From: an uncultured Caulobacterales bacterium | Lineage (GTDB): Bacteria > Pseudomonadota > Alphaproteobacteria > Caulobacterales > Maricaulaceae | Reading direction: 5' to 3' | Assembly: GCA_964410285.1 (NCBI GenBank) | Contig: CAYPFR010000006.1 | Coordinates: 18,401-82,400, forward strand | Length of the DNA stretch: 64,000 bases | Shown here: positions 1 through 64,000 of the stretch, piece after piece | How the letters are laid out: each line of letters begins with the position of its first letter | Position numbering within the stretch: the stretch's first letter is position 1 | Position numbers and translations under genes: made by a program | The notes under the pieces: generated by a model | Databases searched by the model: none | Seen by the model: only the letters and a program-made list of their open reading frames with translations | What the model was told of the DNA's origin: nothing

Positions 1-742
1 CTGCAAAGACATTTAAAAAGGCCGCTAGTTTTTCCGGCGTATCGGCAAGGCGCGCCGTATAATCTTGCTGTTTCCACTGAGAAATACGCAAGATAATAGG
101 CATATCTGCGCCGACGGCTTTGCGGCACTCTCGAATGATCTCTCCGGCAAAACGGGCGCGTTCAATTAGCCCGCCGCCGTAAATATCTTCGCGCTTATTC
201 ATAACGTCCCAGAAAAATTGGTCGATCAAGTACCCATGCGCGCCGTGGATTTCAATCGCATCAAACCCCAAAGCCTTGGCATGAGCGGCAGAGCGCGCAT
301 AGCTGCTGATCATATCCTCTACCTCGGCTTCGCTGGGCGCAGGCAAAACGGCTTTGCCGGTATGTGTAGTGCCAGAGGGGCTATCACTATCTGCTTCGGG
401 GTTATGTCCAGTGCCGGGTTTGCGGACCATTCCCACATGCCAGAGCTGCGGGGCGATCTTACCGCCTTCCGCATGCACGGCCTTTGCAACAGCCTCCCAG
501 CCTCTCAGCGGCGCCTCTCCGTAAAATTTTGGATAGTTTGGATCATTGGCAGAGCCGGGGCGGTCCGTCACAGTGCCTTCGGTAATAATCAACCCCACAT
601 GATTGGCGGCGCGGCGTTTGTAATAGGCCGCAACATCCTCGCCTGGAATACCGCCCGGCGAAAAACTACGCGTCATAGGTGCCATGCAAATGCGGTTGGG
701 CAATGTTAATCCGCGGCAAGAAAAGGAAGAAAAGAGGGTCAT
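1..742 (-). CDS. NADH:flavin oxidoreductase, Old Yellow Enzyme family (partial; C-terminal part lies beyond the window start)
   Basis: Absent from the ORF track because it has no in-window stop. My reverse-strand translation from ATG at 742 reads MTLFSSFSCRGLTLPNRICMAPMTRSF...AIEIHGAHGYLIDQFFWD, which are OYE-type motifs. Track ORF 218..709(+) is its antisense shadow. Confidence 0.8.
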   Translation of the reverse strand, partial: MTLFSSFSCRGLTLPNRICMAPMTRSFSPGGIPGEDVAAYYKRRAANHVGLIITEGTVTDRPGSANDPNYPKFYGEAPLRGWEAVAKAVHAEGGKIAPQLWHVGMVRKPGTGHNPEADSDSPSGTTHTGKAVLPAPSEAEVEDMISSYARSAAHAKALGFDAIEIHGAHGYLIDQFFWDVMNKREDIYGGGLIERARFAGEIIRECRKAVGADMPIILRISQWKQQDYTARLADTPEKLAAFLNVFA

Positions 743-786
743 GAAAATCTCGGCTAAGTGAGGTCGTTAAGAATGTCTTTCGGCCC

Positions 787-1392
787 TTATTCCATGTTCC
801 AGCCGCTTTGGGAAATTATCTCTGCAATTAAGGGCTCCTGCCCGGCAAGAGCCTCTCTCATGCGCGCTATTTCAGCGCGCGCCTCTGTTTCTTGTCCCAA
901 CACTTTGCGCGCGCGAAGTAGCCTTAGCCAGCCCTGAGCGTCCTGCGGCGTATCAATGAGCCGCGAGGAAAGCCCGTCGACCATGGCCGTAATTCGCTCC
1001 GAACGCTCCTTGGGCGTCATTTTCTCAAATTCGGAGGCGGCGGCGGCAACAGCGGGCGAAAGCGGCGGCGGCGCGTCCGCGAGCCGGCCTGTGAGTTCGG
1101 GCGCGCCGAGCTTGAGATAGATCACCGGCGTGAGCAGCAAGATAAAAGTAAAGATACCAAGTGTAAGCCCACGCTGCGGGCGGGCGGGCCGAGCTTGGGT
1201 AAAGGCGGCGGGCGCGGCTTGAAGAATGCGGCGCTCGAATCGCCGGCGCTCGGCTTCGTCTTCGATCTCATCAAGCGCAGCTCGGTAATCAGACAGGTCG
1301 TCGGCTTGCTGGCGGGGCGGGGCGCCGTAAAGGGGGGCGCAGATAAACAAAAGCGCGCCAAAACAAAAAATTAAAAGCACGATCCAGATCAT
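787..1392 (-). CDS. ccmI: c-type cytochrome biogenesis protein CcmI (short form)
   Basis: Last gene of the ccmF-G-H run with an ATGA overlap to ccmH. Has two hydrophobic segments (IWIVLLIFCFGALLFICAPL, LTLGIFTFILLLTPVIYL) and a helical C-terminal part. The call rests mainly on position. Confidence 0.55.
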   Translation of the reverse strand: MIWIVLLIFCFGALLFICAPLYGAPPRQQADDLSDYRAALDEIEDEAERRRFERRILQAAPAAFTQARPARPQRGLTLGIFTFILLLTPVIYLKLGAPELTGRLADAPPPLSPAVAAAASEFEKMTPKERSERITAMVDGLSSRLIDTPQDAQGWLRLLRARKVLGQETEARAEIARMREALAGQEPLIAEIISQSGWNME

Positions 1393-1838
1393 GGGTCCAT
1401 TCCGCCCAAAATCTTATCCAATTTTTCACGCTCTTGCGCGCTCAGCGCCTCTGGTGTTCGCATCTGAGCCCGCCCGCGCGGGACACGCAAAAACCATAGC
1501 GCCCCTATCAAAACTGCAAAGAAAGGCGCCGCCCACAACACATAGGTATTTTTCTGCACAGGCGGCTTCAGCAGTACAAAATCGCCATAGCGCTGCTGCA
1601 TAAAATCCAAAACCTGCTGATCACTCTCACCCGCCCGCACGCGCGACCTTACGAGGCGGCGCATATCTTCAGCGAGACTGACATCGGAGTCCTCGATAGA
1701 TTGGTTTTGGCAAACCACGCAGCGCAGGCTTTGGCCGATATTTTTTGCCCGCGCTTCTACCTCCGCCTCGCTGATTTGGCCAAAAGCGAGAGGCGGGTAG
1801 ATTAAAAAAGCTGCAATTATAAGAATAATACGCTTCAT
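1389..1838 (-). CDS. ccmH: cytochrome c-type biogenesis protein CcmH
   Basis: Signal peptide plus the LRCVVCQNQSIEDSD motif (the CcmH CXXC signature), followed by a TM segment. ATGA overlaps on both sides. Confidence 0.85.
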   Translation of the reverse strand: MKRIILIIAAFLIYPPLAFGQISEAEVEARAKNIGQSLRCVVCQNQSIEDSDVSLAEDMRRLVRSRVRAGESDQQVLDFMQQRYGDFVLLKPPVQKNTYVLWAAPFFAVLIGALWFLRVPRGRAQMRTPEALSAQEREKLDKILGGMDP

Positions 1839-2365
1839 GGCAGTTTCGCCTTTAGAAGGCGAATGCGCGGTTCAAATTCATCTTGCCAAACCTCGGGCGT
1901 GATAATCCCCGTATGTTTGAACCTTATGCGCCCGCGCGGGCCAATGAGAAATGTTTCAGGCGCGCCCGTGATCCCAAGATCAATCGCAAGCAGACTCGCC
2001 GCGTCAAAAATAACGGCGTCATAGGGATTACCATGCTCGGAAAGCCAACCTTGTCCCGCCCGCCGGCTATCGCGCCAATCCACGCCGACGATTTGAATAT
2101 CTGTTCGCGGGGACAGCGCCATAAGCTGCGGATGCTCGGCGATGCAGGCCGTGCACCAAGATCCAAAAATATTCAGCAGGCTTATCTTGTCTTTGAAGAC
2201 ATGCTGCGTAATTTCAGGCTGGTCTTCATAAAGGCTCGGAAGGCTGAATTCAGGCACCGGCCGGTCTATCATCTCACTTGGCAGGGCGGCGGGGTCACGC
2301 GATAGGCCCAATGCAAAGGCGATGATAAGAAACCCAAAAGCAATAATAGGAATAAATGCGCGCAT
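1835..2365 (-). CDS. ccmG: thiol:disulfide interchange protein CcmG/DsbE
   Basis: N-terminal anchor and thioredoxin motif GSWCTACIAEHP. The GAPETFLIGPRG stretch is typical of DsbE. Confidence 0.9.
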   Translation of the reverse strand: MRAFIPIIAFGFLIIAFALGLSRDPAALPSEMIDRPVPEFSLPSLYEDQPEITQHVFKDKISLLNIFGSWCTACIAEHPQLMALSPRTDIQIVGVDWRDSRRAGQGWLSEHGNPYDAVIFDAASLLAIDLGITGAPETFLIGPRGRIRFKHTGIITPEVWQDEFEPRIRLLKAKLP

Positions 2366-4302
2366 TATGGCTGCCCCCTCAGCCGCCGGTCAAATAGGCC
2401 AATAAACCCTGCGAATGCCATGATAATCGCGCCGAGCCAAATCCACACGACATAGGGATGGTAATAAGCGCGAATAATCCAGCGTTCTTTATCGGCTGGA
2501 TTTTCCGAAATTGACGCAAGCAAGCTGTGACGTAAGCGTAGATGAAGGCCGGCCTCTGTGGTAAGCATATGGCGAACGGGATAATAGCGGCGTTCTGTGC
2601 GCACTGTGCCCACAGGCTTGCCGTTTTTACTCAAGGCCACATCTGCCGCGAGGAATTCGTAATTCCCTCTCCTATCATTTTGCAAAGGCCCCATAGTAAA
2701 GCTGTATCCTGCAAGCGTTAGGCTCTCTCCCGGCAGTAACGCCTTTGAGCTATCTTGTGACCAAACAGACATAGCGGTGATACCCGCCGCGCAGATCGCA
2801 AATCCAAGATGAGCACAGACAAAAGCCCAGCTTGCGGCGGGCTGCGCGCGCAAAAGCTTCGTGCTTTCGGCGAGGCTGACCTTCCCCCATTTTACCCTTC
2901 GCCCCATGACGGTCAGCGTCCCAAAGGCCAGATAGGCACAAAGGGCCAAGACTATCCCCCCAATGATTGACTTGCCAATCCAAAGGGTCAGCAAAGTGAC
3001 ACCCCCCGCAAGCCCGGCAGATTTGAGGAAAAAGGGCCGCAGCCGCGCAAGGCTGTCCTCGCGCCATTTTAGCAAAGGCCCCGTCCCCATAAATAGGATC
3101 AACAGGCACATGATCGGCGCGAAGGTGAGGTTGAAATAAGGCGCGCCGACAGAGATTTTATCGCCAAAAAAGGCATCAATAAACAAAGGATAAAATGTGC
3201 CGAGGAATACGGTGAGCGCCGAGCAGACCAAAAGCATATTATTGAGCGCCAAAGCCCCACTGCGCGAGACGGGTTCAAAGCCCCCCGAGCCGCGCAGGGT
3301 CTTGGCGCGCAGCGCATAGAGCCCGAGCGCCCCGCCCGTTGTCACCGCCAAAAGCGCCAGAATATAAACGCCGCGCTCTGGATCTGTCGCAAAGGCATGC
3401 ACACTCACCAACACTCCCGAGCGGACCACGAATGTGCCAATCAGGCTAAGTGAGAAAGCCGAGATCGCAAGCAAGACTGTCCAGCTTGGGAAATTATGGC
3501 GCGTTCCGAGCACCAAAAGAGAATGCAGCAAAGCGGTCCCCGCCAGCCACGGCATGAATGACACATTCTCGACAGGGTCCCACATCCACCAGCCGCCCCA
3601 GCCAAGCTCATAATAGGCCCAATAGCTTCCCAGAGCGATACCGATCGTCAGAAAACTCCATGCCGTTAGGACCCAAGGCCGTAGCCAGCGCGCCCATACG
3701 GCGTCAATTCGTCCTTCAATTAGGGCGGCGACCGCGAAAGCAAAGCTGATCGAAAATCCAACATATCCGAGATATAGAAAAGGCGGATGAAAGGCGAGAC
3801 CCGGGTCCTGCAAAAGCGGATTGAGACCATTTCCTTCGGCGGGCAATATCGGGAGCCGCTCAAAGGGATTAGAGGTGAGGAGCAAAAATCCGATAAACCC
3901 AACCCCAAGCATGGCCTGCACAGATAGGGCGCGGGCACGAAGGGAGCGTGGCAAACGTTTCCCAAAGGCTGGAACCAGCGCGCCGTATAGCGCCAATATT
4001 AGCACCCAAAGCAGCATGGAGCCCTCGTGGTTGGCCCAGACTCCGCTAATTTTATAAAGCAAAGGCTTGGCACTATGAGAGTGGCTGGCCGCGAGTTTGA
4101 CGCTAAAATCGGACGTCAGAAATACGAAACTAAGCGCGGCGTAAGACATCGCAATCAGTATGAATTGACCGTAAGCCGCGCGGTCACCAAAGGCCATGAG
4201 ACGAAGGTCGCCCCTTTTCGCTCCGAGCATCGGCAAAATGGATTGCAAGAGGGCCGTCAGGAACGCCAATATGAGCGCGATATGTCCAATCTCTGCAATC
4301 AC
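2365..4302 (-). CDS. ccmF: heme lyase CcmF
   Basis: 645-aa polytopic membrane protein with N-terminus (V)IAEIGHIALILAF and the WGGWWMWDPVEN tryptophan-rich motif. The start codon is GTG at 4302. Confidence 0.95.
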   Translation of the reverse strand: MIAEIGHIALILAFLTALLQSILPMLGAKRGDLRLMAFGDRAAYGQFILIAMSYAALSFVFLTSDFSVKLAASHSHSAKPLLYKISGVWANHEGSMLLWVLILALYGALVPAFGKRLPRSLRARALSVQAMLGVGFIGFLLLTSNPFERLPILPAEGNGLNPLLQDPGLAFHPPFLYLGYVGFSISFAFAVAALIEGRIDAVWARWLRPWVLTAWSFLTIGIALGSYWAYYELGWGGWWMWDPVENVSFMPWLAGTALLHSLLVLGTRHNFPSWTVLLAISAFSLSLIGTFVVRSGVLVSVHAFATDPERGVYILALLAVTTGGALGLYALRAKTLRGSGGFEPVSRSGALALNNMLLVCSALTVFLGTFYPLFIDAFFGDKISVGAPYFNLTFAPIMCLLILFMGTGPLLKWREDSLARLRPFFLKSAGLAGGVTLLTLWIGKSIIGGIVLALCAYLAFGTLTVMGRRVKWGKVSLAESTKLLRAQPAASWAFVCAHLGFAICAAGITAMSVWSQDSSKALLPGESLTLAGYSFTMGPLQNDRRGNYEFLAADVALSKNGKPVGTVRTERRYYPVRHMLTTEAGLHLRLRHSLLASISENPADKERWIIRAYYHPYVVWIWLGAIIMAFAGFIGLFDRRLRGQP

Positions 4303-4370
4303 GCCATAGCTATAGCGCCGCTGGCTATTTTGGCTAGGCTTTTGATGTCGCAGTCACCGCACAAGCCCGC

Positions 4371-5306
4371 CTAGAAAGAGAGGCCGCGAACCGTATTCAG
4401 GCTCTTTGCAATAGAGGCCTCATAAGGGCGTTTGGGTTGATCATGCTCGGTAATAAAATACTCGAGTCCGGAGAGCTCATTCATGGCAAATATCGCGGCG
4501 AAGTCTGTATCGCCTTCCCCGACATTGACCATGTAATTCTGCCCAATCTCTTCATAGCTGGGATTGGTTTTCAAAAAGACATTGGGGTCGCCTTTCATAT
4601 CTTTCACATGGCAGAGCTTGAAACGGCCGGGATAGCGCTTGAAGAGGGTCTCAATATTTACGCTAGCCAGATTGGTCCAGAAAATATCAAGTTCAAAATC
4701 AAGGTTTTCCGGCGCGGTTTCATTCATCAAAATATCCATTGCCGTCGTGCCTCCGCCCAGATCCTCAAATTCAAATTGATGATTATGATACGCAAGACGT
4801 AGGCCTGCATCCGCGAGTTTCTGCCCCGCAAGGTTCATGACTTTGGCGTGGCGCTTCCAATCGTCGAGGCTGCGTTGATCGTCAGCCATATAAGGGACAA
4901 CCGCATATTTAAGGCCCAAGGTTTTCGCCGTCCCAATCAGAGGCGAGAGGTCCGCCGGAACGGTATCATCATAGCTGATATGGGCAGCAGGCGATGGCAG
5001 GCCAATTTCATCCAGCATTTCTTTGAGGTCAGCCGGGCTGACCTGCGCCCAATTACGGCCATTTAGCTCCACATAGTCATAGCCGACATCTTTGATCATT
5101 TGGAAGGTGCCGCGAAAATCCTCTTCCATCATTGCCCGAAGAGTGTAGCTTTGAATGCCGACTTTATCGATTTTGTTCGCTGCGCTCATAGCTTTCCCTG
5201 CGAGCTCTTTTCCTTGCTGGACTGCCGCTGGGCCGTCAGCCTTCCGGCAAGCCGCTAGGGTGAGTGCGCTGCCTGCGCCTGTAAGTACCGTTCGGCGTGA
5301 TAACAT
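4371..5306 (-). CDS. xylose-isomerase-fold (sugar phosphate isomerase/epimerase family) protein with a twin-arginine signal
   Basis: The track ORF 4371..5459 overlaps the upstream gene. The internal ATG at 5306 gives MLSRRTVLTGAGSALTLAAC (a Tat-like SRRTVL plus an LAAC lipobox-like site). AGGAG lies 8 nt upstream, with a TAATG stop/start overlap to the GMC gene. The body (YDYVELNG, LAYHNHQFEF, CHVKD, ITEHD) matches the AP-endonuclease-2/xylose isomerase TIM-barrel family. Confidence 0.8.
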   Translation of the reverse strand: MLSRRTVLTGAGSALTLAACRKADGPAAVQQGKELAGKAMSAANKIDKVGIQSYTLRAMMEEDFRGTFQMIKDVGYDYVELNGRNWAQVSPADLKEMLDEIGLPSPAAHISYDDTVPADLSPLIGTAKTLGLKYAVVPYMADDQRSLDDWKRHAKVMNLAGQKLADAGLRLAYHNHQFEFEDLGGGTTAMDILMNETAPENLDFELDIFWTNLASVNIETLFKRYPGRFKLCHVKDMKGDPNVFLKTNPSYEEIGQNYMVNVGEGDTDFAAIFAMNELSGLEYFITEHDQPKRPYEASIAKSLNTVRGLSF

Positions 5307-7012
5307 TAGAGATCTCCTGATTGAATAAGGTCTGCGGCGTAATTGGCCGCACGGGCCGAGAGCGCCATATAGGTTATGGATGGGTTTTGAATAGCTGAAG
5401 ACGTCATGGCGGCGCCGTCTGTAATGAACAAATTTTTCACGTCGTGGCATTGGTTCCATTTATTGAGCACAGAGGAGTTTGGATCACGTCCCATACGCGC
5501 CGTTCCCATTTCATGGATACGGTTGCCCGGCTTTGTCAGGCTGACCTCATGAACTTGGATATCTTTAAATTTGGCCCTGCGCAGAATGTCCTCCGCATCC
5601 TTTGAGGCCGCCTCCATCAAGGCCATTTCATTTGGCCCCATACGCGCATCAATCACGGGAATGGGGATTCCCCATTCATCTACTTTGTTTTTATGTAAGG
5701 TGATGCGGTTATTCGGGTCAGGTAGAACCTCTCCGTAAGCATCAAGGAAAACCGTCCAAGGGCCGGGCGTTCGGTTGGCGTTTTTGAACTCTTGGCCAAT
5801 CCCGGAGCGCGAAGCTTGCCATGACCCGCGCCCCGTATAGACCTGAAAGGCAAAGCCGCGTTTATAATCTTCGGTATAGTCAGGATAATTGCGGTAGCGG
5901 GGAATATATCCCTGCCCTGGGAAACGTCCAAAATAATGTTTGTCTTCCATGCCTTCAATTACGGCCTGGGCCCGCGCGCCTGCTACATGATCCATAAGAT
6001 TGCGCCCAACCTGATCCGAGCGGTTTGCGAGGCCATTTGGCATAACCTCTGATTTTGATTGTAGCAAAATGGCCGCCGAATTTAGGGCCGAGGCGTTTAA
6101 AAAAATCACTTTCGCGGTATAGGTTTTTGCCGCTTTCGTAACGCGGTCAATCACCTTTACCCCTGTTGCCCGTTGTGTCTTGGGGTCATAGGTGACGGAC
6201 GCGACAATGGAATCTGGCGTTAAGGTCAAATTTCCCGTTCGCTCGGCTGCGGGAAGGGTTGCCGAATTTGAGCTGAAATACGCTCCGTAAGAACAGCCGC
6301 GAAAGCAGCGATTGCGCGCTTGGCATGGCCCGCGCCCGAGCGCCATTTGTTCTGGCGTCGCATGGCTAAGGTTTGCGACGCGGCCCGAAATCAGCCTGAT
6401 ATTCTCATAATTCTCTTCAAGTTTTTCCTTCAATACCTGCCCCGCGCAATCTAGCTCAAAGGCAGGGAGATAATGCGGGCCGTCTGGCAATTGGGCGAAC
6501 CCGTCTCGGTTTCCCGCAATACCTGCAAATTTTTCAACATGATCATACCAAGGCTCCAGATCACGGTAACGTATGGGCCAATCCACGCCCACGCCGTCTG
6601 CTTTATTCGCATTAAAATCATGATCGGAGAGACGGTAACTCATCCGCGCCCACATCAAGCTTCGTCCCCCGACATGATAGCCTCGAAACCACTCATAATC
6701 GGTATTCAAAACATCATCGGGGTTGGCTGTCTCATACGGGTACTCGCTATCTTTCACCCAGAGATGTTTGGTGCTTTCAAAAAAGACATATAGGTCTTTC
6801 TGAATTTTATAATCTCGCGCGGCTTCATCGGGACGCACACGGTCCAAGAATTTTTTATCCCAAGGATCAAGATGATCGGTATAATCAATATTGGGATCGA
6901 TATCGCGTCCGCGCTCTAGCACGAGAGTTTTTAGTCCTCGCTCACACAGTTCCTTTGCCGCCCATCCGCCCGACATACCCGAGCCGACAACAATGACATC
7001 AAAGTCAGCCAT
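5306..7012 (-). CDS. GMC-family FAD-dependent oxidoreductase (paralog 1)
   Basis: N-terminal FAD fold DVIVVGSGMSGGWAAKEL and C-terminal HEMGTARMG...NLFITDGAAM, the GMC active-site region. No signal peptide of its own. Confidence 0.9.
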   Translation of the reverse strand: MADFDVIVVGSGMSGGWAAKELCERGLKTLVLERGRDIDPNIDYTDHLDPWDKKFLDRVRPDEAARDYKIQKDLYVFFESTKHLWVKDSEYPYETANPDDVLNTDYEWFRGYHVGGRSLMWARMSYRLSDHDFNANKADGVGVDWPIRYRDLEPWYDHVEKFAGIAGNRDGFAQLPDGPHYLPAFELDCAGQVLKEKLEENYENIRLISGRVANLSHATPEQMALGRGPCQARNRCFRGCSYGAYFSSNSATLPAAERTGNLTLTPDSIVASVTYDPKTQRATGVKVIDRVTKAAKTYTAKVIFLNASALNSAAILLQSKSEVMPNGLANRSDQVGRNLMDHVAGARAQAVIEGMEDKHYFGRFPGQGYIPRYRNYPDYTEDYKRGFAFQVYTGRGSWQASRSGIGQEFKNANRTPGPWTVFLDAYGEVLPDPNNRITLHKNKVDEWGIPIPVIDARMGPNEMALMEAASKDAEDILRRAKFKDIQVHEVSLTKPGNRIHEMGTARMGRDPNSSVLNKWNQCHDVKNLFITDGAAMTSSAIQNPSITYMALSARAANYAADLIQSGDL

Positions 7013-7055
7013 TATATCGCGGCCGCCTTGAACAAAATGCTTTGAAAGCGATCAC

Positions 7056-8771
7056 CTATAGCGTGCCAGCTTTCAACAGCTTCGCCGCATGATCAGCCGC
7101 CCGGGCGGAGAAGGCCATATATCCAAGCGACGGATTTTGGCAGCCCGCAGAGGTCATGAAGGACGCATCCGTGATAAACAGATTAGGGACATCATGACTC
7201 TGGTTCCATTTATTGAGCACAGACGTTTTCGGGTCATGCCCCATGCGGGCCGTGCCCATTTCGTGAATCCCGTTACCGGGCGGGGTTAGCGTCATATTTT
7301 CAGGATCATCACCGCCGATATTTGTGCATCCCGCCGCCGCGAGCATAGCCCGGCCATCAAGGGCCGCTTGGCGCATAAGTTTTTTCTCATTATCGCCGTG
7401 CTTGGCATCAAGGATCGGCACGGGGAAACCCCACGCATCGGTCTTGGTTGGATGCAGACGAACATGATTATCATAATTGGGCAAAATTTCGCCAAAGCCC
7501 GTGATTGAAATCACCCATGGGCCCGGCTTGCGGTTCGCCGCTTTGTAATCGGCGCCAACGCCAGCCGCATTTGACGATCCTTTCCACTGCCCCCGGTAAG
7601 CCCGCCCCTGATACCCAAATCCGCGAATAAATCCGTCGCCATCTTCTGTATGATTTCGGAAACGCGGAATATAAATTCCGTTGGGCCGGCGGCCAAAGTG
7701 ATGCTTATCTTCATTCCCCGGTAAAGTGCCGTAAGACGAGCCGCCAATAATATGGTCCATCAAATTATGTCCAAGTTGGCCCGAGCTATTAGCAAGGCCC
7801 GTCTTGAAACTCTCTGATTTCGAATTGAGCAAAATCATAGAACTCGGGATCGCGCCTGCATTGAGAAAGACGAGGCGCGCCGTCATTGTCTTGGCGGTTT
7901 TGGTCTGGGTATTGACCGTACGCACGCCGCTTACGCGGTTTGTCTCAGGGTCATAGTCAAGCCCATGCACAGCAGTATCATTTATAAGGGTAAGATTACC
8001 GGTCCGCCGCGCGGCCGGGAGCGTTGCTGAATTGGAACTGAAATACGCGCCAAAAGAACAGCCACGGAAGCAATGATCACGTGCCAGACAGCGCCCTCGG
8101 CCAAGCTCTAACTGCTCTTGTGTTGGCGCGGTAAGATTGGCAACTCGCCCGGGAATGACCTTGCGGCCGGGGAATTTTGCCTCGACATGATTTTTGAAGT
8201 CTTCTTCTGCGCAGGTCAGATCATGCGGCGGTTGGAACACGCTATCTGGCAAAATTTCTAGGCCTTCCTTTGAGCCGGAAATTCCTGCAAATTTTTCGAC
8301 ATAATCATACCACGGCGCAATATCGTCATAGCGCACAGGCCAATCGATGCCGTGGCCGTCTTTTTTATTGGCCTCAAAATCAATATTAGAAAAGCGGTAG
8401 CTTTGCCGTCCCCACATAATCGAGCGACCGCCCGTATGATAGCCGCGCCGCCAGCGATAGCTTTGGCCCTCGGGGACGATATAGGGATGCTCTGCATCTT
8501 TGACCCAGAACTGTTTTGTATAGCTGTGGAAGGCATAGACCTCCGATTGGATAGGATAGTCTTTCAGGTCTTGAGGAGACTTCCAATTAAGCTGTTCATG
8601 CTCCCATGGATCTTCCATATCTGTATAGTCTTCGACGGGGTCAATATCGCGCCCGCGTTCAATCACGCAAACCTTAAGGCCCCGCTCGCACATCTCTTTG
8701 GCCACCCAGCCGCCGGACATACCGGAGCCAACAACGATTACATCAAAATCATAACTCTTATTATCGGTCAT
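7056..8771 (-). CDS. GMC-family FAD-dependent oxidoreductase (paralog 2)
   Basis: DVIVVGSGMSGGWVAKEM and HEMGTARMG...NLFITDASFM; collinear and clearly similar to paralog 1. I chose ATG 8771 (MTDNKSY), which makes a TAATG overlap with the small-subunit gene. ATG 8783 is the alternative. Confidence 0.9.
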   Translation of the reverse strand: MTDNKSYDFDVIVVGSGMSGGWVAKEMCERGLKVCVIERGRDIDPVEDYTDMEDPWEHEQLNWKSPQDLKDYPIQSEVYAFHSYTKQFWVKDAEHPYIVPEGQSYRWRRGYHTGGRSIMWGRQSYRFSNIDFEANKKDGHGIDWPVRYDDIAPWYDYVEKFAGISGSKEGLEILPDSVFQPPHDLTCAEEDFKNHVEAKFPGRKVIPGRVANLTAPTQEQLELGRGRCLARDHCFRGCSFGAYFSSNSATLPAARRTGNLTLINDTAVHGLDYDPETNRVSGVRTVNTQTKTAKTMTARLVFLNAGAIPSSMILLNSKSESFKTGLANSSGQLGHNLMDHIIGGSSYGTLPGNEDKHHFGRRPNGIYIPRFRNHTEDGDGFIRGFGYQGRAYRGQWKGSSNAAGVGADYKAANRKPGPWVISITGFGEILPNYDNHVRLHPTKTDAWGFPVPILDAKHGDNEKKLMRQAALDGRAMLAAAGCTNIGGDDPENMTLTPPGNGIHEMGTARMGHDPKTSVLNKWNQSHDVPNLFITDASFMTSAGCQNPSLGYMAFSARAADHAAKLLKAGTL

Positions 8772-9340
8772 TATGTTGCCCATGTTTTCGGATAATCAGC
8801 CAGAGGCACGCAGCCCTTCCACTCTCCGGGTACGGCTTCATAAGCCAGTTCTTCGGAGGCTCCAATCTCGCTCATGTAATAAGCGGTCGCGGCCGTGCGT
8901 TTCATATCTTTGTAAAAGTTATCAGGGATGGTTCCATTAAAGACGTCGCTGTCATATTTTCCCAAAAGCGATTCTCTTTGTTTGGGGGACATTTTAGAAA
9001 AATCCTGCCCAGCTTTTGCGGTCAGAGTTTTACCAAGCGCGTCCATGCCGTTTGTCCAGTAGTTTTGGAATTTGGTATCGCCCCAGTCTTTCACGAGCGA
9101 TTGCAAAGTGGCCGGCACGCCAGCGGCCACCGCCCCGCCCGTATCCGTTGCCGGAATGATTGTATCCACCAGCGCCGTTAAAAGCACCATATGGGCGGCG
9201 GAAAGCTCCCTCGCGCCCGAGCCAGCCGTCGGCGATTTGCCCTCGCTGCCATTATCCACGCAGGCCGCAAGGGCGCCGCTGGCGGAAATCGCAAGCAGGC
9301 CCTTGATGGCATCGCGGCGATCTAAGCTGAAATTGTTCAT
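8771..9340 (-). CDS. gluconate 2-dehydrogenase subunit 3-family small subunit with Tat signal
   Basis: 189 aa. N-terminus MNNFSLDRRDAIKGLLAISASGALAAC has a twin-arginine motif. Size and position directly upstream of GMC flavoproteins match the small Tat-targeting subunit of membrane or periplasmic flavoprotein dehydrogenases. Confidence 0.75.
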   Translation of the reverse strand: MNNFSLDRRDAIKGLLAISASGALAACVDNGSEGKSPTAGSGARELSAAHMVLLTALVDTIIPATDTGGAVAAGVPATLQSLVKDWGDTKFQNYWTNGMDALGKTLTAKAGQDFSKMSPKQRESLLGKYDSDVFNGTIPDNFYKDMKRTAATAYYMSEIGASEELAYEAVPGEWKGCVPLADYPKTWAT

Positions 9341-10599
9341 GAATGCTCTCCATTGGAGGTGAAGGATTTGCGCAGCGCGAATAAAAGGCCGTAGGCAAGT
9401 ATCAAGACCACAGGGAACAACAAAATTTTGCTTAGGGTTGCTTGCCCCGCCGCAAGCTGCACCGCTTCTCCGGCAAGGCCAGACGCTTCGGCTTTAGCGG
9501 TTTCACTATCAAGCCAGCCGCCGATAACGGGCTGCCACATAGCAAGTCCCATCATGCCCGCGCCGCCGACTATCGACATACCTAGCGCGCCTGTTTGCGG
9601 CATGTATTCGCCGACGAAACCAACCATGGTGGGCCAGAAATAGCAAACACCAATCGCAAAGACGATCGCGGCTAAATAGGTCATGGGCCCCGTTGCGATA
9701 CTCAGAAGAAAAACGCCCAAAGTCGTGACAATTGCTGAGAATAATAGAACTCCAATCGGGTTTAGGGCATGAACCAAGGGACCTGCGAAATACCGCCCGA
9801 TCGCCATAAGGCCCGTCACAATTGCCAAAATAACCAGCGGATTTGCGCCCGAGCTTTCCAGCAAAGAGCCAACCCATTGCTGGGTACCAAGTTCGGTTGT
9901 TGCCGTAATCGTCATCAGAACACACATGAAGATAAAGAGCGGAGAGAGCAAAGACTTCAAATTCTTGCCCGTATCGGTCAAATCTGTTTTATCGCGGCGA
10001 ACGTCAGGAAACTTGGTAGTAAAAATCATATAGCCGTAAATAAGGGTCGGTATAAGCATGACAGCAATTTCAAGCTGCCATGTTGGGTTACCCGATCCGC
10101 CAAATAATTTCTTCACCAAAAGCGCCGCAAGGGAGCCAACGACGATACCGCCCGGAAACCAGACATGAAATTTGTTGAGCATGGTCGTCTTATTATCGCG
10201 GTGCATATTGGCAATCATGGGGTTACACGCCGCCTCAACCGCGCCATTGGCAAAACCAACAAAAAAGGTCGAGATCACCAGTCCCATAAACCCGCCGGCA
10301 AAAATCGTAAGCCCCAATCCCAGTAAATGCCCGAGAAAGGCAATAATCATAATCAAGCGCGGACCTATGGAATTATACAATAACCCCCCAAGCACGGTCG
10401 CCGCTGGAAATCCGAAAAAGGCCATTGAAGCCGTCCAGCCGAGCTGCGCTTTCGTAAGATTAAATTCTGCGCCCAAATCATTAAGCATCCCTGCGCGAAT
10501 AGCAAAGGTCATTGCAGTCACGCAGAGCGCTATACAGCTAAGCAAAAATAAGCGATTGGGCTTTATGCCCTCGTTCATCGCGTGTGTTGTATCTACCAT
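9337..10599 (-). CDS. MFS transporter (probable sugar transporter)
   Basis: 420-aa protein with about 12 hydrophobic segments, sitting in a sugar-enzyme context. ATGA overlap with the downstream gene. Confidence 0.85.
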   Translation of the reverse strand: MVDTTHAMNEGIKPNRLFLLSCIALCVTAMTFAIRAGMLNDLGAEFNLTKAQLGWTASMAFFGFPAATVLGGLLYNSIGPRLIMIIAFLGHLLGLGLTIFAGGFMGLVISTFFVGFANGAVEAACNPMIANMHRDNKTTMLNKFHVWFPGGIVVGSLAALLVKKLFGGSGNPTWQLEIAVMLIPTLIYGYMIFTTKFPDVRRDKTDLTDTGKNLKSLLSPLFIFMCVLMTITATTELGTQQWVGSLLESSGANPLVILAIVTGLMAIGRYFAGPLVHALNPIGVLLFSAIVTTLGVFLLSIATGPMTYLAAIVFAIGVCYFWPTMVGFVGEYMPQTGALGMSIVGGAGMMGLAMWQPVIGGWLDSETAKAEASGLAGEAVQLAAGQATLSKILLFPVVLILAYGLLFALRKSFTSNGEHS

Positions 10600-10643
10600 T
10601 TTAAGTCCCCTAATTTACTTATATTATTAATTGGCAGCCTGGC

Positions 10644-11696
10644 TCAACTCAGCCCCAACATTTTGCGGTTGCTGGCCTGATCAGCAGCCCCGCCGGCGAA
10701 ATCGTCAAAGGCTTTATCTGTGACCCTGATGATATGGTCGGCGACAAATTTCGCGCCTTCGCGCGCGCCGTCCTGATTATGCTTGAGCGCGCATTCCCAT
10801 TCAACCACCGCCCAGCCGTCAAAGTCATAGGCAGAGAGCTTTGAGAAAATCGCCTTGAAGTCAATCTGTCCATCGCCAAGCGAACGGAACCGGCCCGGAC
10901 GTTCCGTCCAGCCCTGATATCCGCCGTAAACGCCCGATTTCCCATTTGGGCGAAACTCTGCGTCTTTAACGTGGAACATTTTTATGCGCTCATGATAGTG
11001 GTCAACAAATGAGAGATAATCGAGCTGCTGCAAGATAAAATGGCTGGGGTCATAAAGAATATTACAGCGCGGATGATCGTCAACTTCCTTGAGGAAACGC
11101 TCAAAGGTCACGCCGTCATGTAAGTCCTCACCCGGATGAATTTCATAACACACATCCACGCCGCATTCATCATAGTAATCCAAAATAGGCCGCCAGCGCC
11201 GCGCCAGTTCTTTAAAGCCTTCTTCGACAAGGCCCGCCGGACGCTGCGGCCATGGATACATAAAAGGCCAGACCAGCGCGCCTGGAAAGGACACGGATTG
11301 CGTCAGCCCAAGGCGCTGCGAAGCCTTGGCCGCGAACATGACTTGCTCCACGGCCCATTCTTGGCGGGCTTTGGGCTTGCCATGTAAATGCGCGGGCGCA
11401 AAGGCGTCAAACGCGGTGTCATAGGCCGGATGAACCGCCACAAGCTGCCCTTGAATATGGGTAGAAAGCTCTGTGATCTCAACGCCCCATTCCTTGCACT
11501 TGCCCTTATACTCATCGCAATAATCCTGACTTTCGGCCGCGAGTTTCAAGTCAATACAAACGGGGTTATCCGAAGGGATTTGTACGCCTTTATACCCGAC
11601 ACCCGCCATCCAGCGGCAGGCATTTTCCATTGTATCAAACGGCGCATCACCCATAAATTGCGCGAGAAATATTGCGGGGCCTTTAAGAGTCTTCAC
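10644..11696 (-). CDS. sugar phosphate isomerase/epimerase (xylose-isomerase-fold TIM barrel), cytoplasmic
   Basis: (V)KTLKGPAIFLAQFMGD..., CYEIHPGEDL, MFHVKDAEF, AVVEWEC. GTG at 11696 makes a GTGA overlap with the Gfo/Idh/MocA stop. ATG 11714 is the alternative start. Confidence 0.85.
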   Translation of the reverse strand: MKTLKGPAIFLAQFMGDAPFDTMENACRWMAGVGYKGVQIPSDNPVCIDLKLAAESQDYCDEYKGKCKEWGVEITELSTHIQGQLVAVHPAYDTAFDAFAPAHLHGKPKARQEWAVEQVMFAAKASQRLGLTQSVSFPGALVWPFMYPWPQRPAGLVEEGFKELARRWRPILDYYDECGVDVCYEIHPGEDLHDGVTFERFLKEVDDHPRCNILYDPSHFILQQLDYLSFVDHYHERIKMFHVKDAEFRPNGKSGVYGGYQGWTERPGRFRSLGDGQIDFKAIFSKLSAYDFDGWAVVEWECALKHNQDGAREGAKFVADHIIRVTDKAFDDFAGGAADQASNRKMLGLS

Positions 11697-12832
11697 GTGC
11701 TGATCTCCGTCCATTCTGAATTATTATCGCTACTTTCAAGCAAAGCCTGCACAAAGGCCATGCCGCGTACGCCGGCCTCTATGCCTGCGGAACTGCCGCT
11801 GTTTGTTTTGAGGGCGCGGGCAAAATCAAGGTAGCAATTGGCAAATGCTTCAATATAGCCCTCAGGATGTCCAGCGGGCGTGCGAAACCACCCCTGAGCG
11901 CCCGCCGAGAGATAGCCTTGCGCTGCGCGTATCGTTTCCATAGGCCGGTCCGCATAGGTGCGAATAAGGCTGTTGGGCTCTTCTTGATGCCACTCAAGCC
12001 CCCCGGTCTCGCCGTAGATCCGGATTGAAAGACTGTTCTCGCGGCCAACGCACACCTGACTGGCGCTAAGCGTACCCTTCACGCCGCCTTCCATGCGAAA
12101 CAGGGCCGAGCCATCGTCATCCAGCCGCCGCCCGTCTACAAAAATTGATAAATCTGCGGCCACATGGGTCATGCGCTTGCCCGTCATAAATTCCGCAAGA
12201 TTATGCGCGTGAGTGCCAATATCGCCCATACATCCCGACCCGCCAGAGCGCGCAGGGTCCGTGCGCCAATCGGCTTGCTTGTTCTCAACTTCACCTGCCA
12301 GCCAGCCTTGGATATATTCAACGAAGACTTTCCTAACCTTGCCAATTCCGCCGGATTCAATAATGCCGCGCGCTTCCCCGACGAGCGGATAGCCCAGATA
12401 GGTATGGGTCAGGCCATAAGATTTTCCGCTACTGTTCACGATTTCTCTAAGATCCCGTGCCTGGTCAAGGTTAAGGGTCGCAGGCTTGTCCGAGAGAACA
12501 TGAAATCCTGCTTCCAAGGCAAGTTTAGCCACTGGGAAATGCATATGGTTTGGCGTCACAATTGAGACGAAATCCATTCGCTCATTCGCCGGCAGGGCCG
12601 CTTCAGCCTGAATCATCGTCTCGAAATCTGCATAACAGCGAGACGGCGAGAGCCCGAGCGCCGCGCCCGTAACCTTACAATTTTCCGGATCGCGCGAAAA
12701 CGCGCCGCATACCAGCTCTATTTCCCCGTCCAGCCGCGCGGCAAGCCGGTGAACATCCCCGATAAAGGCGCCTTGTCCGCCGCCAACCATACCGTATTTA
12801 ATGACGGATTTGTTCTGCAATCTTTCATCCAC
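11693..12832 (-). CDS. Gfo/Idh/MocA-family NAD(P)-dependent oxidoreductase
   Basis: Rossmann start IKYGMVGGGQGAFIG and VSIVTPNHMHFPVA...DKP, the family signature. The start codon at 12832 is GTG, so the exact start is uncertain. Confidence 0.9.
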   Translation of the reverse strand: MDERLQNKSVIKYGMVGGGQGAFIGDVHRLAARLDGEIELVCGAFSRDPENCKVTGAALGLSPSRCYADFETMIQAEAALPANERMDFVSIVTPNHMHFPVAKLALEAGFHVLSDKPATLNLDQARDLREIVNSSGKSYGLTHTYLGYPLVGEARGIIESGGIGKVRKVFVEYIQGWLAGEVENKQADWRTDPARSGGSGCMGDIGTHAHNLAEFMTGKRMTHVAADLSIFVDGRRLDDDGSALFRMEGGVKGTLSASQVCVGRENSLSIRIYGETGGLEWHQEEPNSLIRTYADRPMETIRAAQGYLSAGAQGWFRTPAGHPEGYIEAFANCYLDFARALKTNSGSSAGIEAGVRGMAFVQALLESSDNNSEWTEIST

Positions 12833-12943
12833 CCTTATTTTACCCGGCGCTTTTCACGCTCATGATATTCTCAGTCTTAAGACTAACGCCTCACCGCAAT
12901 CTGGCAAGGCCTCTATTTATTTTACATCATATCCGGGGCCCAA

Positions 12944-15484
12944 TTATTTCAGGCAGCCCGCCGCCCCTTCATTTGCCATCAGCCGTACATCGGACAACGA
13001 AATGGCCAGCTTATCTTCCGACGCCAAAACAAAAGGCGAGGTAATTTGGTCCATTACATCCCCTTCCCCAAAGCAGGAAAGTTTGACTTGATATTCTTGC
13101 CACTCACCCAAGGACGCACCCGCGAGGGATTGACCCAATGGCTGCGCATTTGGCGCGCAGCTTTGCCCGCAGCTAACCGAAAGCGTGAGCGCTTTGCCAT
13201 CCATCTCGCTATCGCGGCGAATACGGAAATAGACCGCCATATCCCCCGTTGTCTGGCGGGACAAATCAACAGCATTGCCGCCAATCTCAAACTGAGCGGC
13301 ATGACTGCCGCCCCATTCAATAGAGCGTATATTCTCCTGCGCCCCGTCATCGGCAGAATTGACCTGAACAGCGCCCATGGGCGAACGTCCGCGAGTGGTT
13401 GCAATGGTCGTTCGGCCCGCAGCATCAGACGCGTAAAGCGCCCACGGGAAGACAGCTTTTCCAACGGTGAAAAACTCGCTGTCATTCTTCACGGAAAGCG
13501 CGATTCCGGCTTCCTCCGGTAGGGTCTCGACCGTGCCGGGCTGCGCATATGACAGACCGTAGCCATAGGCAAACAGAGGATCATAATCCGCGTCCCCAAC
13601 ATTAAGCGGTGTTTGAACGGCAGTGCGCGGCCAAGAATACGGCAGCACGCCTTTAAAGTCATAGGCCGTGCTCCCGCTCGCATCGGTAAACAGAACATCC
13701 GCCGCATAGCCGCCCTCGGAGCCAGGAAGCCAAGCCGCGACAAATGCATCAGAGCTATTGATCTCGCGGTTCATCCACAGCGGACGACCGGAGAGAAAAA
13801 TAGCAACAACGGGAATACCATCGGCCTTGAGTTTTTTCAAAAGCAACAGATCGCTATCATCGCCCGGCTTATAGGAGAGATTATCGATATCCCCTTTAAA
13901 CTCAGCATAAGGCTCTTCGCCAAAAACCACCACGGCCACATCGGGCCTATCTGCGTAGCTTCCATCTTCCGACAATTCAACTGAGCCGCCAGCGGCGTTT
14001 ACATGCCGCTTAACGCCGTCATAAAATGACGAGCCGCCCGGAAAATCAGTATTGGAGTTTCCCGTTCCTTGCCAAGATAGCGTCCAGCCGCCGGATTGCT
14101 TTCCGATATTATGCGCGCCGTCTCCCGCCATCAGCACATTGGCTTTGGGAGAGAGCGGAAGCACACCATTATTTTTGATCAAGACAAGCGATTCTCGCAC
14201 GGCTTGGCGAGCGACTTTTTTTGAGGCCTCGGAGGCCAAGATTTGATATTCACCAGCAAGAGCGCGCAGGCTGGGCTTGCCAGCCTCAAACAGGCCGCTG
14301 CGCAGTTTTACGCGCAATATCCGGCGCACGGCATCCTCAAGGCGGTCCATATCGACCTCACCGGCTTGCGCGCGGGTAAGCAGGCTATCAAAAAGACCGC
14401 GCCAGCTATCAGGCGCCATATACATATCCAGGCCCGCATGCAGAGCTTTGACGCAATCCGTATTCGTACAGCCCTCGATCTGGCCGTGGGCATTCCAGTC
14501 GCCAACGACGAAACCATCAAACCCCATTCGCTCTTTCAGAACGTCTGTAATCAAACCTTTATGACCATGCAGCTTTTTGCCGTGCCAACTCGAAAATGAG
14601 ATCATAACTGACTGCGCGCCTGCTTCAATCGCGACGGGATAGCCCGCGCCATGAATATCGCGCAGCTCTGCTTCGCTATCAAGATTATCGCCTTGGTCAC
14701 GCCCGCCATCTGTACCGCCATCGCCCAAAAAATGCTTGGCAGTCGCGATAACTTTTTCGCCCTTAAGCCAGCCTTCCGTGCCCGCAATGCCTTGAATACC
14801 TTTGATGAGTTCACCAGCATAGCTCGCTGTCACCTCGGGGCTTTCTGCATAGCCCTCATATGTGCGGCCCCAGCGATCATCCCGAACAACGGCAATGGTC
14901 GGCGCAAAGGTCCATTCTTGTCCGCCAACGCGAATTTCCTGCGCCGTCACGGCCCCTATCCGACCCAGAAGCGACGGATTTCGCGTCGCGCCAAGACCAA
15001 TATTATGCGGAAAAACGGTCGCGCCGGGCACATTGTTATGTCCATGCACGGCATCTGTTCCCCAAAGCAACGGAATGAAGGGGCCGCCCTCTAAATCCGC
15101 CGCCTTGCTGGCCTCCCAGAATTTATCCGCCAGCTCCACCCACGCGGAGGCCGGAGACCGGTTATCCCCATTAGGGGCGGAATTACCGCCGTTCAGGAGC
15201 GAGCCCAAGGGGTAAGTTTTTAGGTCCTCAGGCGTAATCGATCCGATATCCGCCTGAACAATCTGGCCAATTTTCTGGCGAAGCGTCATTTGGGATATAA
15301 GTTCGGTGATCCGCGCCTCCATCGCCGCATCAAGACCGACAGGCGATTGGGCTTTAGGCCAATTTTCTGGATTTACAGTTCCGGGGGCCGCCGGCGCTGA
15401 GGGGGCAACGGATTCAGCTGAGCACGCCGAAAGAGCCAAGGCCGCCAAAACCGCTGTCGCGGGCTTTAAAAAAGAGTGCATCAT
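12944..15484 (-). CDS. glycoside hydrolase family 3 beta-glucosidase/exo-glucanase (ExoP-like, extra C-terminal domain), lipoprotein
   Basis: Lipobox LALSAC. GH3 motifs LLWGTDAVHGHNN, KHFLGDGGT and GFVVGDW (nucleophile region), plus about 170 aa of additional C-terminal beta-rich domain. Confidence 0.9.
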   Translation of the reverse strand: MMHSFLKPATAVLAALALSACSAESVAPSAPAAPGTVNPENWPKAQSPVGLDAAMEARITELISQMTLRQKIGQIVQADIGSITPEDLKTYPLGSLLNGGNSAPNGDNRSPASAWVELADKFWEASKAADLEGGPFIPLLWGTDAVHGHNNVPGATVFPHNIGLGATRNPSLLGRIGAVTAQEIRVGGQEWTFAPTIAVVRDDRWGRTYEGYAESPEVTASYAGELIKGIQGIAGTEGWLKGEKVIATAKHFLGDGGTDGGRDQGDNLDSEAELRDIHGAGYPVAIEAGAQSVMISFSSWHGKKLHGHKGLITDVLKERMGFDGFVVGDWNAHGQIEGCTNTDCVKALHAGLDMYMAPDSWRGLFDSLLTRAQAGEVDMDRLEDAVRRILRVKLRSGLFEAGKPSLRALAGEYQILASEASKKVARQAVRESLVLIKNNGVLPLSPKANVLMAGDGAHNIGKQSGGWTLSWQGTGNSNTDFPGGSSFYDGVKRHVNAAGGSVELSEDGSYADRPDVAVVVFGEEPYAEFKGDIDNLSYKPGDDSDLLLLKKLKADGIPVVAIFLSGRPLWMNREINSSDAFVAAWLPGSEGGYAADVLFTDASGSTAYDFKGVLPYSWPRTAVQTPLNVGDADYDPLFAYGYGLSYAQPGTVETLPEEAGIALSVKNDSEFFTVGKAVFPWALYASDAAGRTTIATTRGRSPMGAVQVNSADDGAQENIRSIEWGGSHAAQFEIGGNAVDLSRQTTGDMAVYFRIRRDSEMDGKALTLSVSCGQSCAPNAQPLGQSLAGASLGEWQEYQVKLSCFGEGDVMDQITSPFVLASEDKLAISLSDVRLMANEGAAGCLK

Positions 15485-15614
15485 GACAAATTTTCCCCCG
15501 ATTGTTTTACGTTTGTCATATTTATGTCTCCAGCTATATCAGCAGTTATTGTTTTGCGCCGCGTTAAAATGCCATTGCGCCACATATTATGATCCATAGG
15601 CACGGGATACGCTA

Positions 15615-15656
15615 GGCGTTCGCCCATCTTTTACTTGGGCGTTCGCCCATCTTTTA
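15615..15656. repeat. tandem direct duplication, 19-nt core ggcgttcgcccatctttta at 23-nt period
   Basis: Read directly: copies at 15615..15633 and 15638..15656. The duplication straddles the stop codon of ORF 15631..15936. Confidence 0.9.
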
Positions 15657-15936
15657 TAAGGGTGCAGCGGCTCACAAATGCGACCATTTCTTCTAGGACT
15701 GGTTTTGCAAGGTCATAGGAAAATTTACTGACGAGAAGCGACTCCACATCTGACATCAATGTCACGTCCTCTCGCGTTAAGGACCGCGTCTGGCTAAACG
15801 AGCTATCGCAGGACTCCTTGCTGGTGCCGCAATCATCAAGTTTATGATAGAGCGCTTCGATGAATTGAATTTCTTTTAGAATGGAGTCACCTTTGACTTT
15901 TTTTACATGGGAAAATTGGGTCATATTCTTTGTCAT
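15631..15936 (-). CDS. hypothetical protein (orphan ORF in an AT-rich patch)
   Basis: 101-aa ORF with an ATG start and no motif I recognise. It lies in a visibly AT-richer intergenic patch, so coding status is uncertain. Confidence 0.3.
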   Translation of the reverse strand: MTKNMTQFSHVKKVKGDSILKEIQFIEALYHKLDDCGTSKESCDSSFSQTRSLTREDVTLMSDVESLLVSKFSYDLAKPVLEEMVAFVSRCTLIKDGRTPK

Positions 15937-16080
15937 TCTGAACTACCTGTCATGAATTTTTGACTTACAGCTGGGGAGACCTGCGGCTCTAGAGACACTA
16001 CAAAAACAATTATGACAACGCTGTCAATACCTAAATGACCCTTTTTGCAATGTAAGCGTCTGGATTGTAAAAAAAGCTGG

Positions 16081-17787
16081 TTACGGCGAAATATAGGGGC
16101 GTAAAGCCGCCGCCCAGACGTCATACCCTTCGCGGTTTAGATGCAAATTGTCATAAGAGAGCTGTGGTAAGATACCGCCATCTCGTCCCGCGAATACGGG
16201 ATGCAGGTCAATATATTCAGCGCCTACTTGCTCGGCGATAGCTTTAAACTCTGTATTGATGGCAGAGACACGGCCCGCAAATTCCGGTTCTCGCGGCAGA
16301 ACACTTTGCAAATAGAGCCTTATCTTCGGACGTTTGAATTTCATAAAACGCATTATATCAGCCATCTCAGCCGCCATCACTTTGGGGTCATGGTCATAAC
16401 CAATGTCATTTGTGCCGATCTTGATGAAAATTTTTTCAGGATTATGCACTAAAATTTGCGGAAGGCGGTGGCCGACTCCGCTGACAATATCCCATGCGAT
16501 CCCGTGATTTACGCTGACGACATCGGGAAACAAAGCCCGCCAATCCGCAGCCTCTGTGATACTATCACCGATGAATAAGACACCGCCGTCCAGCGGCAAG
16601 TCGTTATAGAGAGCCTTAACCCGCTTTCGGTAGTGCTCTTTTCCGCCATCCAGCATATCTTTTGGGGGATTTATCGAAAGTCCAGCGCGAAGCGTAATCG
16701 GATCAGCCTTCCACCCCATTAAATCTGCAATATGGCTGGACAGATTTTGCGCCATTAGCCGCGCTGTATCTTGTCCGGGGTGATAATCGCAGCTCCATTT
16801 CAGCAAAGATTCCGACCAGGTCACATCCAGCAGAGAAATTGCGGGATTGTTTAATTGGGCGGCGGCGTCACGCACCGCGCGGCGCACAATTTGCGCCCCC
16901 TCCCCGCTTAACATGGGACCCGTTAAGGCAATTATTTTGGCATTTGGAAAGCGAGAGGCTGCATCCCCTAGCAATGTTTTATAGGCCGCCGTAAAGCCGC
17001 CCTCCTGTAGCTCTTGCGAAAAATCATTTGTCCCAAGGGCAATCACCACGGCCTGCGGGACAAATTGTGCGTGGTTCCATGTGCCGGGCCTATCCGGCAA
17101 AGCCCAATCGATCTGTGCGGGCATGAGCGGCTGCGGGGCGTTATCATAATTTCGAATCACGCCCCGGCCTGAAATAGCTATAAGGTGCGCCTGCGCGCTA
17201 AGGGCCTGAGCCGTCAGCATAGCATAAGCTTTCTGCGGTGCATTTGAGGAGGCTGTATAAATACAGTCTTTTGTATGGCCGCGTAACCCATAGCCTGCTG
17301 TGATACTATCCCCGATAAATAGAATTTTGCGCTTTTGCTCAGGACGCGGCAGAATTTCGCCCGCCGCCTCTATTTGCGCAATCCTAAAGCGTCCTGAATT
17401 TGACGGTTCTGTGCGGCGTGTTAACCGCACGTCAAAAAGGGCGGCCTCATCCACATCTACAATCGCGTAATCATTTACGCCGGGGTTGAGCGGTAGCGCG
17501 CTTTCGCGGCCGTTAATCAAAACGTCCATAACCCCGTTTCCCTCATCTTCGAGGCTAACCACCAATTTTGTGCCGCGCAGGCGAAGTGCAATGCCGCTGC
17601 CGGGCCAGCCCATCTCAAGCCCGCCGGCTTCGGCTTGGGCGTAGCGGCCAATTTTCTGCACGTTTTTAAACACGGTTTCATCATGTTGAGAACTGCAAGC
17701 GCTCAGAAAGAGCGCGCAAAGCCCGACGAATAATCCCGCTAGGCAGGGCATCAAACGAAAACGTTTAAGGTTGGAAGAAAATGTCAT
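16081..17787 (-). CDS. two-domain SGNH/GDSL hydrolase lipoprotein (CE2-like esterase plus a second SGNH domain)
   Basis: Lipobox LFLSAC. Two separate block-I motifs, ILFIGDSITAGYG and VLFIGDSITEA. Second-domain block V is DNLHLNREGY. Confidence 0.8.
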   Translation of the reverse strand: MTFSSNLKRFRLMPCLAGLFVGLCALFLSACSSQHDETVFKNVQKIGRYAQAEAGGLEMGWPGSGIALRLRGTKLVVSLEDEGNGVMDVLINGRESALPLNPGVNDYAIVDVDEAALFDVRLTRRTEPSNSGRFRIAQIEAAGEILPRPEQKRKILFIGDSITAGYGLRGHTKDCIYTASSNAPQKAYAMLTAQALSAQAHLIAISGRGVIRNYDNAPQPLMPAQIDWALPDRPGTWNHAQFVPQAVVIALGTNDFSQELQEGGFTAAYKTLLGDAASRFPNAKIIALTGPMLSGEGAQIVRRAVRDAAAQLNNPAISLLDVTWSESLLKWSCDYHPGQDTARLMAQNLSSHIADLMGWKADPITLRAGLSINPPKDMLDGGKEHYRKRVKALYNDLPLDGGVLFIGDSITEAADWRALFPDVVSVNHGIAWDIVSGVGHRLPQILVHNPEKIFIKIGTNDIGYDHDPKVMAAEMADIMRFMKFKRPKIRLYLQSVLPREPEFAGRVSAINTEFKAIAEQVGAEYIDLHPVFAGRDGGILPQLSYDNLHLNREGYDVWAAALRPYISP

Positions 17788-17794
17788 AAGCCAC

Positions 17795-18838
17795 TTAATC
17801 TATGGGAAATAAGGATTTCATCTGGCGCGGCGGGGCAGCGCTAGACTCGCGGATAACAAGCTTATGACCGATGATCTCATTACGCAATGGCGACTCTGGC
17901 GCTGAACGGCGCTCAGCCAATGCGCTGACCGCGCGCCGCATCATGTCTTCAATTGACTGATCTAGCGTTGTAAGGGCAGGTGAAATAATCCGCGAGAAGG
18001 GCGCATTGTCAAACCCAACAACGCTGAGGTGCTCTGGCACACGCAGGCCGCGCCGATAGGCCCCCGCAAGACAAGCCGCTGCCATTTCATCATTACTGGC
18101 GAAAACCGCTGTTGGCGGTCGCTCTAGGGAAAGGAGCGTCTCAATACTCTTTAGCCCCGATGCATAAGAAAAATCCCCTTCAACCATAAGGGCCGAATCT
18201 GGCGCTATATCGCTCTCGGCGAGCGCTTTGAGATATCCTGCAATCCGGTTTTGCGTAGCGCTATAGCGCCGATCACCTGTGACGAATGCTATCCGGCTAT
18301 GCCCACAGGACAAGAGGTAACGGGTCATATCTGCTGCAGCTTCGCGGTCGTCAATACCTATCTTGTCTCCGTGAGTATCGCCCTGATCCGCGCCAATGCG
18401 CACAAAAGGAATATGAGCGGATTGAAGCTCAGAGATCAGCGCATGGTCATCACAAAATGGCGGCAGGAGCAAAACACCCACGAGATCTCCTGATTTTTTC
18501 GCCATCTCAAGACCCTTTAAGTCTAAATCGGACTGCAATGCTAACTCAAAGCCATAGGCCTGACAGGCGAGTACCGCATTGATTTGGGCGGCCTGCGTAT
18601 AGGTCTGAGAGCGGTTATTGAGGCCAAGCACCAAGCGCCGCGCGGTTTTTGAGCGAAGTGAGCGCGCCGCACCGTTGACCTTAAAGTCTAAACCTGCCAC
18701 AGCATTAAGCACTTTTTGGCGCGTTGACTCGCGGACATAGGGTTCCCCGTTTAGCACGCGGGACACGGTTTTAAAGGAGACACCCGCCTGAGCGGCAACA
18801 TCTTTAATGGTCTTTGGTTTCTTTGGATCAATTTCCAT
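17795..18838 (-). CDS. LacI-family transcriptional regulator
   Basis: HTH motif KTIKDVAAQAGVSFKTVSRVLNG followed by a periplasmic-binding-protein-like sugar-binding fold. Confidence 0.9.
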   Translation of the reverse strand: MEIDPKKPKTIKDVAAQAGVSFKTVSRVLNGEPYVRESTRQKVLNAVAGLDFKVNGAARSLRSKTARRLVLGLNNRSQTYTQAAQINAVLACQAYGFELALQSDLDLKGLEMAKKSGDLVGVLLLPPFCDDHALISELQSAHIPFVRIGADQGDTHGDKIGIDDREAAADMTRYLLSCGHSRIAFVTGDRRYSATQNRIAGYLKALAESDIAPDSALMVEGDFSYASGLKSIETLLSLERPPTAVFASNDEMAAACLAGAYRRGLRVPEHLSVVGFDNAPFSRIISPALTTLDQSIEDMMRRAVSALAERRSAPESPLRNEIIGHKLVIRESSAAPPRQMKSLFPID

Positions 18839-18904
18839 AAATCAAACAGTCTATTCCCTTTTTATCTTCACATTTGAGAAAAGGTAGACTAGTTTGCACA
18901 AATT

Positions 18905-18916
18905 GACAACGTTGTC
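18905..18916. promoter_or_regulatory. candidate LacI-family operator (perfect 12-bp palindrome GACAACGTTGTC)
   Basis: Read directly in the lacI/xylB divergent region. The central CG and AA-CG-TT architecture fit LacI-family operators. TTGACA (18903..18908) overlaps its left arm. Confidence 0.45.
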
Positions 18917-19022
18917 GAGCATAAGATCAGCTTTTGATGATAAGGCAAATAGCTCCGGCAATAAAAATAAAACGGGAAATAAAACCGTGCGCTCGCCCGA
19001 GGCGATCAAAGGGGACAAAGAT

Positions 19023-19136
19023 ATGATGACAAGACAGAGCGCTCTCCTCGCAGCCATTTTCGCGCTGGTTAGCCTTAGCTTCGCCTGCGGCGGTTACCTT
19101 ATAGCCGACGTCCGCACGCGGGCTTTTGGATATTAA
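19023..19136 (+). CDS. possible 37-aa hydrophobic leader or small membrane peptide upstream of xylB
   Basis: ATGATG preceded by AGGGGA. Encodes MMTRQSALLAAIFALVSLSFACGGYLIADVRTRAFGY. Its stop lies 2 nt before the xylB ATG. Confidence 0.25.
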   Translation: MMTRQSALLAAIFALVSLSFACGGYLIADVRTRAFGY

Positions 19137-19138
19137 TC

Positions 19139-20590
19139 ATGTATCTTGGACTGGATATTGGAACCTCTGCCGTCAAAGCTATCTTAGTTGATGAACGGCA
19201 AAATATCTGCGCAGAAGCAAGTTCTGCGCTGGATGTGTCCCGCCCGCAGCCTCTCTGGTCCGAGCAAAATCCGGCGAATTGGTGGGAAGCCGCGCGAGAG
19301 GCTGTCAAAGCGCTTGATGTTAAGCTGCGCACCGGTGTGAAAGCCATCGGGCTATCGGGGCAAATGCACGGCGCAGTCTGCCTTGGCGAAAACGATGAAG
19401 TTCTGCGCCCCGCTATTTTGTGGAATGATGGACGCAGTGCAGAGCAATGCGCGCAAATGATGACAGAGATGCCGGCCCTTACCCAGATTGCCGGCAATCT
19501 GGCAATGCCCGGTTTCACCGCGCCCAAGCTGCAATGGATGCGCGCGCATGAGCCGGAAATTTTTGCGAAAATTCGGAAAGTGCTTTTGCCGAAAGACTAT
19601 TTGCGTCTTTTGATGAGCGGAGATTACGCCTCTGATATGAGTGACAGTGCCGGCACGCTCTGGATGGATGTTGCGGCGCGGGATTGGTCAGATGCATGTC
19701 TCGCCTTAACAGGGCTCAGCCGCGCTCATATGCCCGCCCTGTATGAGGGCTCCGAGGTGACAGGCACGCTGCGCGCAGAAGTCGCCGCGGATTGGGGCCT
19801 GCCGCCCGGCCTACCGCTCTGCGGGGGCGGCGGAGATAATGCGGCGGGCGCCGTGGGATCGGGCACGATTCACAGCGGGGCAGGCTTTGTCTCTCTGGGA
19901 ACTTCCGGCGTTATTTTTACCGCCGATCAGGCCTACCGCCCAAATCCAGCCTCGGCCGTTCACACCTTTTGTCACGCGCTTCCGGCCATGTGGCATCAGA
20001 TGAGCGTCATGCTCTCGGCGGCGAGCGCCGTTGATTTCGCCGCGCGGGTGACGGGGTTTAAAAATCCAGCCAAACTCTATGAAGCCGCTGCCGCGCGCAA
20101 TACACCTAGCCAAGGCGCGATATTTCTGCCCTATCTTTCGGGGGAGCGCACGCCGCATAACAACCCGAACGCCAGCGGCGCTTTTTTTGGCCTTACGCAC
20201 AAAGACAGCCCCGAGACTCTGGCGCAGGCCGCGCTAGAGGGGGTCGCATTCGGGCTTGCCGACGGACTTGATGCCTTAAGGGAGGCAGGCGCGGCGCCCG
20301 AGGCGCTTTCTGTAATTGGCGGCGGAGCGCGCAGCCTCTATTGGGGGAAAATTTTGGCGAGCTGCTTTGATTTACCGCTACATTACCGCGGCGGGGCCGC
20401 CGTCGGCCCGGCCTTCGGCGCCGCAAGGCTTGCCCGGCTATGCATAAACGGCGAACGGCCCGAAGATGTCTGCACGCCGCCAGACATAGAGGACACAATC
20501 CTACCCGACCGCGCGTTACATGCACATTACGCAGAGCGGCGAGTCCTTTTTCAATCACTTTATACGAAAACCAAGGAGTTAGGCAGATGA
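19139..20590 (+). CDS. xylB: xylulokinase
   Basis: FGGY kinase start [18 protein letters not shown] and [17 protein letters not shown] overlap with xylA. Confidence 0.9.
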
Positions 20591-21903
20591 GCGGATATTT
20601 TGATCACATTGACCCCATTAAGTTTGAGGGCAAGGACAGCCAAAATCCATTGGCCTTTAAATATTACGACCCCAAAAAGGTCCTACTTGGAAAAACGATG
20701 GAGGAGCATCTACGGGTCGCTGTATGCTATTGGCATAATTTTTGTTGGGACGGGGCGGATATTTTTGGGGCGGGAGGCTTTAATCGCCCCTGGCACGGCG
20801 GGGCCAATACTCAAGCCGCGGCAGAGGCCAAGCTCGACGCGGCATTTTCCTTTTTTGATCGGCTCGGCAACCCCTTCTTTTGTTTTCATGATACCGACGT
20901 GATGGCCGCAGCAGAAACACCGCAAGAACATGTCAAAAACTTTGCCGCAATTGTCGATAAGATCGAAGCTAAAATGGAAACCTCTTCCACAAAACTTCTC
21001 TGGGGCACCGCCAATATGTTTTCTCATCCGCGCTATATGGCGGGAGCGTCGACCAATCCTGACCCAGACGTCGCAGCGTTTGCCGCGCTGCAAGTTAAAC
21101 ATTGCCTTGAGGCCACGCACCGGCTCGGCGGGGCAGGCTATGTGATGTGGGGCGGGCGCGAAGGGTATGATACCATTTTGAATACAAGCGTTGGCCGCGA
21201 GATGGAGCAGCTTGGACGCTTCTTGACCCTCGTGGTCGAGCATAAGCACAAAATCGGATTTAAGGGCGATATTTGGATCGAGCCTAAACCTCATGAACCC
21301 GCAAAGCATCAGTATGACCGCGATGTGGCGACGGTTTATGGCCTTTTGAAAACCTACGGTCTTGAGACTGAGGTCGGCGTTAATATTGAACCTAATCACG
21401 CCACGCTTGCGGGCCACAGTTTTGAACATGAAGTGGAAATGGCTAACGCCCTAGGTATTTTCGGTTCAATTGATTTTAATCGGGGTGATCCGCAAAATGG
21501 CTGGGACACAGATCAATTTCCCAATGACCTGCGCGAAATAAGTCTGGCGCTTTACTACATCCTAAAGGGGGGCGGGTTCAAAAAAGGCGGTTCGAATTTT
21601 GACGCCAAAGTCCGCAGGCAATCCATAGACGCAGAGGACCTGTTTTATGGCCATATTGGCGGCATGGACCTGCTAGCGCGCGGGCTTGAGAATGCAGCCC
21701 GTTTGATAGAGAGCGGACAGATTTCGGGTTTTGTCAAAGACCGCTATGCTGCATGGGATCGCGGCATTGGCAAAAAGATGCTTGGCGGCAGCGCCAGCCT
21801 TGAGGACATGTCGACCTATTGCTTTGAGCAAAACACCTCCCCTGCCCCTGCTTCCGGCCGCCAAGAGTTTCTTGAAAATATCGTCACGCAGTTCACGAAA
21901 TAG
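20587..21903 (+). CDS. xylA: xylose isomerase
   Basis: The internal ATG at 20587 gives [15 protein letters not shown]. Motifs [15 protein letters not shown] and IEPKPHEP are present. The track ORF start at 20440 overlaps xylB. Confidence 0.95.
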
Positions 21904-21914
21904 CCGCCTAACGT

Positions 21915-22940
21915 ATGACTGGCAATCTGGGTTATAAAAAGATTGATCAGGATGATTTCGGCCGACATCCCGGCGGCGAAAAAATCACGCGCTTCACCTT
22001 GACCAATCGCTCCGGCGCGCAGGCGTGCGTGATTACGTATGGCGCGATTACTACGGCGATCAGAATGCCGGATAAAACCGGCACGTTCGGCGATGTCGCG
22101 CTGGGGTTTGAGACGATTTCTCCCTATCTGGAAAATTCAGCCTATATTGGCGCGGCGATCGGGCCGGTCGCAGGCCGGATCAGCGGCGCGCAGTTCTGCG
22201 CAGGCGGGCAGACTTATGAACTGGATAAAAATGAAGGCGACAACTGTCTTCACAGCGGCCGTCAGGGCTATCATTGCGCGCTGTGGACGCCCCAAATAAC
22301 AGGCAGCGGATTGCGGCTTTGGCTCGAGACACCCGCAGGCCGCGCAGGATTTCCGGGCCGCGTCACCTGCGCAGTTGATATAAGCTTAAGTGATGAAAAT
22401 GCGCTGACCTATCGATACCGTGCGATCAGCGATTCGCCCACGCCGCTCTCGCTGACCCATCATGATTATTTTAACCTCAGCAGCGGCGGCGCAAGGCGTG
22501 CCGATGACCACACCATTCAAATCATGTCAGATAAATACGCCGCCCTTGACCCTGACAATCTTCCTATAGGGGCGCTCGCGGATGTTTGCGGCAGTCCCTA
22601 TGATTTACGTAAGCCCGTTTCGCTGTGTCGGCAGGCCTATGATCAACATTTTATCGTGGCCGGTTCCGGCCTTCGGCACATGGCCCGCGCACAGGCGCAA
22701 AGCTCCGGCCGCCGCCTTGATGTGTTTTCAAATGCTGACGGCCTACAATTTTACAACGGCCGGTTTCTGCCAAAGACCACAGGTCTTGGCGGCCGAAGAT
22801 ATGGCCCCTTTAGCGGCTTTGCCTTGGAGCCGCAGCAGCGGCCCAATGCCGTGAATTTACCGCAATTTCCTTCCATCATAAGACAAGCAAATACACCTTA
22901 TGATCACAGCATAATTTATAAATTCGGGCTTATTGACTAA
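21915..22940 (+). CDS. aldose 1-epimerase (mutarotase)
   Basis: NCLHSGRQGYHCALW and HHDYFNL motifs, FALEPQ near the C-terminus, and position after xylA. Confidence 0.85.
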   Translation: MTGNLGYKKIDQDDFGRHPGGEKITRFTLTNRSGAQACVITYGAITTAIRMPDKTGTFGDVALGFETISPYLENSAYIGAAIGPVAGRISGAQFCAGGQTYELDKNEGDNCLHSGRQGYHCALWTPQITGSGLRLWLETPAGRAGFPGRVTCAVDISLSDENALTYRYRAISDSPTPLSLTHHDYFNLSSGGARRADDHTIQIMSDKYAALDPDNLPIGALADVCGSPYDLRKPVSLCRQAYDQHFIVAGSGLRHMARAQAQSSGRRLDVFSNADGLQFYNGRFLPKTTGLGGRRYGPFSGFALEPQQRPNAVNLPQFPSIIRQANTPYDHSIIYKFGLID

Positions 22941-22966
22941 CGCCTATGCGCTGATAGCTTAGGCCT

Positions 22967-24466
22967 ATGACACGCAAAGCTATCCTCTCCATCGATCAAG
23001 GCACCACAAGTTCGCGTACGCTTGTGTTCACGCCCGAAGGCAACGTTCTATTCACGGCCCAAGAAGAATTTGGGCAAATTTACCCTCAGGACGGCTGGGT
23101 AGAACATGATCCAGAAGCGATCTGGGAGACGACCTTAGCAACGCTGAAAAAGGCCTATAATTTCGCCCATAGCGGCGGCTATGACATTGTCGGCATCGGC
23201 ATTACCAATCAGCGTGAAACCACCCTTGTCTGGGACCGAATTACATCTAAGCCGCTTTACAATGCCATTGTCTGGCAAGATCGGCGCACAGCAGATATTT
23301 GCCGCAAGCTCAAAAAAACATATGCCGAGGAAAAGCTCTCCGCCAAAACAGGTTTATTGCTTGATCCCTATTTTAGCGCCACCAAAGCTGCATGGATTTT
23401 AGATCACGTCCCTGGCGCGCGAGCCCGCGCGGCCGCTGGCGAACTCGCCTTTGGCACGATTGACAGCTTTCTGATATGGCGGCTAACCGGCGGAGCCATA
23501 CATGCCACGGACGCGACAAATGCAAGCCGTACAAATTTGTTCAACATTCACACCCATGAATGGGACGCAAAGCTGCTGGATTTGTTTCAGGTGCCGCGCA
23601 ATGTCCTGCCGCAGGTCAAGGACTGCGCCGCCGATTACGGCCACACCGAAACCAATTTGCTTGGAGAGAGCCTGCCCATTCTCGGGGTTGCGGGTGATCA
23701 ACAGGCGGCCGCAATTGGCCAAGCCTGCTTTGAGGTTGGCAGCCTGAAATCCACATATGGCACGGGATGTTTTGTGATTTTAAACACAGGCAGCAATTGC
23801 CTAACTTCAAAAAATCGGCTTCTCTCGACAATTGGCTATCGCATAAATGGAAAGACAAGCTACGCCCTTGAGGGGTCTATATTTGTCGCCGGCGCGGCGG
23901 TGCAATGGCTGCGCGACGGAATCGAGGTAATCAAAGATGCCAAAGAAACCGAAGCAATGGTTCGCAAAACAGATAACAATCAAGGGGTTTATCTTGTGCC
24001 GGCCTTCACGGGGCTGGGGGCACCGCATTGGGATCCCGATGCGCGCGGCGCGATTTTTGGTCTAACCCGCGACACGGGCCGCAATGCCTTGGTACGCGCG
24101 GCCCTGGAGTCAGTTTGCTACCAGACTTATGATCTTTTCACCGCGATGAAAGATGATGGCGTGACCCCCGCCCGCCTGCGCGTAGACGGGGGCATGGTGC
24201 ATAATGACTGGATGGTGGAATATCTCTCCGGCGTACTTGGCCTCCCCATAGACCGCCCGCGCGTAATGGAAACCACGGCACTCGGGGCGGCCTATCTGGC
24301 GGCGCTGCAAGCGGGGCTTTATAGCTCGCTCGAAGAGGTTGCCGCCAATTGGAAAGCCGAAGCCAGCTTTACCCCCGGCATGGACGAGGATGCCCGCAAG
24401 ACAGTTTTGGGTGGATGGCATAACGCGGTTGCCCGCGTGCTCATGAGGCCTGCACAAAATTCTTAA
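22967..24466 (+). CDS. glpK: glycerol kinase
   Basis: [25 protein letters not shown] and [11 protein letters not shown]. Confidence 0.95.
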
Positions 24467-25152
24467 GGGGCCGCGTCCAGCGCGGAGAGCCCGCGAAGTT
24501 TGATCTTTTTGACATCCTTTAATAGGTTTTGTGCGCCCCGAAATTCTACGGCGCGAAAGTCCGTGAGCCAGAGTTCCGCCGAGAGGTAATCCGGCTCTTG
24601 GGCTTGAATTCCAAAAGCCTGTGTCGGCAATGCCTTAAGCGAGGAGGCTGCGGAGGGTTTTGCGATATCTTCGTATCGGACTTGCACCAATTTATCACCT
24701 TTTTTAGAGGCGCTTTTCTCGAACTCAGCTAAGGTTTCGCCCCTCTTGATAAGCTGCACAGGCGCGCCCCAGCCTTTGTGGTCAACGTCGAGATTTTGCG
24801 CCATTTGATTCACATGGGCAAGCTCATGACAAAGCAGGCTGGCGTAGACATCTTCAAATTCACATGGATTTGGAATGATCACGATCGGCTCAGCCTCCGT
24901 TGATTTTTGAAACGCGCAGGCGCGGATATTGGTATTCTTTTTTCCGCGAACTTCTTCGTGCAAATCCGAGCAGCTTTCGCGCGCGTCCTGCGAGCTTTGA
25001 AAACTTACCACCACATTTTTATCCACCATAAGATGCTTTGGCGGGGAGGACCAACTCGTACAGGCACTTAAAAATATTACGGGGCTTAACTTAAGGAGTT
25101 TACCGGTGGCCGCCCCGTAAGCGCGCGATAATTGCTTTATTATTTTTGACAT
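24463..25152 (-). CDS. hypothetical lipoprotein with an HExxH motif
   Basis: MSKIIKQL...VIFLSAC lipobox and a single [10 protein letters not shown] zinc-peptidase-like motif. The gene has lower GC than its neighbours and a strongly AT-rich upstream region. The track start at 25158 is GTG; I used ATG 25152. Confidence 0.5.
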
Positions 25153-25286
25153 AATCACCTCTCACATATTTGATTGTATTTCTTATTATATACAACTATA
25201 AGATGTGTTAGTTGATTTTCTATTAGCAGCTATGGTTTACAATGCATTAAGGAAAGAAACATGCCGCAGCGTGCACATGGAAAAGG

Positions 25287-26264
25287 CTAGGCCGCGTATT
25301 CCGCAAGCCTTTGGACTGCCCAAAACATGCCCGTAATGCCAATACCGTAAGCGGCGGCATATTCGATTTGACCTTGGCCTATCCATTTGGATTTCAGCAA
25401 TGCCCATATAGCCACGAGCAACCCAAGGATTACGCCAATCTGTCCAATCTCTACGCCAATGTTAAAAAACAAAAGAGCGAGGAGTTCCGTTCCCTTGGGC
25501 AGACCAATTTCCGACAGCGCGCTGGCAAAGCCGCAGCCATGGATAAGACCAATAACAAAGGAGATCAAATAGGGCTTTCGAATAGCAAGAGAGCTTTGCC
25601 CCCTATTTTTACGCACGATCTCCAACGCCAAAAGTACAATGCTCATGGCGATTAGAATTTCCACAGGGCGCGTAGGCAAGGTCAATAGGCCAAAGGCCGC
25701 CAGTGCCAATGTCAGGCTATGCGCGACAGTAAACGCCGTCGCTACACCGATAATCTGCCGGCGGGTCACGAGCATAACAAGACCGATAACAAAGAGCAGA
25801 TGATCCCAGCCAAATATGATATGATCTAGCCCGATTTTTATATAGGCACTGGCGCGCGCAGCGCTTGCCTCAGATAGATTAAAAGCCGGATTATCTGCCT
25901 TGATCACCCCTGATTTCTCCGATCCGTCAAGATAATCGATACGGACAAAGGCATCGGTAAGCGTGCGCTCAAGCCCCTCTAGCCGTATCTCGCCAGACAG
26001 TAATGGACAGCGCAGAGTAAAGCTCTCGGTTGCCGTGCGGCCATTGGCGCGAATATCGCGCGGCCCCACCTCCTCGCAATCTGCCTCAAAAACAGGTTTA
26101 ATACGTAGGCGTTTTCCTTCCAAAACGGGCTGCTTCCAGACCACTTCGAATTGCGCGGGCGAGACCTCATTTAAATGTAGATAGGACGGGCGCACTTCAT
26201 GGGCCTGCGCCGCGCCGGCAAAGCCAATAATATATATAAGTAAGACGCAGGCCCAGCGGATCAT
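25287..26264 (-). CDS. HupE/UreJ-family membrane protein with an N-terminal extracytoplasmic extension
   Basis: Signal peptide ending AAQAHEV. About 140 soluble residues precede a membrane domain with GLDHIIFGWDHLLFVIGL and GLIHGCGFASAL, the HupE/UreJ signatures. Confidence 0.8.
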   Translation of the reverse strand: MIRWACVLLIYIIGFAGAAQAHEVRPSYLHLNEVSPAQFEVVWKQPVLEGKRLRIKPVFEADCEEVGPRDIRANGRTATESFTLRCPLLSGEIRLEGLERTLTDAFVRIDYLDGSEKSGVIKADNPAFNLSEASAARASAYIKIGLDHIIFGWDHLLFVIGLVMLVTRRQIIGVATAFTVAHSLTLALAAFGLLTLPTRPVEILIAMSIVLLALEIVRKNRGQSSLAIRKPYLISFVIGLIHGCGFASALSEIGLPKGTELLALLFFNIGVEIGQIGVILGLLVAIWALLKSKWIGQGQIEYAAAYGIGITGMFWAVQRLAEYAA

Positions 26265-27079
26265 TCGCCGGCAACCTTGACCGTATATTTGCTGACAATG
26301 TCTTGAAGGCGCTGCGCATTAGCTTCGCGCTGGCGGGAGTCTATCCACGCGGTCTGAACCTGCTCACGCACATTTTCATAGTCTGCGGGCACCGCCGGTG
26401 CGTTTTTCGAAAGCTTGACCAGATGCACGCCAAAAGCAGATTCAATCGCCTCGCCCCATTCTCCTATCGGCTTTTCTTTAAGCTGGCGCGCAAAATCCGC
26501 CCCAAAGAGGCGGGCAATATCAATGGGGGTAACATCCTGATAGTCACGGCGCATAATAAAGGGGTCCCCGAGGGCGGCGCCGTCATCATTTGGCGACAGA
26601 CCCGCCGCGGCTTGCGCCGCCCGAGCTGCGGGATCGCCCTTGTCGGGGCTGAAATATATATGCGTAAAACTCAAGCGCGGCGGAGCGGCAAAGTCAACCG
26701 CCCGCGCATCAAACCATGCCCTTAGTTCTGCTTCATCCGGGAGTTTAGGCGGGGACACATCCTCAATGAGAAAACGCATTTTCTGTGCGAGGCGGCGACG
26801 AATAATCGTATCGCGCTCTCCTAATCCTCGCGCCTCGGCTTCGCGCACAAGCGCTTCTTCTTCGACATGGGCATAAAGCAAAGCCTTGAGATCATCTTCA
26901 TTGGCGGTGCGGCGGTTTTCACCCGCAAAGATGAGGGCTTGACGCTGCATCTCGTTTTCCGAGACATAAATTGTCCGCTCGGCCTTTGAGATTTTTGCAG
27001 CCCAAAGGCTATGGCCCGCGAACAAAAGGACGCCTAAGACCAAAAAGTGGAAAAAAGGATCACGGAGAATTTTTGGCAT
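26261..27079 (-). CDS. membrane-anchored parvulin-like (PpiC-type) peptidyl-prolyl isomerase-family protein
   Basis: N-terminal anchor FHFLVLGVLLFAGHSLW, a SurA/PpiD-like helical region, and a C-terminal ...GEWGEAIESAFGVHLVKL region. ATGA overlap with the HupE gene. Confidence 0.6.
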   Translation of the reverse strand: MPKILRDPFFHFLVLGVLLFAGHSLWAAKISKAERTIYVSENEMQRQALIFAGENRRTANEDDLKALLYAHVEEEALVREAEARGLGERDTIIRRRLAQKMRFLIEDVSPPKLPDEAELRAWFDARAVDFAAPPRLSFTHIYFSPDKGDPAARAAQAAAGLSPNDDGAALGDPFIMRRDYQDVTPIDIARLFGADFARQLKEKPIGEWGEAIESAFGVHLVKLSKNAPAVPADYENVREQVQTAWIDSRQREANAQRLQDIVSKYTVKVAGE

Positions 27080-27122
27080 AAATTGCGACTCAAAAGCTGT
27101 ATTTACAGCCCCAGACTAGCGC

Positions 27123-29051
27123 CTAATTGGCGTTAATCCAGATCGGAGAGCTATAAGCACGCTCTTTAATTGTGGGCGGCAAGTCGGGGTGGCGCTCAAC
27201 GCCCGCCTTAAGCGCATCCCACGTGCTCCAGCGGCAAGTCGGGTTTTCAAGCACACGGACATAATAGCTCGCCGCCATGTCGGACTTATAATCAGGGTCT
27301 TTCCACGCCGCGCGCAGTTCCGGATCCCCCTGCCCGCTAGAGGCTTCACAATTTTCCAAATTCACGGAGGCCCCATTATCAGGGCAGCGGCGGGTCGCCG
27401 GATCAGGTCTCGCCCCGTCCGAGCACGCCACATCATAAATGCGTTCTTTGGCACTGCCGTCATGCCAAACCTTGATGATCTGAATACGATCAAGCGGAGC
27501 CGATAAAGGATCGCGCATCGCCCATGCCACAAATAATGGCGAGCTCTCTTGGGCATTTAGCTCACCGCCCATCGGCACGCCCGAGTCATAGGCGCGGGCC
27601 GTTAAATCGGCGGCCTGCAACATATCGGGCGTATAATCATAACCGGCAAAGAAACGCAGTTTCATACGCGGGCCAGAGGTGGCGAAGGTCTCCTTACGCG
27701 CCATAGCGTCATAAATTGACTCGCGCGTATTTTCTTCAGCCCAAACCCCCGCAAGACCCGAAGCCCCCCAGCGCGAGAACCAGCTTTCGGCGTTAGGCGT
27801 GCGAGAAACCCCTTCCCAGCTTTTGCTACCGCCCGGCGGAACCGAGCCGCGCGCTTCGGCTGTGCCGTCAACGAGTCCAATTTTGGACCAGTAATCTTTT
27901 TCATCAAAGGCTCCACCAACAACATGGCTATCGGAGGCCCCAATCATGCCAAATTTGTAAGGATTGGCACCCGTTTTTTTCTCAATACCTAACCCATTTG
28001 CGAGCGCTTCGCGCACGTAGCTGCCTTCCGTTTTGGAAACGACAAATGAGCTAAGCAATTTGTCGTATATTTCAAAATCGGCGAATTCATCATTCGGCGA
28101 GAGCGCCGGATGGGTTTCCGACGTGCCCTTCACTTGGGTCATTTCCACAATGGGCTCGTTCTTCAGGCGCTGCTGACTATGGGCTTTGGTAAGGGCGCTG
28201 CCGTCATAGGTCACGCTATCAAACATACGCCCATCAGAGACATTGGAATTGTGCGGAATGGCCATAACTTCATGACCGCTTGCGCGCTGCCCATCCATCC
28301 AGTCCCAAAGGTCTTCGGGATTGGTGGAATGCAAAGTCGAGAAAAGCTGCTTTGGCGCGCTGTCGCGGAAGACAACATTTCTGTGAAGATTACCGCCGGT
28401 GAAATTATCAGGATCGGAAGCGCGCGTTGTCACCGAGGTATATTCATAGGCTGCAAAGGTCGTCAGCTCGCCCGGCTTATAGTGGCGGTTCGCTGCATCA
28501 ATCGCACCTTGCCACGTCCGGCTGATAAGATCTTCGTCAAATGCACCTTCAATCGGCACGCCGCTACGCACAGAGCCGCCGATAAGCCCAAAGGCCTGAA
28601 CGATTTTATCGGGGTCGGTAGAAAACATTTCCTTGGCGATCGACAGTTCCGATAGCTTTGTACCTTCGGTATTCATGGCGGGCAAAACGCCCATATATGC
28701 CCCGTGATCTGTCGCAGCGACGAAATCCAGTGGCTGACCCCAAATTTTAATATCATAGCCTGACGGATGCTTGACCGATTCGCCCTTAGCAAAGCGGTAG
28801 ACATCATCCGGCGTCGTCCGGACATTGAAAATATAGGCATCAAAGCTATTTTTTGTATGGATATGCAAGTCACCAAAATAGGCATTGCGCTCGGCCGAAT
28901 ATCCGGCGGTTCGCGCGCCGGTTTTGGCCGCCATCTTTGACACGGCCTCCTTGCCGGCGTCCATAACCTCATCAGGGCTTGGCGCGCTTTGCGTACAGCC
29001 CGCTAGAATTATCGCCGCAGCGCTTAGGCTCAAAAAAGTTTTCATATCCAT
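27123..29051 (-). CDS. DUF3604-family protein (PHP-like metal-dependent hydrolase fold), lipoprotein
   Basis: Lipobox IILAGC. His-rich metal motifs YFGDLHIHTKNSFDAY, ATDHGAYM, AIPHNSN and GASDSHV. Confidence 0.8.
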   Translation of the reverse strand: MDMKTFLSLSAAAIILAGCTQSAPSPDEVMDAGKEAVSKMAAKTGARTAGYSAERNAYFGDLHIHTKNSFDAYIFNVRTTPDDVYRFAKGESVKHPSGYDIKIWGQPLDFVAATDHGAYMGVLPAMNTEGTKLSELSIAKEMFSTDPDKIVQAFGLIGGSVRSGVPIEGAFDEDLISRTWQGAIDAANRHYKPGELTTFAAYEYTSVTTRASDPDNFTGGNLHRNVVFRDSAPKQLFSTLHSTNPEDLWDWMDGQRASGHEVMAIPHNSNVSDGRMFDSVTYDGSALTKAHSQQRLKNEPIVEMTQVKGTSETHPALSPNDEFADFEIYDKLLSSFVVSKTEGSYVREALANGLGIEKKTGANPYKFGMIGASDSHVVGGAFDEKDYWSKIGLVDGTAEARGSVPPGGSKSWEGVSRTPNAESWFSRWGASGLAGVWAEENTRESIYDAMARKETFATSGPRMKLRFFAGYDYTPDMLQAADLTARAYDSGVPMGGELNAQESSPLFVAWAMRDPLSAPLDRIQIIKVWHDGSAKERIYDVACSDGARPDPATRRCPDNGASVNLENCEASSGQGDPELRAAWKDPDYKSDMAASYYVRVLENPTCRWSTWDALKAGVERHPDLPPTIKERAYSSPIWINAN

Positions 29052-29111
29052 TCCCCAGATTTACGCCTTTTGCGCAGAACGCGCCCAGACATATTGACGT
29101 CATCATATGTA

Positions 29112-29139
29112 AAAGGCGCGAATGGAAATCCGCGCCTTT
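29112..29139. other. 9-bp GC-rich stem-loop between the TonB receptor and DUF3604 genes
   Basis: aaaggcgcg (29112..29120) pairs with cgcgccttt (29131..29139). The T-run follows on the plus strand only, although both flanking genes are on the minus strand. Confidence 0.5.
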
Positions 29140-29160
29140 CCTTTTTTCAATTTTTCAACG

Positions 29161-31716
29161 CTAGAAGTTTTTGCGAGCTGTCACGCCGTACATTCTTGGC
29201 TCTTGCACAAAGGCTGAGCGAGACCCAGAACGCAATACGGTGTTAAAGGTCACCCCGCGGGTTACCTCATTAGTCAGATTGGTCGCCCAGGCTTCAAGGC
29301 CCCAGCCATGTTCTTCGCTACCGATACCAGCGCGAAGGTTGACCTTCAGCGTGCTTTCCTGAACGTCGAGCGGGTTAAGGCCCGTTGTGCCAATCGCGGC
29401 GGCCGTGGCCGGCACGAGCTGCCCTTGAGTTGACGTGCGGCGATCACCTTCATAGCGGACCTGGCCATTTAAGAAGAAGTTCAAATTCGCCGAGAAATTC
29501 CCATTATATGTCCCGCCCAATAGGCCGACCGTTCTGGGGGCATTTGTCAGATCAAATCCACATAGATTTTGTACCCGAACAGCATCTGCCGCAGAGGCAC
29601 AATCATCAGGATAAGACGCCTCCAGTAAAGTAAGGCCGCCGTTTAGCGTGAGATTATCCGTTGGCTGAACCACGGTTTCAATCTCCACCCCTCGGGACTC
29701 CGCGCTCGGTACATTGAAGGTCTGGAACTGCGCGCCTGTAAATTCAAGCACTTGGAAATTGGTGAAGTCCTCAAAGAAGGCCGCAACATTAAGCGTCATC
29801 AGCCCATCAAAGAGTTTGGATTTTACGCCAAGCTCATACGCATCCACTTCTTCGGACAAAAAGCGCGGGTCCGCGCCGCCGGAAGCTGCCGTCGAGTCAA
29901 GGTTAAAGCCGCCTGACTTATATCCATGCGTGAAGCTGGCATAGGCCGAAATGTCCGGCGTTACGTCATAGCCAATTTTACCTGTATAAATCAGCTCATC
30001 ATCCTCAAACGTGTCATTAAAGGAGAGCGGCAAGGGCAGACGAAGCGGGGAATTACCCGGCGCGCCAATGGCTTGCGGCAGATCAGCTGGCGCGACAAAG
30101 GCCAGACAGCCTAGGCCAAAGACATTCGTGATCAGCGGGCCGGGAACAGCCCCCGCACCGATCGAGCCAAGAATGGCAGGACACAGCGGATTCGTCACAT
30201 CCGACTGGCTAAAGCTACCATCTTTGCTCTCGTCTGAGTAACGAAGACCCACTGTAAGGCTGAGCGCGTCCGTCACGTCAAATGTATTATGGGTAAAGAT
30301 TGACCAGCTTTCGCTATTTTGCGTGTAATCATTGCGCGTTCTGACGACCCCTGGGTCAACGCCGCCCGATAATATCGTCAGCGGGTTGGCGCCAAACGCC
30401 CCGCGGGTTGGTCCAAAGAAGAGGGCTCCGACAAGCTCGCCGTAATCCTCACCCAAGCCAAAATTGATGTTTTGCGTAATGTCCTCGTCGGAATAATATC
30501 CGCCAACAAGCCATGACAGCCTATTGTCCATCGCATTTCCTTGAAGGCGAAGCTCCTGCGTCAAGGTTGAAATCTGGGTGTTGCTCCCCTCCAATACGTT
30601 GAAAATATCAAGACCGGAGAAGTCCGAATCATAGGCTTCGTCCGCATCATAATCACGGTAAGAGCCGATATAGATAAGGTCAGCGTTATCGGTTAAAGGA
30701 AACTCGATCTCGGCCGTTATACCGGTTTGCTCACTTGACGGATTAGGCCGGAAGCTGGCCGTCGCAATCCGGTTTTCAACAGCCTGCTCGGCCGTTGCAT
30801 TATCAAGGCCGTCAACTGCGACAACCGGCGCGGCCATGCCGCCCCTCGCGCCAAGTCCAACCGCGTTAAACAACCCAAGAGTTTCGAGCGGGGAGCGCAG
30901 AACTTCAACGGCTGCGCAGCAAACCGCGTCACTTTCTGAATGGTCAACAATGACCCGCCCGGTGATGCCGCTATCGGTTTCAAAGCCGATTTGGCCGCGT
31001 AGCATGAATTGGTTGATGTCATTGGAATCGCCAATATCGTTACCCGCGCCGTCAACAAGATCAATGATGCCGTCGCGGTCACGCAGCGCGCCTGTGATAC
31101 GGGCGGCAACTTTTCCCTCAGCGAGCGGAATATTGACCGCGCCTTGGATGCTTTTGTGGTTAAAGTTACCATAGGTCAGGTTTAAAAAGCCCCCCGCCTC
31201 ATCCAGATCGGGGCGCACATTGATCACGTTAAGTGCGCCAGCCGATGTATTCCGGCCAAAGAGCGTGCCCTGAGGACCGCGAAGCACTTCAACGCGCTCA
31301 ACGTCGACAAATTCACCAAGGGCCACACCCGGACGAGATTGATAGGCGCCGTCAATAAACACGCCCACAGCCGATTCAAAGCCGATGTTATTTGAAGTCG
31401 TCCCTACACCGCGAATCCGAAGAACCACTGTTCCCGATGCCGTTTGCGCTTGCGAGGTCGAAAAGCTTGGCGCAACGCTAGTGAGGTTTTGGATGTTAAC
31501 CACACCTTGCTTTTCAAGATCCTCCGGCAAGATCGCGGTCACCGCAATCGGAATATCCTGAATACTTTCGGCCCGCCGCGTCGCCGTCACGATGATCTCA
31601 TCATCAAATGACTGCGCCTGAGCGGATACGCCGGGAATGGCAACCGCACTAAAGGATGTGGCGGTGAGAAGAAGAGCGGCTTTTACGGACCGCGAAGTAA
31701 ACTTTGTAGGTGACAT
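29161..31716 (-). CDS. TonB-dependent receptor
   Basis: Signal peptide, plug-domain start DEIIVTATRRAESIQDIPIAVTAI, a long beta-barrel, and a terminal ...YGVTARKNF with C-terminal Phe. Confidence 0.9.
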   Translation of the reverse strand: MSPTKFTSRSVKAALLLTATSFSAVAIPGVSAQAQSFDDEIIVTATRRAESIQDIPIAVTAILPEDLEKQGVVNIQNLTSVAPSFSTSQAQTASGTVVLRIRGVGTTSNNIGFESAVGVFIDGAYQSRPGVALGEFVDVERVEVLRGPQGTLFGRNTSAGALNVINVRPDLDEAGGFLNLTYGNFNHKSIQGAVNIPLAEGKVAARITGALRDRDGIIDLVDGAGNDIGDSNDINQFMLRGQIGFETDSGITGRVIVDHSESDAVCCAAVEVLRSPLETLGLFNAVGLGARGGMAAPVVAVDGLDNATAEQAVENRIATASFRPNPSSEQTGITAEIEFPLTDNADLIYIGSYRDYDADEAYDSDFSGLDIFNVLEGSNTQISTLTQELRLQGNAMDNRLSWLVGGYYSDEDITQNINFGLGEDYGELVGALFFGPTRGAFGANPLTILSGGVDPGVVRTRNDYTQNSESWSIFTHNTFDVTDALSLTVGLRYSDESKDGSFSQSDVTNPLCPAILGSIGAGAVPGPLITNVFGLGCLAFVAPADLPQAIGAPGNSPLRLPLPLSFNDTFEDDELIYTGKIGYDVTPDISAYASFTHGYKSGGFNLDSTAASGGADPRFLSEEVDAYELGVKSKLFDGLMTLNVAAFFEDFTNFQVLEFTGAQFQTFNVPSAESRGVEIETVVQPTDNLTLNGGLTLLEASYPDDCASAADAVRVQNLCGFDLTNAPRTVGLLGGTYNGNFSANLNFFLNGQVRYEGDRRTSTQGQLVPATAAAIGTTGLNPLDVQESTLKVNLRAGIGSEEHGWGLEAWATNLTNEVTRGVTFNTVLRSGSRSAFVQEPRMYGVTARKNF

Positions 31717-31877
31717 TTTTTTCCCTTTAAAAAGTGCCGCTCTGTGTCGTCAGGCGTGCATGATTATAAGGCGAGTTTAATCAGATGCCGCCACCTTTAA
31801 TTGTCATCAAGACGACATTTGTCTTGAAAAAAATATTTTTTGCGTCAGTTTGGCATTTTGGCAACACAAGTATCGTT

Positions 31878-32558
31878 ATGACCCCCAATTTAAAAGCCAG
31901 CCTATCGCCCGAGACCCGAAGCTGGTTTGGCTGGCTATCCCCCGAGACGCAGGCCGCCCTCACCGCCGCCGCAAGCCGCCTTGAAATCAATACAGGCAAA
32001 CGTCTTTATGAGCACAAAACCGAACCAACAGGGCTGTATATTATTCGCGCGGGGCAGGTGCGTATTACCTTTCAATCCAGCTCCGGAAATCACCATTTGC
32101 TCAAAATTGCCTCGCCCGGAGGGATAGTCGGCGACCTCGCCTGTTTTGATGGCTTGCCTTATCCTGTTTTCACGGAGGCTATGTGCCCTTGCAGCATTGA
32201 TTTCATCCCGCTGAAATCTTTTAGAGAGCTTCGCAGGAGCCATGCCGATATTGACCGCGTTCTTTTGCAACATTTTGCCCGTATATCGCGCACACTCGTA
32301 ACAATGATGGAAGTCACTTTCCTCGGCAGTCTTAGCGCCCGCGTAGCTTCGCGGCTATTATTTCTCACCCATGAATATGGCACGCGCAGCCTAACGATCT
32401 CCCAGACCGATATAGGGCTCATGGCGGGAGTTTCGCGCCAAGCAACCAATAAAGCGCTGGGTGAGCTAACGAGCTTGGGGCTCATAGAGAAACGCTATAA
32501 CGTCATTGAAATTCTTGATTATGAGGGGCTGCTGGCGTTTAAAAACGAACAAAGCTAG
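31878..32558 (+). CDS. Crp/Fnr-family transcriptional regulator
   Basis: cNMP-binding-like region (LYIIRAGQVRI) and a C-terminal HTH (ISQTDIGLMAGVSRQATNKALGEL). ATG 31878 is preferred because the 31 residues from the track start at 31785 read like AT-rich promoter sequence. Confidence 0.8.
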   Translation: MTPNLKASLSPETRSWFGWLSPETQAALTAAASRLEINTGKRLYEHKTEPTGLYIIRAGQVRITFQSSSGNHHLLKIASPGGIVGDLACFDGLPYPVFTEAMCPCSIDFIPLKSFRELRRSHADIDRVLLQHFARISRTLVTMMEVTFLGSLSARVASRLLFLTHEYGTRSLTISQTDIGLMAGVSRQATNKALGELTSLGLIEKRYNVIEILDYEGLLAFKNEQS

Positions 32559-33484
32559 CCGCGCCGCGCCGCCTCGCCCCCAGTCTTGGCCCGTTGCGTT
32601 TCGGTTTGGATAATCTCCGCCAGAATTGAAATTGCCAGCCGGCCCGCTTCGCGCTGGGAAGGTACAAGGCCAATTGGCCCGCGCAGCCGCGAGAGAGCCT
32701 CTTTAGCTACGCGCCCGCGCAGCGCCTCTATGCGCGCGGCATGGGCGGCGCGGCTTCCCATTGCGCCAACATAAAAGGCAGGAGACGAAAGCGCAGCCTC
32801 TAGAATAGTAGGCTCATAAGTATGGTCATGAAAGAGCGTCACGACCGCCGTTTGATCATCCATCTGCCAATCTGGCGCTTGCCCAAATTCGAGCAGGCGC
32901 GCCGGCAGACCCTCCGCCCCAAGCGCCGCGACCTCTTCGGCTTCGGGCGAATGGGCCGTGCAAGCAATGCCAAGCCCGCGCGCCGCCCGCGCCAGCATTA
33001 TCAAATTCTCACCTCGCCCGGCGGCCTGTAGAACAAGGGGCGGGCGGTAGATTACAGCGCGTCCAAGCGCCAACACCTTGCCCAATGTCAAGCCGACTTC
33101 TCTGCGCGCGGATAGCGCCGTGTAAAGATGATGGATGAGGCCGGCTTCAGGGCGAGGATAAATCACAAGGCTCACCTGCCCGCCGCAGGGCAAGCGAATA
33201 TCCATATAGGGACTATCGGGGCCGTAGGTCACGCGGCGCATCTGGCCATCCTTAAGCGCGCTTAGTGCTTGGGCGGCAATATCGGCGTCAACGCAGCCAT
33301 TACTCACATAGCCCGCATAGTCCCCGCCCGCGCAAACGACCATAGGCGTGCCAATGGGCCTTAAGGACGCGCCTTTAACGGCCTCAATAACGATCAGAAC
33401 GACCTCTTCTCCGCGGGCTTGGCGCGAGCAGGCAAACTCAAATATATCAAGCGGATGATAGCGAGGCAGCGCAGCAGCGCGCAT
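32555..33484 (-). CDS. XdhC/CoxI-family accessory protein
   Basis: GASLRPIGTPMVVCAGGDYAGYVSNGCVDADI plus a C-terminal Rossmann-like half. ATG 33484 overlaps the glpD stop (TGATG). Confidence 0.75.
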   Translation of the reverse strand: MRAAALPRYHPLDIFEFACSRQARGEEVVLIVIEAVKGASLRPIGTPMVVCAGGDYAGYVSNGCVDADIAAQALSALKDGQMRRVTYGPDSPYMDIRLPCGGQVSLVIYPRPEAGLIHHLYTALSARREVGLTLGKVLALGRAVIYRPPLVLQAAGRGENLIMLARAARGLGIACTAHSPEAEEVAALGAEGLPARLLEFGQAPDWQMDDQTAVVTLFHDHTYEPTILEAALSSPAFYVGAMGSRAAHAARIEALRGRVAKEALSRLRGPIGLVPSQREAGRLAISILAEIIQTETQRAKTGGEAARRG

Positions 33485-34986
33485 CACGCCGCCAATGCCG
33501 AATTAAACCATTGCGTAAAGGCTTCGCGCTCGGCTTCGTTCATATGCAAGCCAAGCTTACTCCGCCGCCACATAATGTCGTCTGCATGTTTGGCCCATTC
33601 ATGGCCCGCCAGATAGCGTGCTTCGCTCTCATACAGGCCCGCGCCGAAATGCTGTCCAAGCTCGCCGCTGGACCCCAGGACAAGCGAAATTCGCGTGCCA
33701 TAGCCCCGCGAAAGACGCCAAAGAACGCGGCGGGGGACATCAGGATATCGGCTTTGGCATTGGGCAAAAAAGCGCTTAAAATCTGCCTTGGGAATATCTC
33801 CGCCGGGGAAACCCGCCGTGGCCGTCCAATCCCCGCCAAGGGGGGACGCGCGCGATGTCATGAAGAAAGGCGCGAGCTTTTGCAGCGCATGCTCTGCTAG
33901 CTTGCGCGAGGTCGTAATTTTGCCGCCGTAAATCGACAAAAAGGGTGCGCCCTGCGTGAACTCTTCAATATCAAGCACGTAATCGCGAGTTACGGCGGAG
34001 GCATCCTCGCTTTTATCATCATATAGCGGGCGAACGCCCGAATAACTCCACTGCACATCAGCTGGCGAAATATCGCTTAGAAAATATTCATTCGCCGCAT
34101 TGCAAAGATAATCTATTTCTTCGGGCGAAATCTTAACCGGCCCGGGTGCGTGATCAAAAGGCACATCGGTGGTCCCAATCAAGGTATAATCGCCCTCATA
34201 TGGAATTGCGAAAATGATCCGGTTATCAGCATTTTGGAAAATATAACTATGATCACCCTTAAATAGTTTTTTTGTCACAATATGGCTACCTTTAACGAGG
34301 CGCAGCCCCGCATCATTTCGGCCCTTTTTCAGCCGGCCAAGAATGTCATCCACCCAAGGCCCTGCCGAATTGACAATGGCTTTGGCTGTGACTGTTTTGG
34401 TGTTTCCGTTCTGCCGAATGACGGCGCTGTAACCTGTCTTGGTGGTTTCAAGATCAAGGACTTCGGTGCGCGTGGAAATCACCGCTCCGCGCGCCGCGGC
34501 GTCCACAGCATTTAGCACAACAAGACGCGCATCCTCCACCCAGCAATCGGAATACTCAAACCCCTTGGTCAAGCGCGGCTCCAAGACGCCTTTGTGCGGG
34601 GCTGTTTTCAGGCTAATAGTGCGCGTTCCGGGCAAAAGTTCTCGTCCCCCCAGACTGTCATAAAGAAACAAGCCCATGCGCAGCATCCATGCCGGACGCA
34701 GCCCCTTGTCATAAGGCAATACAAATCGCATCGGCCAGATGATATGCGGCGCGGCGCGCAGCAAGACCTCGCGCTCTATCAGGGCTTCGCGCACAAGCTT
34801 AAACTCAAAATGCTCCAAATAGCGCAGCCCGCCGTGGATAAGCTTCGTCGAGCTGCTGGAGGTATGATTGGCAAGATCATCGCGCTCACATAATAGCACA
34901 GATAACCCCCGCCCCGCGGCATCCCTAGCGATAGCGGTTCCGTTAATGCCGCCGCCAATTATCAAAATGTCATAGTCAGTTGTCAT
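33484..34986 (-). CDS. glpD: FAD-dependent glycerol-3-phosphate dehydrogenase
   Basis: MTTDYDILIIGGGINGTAIARDAAGRGLSVLLCE...KLIHGGLRYLE. The track start at 35004 is TTG; I used ATG 34986. Confidence 0.9.
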   Translation of the reverse strand: MTTDYDILIIGGGINGTAIARDAAGRGLSVLLCERDDLANHTSSSSTKLIHGGLRYLEHFEFKLVREALIEREVLLRAAPHIIWPMRFVLPYDKGLRPAWMLRMGLFLYDSLGGRELLPGTRTISLKTAPHKGVLEPRLTKGFEYSDCWVEDARLVVLNAVDAAARGAVISTRTEVLDLETTKTGYSAVIRQNGNTKTVTAKAIVNSAGPWVDDILGRLKKGRNDAGLRLVKGSHIVTKKLFKGDHSYIFQNADNRIIFAIPYEGDYTLIGTTDVPFDHAPGPVKISPEEIDYLCNAANEYFLSDISPADVQWSYSGVRPLYDDKSEDASAVTRDYVLDIEEFTQGAPFLSIYGGKITTSRKLAEHALQKLAPFFMTSRASPLGGDWTATAGFPGGDIPKADFKRFFAQCQSRYPDVPRRVLWRLSRGYGTRISLVLGSSGELGQHFGAGLYESEARYLAGHEWAKHADDIMWRRSKLGLHMNEAEREAFTQWFNSALAA

Positions 34987-35111
34987 AATAAAATGATAAG
35001 GCAATGCCGCGCGGGCGCAAGAGATAGATCATCACGATAATTTCGAAAGCACCCGCGTAAAGGCTCTTTGAGAATGCCCCCTTTGTAAATTCGAGATCCG
35101 TTTGCAGGAAC

Positions 35112-36071
35112 CTAGCTATCATAGGTCAGCGCCATAAAGACGTCCTCCAAATCAGGCTCTTCTGTGCGTAAATCCGCAATTGCGACCCCAGAGGCCTTCA
35201 CCCGCTCCAGTAAATCGGAAATAGAATCAGATTTTGAGCGGTAGCTAATCGACAACCGCCCGCTGACATCCACCAAGGCGTCCATTTGCGCCAGCGATTT
35301 TGGCACCGCGTCAAGCGGCACTTTGGGGGTAATAACCAATGTGCGTTTATCCAACCGCGCAAGCATATCGGCCTTGTTTTCATTGGCGGCGATTTCCCCT
35401 TGGTGAATAATCGCGATGCGATCACAAAGCTCCTGAGCCTCCTCAAGGTAATGGGTCGTCAGAATAATTGTTGTGCCGCGCCCGTGCAGCTCCCTGACGT
35501 AGCGCCAAAGCTGGCGGCGAAGCTCTATGTCCACGCCGGCGGTGGGTTCATCCAAAATCAGAACAGGCGGGCTATGCACGAGTGCCTTGCCAATCAAAAG
35601 CCGCCGCTTCATTCCGCCCGAGAGTTGGCGGACATAGGCGTCGCGCTTATCAGAAAGACCAAGCGCCTCAAGGATTTCATCGGTTTGGCGCTCGGCTTTT
35701 GGCACGCCGTAATATCCCGCTTGCAGCTCAAGTGCCTGATGGGGTGTGAAATAAACGTCCATGGCAATTTCTTGGGGCACCACGCCAATAGAGGCGCGGG
35801 CTTGGCGCATTTGCTGCTCTATATCAAAGCCGCAAATTTTCGCGCTCCCCGCGCTCTTATTTACAAGCCCTGCAAGTATATTGATCAGAGTGGATTTTCC
35901 GGCGCCATTGGGTCCCAAAAGTCCAAAGATCGATCCGCGCTCAATGACAAGATCCACTCCCTTTAACGCTTCTTTGGCGGGGGCTTTGCGGGTTTTCTTA
36001 TAGGTCTTTTTAAGCCCCTGTATTTCAATAGCCGGCGCGGGTGACGTGGCGGACATATCTGAAGCTGACAT
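35112..36071 (-). CDS. ABC transporter ATP-binding protein (ABC-2/DrrA-like with C-terminal extension)
   Basis: Walker A GPNGAGKST, signature LSGGMKRR and Walker B ILDEPT. No permease gene on either side. Confidence 0.9.
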   Translation of the reverse strand: MSASDMSATSPAPAIEIQGLKKTYKKTRKAPAKEALKGVDLVIERGSIFGLLGPNGAGKSTLINILAGLVNKSAGSAKICGFDIEQQMRQARASIGVVPQEIAMDVYFTPHQALELQAGYYGVPKAERQTDEILEALGLSDKRDAYVRQLSGGMKRRLLIGKALVHSPPVLILDEPTAGVDIELRRQLWRYVRELHGRGTTIILTTHYLEEAQELCDRIAIIHQGEIAANENKADMLARLDKRTLVITPKVPLDAVPKSLAQMDALVDVSGRLSISYRSKSDSISDLLERVKASGVAIADLRTEEPDLEDVFMALTYDS

Positions 36072-36167
36072 CGTAACCTCTTGCGTTGACCTGCGGGTCT
36101 GTCTGGCTTAGTTAGGGCGAACGTGCAGGTGAGTAAACGCTTAATATGCCCGCGCGTTCAATTGCCG

Positions 36168-36201
36168 CCCGCCTACTGCAACAACCCGCCTACTGCAACA
36201 A
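36168..36201. repeat. perfect tandem direct repeat, 2 x 17 bp (cccgcctactgcaacaa)
   Basis: Read directly. It ends 15 nt before the ATG of the zinc-finger gene. Confidence 0.9.
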
Positions 36202-36215
36202 AATGAGTTTCACAT

Positions 36216-36416
36216 ATGCCGAGCCAACAAAGCCCCTCAGATACGGCCGCCGTCCTAACGGCCAGCACGCGCATTGCCTGTGACGGCGGGGGCGGGGCAT
36301 TGGGACATCCCAAAACATGGCTGGATATGGGCCAAGACACACAAGTACAGTGCAAATATTGCGACAAGGTTTTTGTCCTTGATCCGGCCTCTACTGCGGC
36401 CGGAAGCGGGCACTAA
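36216..36416 (+). CDS. zinc-finger (zf-CHCC, NDUFS6-like) domain protein
   Basis: 66 aa containing IACDGGGGALGHPKTWLDM...QCKYCDKVF. Confidence 0.7.
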   Translation: MPSQQSPSDTAAVLTASTRIACDGGGGALGHPKTWLDMGQDTQVQCKYCDKVFVLDPASTAAGSGH

Positions 36417-36431
36417 AACCTGAAGGCAGGT

Positions 36432-37373
36432 CTAATTTTCCACGCGAAAGACGTAGCGTTTTCGCACGCCTGAGACCGGCACGGGACGGCCATTTGAGAT
36501 TTGCGGAAAATAGCGCGTGCGCATAGCCGCGCGCTCTGCGGCTTTGACAAAATCCTTCGCATAACGCTCAGCCTCTACGCTCACTAGTTCGGCCATACGG
36601 ACCTCGCCCTTATCATCGACGGATAAAGAGAGCTCTACCCGTGCGCCAATGCCGCGCCGGCGCGCTTTGCGCGGGTAGCGCGGGCGGACATTTTTGCGAA
36701 TGCGTACAGGCTCAACATTTGTTACGCGCGGCGCAGACGGCCGGACCACCGGGCGTGAAGGTGGCGGCGGCGGCGGAGCCGTAATGACTCGCCGCGGCCC
36801 GCCGGCCATAACGCGGTCCGGTACATTATCGGGGATCGCGCTTTTACCTGGCGCCAGTTCGCGGTTTGGCAAAGGTTCCGGGGCGGCTTCAAGCCCGCTT
36901 TTCATTTGCGAAAGCGCGCTGCCGCGCCCGCCCAGATAATCCGAGCCCCACACTTTTTCATACTGCAAGATCGCCGCGAGCTTATCCGCGCGGCTCGCAT
37001 TAGTGTTATACTCAATCACGTCACTAAGCGCCGCCCAAGCACGGCTCTCATAAGAGTCCAGAACAAAGCGCTGGGCGCGCACCGCCGGCAGAAACTCACT
37101 TTGCGAATAAGTGGTTTCAAAATCCCGTAGCCGCGCACGGCGCAGGCTTATCTTACGTTCGGATATCGCTGCGCGGTAACTTGCGCGCTCGGCCTTAACC
37201 GCACTATCCAAATTAGGCGAAGGGTCCCGCGCAGCAAAGATCATCAGCATGGCCGCCAAGAATAAAATCACGGCCGCCAGACCCCAAAAATTAAACACGC
37301 TGCTAAGCAGGCGTTTGCCCCCCTGCGCGGGGGCTGTTTCAGGCACATCTTGATCATCAACAGTTTGGTACAT
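36432..37373 (-). CDS. TonB-family protein
   Basis: N-terminal anchor, Pro-rich spacer APPPPPPSRPVVRPSAP, and a C-terminal TonB domain RPRYPRKARRRGIGARVELSLSVDDKGEV. No exbBD genes adjacent. Confidence 0.7.
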   Translation of the reverse strand: MYQTVDDQDVPETAPAQGGKRLLSSVFNFWGLAAVILFLAAMLMIFAARDPSPNLDSAVKAERASYRAAISERKISLRRARLRDFETTYSQSEFLPAVRAQRFVLDSYESRAWAALSDVIEYNTNASRADKLAAILQYEKVWGSDYLGGRGSALSQMKSGLEAAPEPLPNRELAPGKSAIPDNVPDRVMAGGPRRVITAPPPPPPSRPVVRPSAPRVTNVEPVRIRKNVRPRYPRKARRRGIGARVELSLSVDDKGEVRMAELVSVEAERYAKDFVKAAERAAMRTRYFPQISNGRPVPVSGVRKRYVFRVEN

Positions 37374-37531
37374 CGTCGTCTTCCAGCCTTTTCCCTATGT
37401 ATAACGACATTTATGATTAAAACAGACTGAATTTAAGGCGAAATTAGGGCCAACTCACAACTGGCTTCGCGCGAGGCCTTGAATGTGGGGATAGCCCCGC
37501 CCAAAGTAGGGCAAATCCGCTTCATCGGCCT

Positions 37532-40423
37532 ATGGGACTTCACATGACTTCTACGACCATCGCAAAGACGGTAAGCGCCGGGCCCGGTAGCTCACCAAAA
37601 TCCGTGACAAAAAACTCCCATGTCGTGCTCGTTGATGGCTCGGGCTATATTTTCCGCGCCTATCACGCCCTGCCTCCGCTCACGCGAAAAACAGACGGGC
37701 TGCCGATTGGCGCGGTGCACGGCTTTTCCAATATGCTGTTCAAATTACTGCGCGATCAGACCGACGCGGCGCGGCCCACGCATTTTGCCGTTATCTTTGA
37801 TGCTAGCGGACAGACCTTCCGCAACGACATATATGATCAATATAAGGCCAATCGCTCGGAGACACCCGAAGACCTCCTGCCGCAATTTCCGCTTACCCGT
37901 GACGCCACGCGGGCATTTGGCGCGCAGTCCATAGAGATGCAGGGCTTTGAGGCCGATGACCTGATTGCAACCTATGCAAAGCAAGCAGAAGCCCTCGGCG
38001 CGCGGGTCACGATCATTAGCTCTGATAAGGACTTGATGCAGCTCGTCTCAGATAAAGTGACCATGGTTGATACCATGAAAAACCGTACCATTGGTATTCC
38101 CGAAGTGATCGATAAATTCGGCGTTCCGCCCGAAAAAGTCATCGACATCCAAAGCCTTGCCGGAGATAGCGTTGATAATGTGCCGGGCGTGCCGGGTATT
38201 GGCGTGAAAACGGCGGCGCTTTTGATTAATCAATATGGTGATCTTGATACGCTGCTGGAGCGGGCCGGCGAAATTCCCCAAAAAGGTCGGCGCGAAAAAT
38301 TGCTGGAATTTGCCGATAACGCCCGCCTCTCCCGCGAGCTCGTCACGCTGAAAACCGATATAGAGCCGGAGGTTGATCTTGCGGAAATGGCGGTTCGCGA
38401 TCCTGACCCCGCAGCGCTCTTTGGCTTTTTGGAAGAGATGACCTTTCGCACGCTCACGGCCCGCGTGCGCGCCGCCATTGGCGCGGGCGATGACGATGGA
38501 CTGCGCGGGGCAGATAGCGCGGCCCCTGCTCTTAAAGACGAGGACATATTGCCCGCGCGCGCGGGCGTGCCAGCCAACACCGTCTTTGATAAATCAAAAT
38601 ATGAGTCGGTTGATGACATCACGCAGCTTCGAAGCTGGATTGGGCGGGCCGAAGCGGCGGGCGTTGTGGCGGTTGATTTGGAGACAGACGGCCTTGATAG
38701 CCGCGCTGCCAAGCTTGTCGGCATATGCCTTGCGGTGGCCGATAATGAAGCCTGTTATATTCCGCTCGCCCATGTCGGCGGGGATGATATGTTCGGCGAA
38801 GGCGCGCCTAAACAAATCCCTATGGATGACGCCCTTAAGACGCTTACCCCTTTATTGCATGACCCAAAAATCCTGAAAGTCGGGCAGAATTTCAAATATG
38901 ACCTTGGCGTGCTCTCGCGCCACGGAATTTTTCCCGCGCCCTATGATGATACGATGCTCATGAGCTATGCCTTAAATTGCGGGCGTCATAGCCACGGCAT
39001 GGATTTTCTGGCAGAAACCTATTTTGGCCACACGCCGATAAGCTTTAAAGAGATTGCGGGCAGCGGAAAATCGCAAAAGACCTTTGATCAAATCGCGATC
39101 GAGGAAGCCACACCCTATGCGGCCGAAGACGCCGATGTCACCTTGCGCCTGTGGAAGTTTTTTAAACCCAAGCTAGGCCAAAATCAGGTCTCTGTTATAT
39201 ATGAGACGGCAGACCGCCCTCTCCCCGCTATCGCGGCCAAGATGGAAAACAATGGTATTAAAGTCGACCGCGCAGTGCTTGCGCGCCTTTCGGGTGATTT
39301 CGCGCAGAAGATGGCAGGGCTTGAGGCCGAAGCCAAGAAACTCGCGGGGCAAGAATTTAATCTCGGCTCTCCCAAGCAGCTTGGCGAAATCCTGTTTGAT
39401 AAAATGGGGCTGAGCGGCGGAAAAAAAACCAAAACCGGCGCATGGCAAACGGGCGCCGGCGTGCTTGAGGACCTTGCCGCCAAAGGCGAGAAACTCCCGC
39501 AAACGATTTTGGACTGGCGGCATTATGCCAAGCTGAAATCCACCTATTCCGATGCGCTGGTCTCTCAGATCAACCCAGACACGCAGCGCGTACACACCAG
39601 CTTTTCACTAGCGGCAACGACCACAGGACGGCTTTCATCCTCTGATCCAAACCTTCAAAATATTCCTATTCGTACCGAGGACGGACGCAAAATTCGCGAC
39701 GCATTTATCGCCGAGGCGGGCCATAGCCTCGTCGCCGCTGATTATTCACAAATTGAGCTACGTCTGCTTGCCCATGTCGCGGATCTCACCACGATGAAGC
39801 AGGCCTTTTCTGATGGGGTCGATATTCACGCCCTAACAGCCAGCGAGATGTTCGGTGTCCCCATCGATGACATGGATAACGCCACGCGCCGCCGCGCCAA
39901 AGCGATCAACTTTGGGATTATCTACGGCATTTCAGCCTTTGGGCTTGCCAATAATCTTGGCATTTCGCGCAGCGAGGCCTCGGAGTATATCAAAAGTTAT
40001 TTTGAGAAATTTCCGGGCATTAAGGCCTATATGGACGCCGCCAAAGCCGAAGCCCGCGAGCAGGGCTTTGTCACCACCCTCTTTGGACGAAAATGCCATA
40101 TCAAAGGCATTAATGACCGCAACCAAGCGATGCGCGGCTTTGCCGAGCGCCAAGCGATTAACGCGCCCATTCAGGGCGCCGCGGCTGACATTATGCGCCG
40201 CGCCATGATTAAAATGCCGCCCGCCATTGAGAAGATCGAGGGCGCGCGTATGCTCTTGCAAGTGCATGATGAACTGGTCTTTGAGGTCCCTGATGACAAG
40301 ACAGATGCGCTCATAAAGATTGTGACAAAAACCATGGAGCGCGCCGCCAGCCCCGCCGTACACATCAGCGTGCCGCTCGTCGTCGAGGCGAAAGCCGCGC
40401 AAAATTGGAACGACGCGCATTAA
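37532..40423 (+). CDS. polA: DNA polymerase I
   Basis: 5'-3' exonuclease start VVLVDGSGYIFRAYHALP, a 3'-5' exonuclease region, and polymerase motifs DYSQIELR and QVHDELVFEV. Confidence 0.97.
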   Translation: MGLHMTSTTIAKTVSAGPGSSPKSVTKNSHVVLVDGSGYIFRAYHALPPLTRKTDGLPIGAVHGFSNMLFKLLRDQTDAARPTHFAVIFDASGQTFRNDIYDQYKANRSETPEDLLPQFPLTRDATRAFGAQSIEMQGFEADDLIATYAKQAEALGARVTIISSDKDLMQLVSDKVTMVDTMKNRTIGIPEVIDKFGVPPEKVIDIQSLAGDSVDNVPGVPGIGVKTAALLINQYGDLDTLLERAGEIPQKGRREKLLEFADNARLSRELVTLKTDIEPEVDLAEMAVRDPDPAALFGFLEEMTFRTLTARVRAAIGAGDDDGLRGADSAAPALKDEDILPARAGVPANTVFDKSKYESVDDITQLRSWIGRAEAAGVVAVDLETDGLDSRAAKLVGICLAVADNEACYIPLAHVGGDDMFGEGAPKQIPMDDALKTLTPLLHDPKILKVGQNFKYDLGVLSRHGIFPAPYDDTMLMSYALNCGRHSHGMDFLAETYFGHTPISFKEIAGSGKSQKTFDQIAIEEATPYAAEDADVTLRLWKFFKPKLGQNQVSVIYETADRPLPAIAAKMENNGIKVDRAVLARLSGDFAQKMAGLEAEAKKLAGQEFNLGSPKQLGEILFDKMGLSGGKKTKTGAWQTGAGVLEDLAAKGEKLPQTILDWRHYAKLKSTYSDALVSQINPDTQRVHTSFSLAATTTGRLSSSDPNLQNIPIRTEDGRKIRDAFIAEAGHSLVAADYSQIELRLLAHVADLTTMKQAFSDGVDIHALTASEMFGVPIDDMDNATRRRAKAINFGIIYGISAFGLANNLGISRSEASEYIKSYFEKFPGIKAYMDAAKAEAREQGFVTTLFGRKCHIKGINDRNQAMRGFAERQAINAPIQGAAADIMRRAMIKMPPAIEKIEGARMLLQVHDELVFEVPDDKTDALIKIVTKTMERAASPAVHISVPLVVEAKAAQNWNDAH

Positions 40424-40471
40424 GGCATAATTGATTAACCTTAGCCTGTCTCAAAATGGGACAGATAGGTT

Positions 40472-40747
40472 TTATGGAGCCGCTTTTTCCATGGCTTCTG
40501 CCAAAATAACGTCTTTTTGGGTCACGCCCCCCGCATCATGTGTGGTGAGCGTGACATCCACGCGGTTATAGACATTGAACCATTCGGGATGATGGTCCAT
40601 TTTATCGGCAATGATCGCAATGCGCGTCATAAAGCCAAATGCGGCGGCGAAATCCTCAAATTTGAAGACTTTGGTGATAAAATCATCTCCGCCCGTCCAG
40701 CCTTCCAGCGTGTTGGCGACATCTTTGGGATTGAGAACATCCATCAT
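40472..40747 (-). CDS. 4a-hydroxytetrahydrobiopterin (pterin-4a-carbinolamine) dehydratase
   Basis: [22 protein letters not shown] signature. The internal ATG at 40747 gives a typical length of about 91 aa. Confidence 0.85.
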
Positions 40748-40895
40748 AATTCTCCGTGGGCGTGAGCAAATTTTAGGCTTTACCCGTGCCATAACTAATT
40801 TGGTCTATCAATTGACAATTTTGCCGCCGCCGACTGCATAAAGTTGGGCGCGCCGCAGTGCTTGCCTTAAAGCTGCCACATTTGTTGACCTTTTA

Positions 40896-40903
40896 TTAAC
40901 CAT
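40896..40903 (+). promoter_or_regulatory. TTAACCAT motif (CtrA half-site-like) in a long leader region
   Basis: Read directly, about 258 nt upstream of the 41161 ATG. A single 8-mer is weak evidence. Confidence 0.2.
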
Positions 40904-41160
40904 AGTTGTCTTTAGCTCAGCAGCTTTGAACGGCGGATGCCTTTTCGGCCCGCTGGATGAAATTGCGAGCAAAGGCAGCCTGCTTATTCTGCGGGCAAGC
41001 GGCGCCGTTCTTTGTGGGGGGAGCGGCGCCTCGCAGAACCTTTTACCCTCTTGGCCGGCTTCGGCATCATCTTTGCATTGCCTAGGCAGTGCGCTCCGCC
41101 GCAGGGTCAATTCTGATCTCGCGAGCGGTAATTATTAACTGTGACAGAAAGAGGTATAAC

Positions 41161-42390
41161 ATGCTGACGTCATCGAAAACACTTAAATTGGCCGCTGGCC
41201 TTTTAATTGGCGCTGGGTTTGCTCCCATCGCTGCGGCGGGCGGCTACGGCGCGCCGGCTTATTCACCGGACCTTCTGCCGTCCAATCCTGCGCCGGGCAT
41301 GTGTTATGCACGCGTTGAGATTCCAGCCCAGTACACAACAACAACAGAAGATGTTCTTGTTGAAGAAGGTTACACAACTGTTGAAGTGACACAGCCAAAG
41401 CTCGCAACCCGCCAGCAACAGGTTCTCGTCAAAGAAGCTAGCGTTCGCTACGAGGTACGCCAGCCATCATTTCGCTCTGTCTCCGAGAAAATCATGACGC
41501 GCCCAGCCTATGATAAGCTGACGGTTACGCCGCCAAGTTTCTCGACTGTGACGGAAAATATGGCGTCTTCGGCCCCTCGCCTCGTTTGGAAAAAGGGTAA
41601 CCCTGCCAACCTTGTGCGCCAGGGATACAAAATTCATTCAACGGCGGATGCCGGCCAATACGGTCAAGGCTATAGCTCGACAACACAATACGGCCAATCC
41701 GGCGGCTCGGCGCAATGCGGCGCGACCTGCGAAATTTGGTGTCTTGTCGAAGAACCCGGTGAGAGCGTAAGCTTTCAGCGTAAAGTCGTTTCAAATCCTG
41801 CCCGCGTTCAGCGTCAAACAGTTCCGGCCCGCTATCAGACGATTATGAAACAAGTTGTTTCCGATCCGGGCGGCGTGCGCGAGATCCCCGTTCCCGCGCA
41901 GCACCGGACGGTTACTGTTGAAGAAATCGTACAGCCTGGCGGCGAACGCCAAGTCACTGTGCCGCCTAAATACGGCAAGGTTGAGAAAAAACAGCTTGTC
42001 TCCGCCGAGCGTTATGAGTGGCGTCAAGTGGCCTGTAAAACAGGTACGCTTCCGTCATATCGCCCCATGGCAAATACACCGACAATGGTCACCCCGTCGA
42101 AGATCACCTCTGCACCTATGAGCTATCAGCAGCCAATGGCAGCGCCGGTTCAGTCGTCCGCTTATGGCGTCGCGCCGACTGTCGGCGAAGTTCTGGCAAA
42201 TGGCGGCCGCGCGGTCTGCATTAGTGGACAGGACTGTACAGACATTATCCAAAGCTCGCCTATTCACGGCGGCGGCGCAGCACATAGCGGCGGCGCTTCT
42301 GGCGGCGGATATTACTCTCACAGCGGATCTCATGGCACGGCGAATGGCGGGTCTTGGGGTTCACATCACGCTTATGAGTCAGGTCACTAA
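41161..42390 (+). CDS. secreted repeat protein with a Gly/Ser/His-rich tail (uncharacterised)
   Basis: AGAGG lies 7 nt before ATG 41161. Signal peptide MLTSSKTLKLAAGLLIGAGFAPIAAAGG. Seven units of about 17-18 aa of the type xPxx(Y/F)xTVxxxVxxxx sit in two Cys/Trp-bracketed halves. Tail: HGGGAAHSGGASGGGYYSHSGSHGTANGGSWGSHHAYESGH. Confidence 0.7.
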   Translation: MLTSSKTLKLAAGLLIGAGFAPIAAAGGYGAPAYSPDLLPSNPAPGMCYARVEIPAQYTTTTEDVLVEEGYTTVEVTQPKLATRQQQVLVKEASVRYEVRQPSFRSVSEKIMTRPAYDKLTVTPPSFSTVTENMASSAPRLVWKKGNPANLVRQGYKIHSTADAGQYGQGYSSTTQYGQSGGSAQCGATCEIWCLVEEPGESVSFQRKVVSNPARVQRQTVPARYQTIMKQVVSDPGGVREIPVPAQHRTVTVEEIVQPGGERQVTVPPKYGKVEKKQLVSAERYEWRQVACKTGTLPSYRPMANTPTMVTPSKITSAPMSYQQPMAAPVQSSAYGVAPTVGEVLANGGRAVCISGQDCTDIIQSSPIHGGGAAHSGGASGGGYYSHSGSHGTANGGSWGSHHAYESGH

Positions 42391-42414
42391 GCGCGCGAAC
42401 CAGAATTAAATTCT

Positions 42415-42446
42415 AAGCCGCCTCTAATCTTAGGGGCGGCTTTTTT
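42415..42446 (+). terminator. rho-independent terminator
   Basis: aagccgcctc...ggggcggctt stem (a gccgcc/ggcggc core plus extensions) followed by a run of six T. Confidence 0.75.
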
Positions 42447-42465
42447 GGGCCAAACGCGGGATAAA

Positions 42466-43089
42466 TCAGAACGCCGTGGTGGAGAGCACAGCCCATACGC
42501 CCGAAAGTATCATCACCGCCCCGATCACGATATTAAAGCCGCGCGCCGCCCGCGCGCTCTTAAGCCAGCCGCGAATGGATTGCGCGCCATAGGCATATAC
42601 GGCAAGTCCCACAAGCTCGGTGATCGTAACCGTCACCAGCATGATAAGAAATTGCGGCGCCAGCGGCGCCTGCGCGTTCACAAAGGCCGGCAACATAGCA
42701 CCGAAATAAACCAGCGGCATAGGGCTTGAGATTTGCAGCGCAAACCCTTTGGCATAAAGCAAGCCGCGCTTTGGAGCGCGCGTTTCATTTACATCAAATG
42801 AGGGAAGCGGCCCCAAGATCGTACGAAGCCCTAGATAGCTGATCACTAAAAGCCCGATAAGCTTGAGCGCTAAAAATCCCGCCGGATATGTTTCCGCAAG
42901 AACAGCCGCGCCCGACACCCCCAATATAAGCCATAAGACATTGGCACTGGCGATACCAAGCGCGGGCAATAATGAGGGCTTAAAGCCATAACGAAAGGCC
43001 GAAGCCAGTACCAGCATCACAGCAGGTCCGGGGGTCAGCCCCCCTGCCCCGAAAAGCGCGACGAGCGCTAGCCATGTGCCAAGGGACAT
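42466..43089 (-). CDS. LysE/RhtB-family amino-acid exporter
   Basis: 207-aa six-TM protein with N-terminus GGLTPGPAVMLVLASAF, typical of LysE-type translocators. Confidence 0.85.
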   Translation of the reverse strand: MSLGTWLALVALFGAGGLTPGPAVMLVLASAFRYGFKPSLLPALGIASANVLWLILGVSGAAVLAETYPAGFLALKLIGLLVISYLGLRTILGPLPSFDVNETRAPKRGLLYAKGFALQISSPMPLVYFGAMLPAFVNAQAPLAPQFLIMLVTVTITELVGLAVYAYGAQSIRGWLKSARAARGFNIVIGAVMILSGVWAVLSTTAF

Positions 43090-43104
43090 TTGCGCCCCGC
43101 CAAA

Positions 43105-44328
43105 TTAGCTATTTTTTCCGGCTTTGCGGTCGCGCGCCTTGAGCAAGCGAAGCCTCAGGGCGTTGATCTTGATGAAGCCGCCTGCATCCGCTTGGTCATA
43201 GACATCGTCTTCTTCAAAGGTGACATGTTCCTGAGAGTAAAGCGAATAAGGGGAGCTACGTCCGACGATTGTCGCGCTGCCCTTATAGAGCTTGAGCCGC
43301 ACAGTGCCTGTTACCATTTCTTGGGATTTATCAATCGCGGCTTGCAGCATGTCGCGCTCGGGGGCAAACCAATAGCCGTTATAAATTAACTCAGCATAGC
43401 GGGGCATGAGCTCGTCTTTTAAATGGGCCGCGCCTTTATCCATTGTAATCTGTTCAATGCCGCGGTGCGCCATGAGCAAAATCGTGCCGCCAGGCGTCTC
43501 ATATATGCCGCGTGATTTCATACCCACAAAACGGTTTTCCAATAGGTCAAGCCGGCCAATGCCATTGGCTCCGCCAAGCTCATTAAGGCGGGTGAGCAAT
43601 GTCGCGGGGCTCATGGCTACGCCATTGATTGAAACCGCATCGCCGCGCTCAAAGCCAACTTCGATATAGGTTGCTTTATCGGGCGCCTCTTCAGGCGAGA
43701 CCGTGCGCTGATAAACAAATTCAGGGGCTTCTTGATTGGGGTCCTCAAGCGCTTTGCCTTCCGAGCTTGTATGTAGAAGATTGGCATCAACAGAGAACGG
43801 TGCCTCGCCGCGCTTGTCTTTGGCAATCTCAATGCCGTGCTTTTCCGCATACTCAATCAATTTGGTACGCGAGTTCAAATCCCATTCCCGCCAAGGCGCG
43901 ATGACTTTGATTTCCGGATCAAGCGCATAGTAGCCAAGCTCAAAGCGGACTTGATCATTGCCTTTGCCGGTCGCGCCGTGGCACACAGCGTCCGCACCAA
44001 CCTCATGGGCGATTTCGATCTGGCGTTTAGAAATCAGCGGACGCGCAATTGACGTACCCAGTAAATAAAGACCTTCGTAAAGTGCATTGGCGCGGAACAT
44101 GGGAAAGACGAAGTCACGAACGAATTCTTCGCGCAAATCATCAATAAATATTTCCTTTACACCCTGCGCTTCGGCTTTTCGGCGCGCAGGTTCCAATTCC
44201 TCGCCTTGACCCAGATCCGCCGTAAAGGTCACGACTTCGCAGCCCTTTTCTTCCTGGAGCCATTTGAGGATAATCGACGTATCCAACCCGCCTGAATAGG
44301 CAAGAACGACTTTTTTTGGTGTATTCAT
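43105..44328 (-). CDS. argG: argininosuccinate synthase
   Basis: [25 protein letters not shown] and [11 protein letters not shown]. Confidence 0.97.
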
Positions 44329-44451
44329 AGGGTTTCCCTCAACTTTCAGGCGAGGTCTTAAACCAAAAGCGTTTACAAAAGCTAGACGGTTGTTCTAATA
44401 CACAGCAAATTCTGCGAGGGAATCATATCGCAGGATGTTCTGGGGGACGTT

Positions 44452-46146
44452 ATGGCGGCTGGTAAATTCATTTTAGGCCTAATTTTCAGTTTTTTACTGC
44501 TTTTGGGGGCAGGGCTTGGAACAGACGCGTGTGCGCAGACCGATGCCCAAAAAGAGGCAGAGACAGCTACGCAAGTCGCGCCAAAAAAGCTTGACGAAAA
44601 ACTTGAAGAAACACAAGTCGGCGCGGCAAATGCGTCGGCGACCCCAAACTCCCTGCCCTCCAGCAAAGCTGCACAATCACCCGAACCGTCAAGTTTTGAT
44701 TTAAACGATCCCGCAATTCAGGAGGCGATAAAGGCCAAAGAACTGGCTGATCAGGCGCTTGTTGACGCTGTTCTGAACGCGCGCTCGGAGGCGGCCGCGC
44801 AGGCAGAAACAGCCCAGCAATCCCCTGCGGCCCCGAAAAAGCCGAGCCTGATCCCGACAAATACGCAGGACGCCAAAGCGCTGGGTAAAAAAGTGCTGGA
44901 CAAGATTATCAGCTGGCTCACCAGCCCGTCTTTCCTCGCGCAGATCGGCGCAATTGCTCTGGTGTGGTTCCTCGCCCCGATCTTGACCAGAGTCACCCGC
45001 AAGCGCCTATTCCTATTCCGCGATCCGCCCTCTGAGACGGCAAAAATGCGGGTCGCCAGAGATTACATTTATAGATCAAGAGAATTCCTTCGCGCGGTTT
45101 GGCAGGTCACCTTGCTCGCGCTCTTTGCCGTTATCCTCAAGGCCGTGCCTGCCCTAGGACAAGACTGGCTTGTGAAAATCGCCCAAGGGCTCGCCGTTGT
45201 CTTCCTGCTTTACAGCGTTATCAAAACGTTCGTCACAAATGATTTGATACAGAAACTTGCGACCGGAATTTTAATTCCGCTGGCGCTGCTGATGGTCTTT
45301 GGTCTCTTTGATGACCTGACGACATGGCTGTCGGAGTTTAAAATTGGGCAAGGCGAGAATGCGATCTCGGCGATGACGGTTGTTTTGCTGATTATCTTTG
45401 GCGCAATATTTTTCAAAATCGCGACATATTCCAATGCTAAAGGACAAGACGCCATTCGATCCCAAGAATCGCTTGATGTCACGACCCGCGAAGTTGTCGC
45501 CAAAATTTTCCAAATTCTACTCTTTGGCGCAGCGACCATCATGGCCTTTACTGCGGCGGGAATTTCTCTCTCCGGACTTGTGGTTATCTTCTCTGCACTA
45601 TCACTTGGAATTGGACTTGGACTTCAGCCCATTGCAGCCAATTTTGTCTCCGGCCTGATTATCCTCTTTGACCGTTCGGTAAAGGTTGGGGATTTTGTTA
45701 TGATGGAAGGTGACAACTTTGGCCGGGTCAAAGCGATCAATATGCGATCGACCACGGTCGCAACAGCAGATGGTAAGGATATTATTGTGCCCAATACGAG
45801 CTTCACTGAAGGCGCATATGAGAATTGGACACATGATAGCCCGCTACAGCGTTATGAAGTCGATTTCTACGTAGGTTATGACACAGATCTCGATGCGCTT
45901 GTTCCTCTTATTCGCGATGCCATATTGGAACATCCTGACATGCTCGGTGAACCCGACCTGCCAAGTGTCGAGTTCAGAAAATTTGACGCCAGCGCCATTC
46001 ACATGTGCGTTGAATTCTGGTGCCTTGGCGTAGATGACGGGCCAAATAAATTCACCTCAGATGCTGGCTTTATTATCTGGCGCACGCTGAAAGATAACGG
46101 CATCAAAGTACCCTACCCGCAGCGCACAGTCACCCTGAACAAATAG
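44452..46146 (+). CDS. mechanosensitive ion channel (MscS family) with a long N-terminal periplasmic and multi-TM extension
   Basis: Signal peptide, a charged helical region and several TM segments. MscS core: LIILFDRSVKVGDFVMMEGDNFGRVKAINMRSTTVATADGKDIIVPN. Confidence 0.85.
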   Translation: MAAGKFILGLIFSFLLLLGAGLGTDACAQTDAQKEAETATQVAPKKLDEKLEETQVGAANASATPNSLPSSKAAQSPEPSSFDLNDPAIQEAIKAKELADQALVDAVLNARSEAAAQAETAQQSPAAPKKPSLIPTNTQDAKALGKKVLDKIISWLTSPSFLAQIGAIALVWFLAPILTRVTRKRLFLFRDPPSETAKMRVARDYIYRSREFLRAVWQVTLLALFAVILKAVPALGQDWLVKIAQGLAVVFLLYSVIKTFVTNDLIQKLATGILIPLALLMVFGLFDDLTTWLSEFKIGQGENAISAMTVVLLIIFGAIFFKIATYSNAKGQDAIRSQESLDVTTREVVAKIFQILLFGAATIMAFTAAGISLSGLVVIFSALSLGIGLGLQPIAANFVSGLIILFDRSVKVGDFVMMEGDNFGRVKAINMRSTTVATADGKDIIVPNTSFTEGAYENWTHDSPLQRYEVDFYVGYDTDLDALVPLIRDAILEHPDMLGEPDLPSVEFRKFDASAIHMCVEFWCLGVDDGPNKFTSDAGFIIWRTLKDNGIKVPYPQRTVTLNK

Positions 46147-46156
46147 CGCCAGAGGG

Positions 46157-46438
46157 CTATCGGCACATGTTTTTATAAGCGGCGCGCAATTCTGCGCTGT
46201 GCTGCTCTTCTTCGCTAAGGTTTGCAAAAATTTGCTTATCCTTGCGGTCAACGTCTCGCAGATTTCTAAATTTAAAATCCGGTGCACTGGCGAGTGCGCG
46301 CAGGTTATCTTGTGCGATAAGCTTTTTTAAATCTTGGCAGGGCACGTCAGCAAACCGCTCATCGTCAAGCGTCAGGCAAGCGCTTAGCCCGAGGGCCGCG
46401 GCGCACAATACGGCCAGAACAAGGGAACGATGTTTCAT
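46157..46438 (-). CDS. hypothetical small lipoprotein
   Basis: MKHRSLVLAVLCAAALGLSAC lipobox. 93 aa with no recognised domain. Confidence 0.5.
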   Translation of the reverse strand: MKHRSLVLAVLCAAALGLSACLTLDDERFADVPCQDLKKLIAQDNLRALASAPDFKFRNLRDVDRKDKQIFANLSEEEQHSAELRAAYKNMCR

Positions 46439-46567
46439 ACGCCCTTATGCAAAAAAATTTGCGGCCTTTTCAAGCTAAAAAGAAAGCGCCTAGGCGCGCC
46501 AAAGCTATTTGCAAAATCCCGCGCGCTTATCTATCCCTAAAGCCTATGATTTAAAGAGAGCCCCGAA

Positions 46568-47431
46568 ATGACGACATCCCCCAAATCCGGAACCGGCGCA
46601 AAAAAGAGCGACCTAGATTATGAAACGGTTACGCCCACGTGCCTGATTACAGGCGCCTCTGCCGGGATAGGCGCCGCCATTGCGCGGGAATATGCCGAGC
46701 GCGGCTGGAATCTTGCGCTGGTCGCGCGGCGAGAATCTCCCATGATCACCCTCGCAGGGGAGCTTAAATCCAAATATGGAACAACAAGCCATATTTTTGC
46801 TGCGGACTTGTTTGACCCAGGCGCGACAAAAGACCTGATTGCGCGGCTTCACAAAAAGGATGTGCAAATCGACGGTCTCGTGAATAATGCTGGCTACGGC
46901 CACCCCGGAGCATATCTAGATAGCCCGTGGGAAGATCATGCAAAATTCATACAGCTAATGCTAACCGCGCCCTGTGAGCTCACCCGCGCATTACTCCCGC
47001 ACATGAAAGCACGTGAATTTGGCCGCATTATCAATGTCGCTAGCCTTGCAGGTCATCTGCCCGGTTCAAATGGACATACGCTATACGCCGCCGTTAAAAG
47101 CTATTTGATAAAATTTTCGGAGAGCCTATCAATGGAGCTTGAGGGGAGCGGCGTAAAAGTCTCTGCCCTGTGTCCGGGTTTTACCTATTCCGAATTTCAT
47201 GATGTTAACGGCACGCGTAAAGGCGTCTCCCAACTCCCCAAATGGATGTGGATGGAGGCAGCAGAATGTGCAGAACAAGGAGTTGAAGCCTGCGAGCGCG
47301 GGCGGGCCGTATTCATCCCGGGACGCGCAAATAAGGGGATTGCTGCGCTGAATAAGATATTACCAAACGCGATTGCGCAAAACCTTATGGCGAAAAATTC
47401 AAATAAAATCCGCAAAGGGACAAAATCATGA
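46568..47431 (+). CDS. SDR-family NAD(P)-dependent oxidoreductase
   Basis: LITGASAGIGAAIA, NNAG, and the YAAVK catalytic YxxxK. Confidence 0.85.
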   Translation: MTTSPKSGTGAKKSDLDYETVTPTCLITGASAGIGAAIAREYAERGWNLALVARRESPMITLAGELKSKYGTTSHIFAADLFDPGATKDLIARLHKKDVQIDGLVNNAGYGHPGAYLDSPWEDHAKFIQLMLTAPCELTRALLPHMKAREFGRIINVASLAGHLPGSNGHTLYAAVKSYLIKFSESLSMELEGSGVKVSALCPGFTYSEFHDVNGTRKGVSQLPKWMWMEAAECAEQGVEACERGRAVFIPGRANKGIAALNKILPNAIAQNLMAKNSNKIRKGTKS

Positions 47432-48123
47432 ACCAGCCTGCCGATCCGCGCCTCTATGTCGCCCTTGATGTCCCGAGCACCGCTCAGGCGCGCGATATCG
47501 TCAAGACGCTCGGCGATAGCGTGGTAAGTTATAAAATCGGATTACAGCTTCTGCCGCTGGGCGGGACAGACCTTGGCGCAGAACTTAAAGCGCAGGGTAA
47601 AAATGTTTTCTATGATTTTAAATTCCACGACATTGACGCAACCGTCGAAAAAGCGGCCCGTTCTGTTGCGGGTCTGGGCGCAGATATACTGACCGTCCAT
47701 GCTCGCCCCGACGTGATGAAAGCCGCCGTTAAAGGACGCGGGACTTCGGGCCTCAAAGTAATTGGGGTGACGGTGCTGACATCATTAGACGAGGCCGCGC
47801 TATTTGACATTGGATATCACCACGGCCCTGAAGAACTTGTGATGCACCGCGTCCGCCAAGCTGTCAGCGCAGGAATGGACGGCGTTGTCAGCAGTCCGCT
47901 AGAGGCCAAAGCCATCGCCGCGCAGGTGCCCAAGGGCTTTTTGATCGTCACGCCCGGCGTGCGCCTTCCAGGCGGAGATGCGGGAGATCAAAAAAGGATT
48001 GCAACGCCCCATGACGCACTTAGAAACGGAGCTAGCCATCTTGTGGTTGGCCGCCCGATCACCGCTGCAAAGGATCCCCGCGCAGCCGCGCAGGCCGTTC
48101 TGGCTAATATCTCGGGGCAGTGA
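47428..48123 (+). CDS. pyrF: orotidine-5'-phosphate decarboxylase
   Basis: LYVALDV, YKIGLQL and FYDFKFHDIDATV. ATGA overlap with the SDR gene. Confidence 0.9.
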   Translation: MNQPADPRLYVALDVPSTAQARDIVKTLGDSVVSYKIGLQLLPLGGTDLGAELKAQGKNVFYDFKFHDIDATVEKAARSVAGLGADILTVHARPDVMKAAVKGRGTSGLKVIGVTVLTSLDEAALFDIGYHHGPEELVMHRVRQAVSAGMDGVVSSPLEAKAIAAQVPKGFLIVTPGVRLPGGDAGDQKRIATPHDALRNGASHLVVGRPITAAKDPRAAAQAVLANISGQ

Positions 48124-48175
48124 TTTCCTATTAGCAATTTTCCTCTTATCGTAAATCGAAATTTTTGATTTGTGA

Positions 48176-48211
48176 CCCCGAAAAGAAAAACCCTCCCGCA
48201 GAGCGAGAGGG
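48176..48211 (-). terminator. rho-independent terminator of the 519-aa-ORF repeat-protein gene
   Basis: The minus-strand RNA CCCUCUCGC-UCU-GCGGGAGGG forms a 9-bp stem with one G-U pair, followed by UUUUUCUUUUC. Confidence 0.7.
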
Positions 48212-48238
48212 CTGAAGATTTTAGTGATTTTGGCAATA

Positions 48239-49756
48239 TTAACAGCCGCGCGGCAGGCCTGAACCATAGCGGGACTTACCAGCGCCGCCGCAGCCGCCGC
48301 CAAATCCGGCGTGACCAAATCCAGCGTGACCAAAACCGCCTTGACCAAAGCCCGCGCCGCCAAATCCAACAGGACCGCCTACAAAGCCGCCGGTATTGAA
48401 GCCGCCGTGGTGGAAGCCGCCGTGATGCGCAGCGCCGTGGAACCCATTAACGCGCACAGGATACGGCACGTTGACCGTATAAGGCACGGGCGTTGGAACA
48501 GGATAGCGCACGTAAACAACAGGGCGCACTACGCGTGTGTAGTTTACTTGCGGGGCCGGCGCAGGGCGCGCAACAGTATAGCATCCCAGAACCTTGGCAC
48601 CGCTGGTGCTGTCAACGCTCATTGGGCAGCTTGTCGGTGTTAGGCTTTCCGACGGGCTGAGGCTTGGAAGTGTGTAATTCGGTGAAAGCGGCGCGCTATC
48701 GCCCGTTGAGAATGGCACAACGGTGATGTTCGTGCTGCTATAGCTGTTTGAGCTATTATCCGTATAGGTCGCGGATACAGACCCTGAGCCTGAATTGCTC
48801 ACGCTAAGGTCACCAGAACCGCCTGCATAGCCGCCGTTACCCGCAGAACCGCCAGAAAAACGCGAGCTAAGTGAGGGAACCGTCCCATCGGAGCTCATGA
48901 CATATCCATTTCCGCCTTCATAGCTGACGCTGCCGCCATTTGATGCGGCATAATTAGAGCTCCCGCCCGTGGAGATCGTGTAGCTCCCAGATCCATTGCT
49001 TGTCACTGTCGTGCTGGGCGCGGAACCAACAGAGCTGGAATAGCTACCGCCCGAAGACATGCCGCCAACGGAGCTGGAATAACTTGGCGAAGATGCGCCC
49101 ATGGACGATGTGCCATTGCCTGATCCGCTTATAACGGTTGTTGGGTTGGAATAGCTTGGCGCACCGTAGCTTGGCGCGCTGTAGGTAGGAGCCGCATAGC
49201 TAGGGGCGGAATAAGTTGGAGCGCTATATGACGGCGCGGCGTAGCTCGGCGCTGCGTAACTCGGCGCAGAATAGCTGGGCGCGCTGTAGGACGGCGCAGA
49301 GCTGTAAGTTGCCGCAGGCGCTGCGCTGTAGCTTGTCGTGGGAGCAGAGCTATAAGTCGTAATGCTTGGCGCTGAGCTATAAGTTGTTGAGCCGCTGTAG
49401 CTTGACGTGGCCGGAGAAAATGAGCTCGAAAATGAGCCCGATGTATCAAGGCATGTGCCGTCTGACTGGGCGGTTGTCCCGGAGGGGCAATTTGCGGGCG
49501 CCATGGAAGAATGCCTCATTGAAGAGTTCAGGGCAGAATTCATCGAACTCGAAGACATAACGGACCCACCGCTATAGCTTGTTCCACCAGCCAAGTGAGA
49601 GCTCATGTGGCTTCCGCCGTGATGCAAAGTTGACCCCGAATGGGACGTTGCGCCGTGATGGCTCGAGCAAGCCGTGCCGCAATTTGCATAAGCTGTGCTT
49701 GAAAGTAATGCCGCGGCTCCCACGGTTGTTACTGTTTTGAGTGTTAGGGAAAACAT
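48239..49756 (-). CDS. secreted Ser/Tyr/Gly-rich pentapeptide-repeat protein with a Pro/Val module and Gly/Phe/His tail (uncharacterised)
   Basis: ATG 49756 is preceded by AGGTGGG and gives the signal peptide MFSLTLKTVTTVGAAALLSSTAYA. Ten consecutive AP(S/T)Y(S/A/G) units. C-terminal RPAPAPQVNYTRVVRPVVYVRYPVPTPVPYTVNVPYPV, then GGF/GFG/His repeats. Confidence 0.7.
   Translation of the reverse strand: MFSLTLKTVTTVGAAALLSSTAYANCGTACSSHHGATSHSGSTLHHGGSHMSSHLAGGTSYSGGSVMSSSSMNSALNSSMRHSSMAPANCPSGTTAQSDGTCLDTSGSFSSSFSPATSSYSGSTTYSSAPSITTYSSAPTTSYSAAPAATYSSAPSYSAPSYSAPSYAAPSYAAPSYSAPTYSAPSYAAPTYSAPSYGAPSYSNPTTVISGSGNGTSSMGASSPSYSSSVGGMSSGGSYSSSVGSAPSTTVTSNGSGSYTISTGGSSNYAASNGGSVSYEGGNGYVMSSDGTVPSLSSRFSGGSAGNGGYAGGSGDLSVSNSGSGSVSATYTDNSSNSYSSTNITVVPFSTGDSAPLSPNYTLPSLSPSESLTPTSCPMSVDSTSGAKVLGCYTVARPAPAPQVNYTRVVRPVVYVRYPVPTPVPYTVNVPYPVRVNGFHGAAHHGGFHHGGFNTGGFVGGPVGFGGAGFGQGGFGHAGFGHAGFGGGCGGAGKSRYGSGLPRGC
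49148..49297 (-). repeat. in-frame 15-nt tandem repeats encoding 10 x AP(S/T)Y(S/A/G)
   Basis: Residues 168-217 of the track ORF read APSYS APSYS APSYA APSYA APSYS APTYS APSYA APTYS APSYG APSYS. Codons differ between the units. Confidence 0.9.
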
Positions 49757-49890
49757 ATCTACCCACCTTTTTGATATATGTCGGCGTCGCACCCACATGT
49801 GTTACATTTAGGGACGAGACTGCAATTCAGGGGCCAAATCAAAGAGATTCAACTTCAGAGGGAATAGGCCCGGAACATTCCCCTTTTCTG

Positions 49891-49906
49891 TTAACCTTTT
49901 GTTAAC
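49891..49906. promoter_or_regulatory. TTAA-N7-TTAAC (canonical CtrA-type full site)
   Basis: ttaaccttttgttaac read directly. It lies 135-150 nt upstream of ATG 49756, between the upstream gene's terminator and that start. Confidence 0.4.
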
Positions 49907-49921
49907 ACTTTTCACGAGGGC

Positions 49922-49944
49922 AAAAAAGAACGGGCCGCAGCCCG
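49922..49944 (-). terminator. rho-independent terminator of the 378-aa repeat-protein gene
   Basis: The minus-strand RNA CGGGC-UGCG-GCCCG is followed by UUCUUUUUUG. Confidence 0.7.
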
Positions 49945-49975
49945 CTCTGTTGTTTTTTTAGCCGGGGCTACGCGC

Positions 49976-51112
49976 CTAGAAAGTCCAGCCTGCGGAAGGG
50001 CCATGCGGTAACATTGGCCGCGGCGCAGCATGTCCAAAACCACCGCCAAACTGGTTCCCTAGCTGCGGACGAAAGGCAGGGCCGCCCGCAAAGGGCGCAC
50101 CAACAGGACGGCATCCGGCAGGTATTTGTCCGCCGCGAACTTTAACAGGGACATCAACGAAGTAAGGAACAGGCGTTGGGACGGCTTGCGGGACGCCCAC
50201 AACCGGGCGCACAACGCGCACTTGCGGCTGCGGGGCAGGTGCTTGGCGGCGGCAAACAACTGATGTGGCCACAGTATCGCCAAACATCGTCAGGCCAGAG
50301 ACTTGCTCCCAATAGCCGCCAGTCGAATCAACAGGCGTCGTCGGATTGGACGTCGAGCTTGTGATAGAAGGGCTGCTGACGACCGGGCTACTCACAAGGG
50401 AACTGGCCGTAGAGTAACTTGTGCTGGGCATTGACGACAGGTTCATGCTGCCGAATCTGTTTGACGAATAACTTGCGCCAGCAAGCGCATTAGCCGCATT
50501 GATCGGACTGCGATCCACAAAAGACGTCGGGACATGCGCAATACCGGGGGTAAGCGTATTGTCGCCGTAAACTCTCGGGATGAATTTGGACGGGTCATAT
50601 CCGCCGCCAATTGCGACTATGCGCGGCGCGGATGGGACTGGGGCACTGAAGGACTGGGCGCTAAACCTTGGGGCGCTAAAAGTTGGAGCGCTGAACGTTG
50701 GCGCATTGAAAATTGGCGCAGGCTGCGGCGTGTTAAAGGTAACATCGACGGGCGTACCAATATCTGTCCGGCAATATGCGGTTGAGGTCGGGTGGCACCC
50801 TGATGTGAAGGACGACGGAAAATCTGTGACATCGGCGCTGGGCATCATCCCGTGCAGGCGGGTAATAGACACATTTGGCGCGCGGTGATAATTCACACTG
50901 CGCAGAAAGCCCATAGGCTGATTAATATTGACGCTTAGCGGGTCAAAAGTGGCAGCAGACCCCGGATTGACAGTGGTCCCAAGCTGGCAATTTGGGCTGG
51001 CAGCGCCATATCCACAGCTGCCCGCCATGGCCGGCGTTGCCGCTGTTATGAGTCCAAGACTTGAGACAGCCAAAAGTGTTGTCTTTAGCGCAATAGTTTT
51101 CATGTGACGCAT
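49976..51112 (-). CDS. secreted pentapeptide-repeat protein, paralog of 48239..49756 (uncharacterised)
   Basis: GGGAG lies 9 nt before ATG 51112. Signal peptide ...LITAATPAMA. Repeats APIFN APTFS APTFS APRFS AQSFS APVPS. C-terminal APAPQPQVRVVRPVVGVPQAVPTPVPYFVDVPVKV is collinear with the paralog. Gly/Phe/Pro tail. Confidence 0.7.
   Translation of the reverse strand: MRHMKTIALKTTLLAVSSLGLITAATPAMAGSCGYGAASPNCQLGTTVNPGSAATFDPLSVNINQPMGFLRSVNYHRAPNVSITRLHGMMPSADVTDFPSSFTSGCHPTSTAYCRTDIGTPVDVTFNTPQPAPIFNAPTFSAPTFSAPRFSAQSFSAPVPSAPRIVAIGGGYDPSKFIPRVYGDNTLTPGIAHVPTSFVDRSPINAANALAGASYSSNRFGSMNLSSMPSTSYSTASSLVSSPVVSSPSITSSTSNPTTPVDSTGGYWEQVSGLTMFGDTVATSVVCRRQAPAPQPQVRVVRPVVGVPQAVPTPVPYFVDVPVKVRGGQIPAGCRPVGAPFAGGPAFRPQLGNQFGGGFGHAAPRPMLPHGPSAGWTF
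50630..50719 (-). repeat. in-frame 15-nt tandem repeats encoding 6 x A(P/Q)xFS-type units
   Basis: Residues 132-161 of the 378-aa protein. Confidence 0.85.
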
Positions 51113-51193
51113 ATCCGCGTTCTCCCACGTTGTGGCCGCCTCCCGGCGCGCCTGATAATCCTGTTCGGAGAAAAGTAGGAGGAAATCGCCTGA

Positions 51194-51397
51194 CTAAAAG
51201 TCGTAAGCAATACCGCCGCGTTCCCAATCGCCGTAGCGCGTGGGCTCTTCTCCCTTTGGACCGAGGATTTCATTTGGACGATCAGCCAGCTTTGCCTTTG
51301 CTGCCTCTCTACGCGCGAGCGCTTCTGCCAGTGCCCGCTTCGCAGCCGGCGTTAGCGTCTTGCCCGGTGCAGCATTAGGGAGAGGGTCTTGTGACAT
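51194..51397 (-). CDS. DUF1674 (SDHAF4-like) protein
   Basis: C-terminal EPTRYGDWERGGIAYDF signature. The track start is TTG; ATG 51397 gives MSQDPLPN.... Confidence 0.8.
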   Translation of the reverse strand: MSQDPLPNAAPGKTLTPAAKRALAEALARREAAKAKLADRPNEILGPKGEEPTRYGDWERGGIAYDF

Positions 51398-51575
51398 GCC
51401 CAACCATAGCGCTACTACGTAAAATCGTCAAACGGGAAACCCGAATGCCCAATGCAGGCCGCTAGACTTTGGGTCCGGCTCGCGCTGCCCTGCTCTGTTA
51501 CAAAGGCTTGCATAATATTTGATTAAACGCGCGTTTGCGGTTTGTTAGGAAAGGTTAAGAGGTATATCGGGAGGG

Positions 51576-52148
51576 CTAGTGGGGGTAGCGCTGTAAATCC
51601 GTAGTTATAACGGCCCCATTATCTGCGCCGCGGCGGCGCGCTACGACATAAAGACGATCATATTCGCTCGCTTCGACAATAGGGCTGCCGCCGTCCCCGC
51701 CCAGCGCGCTAGCAAGCTCGCCCGTTGTATTTGAATGGCCAACCACTAAAAACTCACCGTCTTTGCTCAAAAGATCACGCGCGAGAGCGCCCAGATCGCG
51801 GCCGTCATAGATAACAAGAGGGATGTTTTTTTGCGACAAAACATCAGCCGCTGTCTCGCGTGTGCGGCGCGTATCGGTACTATAGACCGCGGCAAGCGGG
51901 ACCGCCTTTAACCGTTCGGCAAGTGCCGCCGCGCGGGCATAACCTTGGGGAGTAAGGGCGGGGTCTGGCCCCGTCAGCTCTTTTTCCGCATGACGTACAA
52001 GATAATAGGTCGCAGCAAACGAAGATATACTCTCCGGCGAGGTTTCCTTCCCAGCGGGTGCCTCTGCGCTTTGGCACGCCATTAGGCCCGCTGCGGCAAT
52101 ACCTGCAAGGATAATCCGCGCGGGGCGCCGCCCCTTAAGACGGATCAT
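51576..52148 (-). CDS. histidine phosphatase-family (SixA/PGM-like) lipoprotein
   Basis: Lipobox AAGLMAC, the RHG motif YLVRHAEK, and a second His motif LVVGHSNT. Confidence 0.8.
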   Translation of the reverse strand: MIRLKGRRPARIILAGIAAAGLMACQSAEAPAGKETSPESISSFAATYYLVRHAEKELTGPDPALTPQGYARAAALAERLKAVPLAAVYSTDTRRTRETAADVLSQKNIPLVIYDGRDLGALARDLLSKDGEFLVVGHSNTTGELASALGGDGGSPIVEASEYDRLYVVARRRGADNGAVITTDLQRYPH

Positions 52149-52324
52149 GAGGAGCCGTCTTTATCAGTGTTTTTATTCGGCGGCTTGCGGTTTTTAAAAA
52201 AATAGTCCAGCCCCACAATAGAGATCAATGTCATCAAAATCGCAAAAGGGGGATGCCGCAGGGCCAGCAAAATCATAACGCCAATGACAGCGCCGATAAG
52301 AAGGGCATAGGGATGGATACGCAT
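52145..52324 (-). CDS. possible 59-aa two-TM membrane protein (just below the track length cut-off)
   Basis: My translation is MRIHPYALLIGAVIGVMILLALRHPPFAILMTLISIVGLDYFFKNRKPPNKNTDKDGSS. GAGG lies 7 nt upstream, and its TGA overlaps the phosphatase ATG (ATGA). Confidence 0.4.
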   Translation of the reverse strand: MRIHPYALLIGAVIGVMILLALRHPPFAILMTLISIVGLDYFFKNRKPPNKNTDKDGSS

Positions 52325-52395
52325 AATCGACCTCGGTGTTTAGCGAACGGTTTATCAAAAGGACGCCTTTAGCCTGATGATAAACTAAAGATACA

Positions 52396-53004
52396 TCAGG
52401 GTTTAAGTTCAACGTCCCAGTAAAGATAGTCAAGCCAGCTTTGATGTAAATAATTGGGCGGAAAGCGGCGGCCTTGATGCTGTAGTTGATGGGTTGTGGG
52501 CTGACGCGGCGCCGTGCGAGGTATCATACCTGCCTCTCGCGCGAGACGCCCGCCCTTTTTTAAATTACAGCGCGAACAGGCGGCGACAATATTTGTCCAG
52601 CTCGTAACCCCGCCAAGGCGGCGCGGCACAAGGTGGTCAAAGGTCAAATCTTCCCCGCTGCCGCAGTAAACACATTCAAATCCGTCGCGTAGAAACAAAT
52701 TAAACCGCGTGAAGGCCGGCGCGCGGTTTTGCGGCACGTAATCTTTGAGCGCGACAACGCTTGGGAGCTTCATTTCAAAAGACGCCGAGCGGACGGATTG
52801 CTGATAACCGTCCACGACATTCACCCGCTCTAGGAAAACCGCTTTCACTGCATCCTGCCAAGACCACAGCGAGAGCGGGAAATATGATAAGGGCTGGTAA
52901 TCCGCATTTAAAACAAGACAGGGGTAATTCCCTTGCGTTACAGGCTGCAAATCGCGAGGCAAGGCCGCCTGCCCCATTTCGGACGTAGACGCGATCACGC
53001 CCAT
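52396..53004 (-). CDS. HNH endonuclease-family protein
   Basis: CVYCGSGEDLTFDHLVPRRLGGVTSWTNIVAACSRCNLKKGG. Confidence 0.85.
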   Translation of the reverse strand: MGVIASTSEMGQAALPRDLQPVTQGNYPCLVLNADYQPLSYFPLSLWSWQDAVKAVFLERVNVVDGYQQSVRSASFEMKLPSVVALKDYVPQNRAPAFTRFNLFLRDGFECVYCGSGEDLTFDHLVPRRLGGVTSWTNIVAACSRCNLKKGGRLAREAGMIPRTAPRQPTTHQLQHQGRRFPPNYLHQSWLDYLYWDVELKP

Positions 53005-53235
53005 GGCGCGCCCCCCACGTAAAGTTTCAATCCGGTTCGGGCCGGCACAATTCTATTTTCGGATATAGTTTGACTGAAAACGTAGCCTCTTAGTTCTTGA
53101 TTTCGCCTTAGCTAACCAGAACAGCGCCTCTATGACAAGGCAGGAATTTCAGCGCAAAGCTGCGCGGGGCGCATCGGCGCACGCAAAACTGAGATTAGCC
53201 CTCGCCAGATTCGAGCGGGCAGGTCATGATAGGAT

Positions 53236-54771
53236 ATGCGATTCGCACGGCCCATAGACATTAAATGCCCCAATTACGGGCGATCCCTCCGGTCTATCTT
53301 GGAGGCTGCGGTGGTCTGCACGGCAGCAACACTCCTCCTTGAGAGTGCAGCCTTGGCCCAAACCTCCGTTATCACGCCAAGGCAGCAGACCCCAAAAGCC
53401 TCGCCTGCCGCAAATTTGTCGGGCGTTCCCAAATTCCCTCGCGCCAAGCTTGGGGCCGCGCCGCAATCTGTCGCCGCATCTGGCAAGGCCGAAAATCTTA
53501 CCTCAAGCCTGCGCCGGCGCACAAAGGGCAGCCGCGACCGCGCCGCTGTGCCAGACGGGCTTTATTTGAAACGCGCAGCCTCAGGGCTGGGCGAGATAAC
53601 GGCTCTGACCTCTGATAATGAGGGGCAACTCTTTGCCCTGAATAAGGCCGGATCAATTTTTGTTCTTTATGACCGCGCGATGGACGGGCGTATGGATACG
53701 CAGCGCGTATTAACCGCTGGGCTTGACGCGCCAAGCGGCCTCGCGTTTGCGGGCGGCTTTCTTTATGTCGCAGACCAGAGCGCTATCTGGCAGATCGATA
53801 TAGCCAGCGGAGCGCGGAAAGTGTTCGTTCCCCTTACCAATATAAAGGCAGGCCCGCAGCGCCCGCTTATCTATTATCAAAACAAGCTGGTTTTGGGCCT
53901 GAGCGACCAAGAGATCGCGGGAGCTGCCGGAAAATCGAAAGTTCTTTCAATTGATATGGGAACTCGGCGCGCCAATCTGCTGACTGAAATACCGGGCGCG
54001 CCGCTACGGGCGCTCTCTATTGGCGGGGGGCAAATATGGGCCGCTGCTGGGGAAAATCTTTGGCCGCTTGGGGTGCAAAATGCGAAGGGGTTTCAAACGC
54101 GTTACCCGCTTGAAACCGGCGCGCCGGCATTGGCCGTTTTGCTCCCCTCCAAGGAGATAGCCTATCCGCCAGATTGGCCCGCCGCCCTGCGTGAGCACAT
54201 CATCGCGGTGCAGGGTCCGGCCGGCCGGCCGAGTGCGGCGTCCAGCGGCGGCAATAATGTCGTCAGCTTGCCGACTCTTTTTGGCGCGCCGGGTCCCGAA
54301 CTCCTTCAGCTTGTGGGAGGATTTACAGGTAAAAGCGGGCAAAGCGCATGGGCAGCCCCCTCGGCTATCTTAATGGAGCCGCGCGGGCTTTTCATTGCCG
54401 ACCGTCTGGGCGGCAGCCTTTATCGCCTGAGCGCAGATAATCGCCCAGTGCCTCGGGCAAAAAAGCCTCTCCTGCCGCCCATCCCCGCGCCGGTAAAACA
54501 AAAGCCGTCGCGCGCGCCCAATGATACGCCGGCCATGGCCGGTAGCTCTCTTCTTGAAGCCAGCCATCTTGAGACGGCCAGCACACTTAGCGCCGGCTCG
54601 CTATTGAAAAAGAGACATGAAGAAAAAGAACAAAGTAAAGCGGAGGAAAAAAAGCGGGCCGAAGCAGAAAAGCTTGAGGCCAAAGCTGAGGCGCGCGAGG
54701 CGCGGGAGCGCCAGCGCAAAGAGTCAATTGCGCGTCTTTTGAAGAAAAATCACGCCGCAAGCGGAAACTAG
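53236..54771 (+). CDS. secreted beta-propeller-like protein (sorbosone/glucose dehydrogenase-like blades) with a Lys/Glu-rich coiled-coil tail
   Basis: Hydrophobic N-terminus ending AALAQ. Blade-like segments (LDAPSGLAFAGGFLYVADQSAIWQID; GLFIADRLGGSLYRL). Tail KKRHEEKEQSKAEEKKRAEAEKLEAKAEAREARERQRKE. Function uncertain. Confidence 0.55.
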   Translation: MRFARPIDIKCPNYGRSLRSILEAAVVCTAATLLLESAALAQTSVITPRQQTPKASPAANLSGVPKFPRAKLGAAPQSVAASGKAENLTSSLRRRTKGSRDRAAVPDGLYLKRAASGLGEITALTSDNEGQLFALNKAGSIFVLYDRAMDGRMDTQRVLTAGLDAPSGLAFAGGFLYVADQSAIWQIDIASGARKVFVPLTNIKAGPQRPLIYYQNKLVLGLSDQEIAGAAGKSKVLSIDMGTRRANLLTEIPGAPLRALSIGGGQIWAAAGENLWPLGVQNAKGFQTRYPLETGAPALAVLLPSKEIAYPPDWPAALREHIIAVQGPAGRPSAASSGGNNVVSLPTLFGAPGPELLQLVGGFTGKSGQSAWAAPSAILMEPRGLFIADRLGGSLYRLSADNRPVPRAKKPLLPPIPAPVKQKPSRAPNDTPAMAGSSLLEASHLETASTLSAGSLLKKRHEEKEQSKAEEKKRAEAEKLEAKAEAREARERQRKESIARLLKKNHAASGN

Positions 54772-54787
54772 CGCCGCTAATTTTTGA

Positions 54788-56008
54788 CTAATTTCCCGAG
54801 GGCGGCGGAACATATTCCGAACTTGCCGGATCCACATTCGGATCGTATTCCCGGCTCGGGGTTTCAATGTCTTCGATAATCACAGAATCGGAAATCAGCA
54901 AATCGCGTGTGCGCAGCGTTTTGCGTTTTTGATTAAGCTCTCGCAGCGTATTGAAAAGCTCACGCGAAATCCTCTGATCCCCAGTTGCGCTTTGAACGCG
55001 CGCCGTGGCAATGCGTTCCCGTTCCCCGCCGACAAGATCAGCCACAACCTCATCATAGCTGTCTATTTTCATGGGCTTTCCGCTACGGATTTCGGCCTGT
55101 ACCTCTTCGCGCGCATGGCGGAGCAAGTGCGCCTCCAGATCGGCTTCGAAATTGGGGAAATAAAAGGCTTTGGCCTCGTCATAGACACGCGAGACATTAC
55201 GCGTCTTTGAGCCTTCATTAAAGCCGCGAAGGGCATTGACAAACTCTGCGCCGGTTTCTGCGAGTGCTCTGCCTAAATTATCTGCTGTAAAGGCATAATC
55301 ACGCAGCGCTGGGGACCCTATATCTCCGCGAAAGAAACCATATATCACATTTGGATTTGGCCAATTAGGATAGACAATCCGCTCCCGGATATCGCGCAGC
55401 GATAAAGGCGTGCCTTTTAGCGTGATAAGCTTGGCATCATCGACAGGGACGCCGCCCACCTTCATACGGCTTGGGCGCTTGACGGGGTAGTTTTGCGTGA
55501 TCTGATCGATCATCACGATATTATGTAAATTGAACCAAAATGCCAATTGCTCATTGCGGGACAGTCTAACGATATCAATCTCATTGCCTATACGTTCCAA
55601 ATCAAGGCGATATTCATGAATTGCGCCCTTATACTCGTCATTGAGAAGCGAGAAACTTATGCGGCTCCCCTCCAGCCGATATGGGCTCGTATGGCCGGTG
55701 CGAAAGCGCGAACCCACGGTTAAGTCAGGTTTACCCATGTAACGCCGCGTAGACTGCCCAAGGGGCAAAACCGAATAATTCAGCGCATCATTATAAATGC
55801 TATAGTCAAGTCGCGTACGCAGACTTTGGGGCTGCGGGGCAAAGGCCGCAATTGGCCGTGCCGAGCCCTCAAGTCCGGCGGTGCCAACGGCGTTAATCTG
55901 GCCGAGCTGCGCGATTTTTACAGGCGTACCTTGCGCGCTTGCGGGCGCGGCAGCCAAACACGTAAAGGCGGCTACACAAAAACCCAGTGTTTTTAATCCG
56001 GTGGTCAT
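54788..56008 (-). CDS. DUF547 domain protein (secreted)
   Basis: The internal ATG at 56008 gives the signal peptide MTTGLKTLGFCVAAFTCLAAAPASAQ. DUF547 core is LAFWFNLHNIVMIDQI. Confidence 0.75.
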   Translation of the reverse strand: MTTGLKTLGFCVAAFTCLAAAPASAQGTPVKIAQLGQINAVGTAGLEGSARPIAAFAPQPQSLRTRLDYSIYNDALNYSVLPLGQSTRRYMGKPDLTVGSRFRTGHTSPYRLEGSRISFSLLNDEYKGAIHEYRLDLERIGNEIDIVRLSRNEQLAFWFNLHNIVMIDQITQNYPVKRPSRMKVGGVPVDDAKLITLKGTPLSLRDIRERIVYPNWPNPNVIYGFFRGDIGSPALRDYAFTADNLGRALAETGAEFVNALRGFNEGSKTRNVSRVYDEAKAFYFPNFEADLEAHLLRHAREEVQAEIRSGKPMKIDSYDEVVADLVGGERERIATARVQSATGDQRISRELFNTLRELNQKRKTLRTRDLLISDSVIIEDIETPSREYDPNVDPASSEYVPPPSGN

Positions 56009-56079
56009 TTTAAAACCTTTTCGTTCAACGTGCGTTAGGCGTGTCCATAGCACAGGCCTTATCGTTTTTCAATAAATAA

Positions 56080-57600
56080 TTAGCCGGAGGTTTGACTGGC
56101 CTCAAGAGCGTCCGATAGGCGTTTGAGCCGAAGCTTTATACGCGGCCCTTCTAGGGCGGCGGCGGGGCTGGCGGCGGTCAGCACCGCTTGTGAACCTTGC
56201 AGGGAAAGCGAGAGCTGCCCCAGTAATTTTTCGGACCTCCCTGAGGCAACAATAGCCAAACGTATGGCAAGGCCGTAAATCAGGGCTGCACGGCGCTGGG
56301 TGGGCGTAAGTAAAAGCGCCGCCGCGTCGGCATTTGGCACAGGTCTCTTGCCCGTAAAGGAACGGAATAATATGAGCGCGAGATAGACCCGCTCCGCATG
56401 GTCCAACCCGCCCAGCGGCGCATGCAGCACAGTTTCAAAGATCATATCCGCGCGGTGATCAGGATGCAGGCCCCGCCCTATCCCCGCCAGCGCGCAAGCC
56501 GCGCGGCGCAGGCGGCCTTCGGCTGCCGCTGGGAAGGCGGATGGGAAACGTTCACTGGCCGGCGCTAAGAAATCATATAATGGCCCCGCAAACCCAGCCC
56601 CGCCATGAAGATTACCTGCCGCCAAATCACGGCATCCATCAAGTAGCGCATCACGCTGTCTTTGCAGGGCTGGCAACGCATTATAAATCATCCCCTCGCG
56701 CAGCCCTGTGCGCGAGACAATAATGCGGCTTGGGGAAAGCCAGCTAATAAGTTCTGATAACAGCAGCGCGCCATAAGGCAAAGTCTCTGCACGGCGCAGC
56801 GAAATATCAGGCCAGCCAACCACAGTCTCGCGCCCCTCACCTGCGGCCCAGTTGGCAAAATCCAACGCGGCCCCGGGCGGCATTTCATAGCTCTGCACAA
56901 TGGGTAAAGGATAGGCGGTCTTTTGCTGGCTGATGCGGGCGAGGTTACGCCAAGCGCCCCCAATCAAATAGAGCGGCGTCCCGATGGCCCTCGGCGCGGC
57001 GCCCGCGCGCAAGGCCGAGCTAATCCTCTCGCGCAGTCTTTCTGGTGCATAGCGCCCGCTTGAAAGCAAGGCCCCGTCCATAGAAAACGGCCCCAGCGGG
57101 AATGTCGACCCAGCCTTTGGCTGCCCTTTATCAATAGAGATCAGCTCGAGGCTGGCCCCGCCCAAATCCGCCGCCAAGCCGCTTGCGCGCGGCATAGAGG
57201 CGATCAAGCCTAGCGCGGACAGGCGGGCTTCTTCTGCGCCGCTGATGGGGGAAATATCAAAGCCAGTCTCGGCTTTTACGCGCGCGGCAAATTCGGGAGC
57301 ATCCTTTGCGTCGCGCATGGCCGCCGTTGCCGCAATCAGGACATCTTCCGTGCCTTGCGCGCGGCAAATAAGTGAAAATCGGCGAAGCGCCTCTAGCGTC
57401 TGCGTGCAGCCATCAGGCGATAGTTTTTGCGTGCGCGCAAGATCGCGGCCAAGACCCGCATGAATTTTTTCAGAATAAATGGCAGAAAAAGCCCGTCCAT
57501 AAACATCATAGATGACGAGGCGTACGGAATTAGAGCCAATATCCAATACGCCGTAACGGCGCTTTGGCGGGGCCTCATATGTCGCGCCGGCAGGGGTCAT
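56080..57600 (-). CDS. ppx: exopolyphosphatase (Ppx/GppA family)
   Basis: YGVLDIGSNSVRLVIYD and DLGGASLEL. ATGA overlap with ppk1. Confidence 0.9.
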   Translation of the reverse strand: MTPAGATYEAPPKRRYGVLDIGSNSVRLVIYDVYGRAFSAIYSEKIHAGLGRDLARTQKLSPDGCTQTLEALRRFSLICRAQGTEDVLIAATAAMRDAKDAPEFAARVKAETGFDISPISGAEEARLSALGLIASMPRASGLAADLGGASLELISIDKGQPKAGSTFPLGPFSMDGALLSSGRYAPERLRERISSALRAGAAPRAIGTPLYLIGGAWRNLARISQQKTAYPLPIVQSYEMPPGAALDFANWAAGEGRETVVGWPDISLRRAETLPYGALLLSELISWLSPSRIIVSRTGLREGMIYNALPALQRQRDALLDGCRDLAAGNLHGGAGFAGPLYDFLAPASERFPSAFPAAAEGRLRRAACALAGIGRGLHPDHRADMIFETVLHAPLGGLDHAERVYLALILFRSFTGKRPVPNADAAALLLTPTQRRAALIYGLAIRLAIVASGRSEKLLGQLSLSLQGSQAVLTAASPAAALEGPRIKLRLKRLSDALEASQTSG

Positions 57601-59789
57601 TCATTAGCCGCTGCCGCGGGAGGCATTTTTGGCAAGTCCTGCCGCGGGGTTTTAGGCAGCGTATTTTTGCCCTTGGCGTTCGGTATATTGAGTCTTTGCG
57701 GGGCGGAATATTTCAAGCTCTTCCCCCGGCCTGATAAGGACGGATTTTCCATGAAATATTGATGCGCCGAAAATGGCGTTTTGCCCTGCGGAGTCCGGCG
57801 AATATATTTGCCAGTGGGGCGCAAATCCCAACTATTGAGTTCGTCATTGAGGTTTGCGATCATAATCTGGTTCATCACCTGATCGCGCACCGTCGGTGCC
57901 TCCACGGCGACAAGCGTCTCCACGCGCCGGTTCAGATTACGCGGCATCCAATCGGCGGAACTAAAGTATATTTTGGCGCGGGCATTCGGCAGCGCGCGGC
58001 CATTCCCAAAGCACATAATTCGCGAGTGTTCCAAAAACCTTCCAACAATCGACTTTACCCTGATATTATCGGACAATCCCGGCACCCCTGGCCGCAAGCA
58101 GCAAATGCCGCGTATAATTAGATCAATCTGAACCCCAGCCGCCGAGGCGCTATAAAGCTTTTCGATCATATCCGTATCCACCAGCGCATTCATCTTGGCC
58201 CAAATGGCTCCCTGCCCGCCGGACATGGCCGTTTTTATTTCATGATCGATTAACGCATACAGAGTCTCGCGCAGATTAATCGGCGCAATAGAGAGTTTCT
58301 TGAGCCCTGATGGCTTTGAATAGGAGGTTACATAATTAAAAAGCTTGCCGACATCTGCCCCCATAACAGGGTCGGCTGTAAACAAAGCCAAATCTGTGTA
58401 AATTTTGGCATTTATCTGATGGTAATTGCCGGTGCCCAAATGCGTGTAACTTCGAAAGCGTTTGCCCTCTTTACGGATAACCAGTGAGACTTTGGCGTGG
58501 GTTTTAAAATCCATAAACCCGTAAACCACATGCACGCCGGCCCGCTCCAAATCGCGTGCCCAGCGCATATTGCTTTCTTCGTCGAAACGGGCCTTTAATT
58601 CTACGAGAGCCGTGACGGTTTTCCCCCGCTCGGCTGCCTCAATCAAGGCTTTGACAATCGGGCTATTGTCGGAGGTGCGGTAAAGGGTTTGCTTGATCAC
58701 AGCCACATTAGGGTCGGTAGCAGCTTGTTTTAGAAACTGTACTACCACGTCAAATTCTTCATAGGGGTGATGCACCAAAATATCCTTGGCAGCGATAGCG
58801 GCGAAGCAATCTCCATCAAACTCGCGAATGCGTTCAGGAAAGCGCGGCTGAAAGGGCGGAAATAAAAGCGATGGGTCGCGGCCATCAATGAGTTCTTCAA
58901 GGTCTGCCATGCCCACAACGGAACCTGTTTCGATAACGGCCTCGTCCCAACACTCAAAGCTATCAATCAGAAAGTCCTTGAGTTCAGCCGGCATATCGGC
59001 ATGCACTTCAAGACGAATGGCTCTCCCACGCCGGCGTTTTTTCATCAGGAATTCAAAATGGGAAACAAGGTCTTCGGCCTCTTCATCCACCGCGATATCG
59101 CTATCGCGTGTCACTCGAAATTCCCCGCAATTATCGATCACGGCATCGGGAAATAGCGAGGCCGCATAGTGGGTCAGCACGTCTTCGATCATCACAACGA
59201 CTTTGCGTTTCTTGCGCTTGGAAAGCGTTATGAATCTCGGTACATGCGCCGGCACAGGAATAAGAGCGTTCATTCGCTTTGCGCCGCCCCTTCGGCGCAG
59301 GCATAGCGCCATGCCAAATCCAAGGTTCGGGATAAACGGAAAGGGATGGGCCGGATCAACCGCCAGCGGTGAGAGGAGCGGCAAGATACTCGCCTTGTAA
59401 ATACCTTCGAGGGCGCGGGCTTCTTCAGGGCTAAGGTCCGCCACCGCTTTGACCGTCAGGCCCGAGGTCTCGAGCTGAGTTCTTATGTCGGCCCAGCAAG
59501 CACTTTGCTTTGCAAAAATTTTGCGCGCACGTTTATCAATTTTTGAAAGCTGCTTTAGCGAAGAGAACCCATCAAGGCTTTCAGTGCTGAGTCCCGCTAA
59601 GACCTGCGTGCGAAGGCCCGCAACCCGCACCATGTAAAACTCGTCAAGATTGCGGGCGGAAATCGATAAAAAACGCAAACGTTCCATCAGCGCCAGATCA
59701 GGGTTTTGCGCCTCCTCGAGCACGCGCGAATTGAAAAACAGCCACGAAAGCTCGCGGTTAAAATAGCGGCGCGAGGAGGTCTCTTTCAT
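57597..59789 (-). CDS. ppk1: polyphosphate kinase 1
   Basis: YFNRELSWLFFNSRVLEEA, HAKVSLV and the C-terminal PLD-like FLEHSRI. Confidence 0.97.
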   Translation of the reverse strand: MKETSSRRYFNRELSWLFFNSRVLEEAQNPDLALMERLRFLSISARNLDEFYMVRVAGLRTQVLAGLSTESLDGFSSLKQLSKIDKRARKIFAKQSACWADIRTQLETSGLTVKAVADLSPEEARALEGIYKASILPLLSPLAVDPAHPFPFIPNLGFGMALCLRRRGGAKRMNALIPVPAHVPRFITLSKRKKRKVVVMIEDVLTHYAASLFPDAVIDNCGEFRVTRDSDIAVDEEAEDLVSHFEFLMKKRRRGRAIRLEVHADMPAELKDFLIDSFECWDEAVIETGSVVGMADLEELIDGRDPSLLFPPFQPRFPERIREFDGDCFAAIAAKDILVHHPYEEFDVVVQFLKQAATDPNVAVIKQTLYRTSDNSPIVKALIEAAERGKTVTALVELKARFDEESNMRWARDLERAGVHVVYGFMDFKTHAKVSLVIRKEGKRFRSYTHLGTGNYHQINAKIYTDLALFTADPVMGADVGKLFNYVTSYSKPSGLKKLSIAPINLRETLYALIDHEIKTAMSGGQGAIWAKMNALVDTDMIEKLYSASAAGVQIDLIIRGICCLRPGVPGLSDNIRVKSIVGRFLEHSRIMCFGNGRALPNARAKIYFSSADWMPRNLNRRVETLVAVEAPTVRDQVMNQIMIANLNDELNSWDLRPTGKYIRRTPQGKTPFSAHQYFMENPSLSGRGKSLKYSAPQRLNIPNAKGKNTLPKTPRQDLPKMPPAAAANE

Positions 59790-59955
59790 AATATCGCCTG
59801 CGTTATCCTAAGTGTTTCTGCGTTTATCGTCTGATTTACGTACTCAAGATGTCTATATCACGCCGATACGAATGTGGACACCAAGCACGGCATGCCCTCT
59901 TATTTGCAAAGCACATTGTGTCATCTGGCCGCGGCCGCAGGGCCCAAAGGGCAGG

Positions 59956-60435
59956 CTAGGCCGCAGCCGCCGCCGCAGATTGCGTGATCAGTATATAAAG
60001 ACTTTGCGCGTCTGGGGCTGTACGCAGGCGCTCCCGCGTTTCCTCACGGCGAAGGCGGCGGGAGAATTGCGCCAAGGCCCGCAAATGCGCCCCGCCTGCA
60101 TCTGACGGCGCCACTAACAAAACCGCCAGATCAACCGGGACATCATCCACAGCCTCATAATCTATTGCCTCGTCAAGGCGCGCGAAGACGGCATAGACAC
60201 GATCAAGCCCGTCGATCCGCGCATGCGGCAATGCCACACCCTGTCCGACGCCCGTCGAGCCGAGACGCTCGCGCTCAAGTGAAGCCTGAACAATATCACG
60301 GGCGCTGACGCCGCTATCTTTGAAGACGGGCAAATTTTCCAGCTTTTCAGCCATGAGCTGAAGTAATTGCTTCTTACTACTTGCGTGCGCATTCGGCATT
60401 ACGCCGTCGACGTTAAAATGAATATCACGTGTCAT
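59956..60435 (-). CDS. ptsN: PTS EIIA-Ntr nitrogen regulatory protein
   Basis: GSTGVGQGVALPHARIDGL (phosphorylatable His). The internal ATG at 60435 gives a typical length of about 159 aa. Confidence 0.85.
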   Translation of the reverse strand: MTRDIHFNVDGVMPNAHASSKKQLLQLMAEKLENLPVFKDSGVSARDIVQASLERERLGSTGVGQGVALPHARIDGLDRVYAVFARLDEAIDYEAVDDVPVDLAVLLVAPSDAGGAHLRALAQFSRRLRREETRERLRTAPDAQSLYILITQSAAAAAA

Positions 60436-60522
60436 GCAGACTAGTCTTTTACTGTGGGGTAGCCCTGCTGCAAAATAGCAGCGAAGGTTGCTCATCCCAA
60501 ATTCCAGCGCCTCTTAAACGGA

Positions 60523-61113
60523 TTAGGCCTTGGGGTCAATCCACCCAATATTGCCATCTGGCCGCTTAAAAACGATATTAATTCGCCCGTGTTTTACATT
60601 ATTAAAAACTACCACGCCATTATCGGCCAATCCTAATTCCAAGGCTGCCATACCCGGCGTCATCGTCCGCAAAGGCTGGCTCGCCTCGGAGATAATCATT
60701 GGCTCTTGCGGCGGGGCGGAGCCTGCGTTCTCATCGTCATCAAGATCACTATCATCAACAGGATTTTTCATAATGAACATATTAAAGGCTTCCGCCTTGG
60801 CAGCTGTTTTGACATCTGGGTGGTGATCTTTCAGTCGGCGCTTATAGCGCCGCAGGCGTTTTTCCATATGCTCCAGCGCTTCATCGGTCGCCCCGTAGGC
60901 TTCGGCCGCATTTCCTGTAGCTTCCATGGTTGCGCCGCTGGGCAGATGTACAGAGCAAACTGTCCTAAATCCAGAGCCCTCCCGCGAGACAGAGACATGG
61001 GCCTCCCCCTCTCTGTGTATATATTTGTCAATCATCTCGTCGAAACGTTCATTTATTCTGGCATGTAGCGCGGGTGAAACATCGATATTTTTAGAGACGA
61101 TTTGGATTTGCAT
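60523..61113 (-). CDS. hpf: ribosome hibernation promoting factor (long form)
   Basis: MQIQIVSKNIDVSPALHARINERF plus the C-terminal dimerisation domain ...VVVFNNVKHGRINIVFKRPDGNIGWIDP. Confidence 0.9.
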   Translation of the reverse strand: MQIQIVSKNIDVSPALHARINERFDEMIDKYIHREGEAHVSVSREGSGFRTVCSVHLPSGATMEATGNAAEAYGATDEALEHMEKRLRRYKRRLKDHHPDVKTAAKAEAFNMFIMKNPVDDSDLDDDENAGSAPPQEPMIISEASQPLRTMTPGMAALELGLADNGVVVFNNVKHGRINIVFKRPDGNIGWIDPKA

Positions 61114-61240
61114 ATAAACTCACTTTCTTGGCTGTTCTCCATCCTACCATAGATTTAGGGATTTAGCAGAGAAATTTCACGAAAATCTGCCCTTACCCCC
61201 AATTTTTTTGTTTAAAAACAAAGAGAAAGGTTAATTTGTA

Positions 61241-61301
61241 TTAACCATAATGGCCATTTTTTAAGGCCGGGAACATTTTCTGGAAAGGAACGTTTAACCA
61301 T
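61241..61301 (+). promoter_or_regulatory. two TTAACCAT motifs (CtrA half-site-like) in the hpf / ParB-like divergent region
   Basis: TTAACCAT at 61241..61248 and 61294..61301, read directly in an AT-rich intergenic region. Confidence 0.3.
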
Positions 61302-61315
61302 AATGCAAAGCGTGA

Positions 61316-61777
61316 TTGGAGACGACTGTGAATTTTGAAAACGCCCATATGATCAATTTTGATTTAAATGCACCGCACCGCCTTGGCCAGGCCAAAGGTC
61401 AAACCCCGCGCAGCGCAGCGCATGCCCGCGCAGAGCTTCATAGGTTTCGCGCGCCCCTTCCCAAAATTCTAAAGGGAGACTATCAGCGCGCCGTCAAAGA
61501 CATGCAAACCTCACTTTGCCGCCAAGGCTTAATCACGCCTTTGATTGTCAGCCGTACGCCTGCGGCCCAAGCGGGCAGCCTGAGGCCTAAACGAAAGCTG
61601 ATTGTGATGGATGGCCATAAGCGGCTAATCGCGCTGCGCAGGCTCGCCTTTGAGGGACGCCTACCCGCCAGTCTGATGACCGTGCCTTATATTTTTGCAA
61701 ATTCAGCAGCCATCGCGCGCGAAATGCCATGCCTTCAGGGTCATAAGGCTCAGCTCGCAGAAACGATAGCCGCCTAG
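61316..61777 (+). CDS. small ParB/Srx-fold-like protein (hypothetical)
   Basis: GLITPLIVSRTP...KLIVMDGHKRLIALRRL resembles the ParB N-terminal domain core. The track start is TTG; GTG 61328 or ATG 61349 are alternatives. Confidence 0.45.
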   Translation: METTVNFENAHMINFDLNAPHRLGQAKGQTPRSAAHARAELHRFRAPLPKILKGDYQRAVKDMQTSLCRQGLITPLIVSRTPAAQAGSLRPKRKLIVMDGHKRLIALRRLAFEGRLPASLMTVPYIFANSAAIAREMPCLQGHKAQLAETIAA

Positions 61778-61800
61778 CGTCAAATTAGGCCCGAGAGCGG

Positions 61801-62616
61801 CTAGGGCGCCCCATAGTCGGGTTCATGCTGCCACGCGCGAATTCGGGCGCGGGCCTTGTCGGCGCTGGAGAGATCAATTTCTGCGATGATGATAGCCGGC
61901 GAGTCTGTTTCAGATGCGGCCAGCACCTCACCCCACGGTCCAATAATCAAACTATGGCCATATGTTTTACGGCCGTCCGCATGCTCTCCGCCCTGCGCAG
62001 GGGCGAGGACAAAACTGCCAGTCTCTATCGCGCGCGCGCGCAAGAGCGTCTCCCAATGCGCCTGCCCTGTGGGGCGGGTGAAAGCAGCGGGCACGGTCAT
62101 AATATGCGCGCCGGCTTGGGCATAGCGGCGGTACAACCCGGCAAAGCGTAGATCATAACAGATGGACAGCCCCAGCACGGCTTCGCCCGCTTGCGCCGTG
62201 ACGGCTTTGCTACCGCGGTCATACACGCGGCTCTCGGTCCAGCTTTCAGTGTCCGAAACCTGCGCGTCAAACAAGTGTATCTTGTCATACACCGCGAGAA
62301 TTTCCCCTGTTGGTCCGAAAAGAAAGCTCCGGTTCACGGCGCGCTGGGGCGCAGATAAAATTGCCAGCGACCCAATCAAGAGATGCACCTTAAGCTCGGC
62401 GGCAAGGCGGGCGTAAAACTGTACGCCTTTATCGGCGTCTTGGGAGGCAATAGCCGCGAAAAGCGCCGCAGAATCGCGCTGCAATAAATGTGTCATTTCG
62501 GGCGTGGCAATCAGGCTTGCACCCGCGCTCGCTGCGCGCCGGATAAGGGCCTCGCTCTCGCGAAGATTTTCGGAAACATCAATGCCGGAGCAAAGCTGGA
62601 CGGCCGCGATTTTCAT
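61801..62616 (-). CDS. carbon-nitrogen hydrolase (nitrilase superfamily, Nit-like)
   Basis: Glu-Lys-Cys triad contexts ATPEM, YDKIHLFD and GLSICYDLRF. Confidence 0.85.
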   Translation of the reverse strand: MKIAAVQLCSGIDVSENLRESEALIRRAASAGASLIATPEMTHLLQRDSAALFAAIASQDADKGVQFYARLAAELKVHLLIGSLAILSAPQRAVNRSFLFGPTGEILAVYDKIHLFDAQVSDTESWTESRVYDRGSKAVTAQAGEAVLGLSICYDLRFAGLYRRYAQAGAHIMTVPAAFTRPTGQAHWETLLRARAIETGSFVLAPAQGGEHADGRKTYGHSLIIGPWGEVLAASETDSPAIIIAEIDLSSADKARARIRAWQHEPDYGAP

Positions 62617-62870
62617 TAAGCTGCTAAAAGCCGGTCGAGTTCCCCGCGCGCCTCCAGGGCCATGAGATCGTCACAGCCTCCAATATGCCGGCCATCGATA
62701 AAGATTTGCGGAAATGTGTTACGGCCCGAACGCTTATTCATCTCGCGCCGCTTCTCTGCGTTGATAAAGGCATTCGTTTCCTCAAAAGCCGCTGACTTCT
62801 TGTTCAGAAGCGCTTTCGCCCGAATACAATAAGGGCACATGGGTTTGGTATATATTTCAACTTTGGCCAT
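62616..62870 (-). CDS. grxC: glutaredoxin 3
   Basis: MAKVEIYTKPMCPYCIRAKALL and TFPQIFIDGRHIGGCDD. TAATG overlap with the downstream gene. Confidence 0.9.
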   Translation of the reverse strand: MAKVEIYTKPMCPYCIRAKALLNKKSAAFEETNAFINAEKRREMNKRSGRNTFPQIFIDGRHIGGCDDLMALEARGELDRLLAA

Positions 62871-62903
62871 CACAGCCTCCTCTCTGCCCTTACTCACTGC
62901 CCC

Positions 62904-63662
62904 TTATTTGGGGATAACCGCCGGTTTAACAACCCGCGCGAGCACTAAGCCGTCAACTTTTCTCGCGCCCGCTCGCTTGAGGCAGCGCGCACAGGCTTCA
63001 AGCGTAGCGCCCGTTGTCATCACGTCGTCTATAAGAATTATATGCCGCGCGCCAAAATCAACTTTTTGGGAAACATCAAAGGCCCCCTGCACATTTCGCC
63101 GCCGGCCCGCACTGGTTTTTCCGCCTTGCGACTCCGTTTTACGCCGCCGCAACAACCCGTTTGTCTCAAGCGGAACACCGCAGCGCGCGGAGAGGGCCGC
63201 CGCAAGCAAGGCAGATTGGTTGTAGCGCCGCTTAATGAGCCGAGAGGCGTGCAGCGGCACGGGCACAAGCAAGTCGGCCGCGCTCAGTAGGTTTCGCCCC
63301 GCCCGCTGCATCTGCCCTGCAAACATGGAAAGACCTTCGGTTTCCCCGCCGTGCTTAAAGCGTAGAACCAGCCCGCGGCTCGCGGCGTCATAGGCAAATG
63401 CGGCGCGAATTTGGTGCAAAGTCAATGGCCGCGCCGTGCAACGCCCGCAAAGCGTCTTTGGCCCCTCATCAAAGGCAAAAGGAAATCCGCATCGATAGCA
63501 ACAAGGCTCATCAAGAAATGAAACATCCGCCCAGCTTGCCCCGCTTGCATCTTCCCCCCTGTCTGGGACAAGGCCTGCATCATACCGGCCGGGCCGAAAG
63601 AGCGGCTGGCGCGGCAATATCACATCAATCGCCCCTCTCGACAAGGCCGTGAGCCTGCGCAT
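62904..63662 (-). CDS. ComF-family phosphoribosyltransferase-like protein
   Basis: Cys pairs CCYRCG and CGRC, plus the PRT motif IILIDDVMTTGATL. Start chosen at the internal ATG 63662 (MRRLTAL); 63689 is the alternative. Confidence 0.8.
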   Translation of the reverse strand: MRRLTALSRGAIDVILPRQPLFRPGRYDAGLVPDRGEDASGASWADVSFLDEPCCYRCGFPFAFDEGPKTLCGRCTARPLTLHQIRAAFAYDAASRGLVLRFKHGGETEGLSMFAGQMQRAGRNLLSAADLLVPVPLHASRLIKRRYNQSALLAAALSARCGVPLETNGLLRRRKTESQGGKTSAGRRRNVQGAFDVSQKVDFGARHIILIDDVMTTGATLEACARCLKRAGARKVDGLVLARVVKPAVIPK

Positions 63663-63709
63663 TTGAAATGAGCCTTTTATTTTTCTCATATCTACGCCAT
63701 ATCCCAGCC

Positions 63710-64000
63710 GTGACCACAGCTCCACACATATTTGACAACGCCGCGCGCCGCCGCGCCCGCGCCCGCGCGCGCCGGCGCACGCAAAGAACAGGTCCAGCAT
63801 TTTTTACCCAAAGGTGCGCCGAGGACACTGCGGAGCGGCTGCGTGATATTTCACGCTGTTTTGAAAAGGCACTGATCATTGCACCCGCTGGGTTTTGGCC
63901 AGAGGTGGTTCGCCGCCTCCCAAAGGATAAAATCCCCTTGTCGGTGAACTTTTGTTATGATGGTCCGCAAGATCACGGCGATGCCCAAATCAGCGGCGGC
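63710..64000 (+). CDS. probable SAM-dependent methyltransferase (partial; runs off the window end)
   Basis: My translation from GTG 63710 is (V)TTAPHIFDNAARRRARARARRR...AEDTAERLRDISRCFEKALII. This resembles the N-terminus of the methyltransferase usually found divergent from comF/grxC in Alphaproteobacteria. ATG 63668 is an in-frame alternative. Confidence 0.5.
   Translation, partial: MTTAPHIFDNAARRRARARARRRTQRTGPAFFTQRCAEDTAERLRDISRCFEKALIIAPAGFWPEVVRRLPKDKIPLSVNFCYDGPQDHGDAQISGG

Follow-up and report, generated by a model that had tools for sequence, protein, structure and literature searches.

Two adjacent genes on the minus strand, hereafter A and B, are found at this locus of the window (the whole stretch of 64,000 nucleotides analyzed here). 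Both ORFs are present, and a ribosome-binding site, a signal peptide and an intrinsic terminator could be assigned to each, as the first-pass annotation had described (Table 1). A had been taken to start at the upstream in-frame ATG at 49798, but the true start is probably 42 nt further downstream, at 49756, where an ATG is preceded by AAGGTGGG; close orthologues all start with MFS(R/L)TL, and the GAAAGGTGGGT.ATG context is kept throughout the A family. A GTGGGAG(A/T) motif is likewise kept upstream of B in most loci, and a terminator-like GC hairpin followed by a T-run separates B from A in most of them. From its N-terminus, A consists of a signal peptide (aa 1-24), a C26-C30 pair, the CPSGTTAQSDGTC module, Ser/Tyr repeats, a Ser/Gly/Thr-rich tract, a core and a Gly/Phe/His tail with a C489-C505 pair; the mature protein is 23.7% Ser and 15.8% Gly. 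The N-terminal half of B comprises a signal peptide (aa 1-30), a disulfide loop (C33-C42), a conserved block (aa 31-126) that includes C106-C114, and AP.F. pentapeptides, while its C-terminal half holds a conserved GGGYDPSKF..PGIAHVPTS.VDRSP block, a variable low-complexity tract, a C-terminal module and a tail ending in GWTF.

Table 1. Coordinates of genes A and B and of their associated features in the window.
Feature	Coordinates	Strand	Remarks
ORF A	48239..49756	-	505 aa from the likely start; 519 aa from the upstream in-frame ATG at 49798
Ribosome-binding site of A, AAGGTGGG	49762..49769	-	
CPSGTTAQSDGTC disulfide-loop module of A	49451..49489	-	aa 90-102
Ten AP(S/T)Y(S/A/G) pentapeptides of A	49148..49297	-	aa 154-203, consecutive
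Ser/Gly/Thr-rich tract of A	48734..49147	-	aa 204-341; conserved within the sub-lineage
A-family core, ..VVPFSTGD..ESLTPTSCPMSVDSTSGAKVLGCYTVARPAPAPQVNYTRVVRPVVYVRYPVPTPVPYTVNVPYPVRV	48449..48733	-	aa 342-436
Gly/Phe/His tail of A	48242..48448	-	aa 437-505; ends C..SRYG......C
Intrinsic terminator after A	48189..48213	-	
Candidate sigma-54 type -24/-12 promoter of A, TGGCCC-CTGAA-TTGCA (TGGCCCCTGAATTGCA)	49821..49836	-	64 nt before ATG 49756
Inverted repeat ATTC-N11-GAAT (ATTCCCTCTGAAGTTGAAT)	49847..49865	-	contains GANTC (GAATC); candidate regulator site
CtrA-type box TTAAC-AAAAGG-TTAAC (TTAA-N7-TTAAC)	49890..49906	-	perfect; sole such site in the 64-kb window
ORF B	49976..51112	-	378 aa
Ribosome-binding site of B, GTGGGAGA	51121..51128	-	directly 5' of the B ATG
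Pentapeptides of B, APIFN APTFS APTFS APRFS AQSFS APVPS	50630..50719	-	aa 132-161; 6 AP.F(S/N)-type units
C-terminal module of B, VDSTGGYWEQVSGLTMFGDTVATSVVCRRQAPAPQPQVRVVRPVVGVPQAVPTPVPYFVDVPVKV	50138..50335	-	aa 260-325; beta-hairpin, then Pro/Val segment
Intrinsic terminator after B	49927..49948	-	stem-loop, then T-run

Judging from the substitution pattern among orthologues, A and B are genuine genes under purifying selection. The frameshifts and decay in homologues that the first-pass annotation had named as evidence against its view did not appear, as the reading frames of A and B are open in all close orthologues. For the core of A, pN was 0.12 as compared with a pS of about 0.7, and for the C-terminal module of B the values were 0.14-0.17 and about 0.6. 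The pentapeptide array of A gave a pN of 0.34-0.41 versus a pS of 0.75-0.83, and the Ser/Gly/Thr-rich tract of A showed a pN of about 0.2 and 71-77% amino-acid identity to three close orthologues (L002, L007 and L008); in the pentapeptide region of B, just 11-26 of 34 codons could be aligned to close orthologues. That A and B are spurious ORFs in low-complexity, GC-rich DNA, as their extreme composition and the long ORFs overlapping them in other frames could suggest, has practically no chance of being right in view of hundreds of intact orthologues, a pN far below pS and the conservation of signal peptides, ribosome-binding sites, terminators and promoter, and the conservation data rule out non-coding low-complexity DNA.

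Signal peptides were judged by inspection (basic n-region, hydrophobic h-region, small residues at -3/-1), and both proteins carry an SPase I-type A-x-A signal. Cleavage was read between TAYA and NCGTAC in A (full signal peptide MFSLTLKTVTTVGAAALLSSTAYA, followed by N) and between PAMA and GSCGYGAASPNC in B (full signal peptide MRHMKTIALKTTLLAVSSLGLITAATPAMA, followed by G); in B, neither A28 nor A30 of the A-x-A motif varies in an 18-member alignment, and both are at least 90% conserved in a 120-member alignment. No lipobox (L-[AS]-[GA]-C) was found, as the window sequences read AYA-N-C in A and AMA-GS-C in B, so that a lipoprotein identity was rejected for both; in some members of the A family, position -1 is N or the Cys is missing (e.g., L017 and L025). 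The Cys residues occur in even numbers (8 in mature A, 6 in mature B) and in close pairs. Together, the signal peptides and the even numbers of locally paired Cys support the proposal, already made in the first-pass annotation, that A and B are exported or envelope proteins. That annotation had also recognized no named family in them; in fact, neither protein matched any Pfam or NCBIfam family at E<=1, nor any PDB entry, and by this measure A and B define two unannotated protein families.

All the five-residue repeats counted in the first-pass annotation are present, together with the Ser/Gly/Thr-rich tract and the tail. At the DNA level the arrays have a period of 15 with 75-83% matches, meaning that the repeat units use different codons, as had been noted. 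Nevertheless, the single architecture ascribed to the two proteins is found in the lineage of the window but not family-wide, as most A proteins have approximately 190-230 aa and contain neither the pentapeptides nor the Gly/Phe/His tail, of which only the final Cys-RYG-Cys motif is kept throughout the family. The corresponding region of B is variable and Pro/Ala-rich across its family. Only a small sub-lineage, comprising the window, L002, L007, L008 and P0121-P0122, carries the Tyr-rich repeats and His-rich tails, and even among close orthologues the copy number in A varies, with 10 units in the window, 7 in P0121 and 5 of the TPSYS/APSYS type in P0122. On this comparative evidence, both the APSYS/APTFS pentapeptides and the Gly/Phe/His tail were inserted in a lineage-specific manner. 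Pfam pentapeptide-repeat proteins (PF00805, PF13599 and PF01469) share the tandem five-residue periodicity, but A and B have only 6-10 units of another pattern, which is not conserved in the family; neither matched these Pfam families at E<=1, and a distant B homologue gave E 0.39. AF2 assigned no secondary structure to the repeats of B (aa 132-161; block-mean pLDDT 44-52), and did not predict a right-handed quadrilateral beta-helix there.

The first-pass annotation had suggested that Tyr-rich repeats and His-rich tails would make A and B cross-linked or metal-binding adhesives, similar to mussel or cuticle proteins. Mature A does contain 33 Tyr and 15 His, and the sole database matches to the repeats from outside the family are arthropod-type proteins, namely P0130 (from a tick, with an extensin-like Pfam repeat) and P0136 (an APSYS-repeat protein whose source is not stated), which share APSYS/APSYSAPSY repeats with A. 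However, this likeness is compositional, with nothing in common outside the repeats. Moreover, since repeats and tail are missing from most A proteins, they cannot represent the core function of the family, which undercuts the cross-linking and metal-binding idea; we consider it very unlikely, and the features would at most represent a lineage-specific embellishment. An adhesive role as such is possible for A and B.

The Pro/Val module had been proposed to be common to both proteins. BLASTP of A against B was weakly significant (E 3e-5, in the VPTPVPY segment), while hhalign of the A-family and B-family profiles gave a probability of 95.6% (E 1.3e-8), indicating that the C-terminal module is truly shared by descent. 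The homology covers approximately 40 aligned columns, with P-x-P, (R/Q)VV(R/N)PV.., PVPxPVP, Cys and RYG; in this part the earlier description of a paralogous pair holds, but not in the rest, as B contains three more conserved blocks without counterpart in A. A third protein (41161-42390) that had been associated with the pair resembles it in tail composition only (hhalign probability 0.8% against the B family). In alignment A3, the core of A retains invariant L, E, C, G-C-Y, VV.P, V and C positions, and AF2 placed two short strands in it (pLDDT 65-79). In B, strands 266-277 and 280-290 (pLDDT about 89) are the sole confident part of the model, the Pro/Val segment being without regular secondary structure. 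This picture, a confident hairpin and little else, is consistent with disordered proteins bearing a strand module; since the models are poor overall (pLDDT 56-58), the idea of strand assembly draws solely on sequence character. As far as alignments can tell, then, the conserved element is not the repeats but a short C-terminal module: a predicted Cys-bearing beta-hairpin, P-x-P, (R/Q)VV(R/N)PV(V/I).V..PVPxPVP, Cys and RYG. Adjacent genes encoding secreted proteins with a common assembly module are also known from curli CsgA/CsgB, which would suggest a major-plus-minor or nucleator logic. Unlike those, A and B have no curlin repeats, Pfam match or neighboring csgEFG-type genes, and beyond the homologous columns they are disordered or unrelated.

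The taxonomic distribution, which the first-pass annotation had proposed to map, turned out to be narrow. B has 216 homologues at E<=1e-3, each annotated as "hypothetical" and none with a Pfam domain, and the A family has 380 matches; an exhaustive profile search for B in 1.84e9 representative proteins yielded only 104 clusters at 50% identity. Both families were encountered solely in a family of dimorphic, stalked marine bacteria, the Robiginitomaculaceae (genera Hellea, Litorimonas, Algimonas, Fretibacter and Robiginitomaculum), and in a few MAGs labeled Maricaulaceae or Caulobacterales, and the exhaustive search returned no orthologue outside these. The gene order DUF1674 - B - terminator - A is found in 55 of 66 loci under strict criteria, most of the other loci being contig ends, assembly gaps or ORF-calling overlaps, and the pair is retained in divergent Robiginitomaculum and Maricaulaceae loci. 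In a Hellea sub-clade A and B are separated, and neither has been lost. The neighbors of the pair are housekeeping genes (pyrF, SDR, DUF1674 and His phosphatase). Genes for flagellum, stalk, pilus or holdfast were absent from the surroundings of the pair, both in the window and in all loci examined; there is no hfs gene in the window or the neighbor loci examined, and no CsgG/HfaB-like exporter among the annotated neighbors (window, L001-L004 and L064-L067).

A feature that goes beyond the first-pass annotation is that A carries a conserved candidate sigma-54 promoter, while B does not, as judged by matches to the consensus (TGGCAC-N5-TTGCW, GG-N10-GC, scored on 11 consensus bases). A match of at least 10/11 was found in 47 distinct orthologous upstream regions of A, as compared with 1.3% of random 300-nt windows. 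The promoter of A in Hellea balneolensis, a gene that has become separated from B, still scores 11/11; agreement with the consensus is poorer in the most divergent loci (L064 and L066). Upstream regions of B contain no such promoter and score at background. A separate neighboring family of other genera, named C, has a GG-N10-GC promoter like A and contains three copies of the CPSGTTAQSDGTC module. In addition, an ATTC-N9-13-GAAT palindrome (score of at least 7/8) is found in 34 of the 47 A upstream regions (background 4.4%), and GANTC in 31 of the 47 (background 2.1%). The palindrome lies just 10-13 nt upstream of the -24 element, unusually close for an enhancer site, and could therefore be a repressor site. 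The CtrA-type box, for which 0.39 occurrences are expected by chance in the 64-kb window, recurs as TTAA-N7-TTAA at the same position solely in L002, L007 and L008, which are the closest of the orthologous loci examined; elsewhere only TTAAC half-sites are found.

In Caulobacter, the only bEBPs retaining the sigma-54-contacting GAFTGA motif are FlbD, for the flagellum, and TacA, for the swarmer-to-stalked transition (PMC10274813), and RpoN promoters fall into a flagellar and a swarmer-to-stalk class, the latter comprising spmX, staR, a lytic transglycosylase and several hypothetical proteins (PMC4287350, S15). A resembles the members of this regulon in having a TGGCAC-N5-TTGC-type -24/-12 promoter in a dimorphic member of the Caulobacterales, and the TacA-type class includes envelope enzymes as well as several uncharacterized proteins; it differs in the close spacing of its palindrome and in that the search revealed no orthologue of A or B beyond the Robiginitomaculaceae and related MAGs.

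Altogether, the explanation that we tentatively prefer, at somewhat less than an even chance, is that A and B are envelope proteins which are made at a certain time and assemble together as parts of a polar structure, with A switched on by sigma-54. Both would be Sec-exported, largely disordered and stapled by short-range disulfides, and they are encoded by a conserved two-gene unit consisting of B, a terminator, the sigma-54 promoter and A. B would be transcribed from a promoter that does not depend on sigma-54, while sigma-54 RNA polymerase and an enhancer-binding protein would switch A on at a particular developmental time. After export, A and B may come together through their common Val/Ile/Tyr/Pro-rich strand module to build a polar structure associated with the envelope, in which the variable Ser/Gly/Thr/Tyr/Pro tracts would serve as extended linkers free to grow or shrink. 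Points against this view are that the surroundings of the pair hold no flagellar, stalk, pilus or holdfast genes, that the palindrome is so close to the -24 element, that the promoter match declines in L064 and L066, and that a Hellea sub-clade has the two genes apart.

It is also conceivable, although unlikely, that A and B are envelope "filler" or stress proteins of a general kind that play no part in development, and that the sigma-54 promoter answers nutrient or envelope cues. The adjacency of B and A may then be inherited synteny, without functional coupling of the genes or interaction between the proteins. The housekeeping neighbors and the Hellea sub-clade would be in agreement with this, and earlier work ties sigma-54 regulons broadly to the cell exterior and to nitrogen (PMC3162934; PMC4287350). 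Nevertheless, the shared module and the near-universal adjacency point to coupling, and cell-cycle promoters typically contain a CtrA-type box and GANTC sites such as those found here.

Another unlikely explanation is that A and B, together with the neighboring C family, replace the HfaA/HfaD/HfaE anchors as insoluble multimers tethering, or within, a polar adhesin. Chepkwony et al. (bioRxiv 10.1101/523142) did not detect any hfa orthologue in Robiginitomaculum antarcticum or Hellea balneolensis, and proposed a different anchoring mechanism in this clade, to which the A and B families are limited. The Hfa proteins of Caulobacter are also Sec-exported, Cys-containing envelope proteins of stalked Caulobacterales; they form SDS-resistant multimers and are thought to polymerize via beta-rich segments, to which the strand module of A and B may be likened. 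Moreover, these bacteria live attached to algae, and the regulation of A looks developmental. However, all of this evidence is circumstantial: neither A nor B resembles a curated family in sequence or profile (Pfam and NCBIfam, E<=1), no HfaB/CsgG-like partner and no hfs gene lie nearby, and, different from Hfa, A sits behind a sigma-54 promoter.

Swarmer cells of these genera are flagellated, which was counted in favor of a decidedly unlikely alternative, namely that A is a late FlbD-class flagellar product, such as a clade-specific part of a basal disk, sheath or collar, and that the proteins are flagellum-associated periplasmic or outer components. Sigma-54 and FlbD drive middle and late flagellar genes in Caulobacter (PMC3930126; PMC4287350), and the CtrA-type box of the window lineage would fit the flagellar hierarchy. 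Still, none of the 67 loci contains a flagellar gene, B has no sigma-54 promoter, and A and B, being mostly disordered and highly variable in length, are unlike known flagellar structural parts.

In a bolder and rather unlikely reading, the B-A pair and the C family, which shares the CPxGTTxQxDGTC module of A, would represent the missing holdfast-anchoring or polar-adhesin system of the Robiginitomaculaceae, that is, a non-orthologous replacement of HfaA/B/D/E that would be disordered, disulfide-stapled, polymerizing through Pro/Val strands and timed by sigma-54 and CtrA.

Genes A and B, two neighbouring genes for exported repeat proteins, had been described in the first-pass annotation as minus-strand genes, each with its own Shine-Dalgarno sequence, signal peptide and terminator, and all of these elements were located. 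The ATG at 49798 that opens the longest ORF of A has no ribosome-binding site. As all close orthologues open with MFS(R/L)TL... and the context GAAAGGTGGGT.ATG is conserved at 49756, translation of A likely starts at 49756 and not at 49798. Signal peptidase cleavage is predicted between TAYA and NCGTAC in A, and between PAMA and GSCGYGAASPNC in B. Mature A contains 8 cysteines and mature B contains 6, and all but one (C287/C334 of B) have a possible partner at a distance of 4-16 residues, matching the expectation for oxidised extracytoplasmic proteins. The ten pentapeptides of A (AP(S/T)Y.) and the six of B (AP.F.) were counted as previously reported; their DNA forms period-15 arrays with only 75-83% matches between units, which excludes fresh slippage products, in line with the earlier argument from differing codons. 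The original observation was correct and well described, and its interpretation partly right.

Features of genes A and B, of other genes in the window and of homologous loci (L numbers denote loci from other genomes)
Feature	Position	Strand	Remarks
Gene A	48239-49798 as longest ORF; likely start 49756	minus	505 aa from 49756
Gene B	49976-51112	minus	
Ribosome-binding site of B	directly 5' of B start	minus	GTGGGAGA, read from DNA
Ribosome-binding site of A	5' of internal ATG 49756	minus	AAGGTGGG, read from DNA
Terminator of B	49948-49927	minus	stem-loop and T-run
Terminator of A	48213-48189	minus	stem-loop and T-run
Predicted sigma-54 promoter of A	49821-49836	minus	TGGCCCCTGAATTGCA
Palindrome copy	49847-49865	minus	candidate regulator site
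DUF1674 gene region	51113-51403		SDHAF4-like, small
Third exported protein	41161-42390	plus	409 aa
Sigma-54-like match	41208-41223		within signal-peptide codons of the third protein
ORF	53236-54771	plus	511 aa, no Pfam match
hpf and ptsN	59956-61113	minus	
CN-hydrolase gene	61801-62616		5' of hpf/ptsN
Family C gene	L003 5151-6053	minus	
Family C gene	L046 2856-3755	minus	~40 further loci
5' leader of B	L046 5924-6009		
5' leader of B	L029 5843-5928		10 other Litorimonas/Algimonas loci

A and B are real genes, and each defines a family of its own. Searches with B returned 216 homologues at E<=1e-3, all named 'hypothetical' and none with a Pfam domain. Five blocks are conserved across their alignments, and the linkers between them, rich in Pro/Ala or in Ser, are hypervariable. 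These blocks are the start, with A-x-A followed by GGCG..NC; an N block containing a GGC.P.ST.YC loop; GGGYDPSKF.PR.YGDNTFTPGIAHVPTS.VDRSP; the C-terminal module, a short Pro/Val segment common to both families; and the terminus RWTY/GWTF. Few matches were obtained with A by itself as query, and a profile of its C-terminal core gave 380. Most A-family proteins have only about 190-230 aa: behind the signal peptide come A(G/N)C....C, a brief linker rich in Ser, and the core, YGTGSIS..Y...F.G....GLG.NESLQ.T.CPV.V....G..VLGCYNVVKPVPQTTYYRVVRPV(V/I)YVRYPVP.AVPY..C.....SRYG......C. The 505-aa protein of the window belongs to an expanded sub-lineage (with L002, L007, L008 and the homologues P0121 and P0122), which alone has acquired, as insertions, the pentapeptides, the Gly/Phe/His tail and a large part of the S/G/T tract; even within this sub-lineage the pentapeptide copy number varies. 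In one A orthologue (L005, ~7900-8010), a masked run of N lies within the Ser/Tyr repeats, which indicates that assemblies break there and that MAG-derived A-family lengths may be unreliable.

Substitution counts by the Nei-Gojobori method, taken with the three closest orthologues, gave for the A core a pN of 0.12 versus a pS of ~0.7, with pN rising to ~0.2 in the S/G/T tract of A, 0.28-0.41 in the repeats and tail, and 0.43-0.59 in the nearly unconstrained central low-complexity tract of B. The cross-linking or metal-binding role proposed earlier depends on repeats and tails that most family members lack, and it was not upheld. Overall, the case illustrates how a small conserved module can easily be missed when the repeats that catch the eye are decoration added in one lineage. 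The absence of any named family was borne out: neither Pfam nor NCBIfam had a match to A, B, the third exported protein or several homologues, profile searches of the PDB gave no credible match, and Foldseek against the PDB none with E<1. An Rfam scan of the region was likewise blank.

Regarding the relation between the two proteins, BLASTP matches of A to B are confined to the repeats and to VPTPVPY. Profile-profile comparison of the families aligned 38 columns (95.6% probability, E 1.3e-8), covering P.P, (R/Q)VV.PV..V..PVP.PVP, the following Cys and RYG. N-terminal to the module, A and B alike have a two-strand segment that bears a Cys. As the resemblance is limited to these elements, A and B are, judging from their sequences, paralogous for one small module and not for the whole architecture; the earlier proposal of a paralogous pair holds for the C-terminal module and fails for the remainder. 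AF2 models, built on alignments of 116-120 sequences, had low overall confidence (pLDDT about 56-58 for A and B; B 55.9). Strands 266-277 and 280-290 of B (pLDDT ~89) are its sole confidently modelled part, and two short strands were modelled in A (pLDDT 65-79). A transmembrane beta-hairpin or OMP beta-signal was considered for the hairpin and WT(F/Y) end of B, and rejected, as an amphipathic alternation is not evident in the strands. The third exported protein, which had been linked to the pair, does have a Gly/Ser/His tail, but profile comparison finds it unrelated; it carries repeated Y..(T/V)TE.V.V..P-type motifs (YTTTTEDVLVEEGYTTVEVTQP...).

The pair has a narrow distribution. A pattern-based scan in which each species was represented by one genome yielded 59 loci, exclusively in Hellea, Litorimonas, Algimonas, 'uncultured Caulobacterales' and MAGs labelled Hyphomonadaceae or Maricaulaceae, and a Fretibacter member was added through protein search. 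Among 1.84 billion representative proteins, searched exhaustively with an HMM, only 104 clusters were found, the most divergent from Robiginitomaculum and Maricaulaceae MAGs. The range matches the family Robiginitomaculaceae of PMC11556079, with a few related MAGs in addition. In 55 of the 66 loci, A directly follows B in the same orientation, usually in the order DUF1674, B, A and then a convergent pyrF, and divergent loci of Robiginitomaculum and Maricaulaceae also keep the B-A pair. Contig ends, the masked gap in the repeats of L005 and ORF-calling overlaps account for most exceptions. The genuine one is a Hellea sub-clade (L004, L013, L014, L022, L023, L053), in which A is still beside pyrF but not 3' of B, DUF1674-B having been relocated; in Hellea balneolensis (AUAC01000008.1), record coordinates place A (L067 5001-5633) and B (L014) ~95 kb apart.

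The DUF1674 gene is directly 5' of B in every locus checked, with a gap of only ~80-140 nt; B may be co-transcribed with it, and no promoter was identified for B. The 5' leader of B is conserved in Litorimonas and Algimonas loci, with a GCACCG...CGGTGC hairpin, and its CUCCCAC has two possible partners, an upstream GGAG and the ribosome-binding site GUGGGAG. This alternative pairing could be a translational switch; RNAalifold on the leader found no double-sided compensatory change.

The main new result is the regulatory signature upstream of A. The stretch from the B terminator to the start of A contains TGGCAC-N5-TTGC(T/A) in almost every locus, and a sigma-54 element with at least 10 of 11 consensus bases was found in 47 distinct A upstream regions; when 300-nt windows were drawn at random from these loci, 1.3% contained one. 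In Hellea balneolensis, A, although unlinked from B, has a perfect match (TGGCACAGCTGTTGCA). Sigma-54 elements 5' of B score at background only, so that the predicted promoter is conserved on A alone of the pair. An inverted repeat, ATTC(G/A/C)C-N7-G(C/T/G)GAAT, is conserved 10-13 nt 5' of the -24 element (at least 7/8 in 34 of 47 regions, versus a background of 4.4%) and usually includes GANTC (31/47 versus 2.1%). Counts of the sigma-54 site and palindrome are not significant in the 64-kb window alone, and their support comes from cross-locus conservation. Moreover, a perfect TTAA-N7-TTAA(C) CtrA-type box occurs in the window and its three closest relatives; it is the only one in the 64-kb window, against 0.39 expected.

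Among the loci examined, the only other genes with an A-type promoter belong to a separate family of ~300 aa, C, whose -24 element is non-canonical. C proteins have a signal peptide, ..SRYGNVYDYESGRNCGQAC, three CP[AS]GTTAQ.DGTC disulfide-loop units and the end YLPIRK, and A contains one copy of this repeat unit as its loop CPSGTTAQSDGTC (aa 90-102). The C gene is absent from the window; most loci of Hellea, Litorimonas and Algimonas have it at a distance of 2-3 kb from B, in the opposite orientation, preceded by a strongly conserved GTAA-N7-TTAACC, then the promoter-like TGGTC(C/T)-N5-TTGCA (GG-N10-GC) and a conserved leader, ATGT(T/A)TCAAAATGGGAGGCTC. These features suggest a small group of modular exported proteins under shared control.

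Elsewhere in the window, the sigma-54-like match in the third exported protein is probably due to chance. The gene for the sigma-54 modulation protein/ribosome hibernation factor (hpf) adjoins ptsN (EIIA-Ntr), as in rpoN operons, with a CN-hydrolase gene, and not rpoN, at its 5' side. In L001, L002 and L065, a gene similar in size to the 511-aa ORF holds the equivalent place beside the HNH endonuclease gene, with no Pfam match or only a faint one to NHL.

Sigma-54 promoters drive the flagellar and stalk programmes in Caulobacter. There, FlbD and TacA alone carry the sigma-54-contacting GAFTGA motif (PMC10274813), and RpoN promoters are of two classes, one flagellar and one for the swarmer-to-stalked transition; to the second belong spmX, staR, the gene of a lytic transglycosylase and those of several hypothetical proteins (PMC4287350, S15 table). 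With export signals, constraint, gene pairing, the shared module and the restriction of the predicted sigma-54 promoter to A established, we propose that A would be made at a defined developmental time and would join B via the Val/Ile/Tyr/Pro-rich strand module, the two forming an envelope-associated polar structure in which the variable tracts would act as expandable linkers. A circumstantial case can be made that the pair would stand in for the usual holdfast anchor: earlier work detected no Hfa orthologue in Robiginitomaculum or Hellea (10.1101/523142), but no exporter or polysaccharide gene lies near the pair. A flagellar role, or one as general-envelope proteins, are alternatives to the proposed polar structure.

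Altogether, A and B form a two-gene unit that had no annotation before, is restricted to one family and has a clear regulatory signature; it is a good experimental candidate and not a solved case. The predicted promoter and candidate regulator-site motif of A could serve to delimit the sigma-54 regulon of these bacteria. Robiginitomaculaceae are common colonisers of seaweed surfaces and emerging comparative models for stalked, dimorphic bacteria; for adhesin anchoring and polar envelope building in this family, the exported pair provides a short candidate list, notable particularly because one of its genes, A, is behind a very well conserved predicted sigma-54 promoter.
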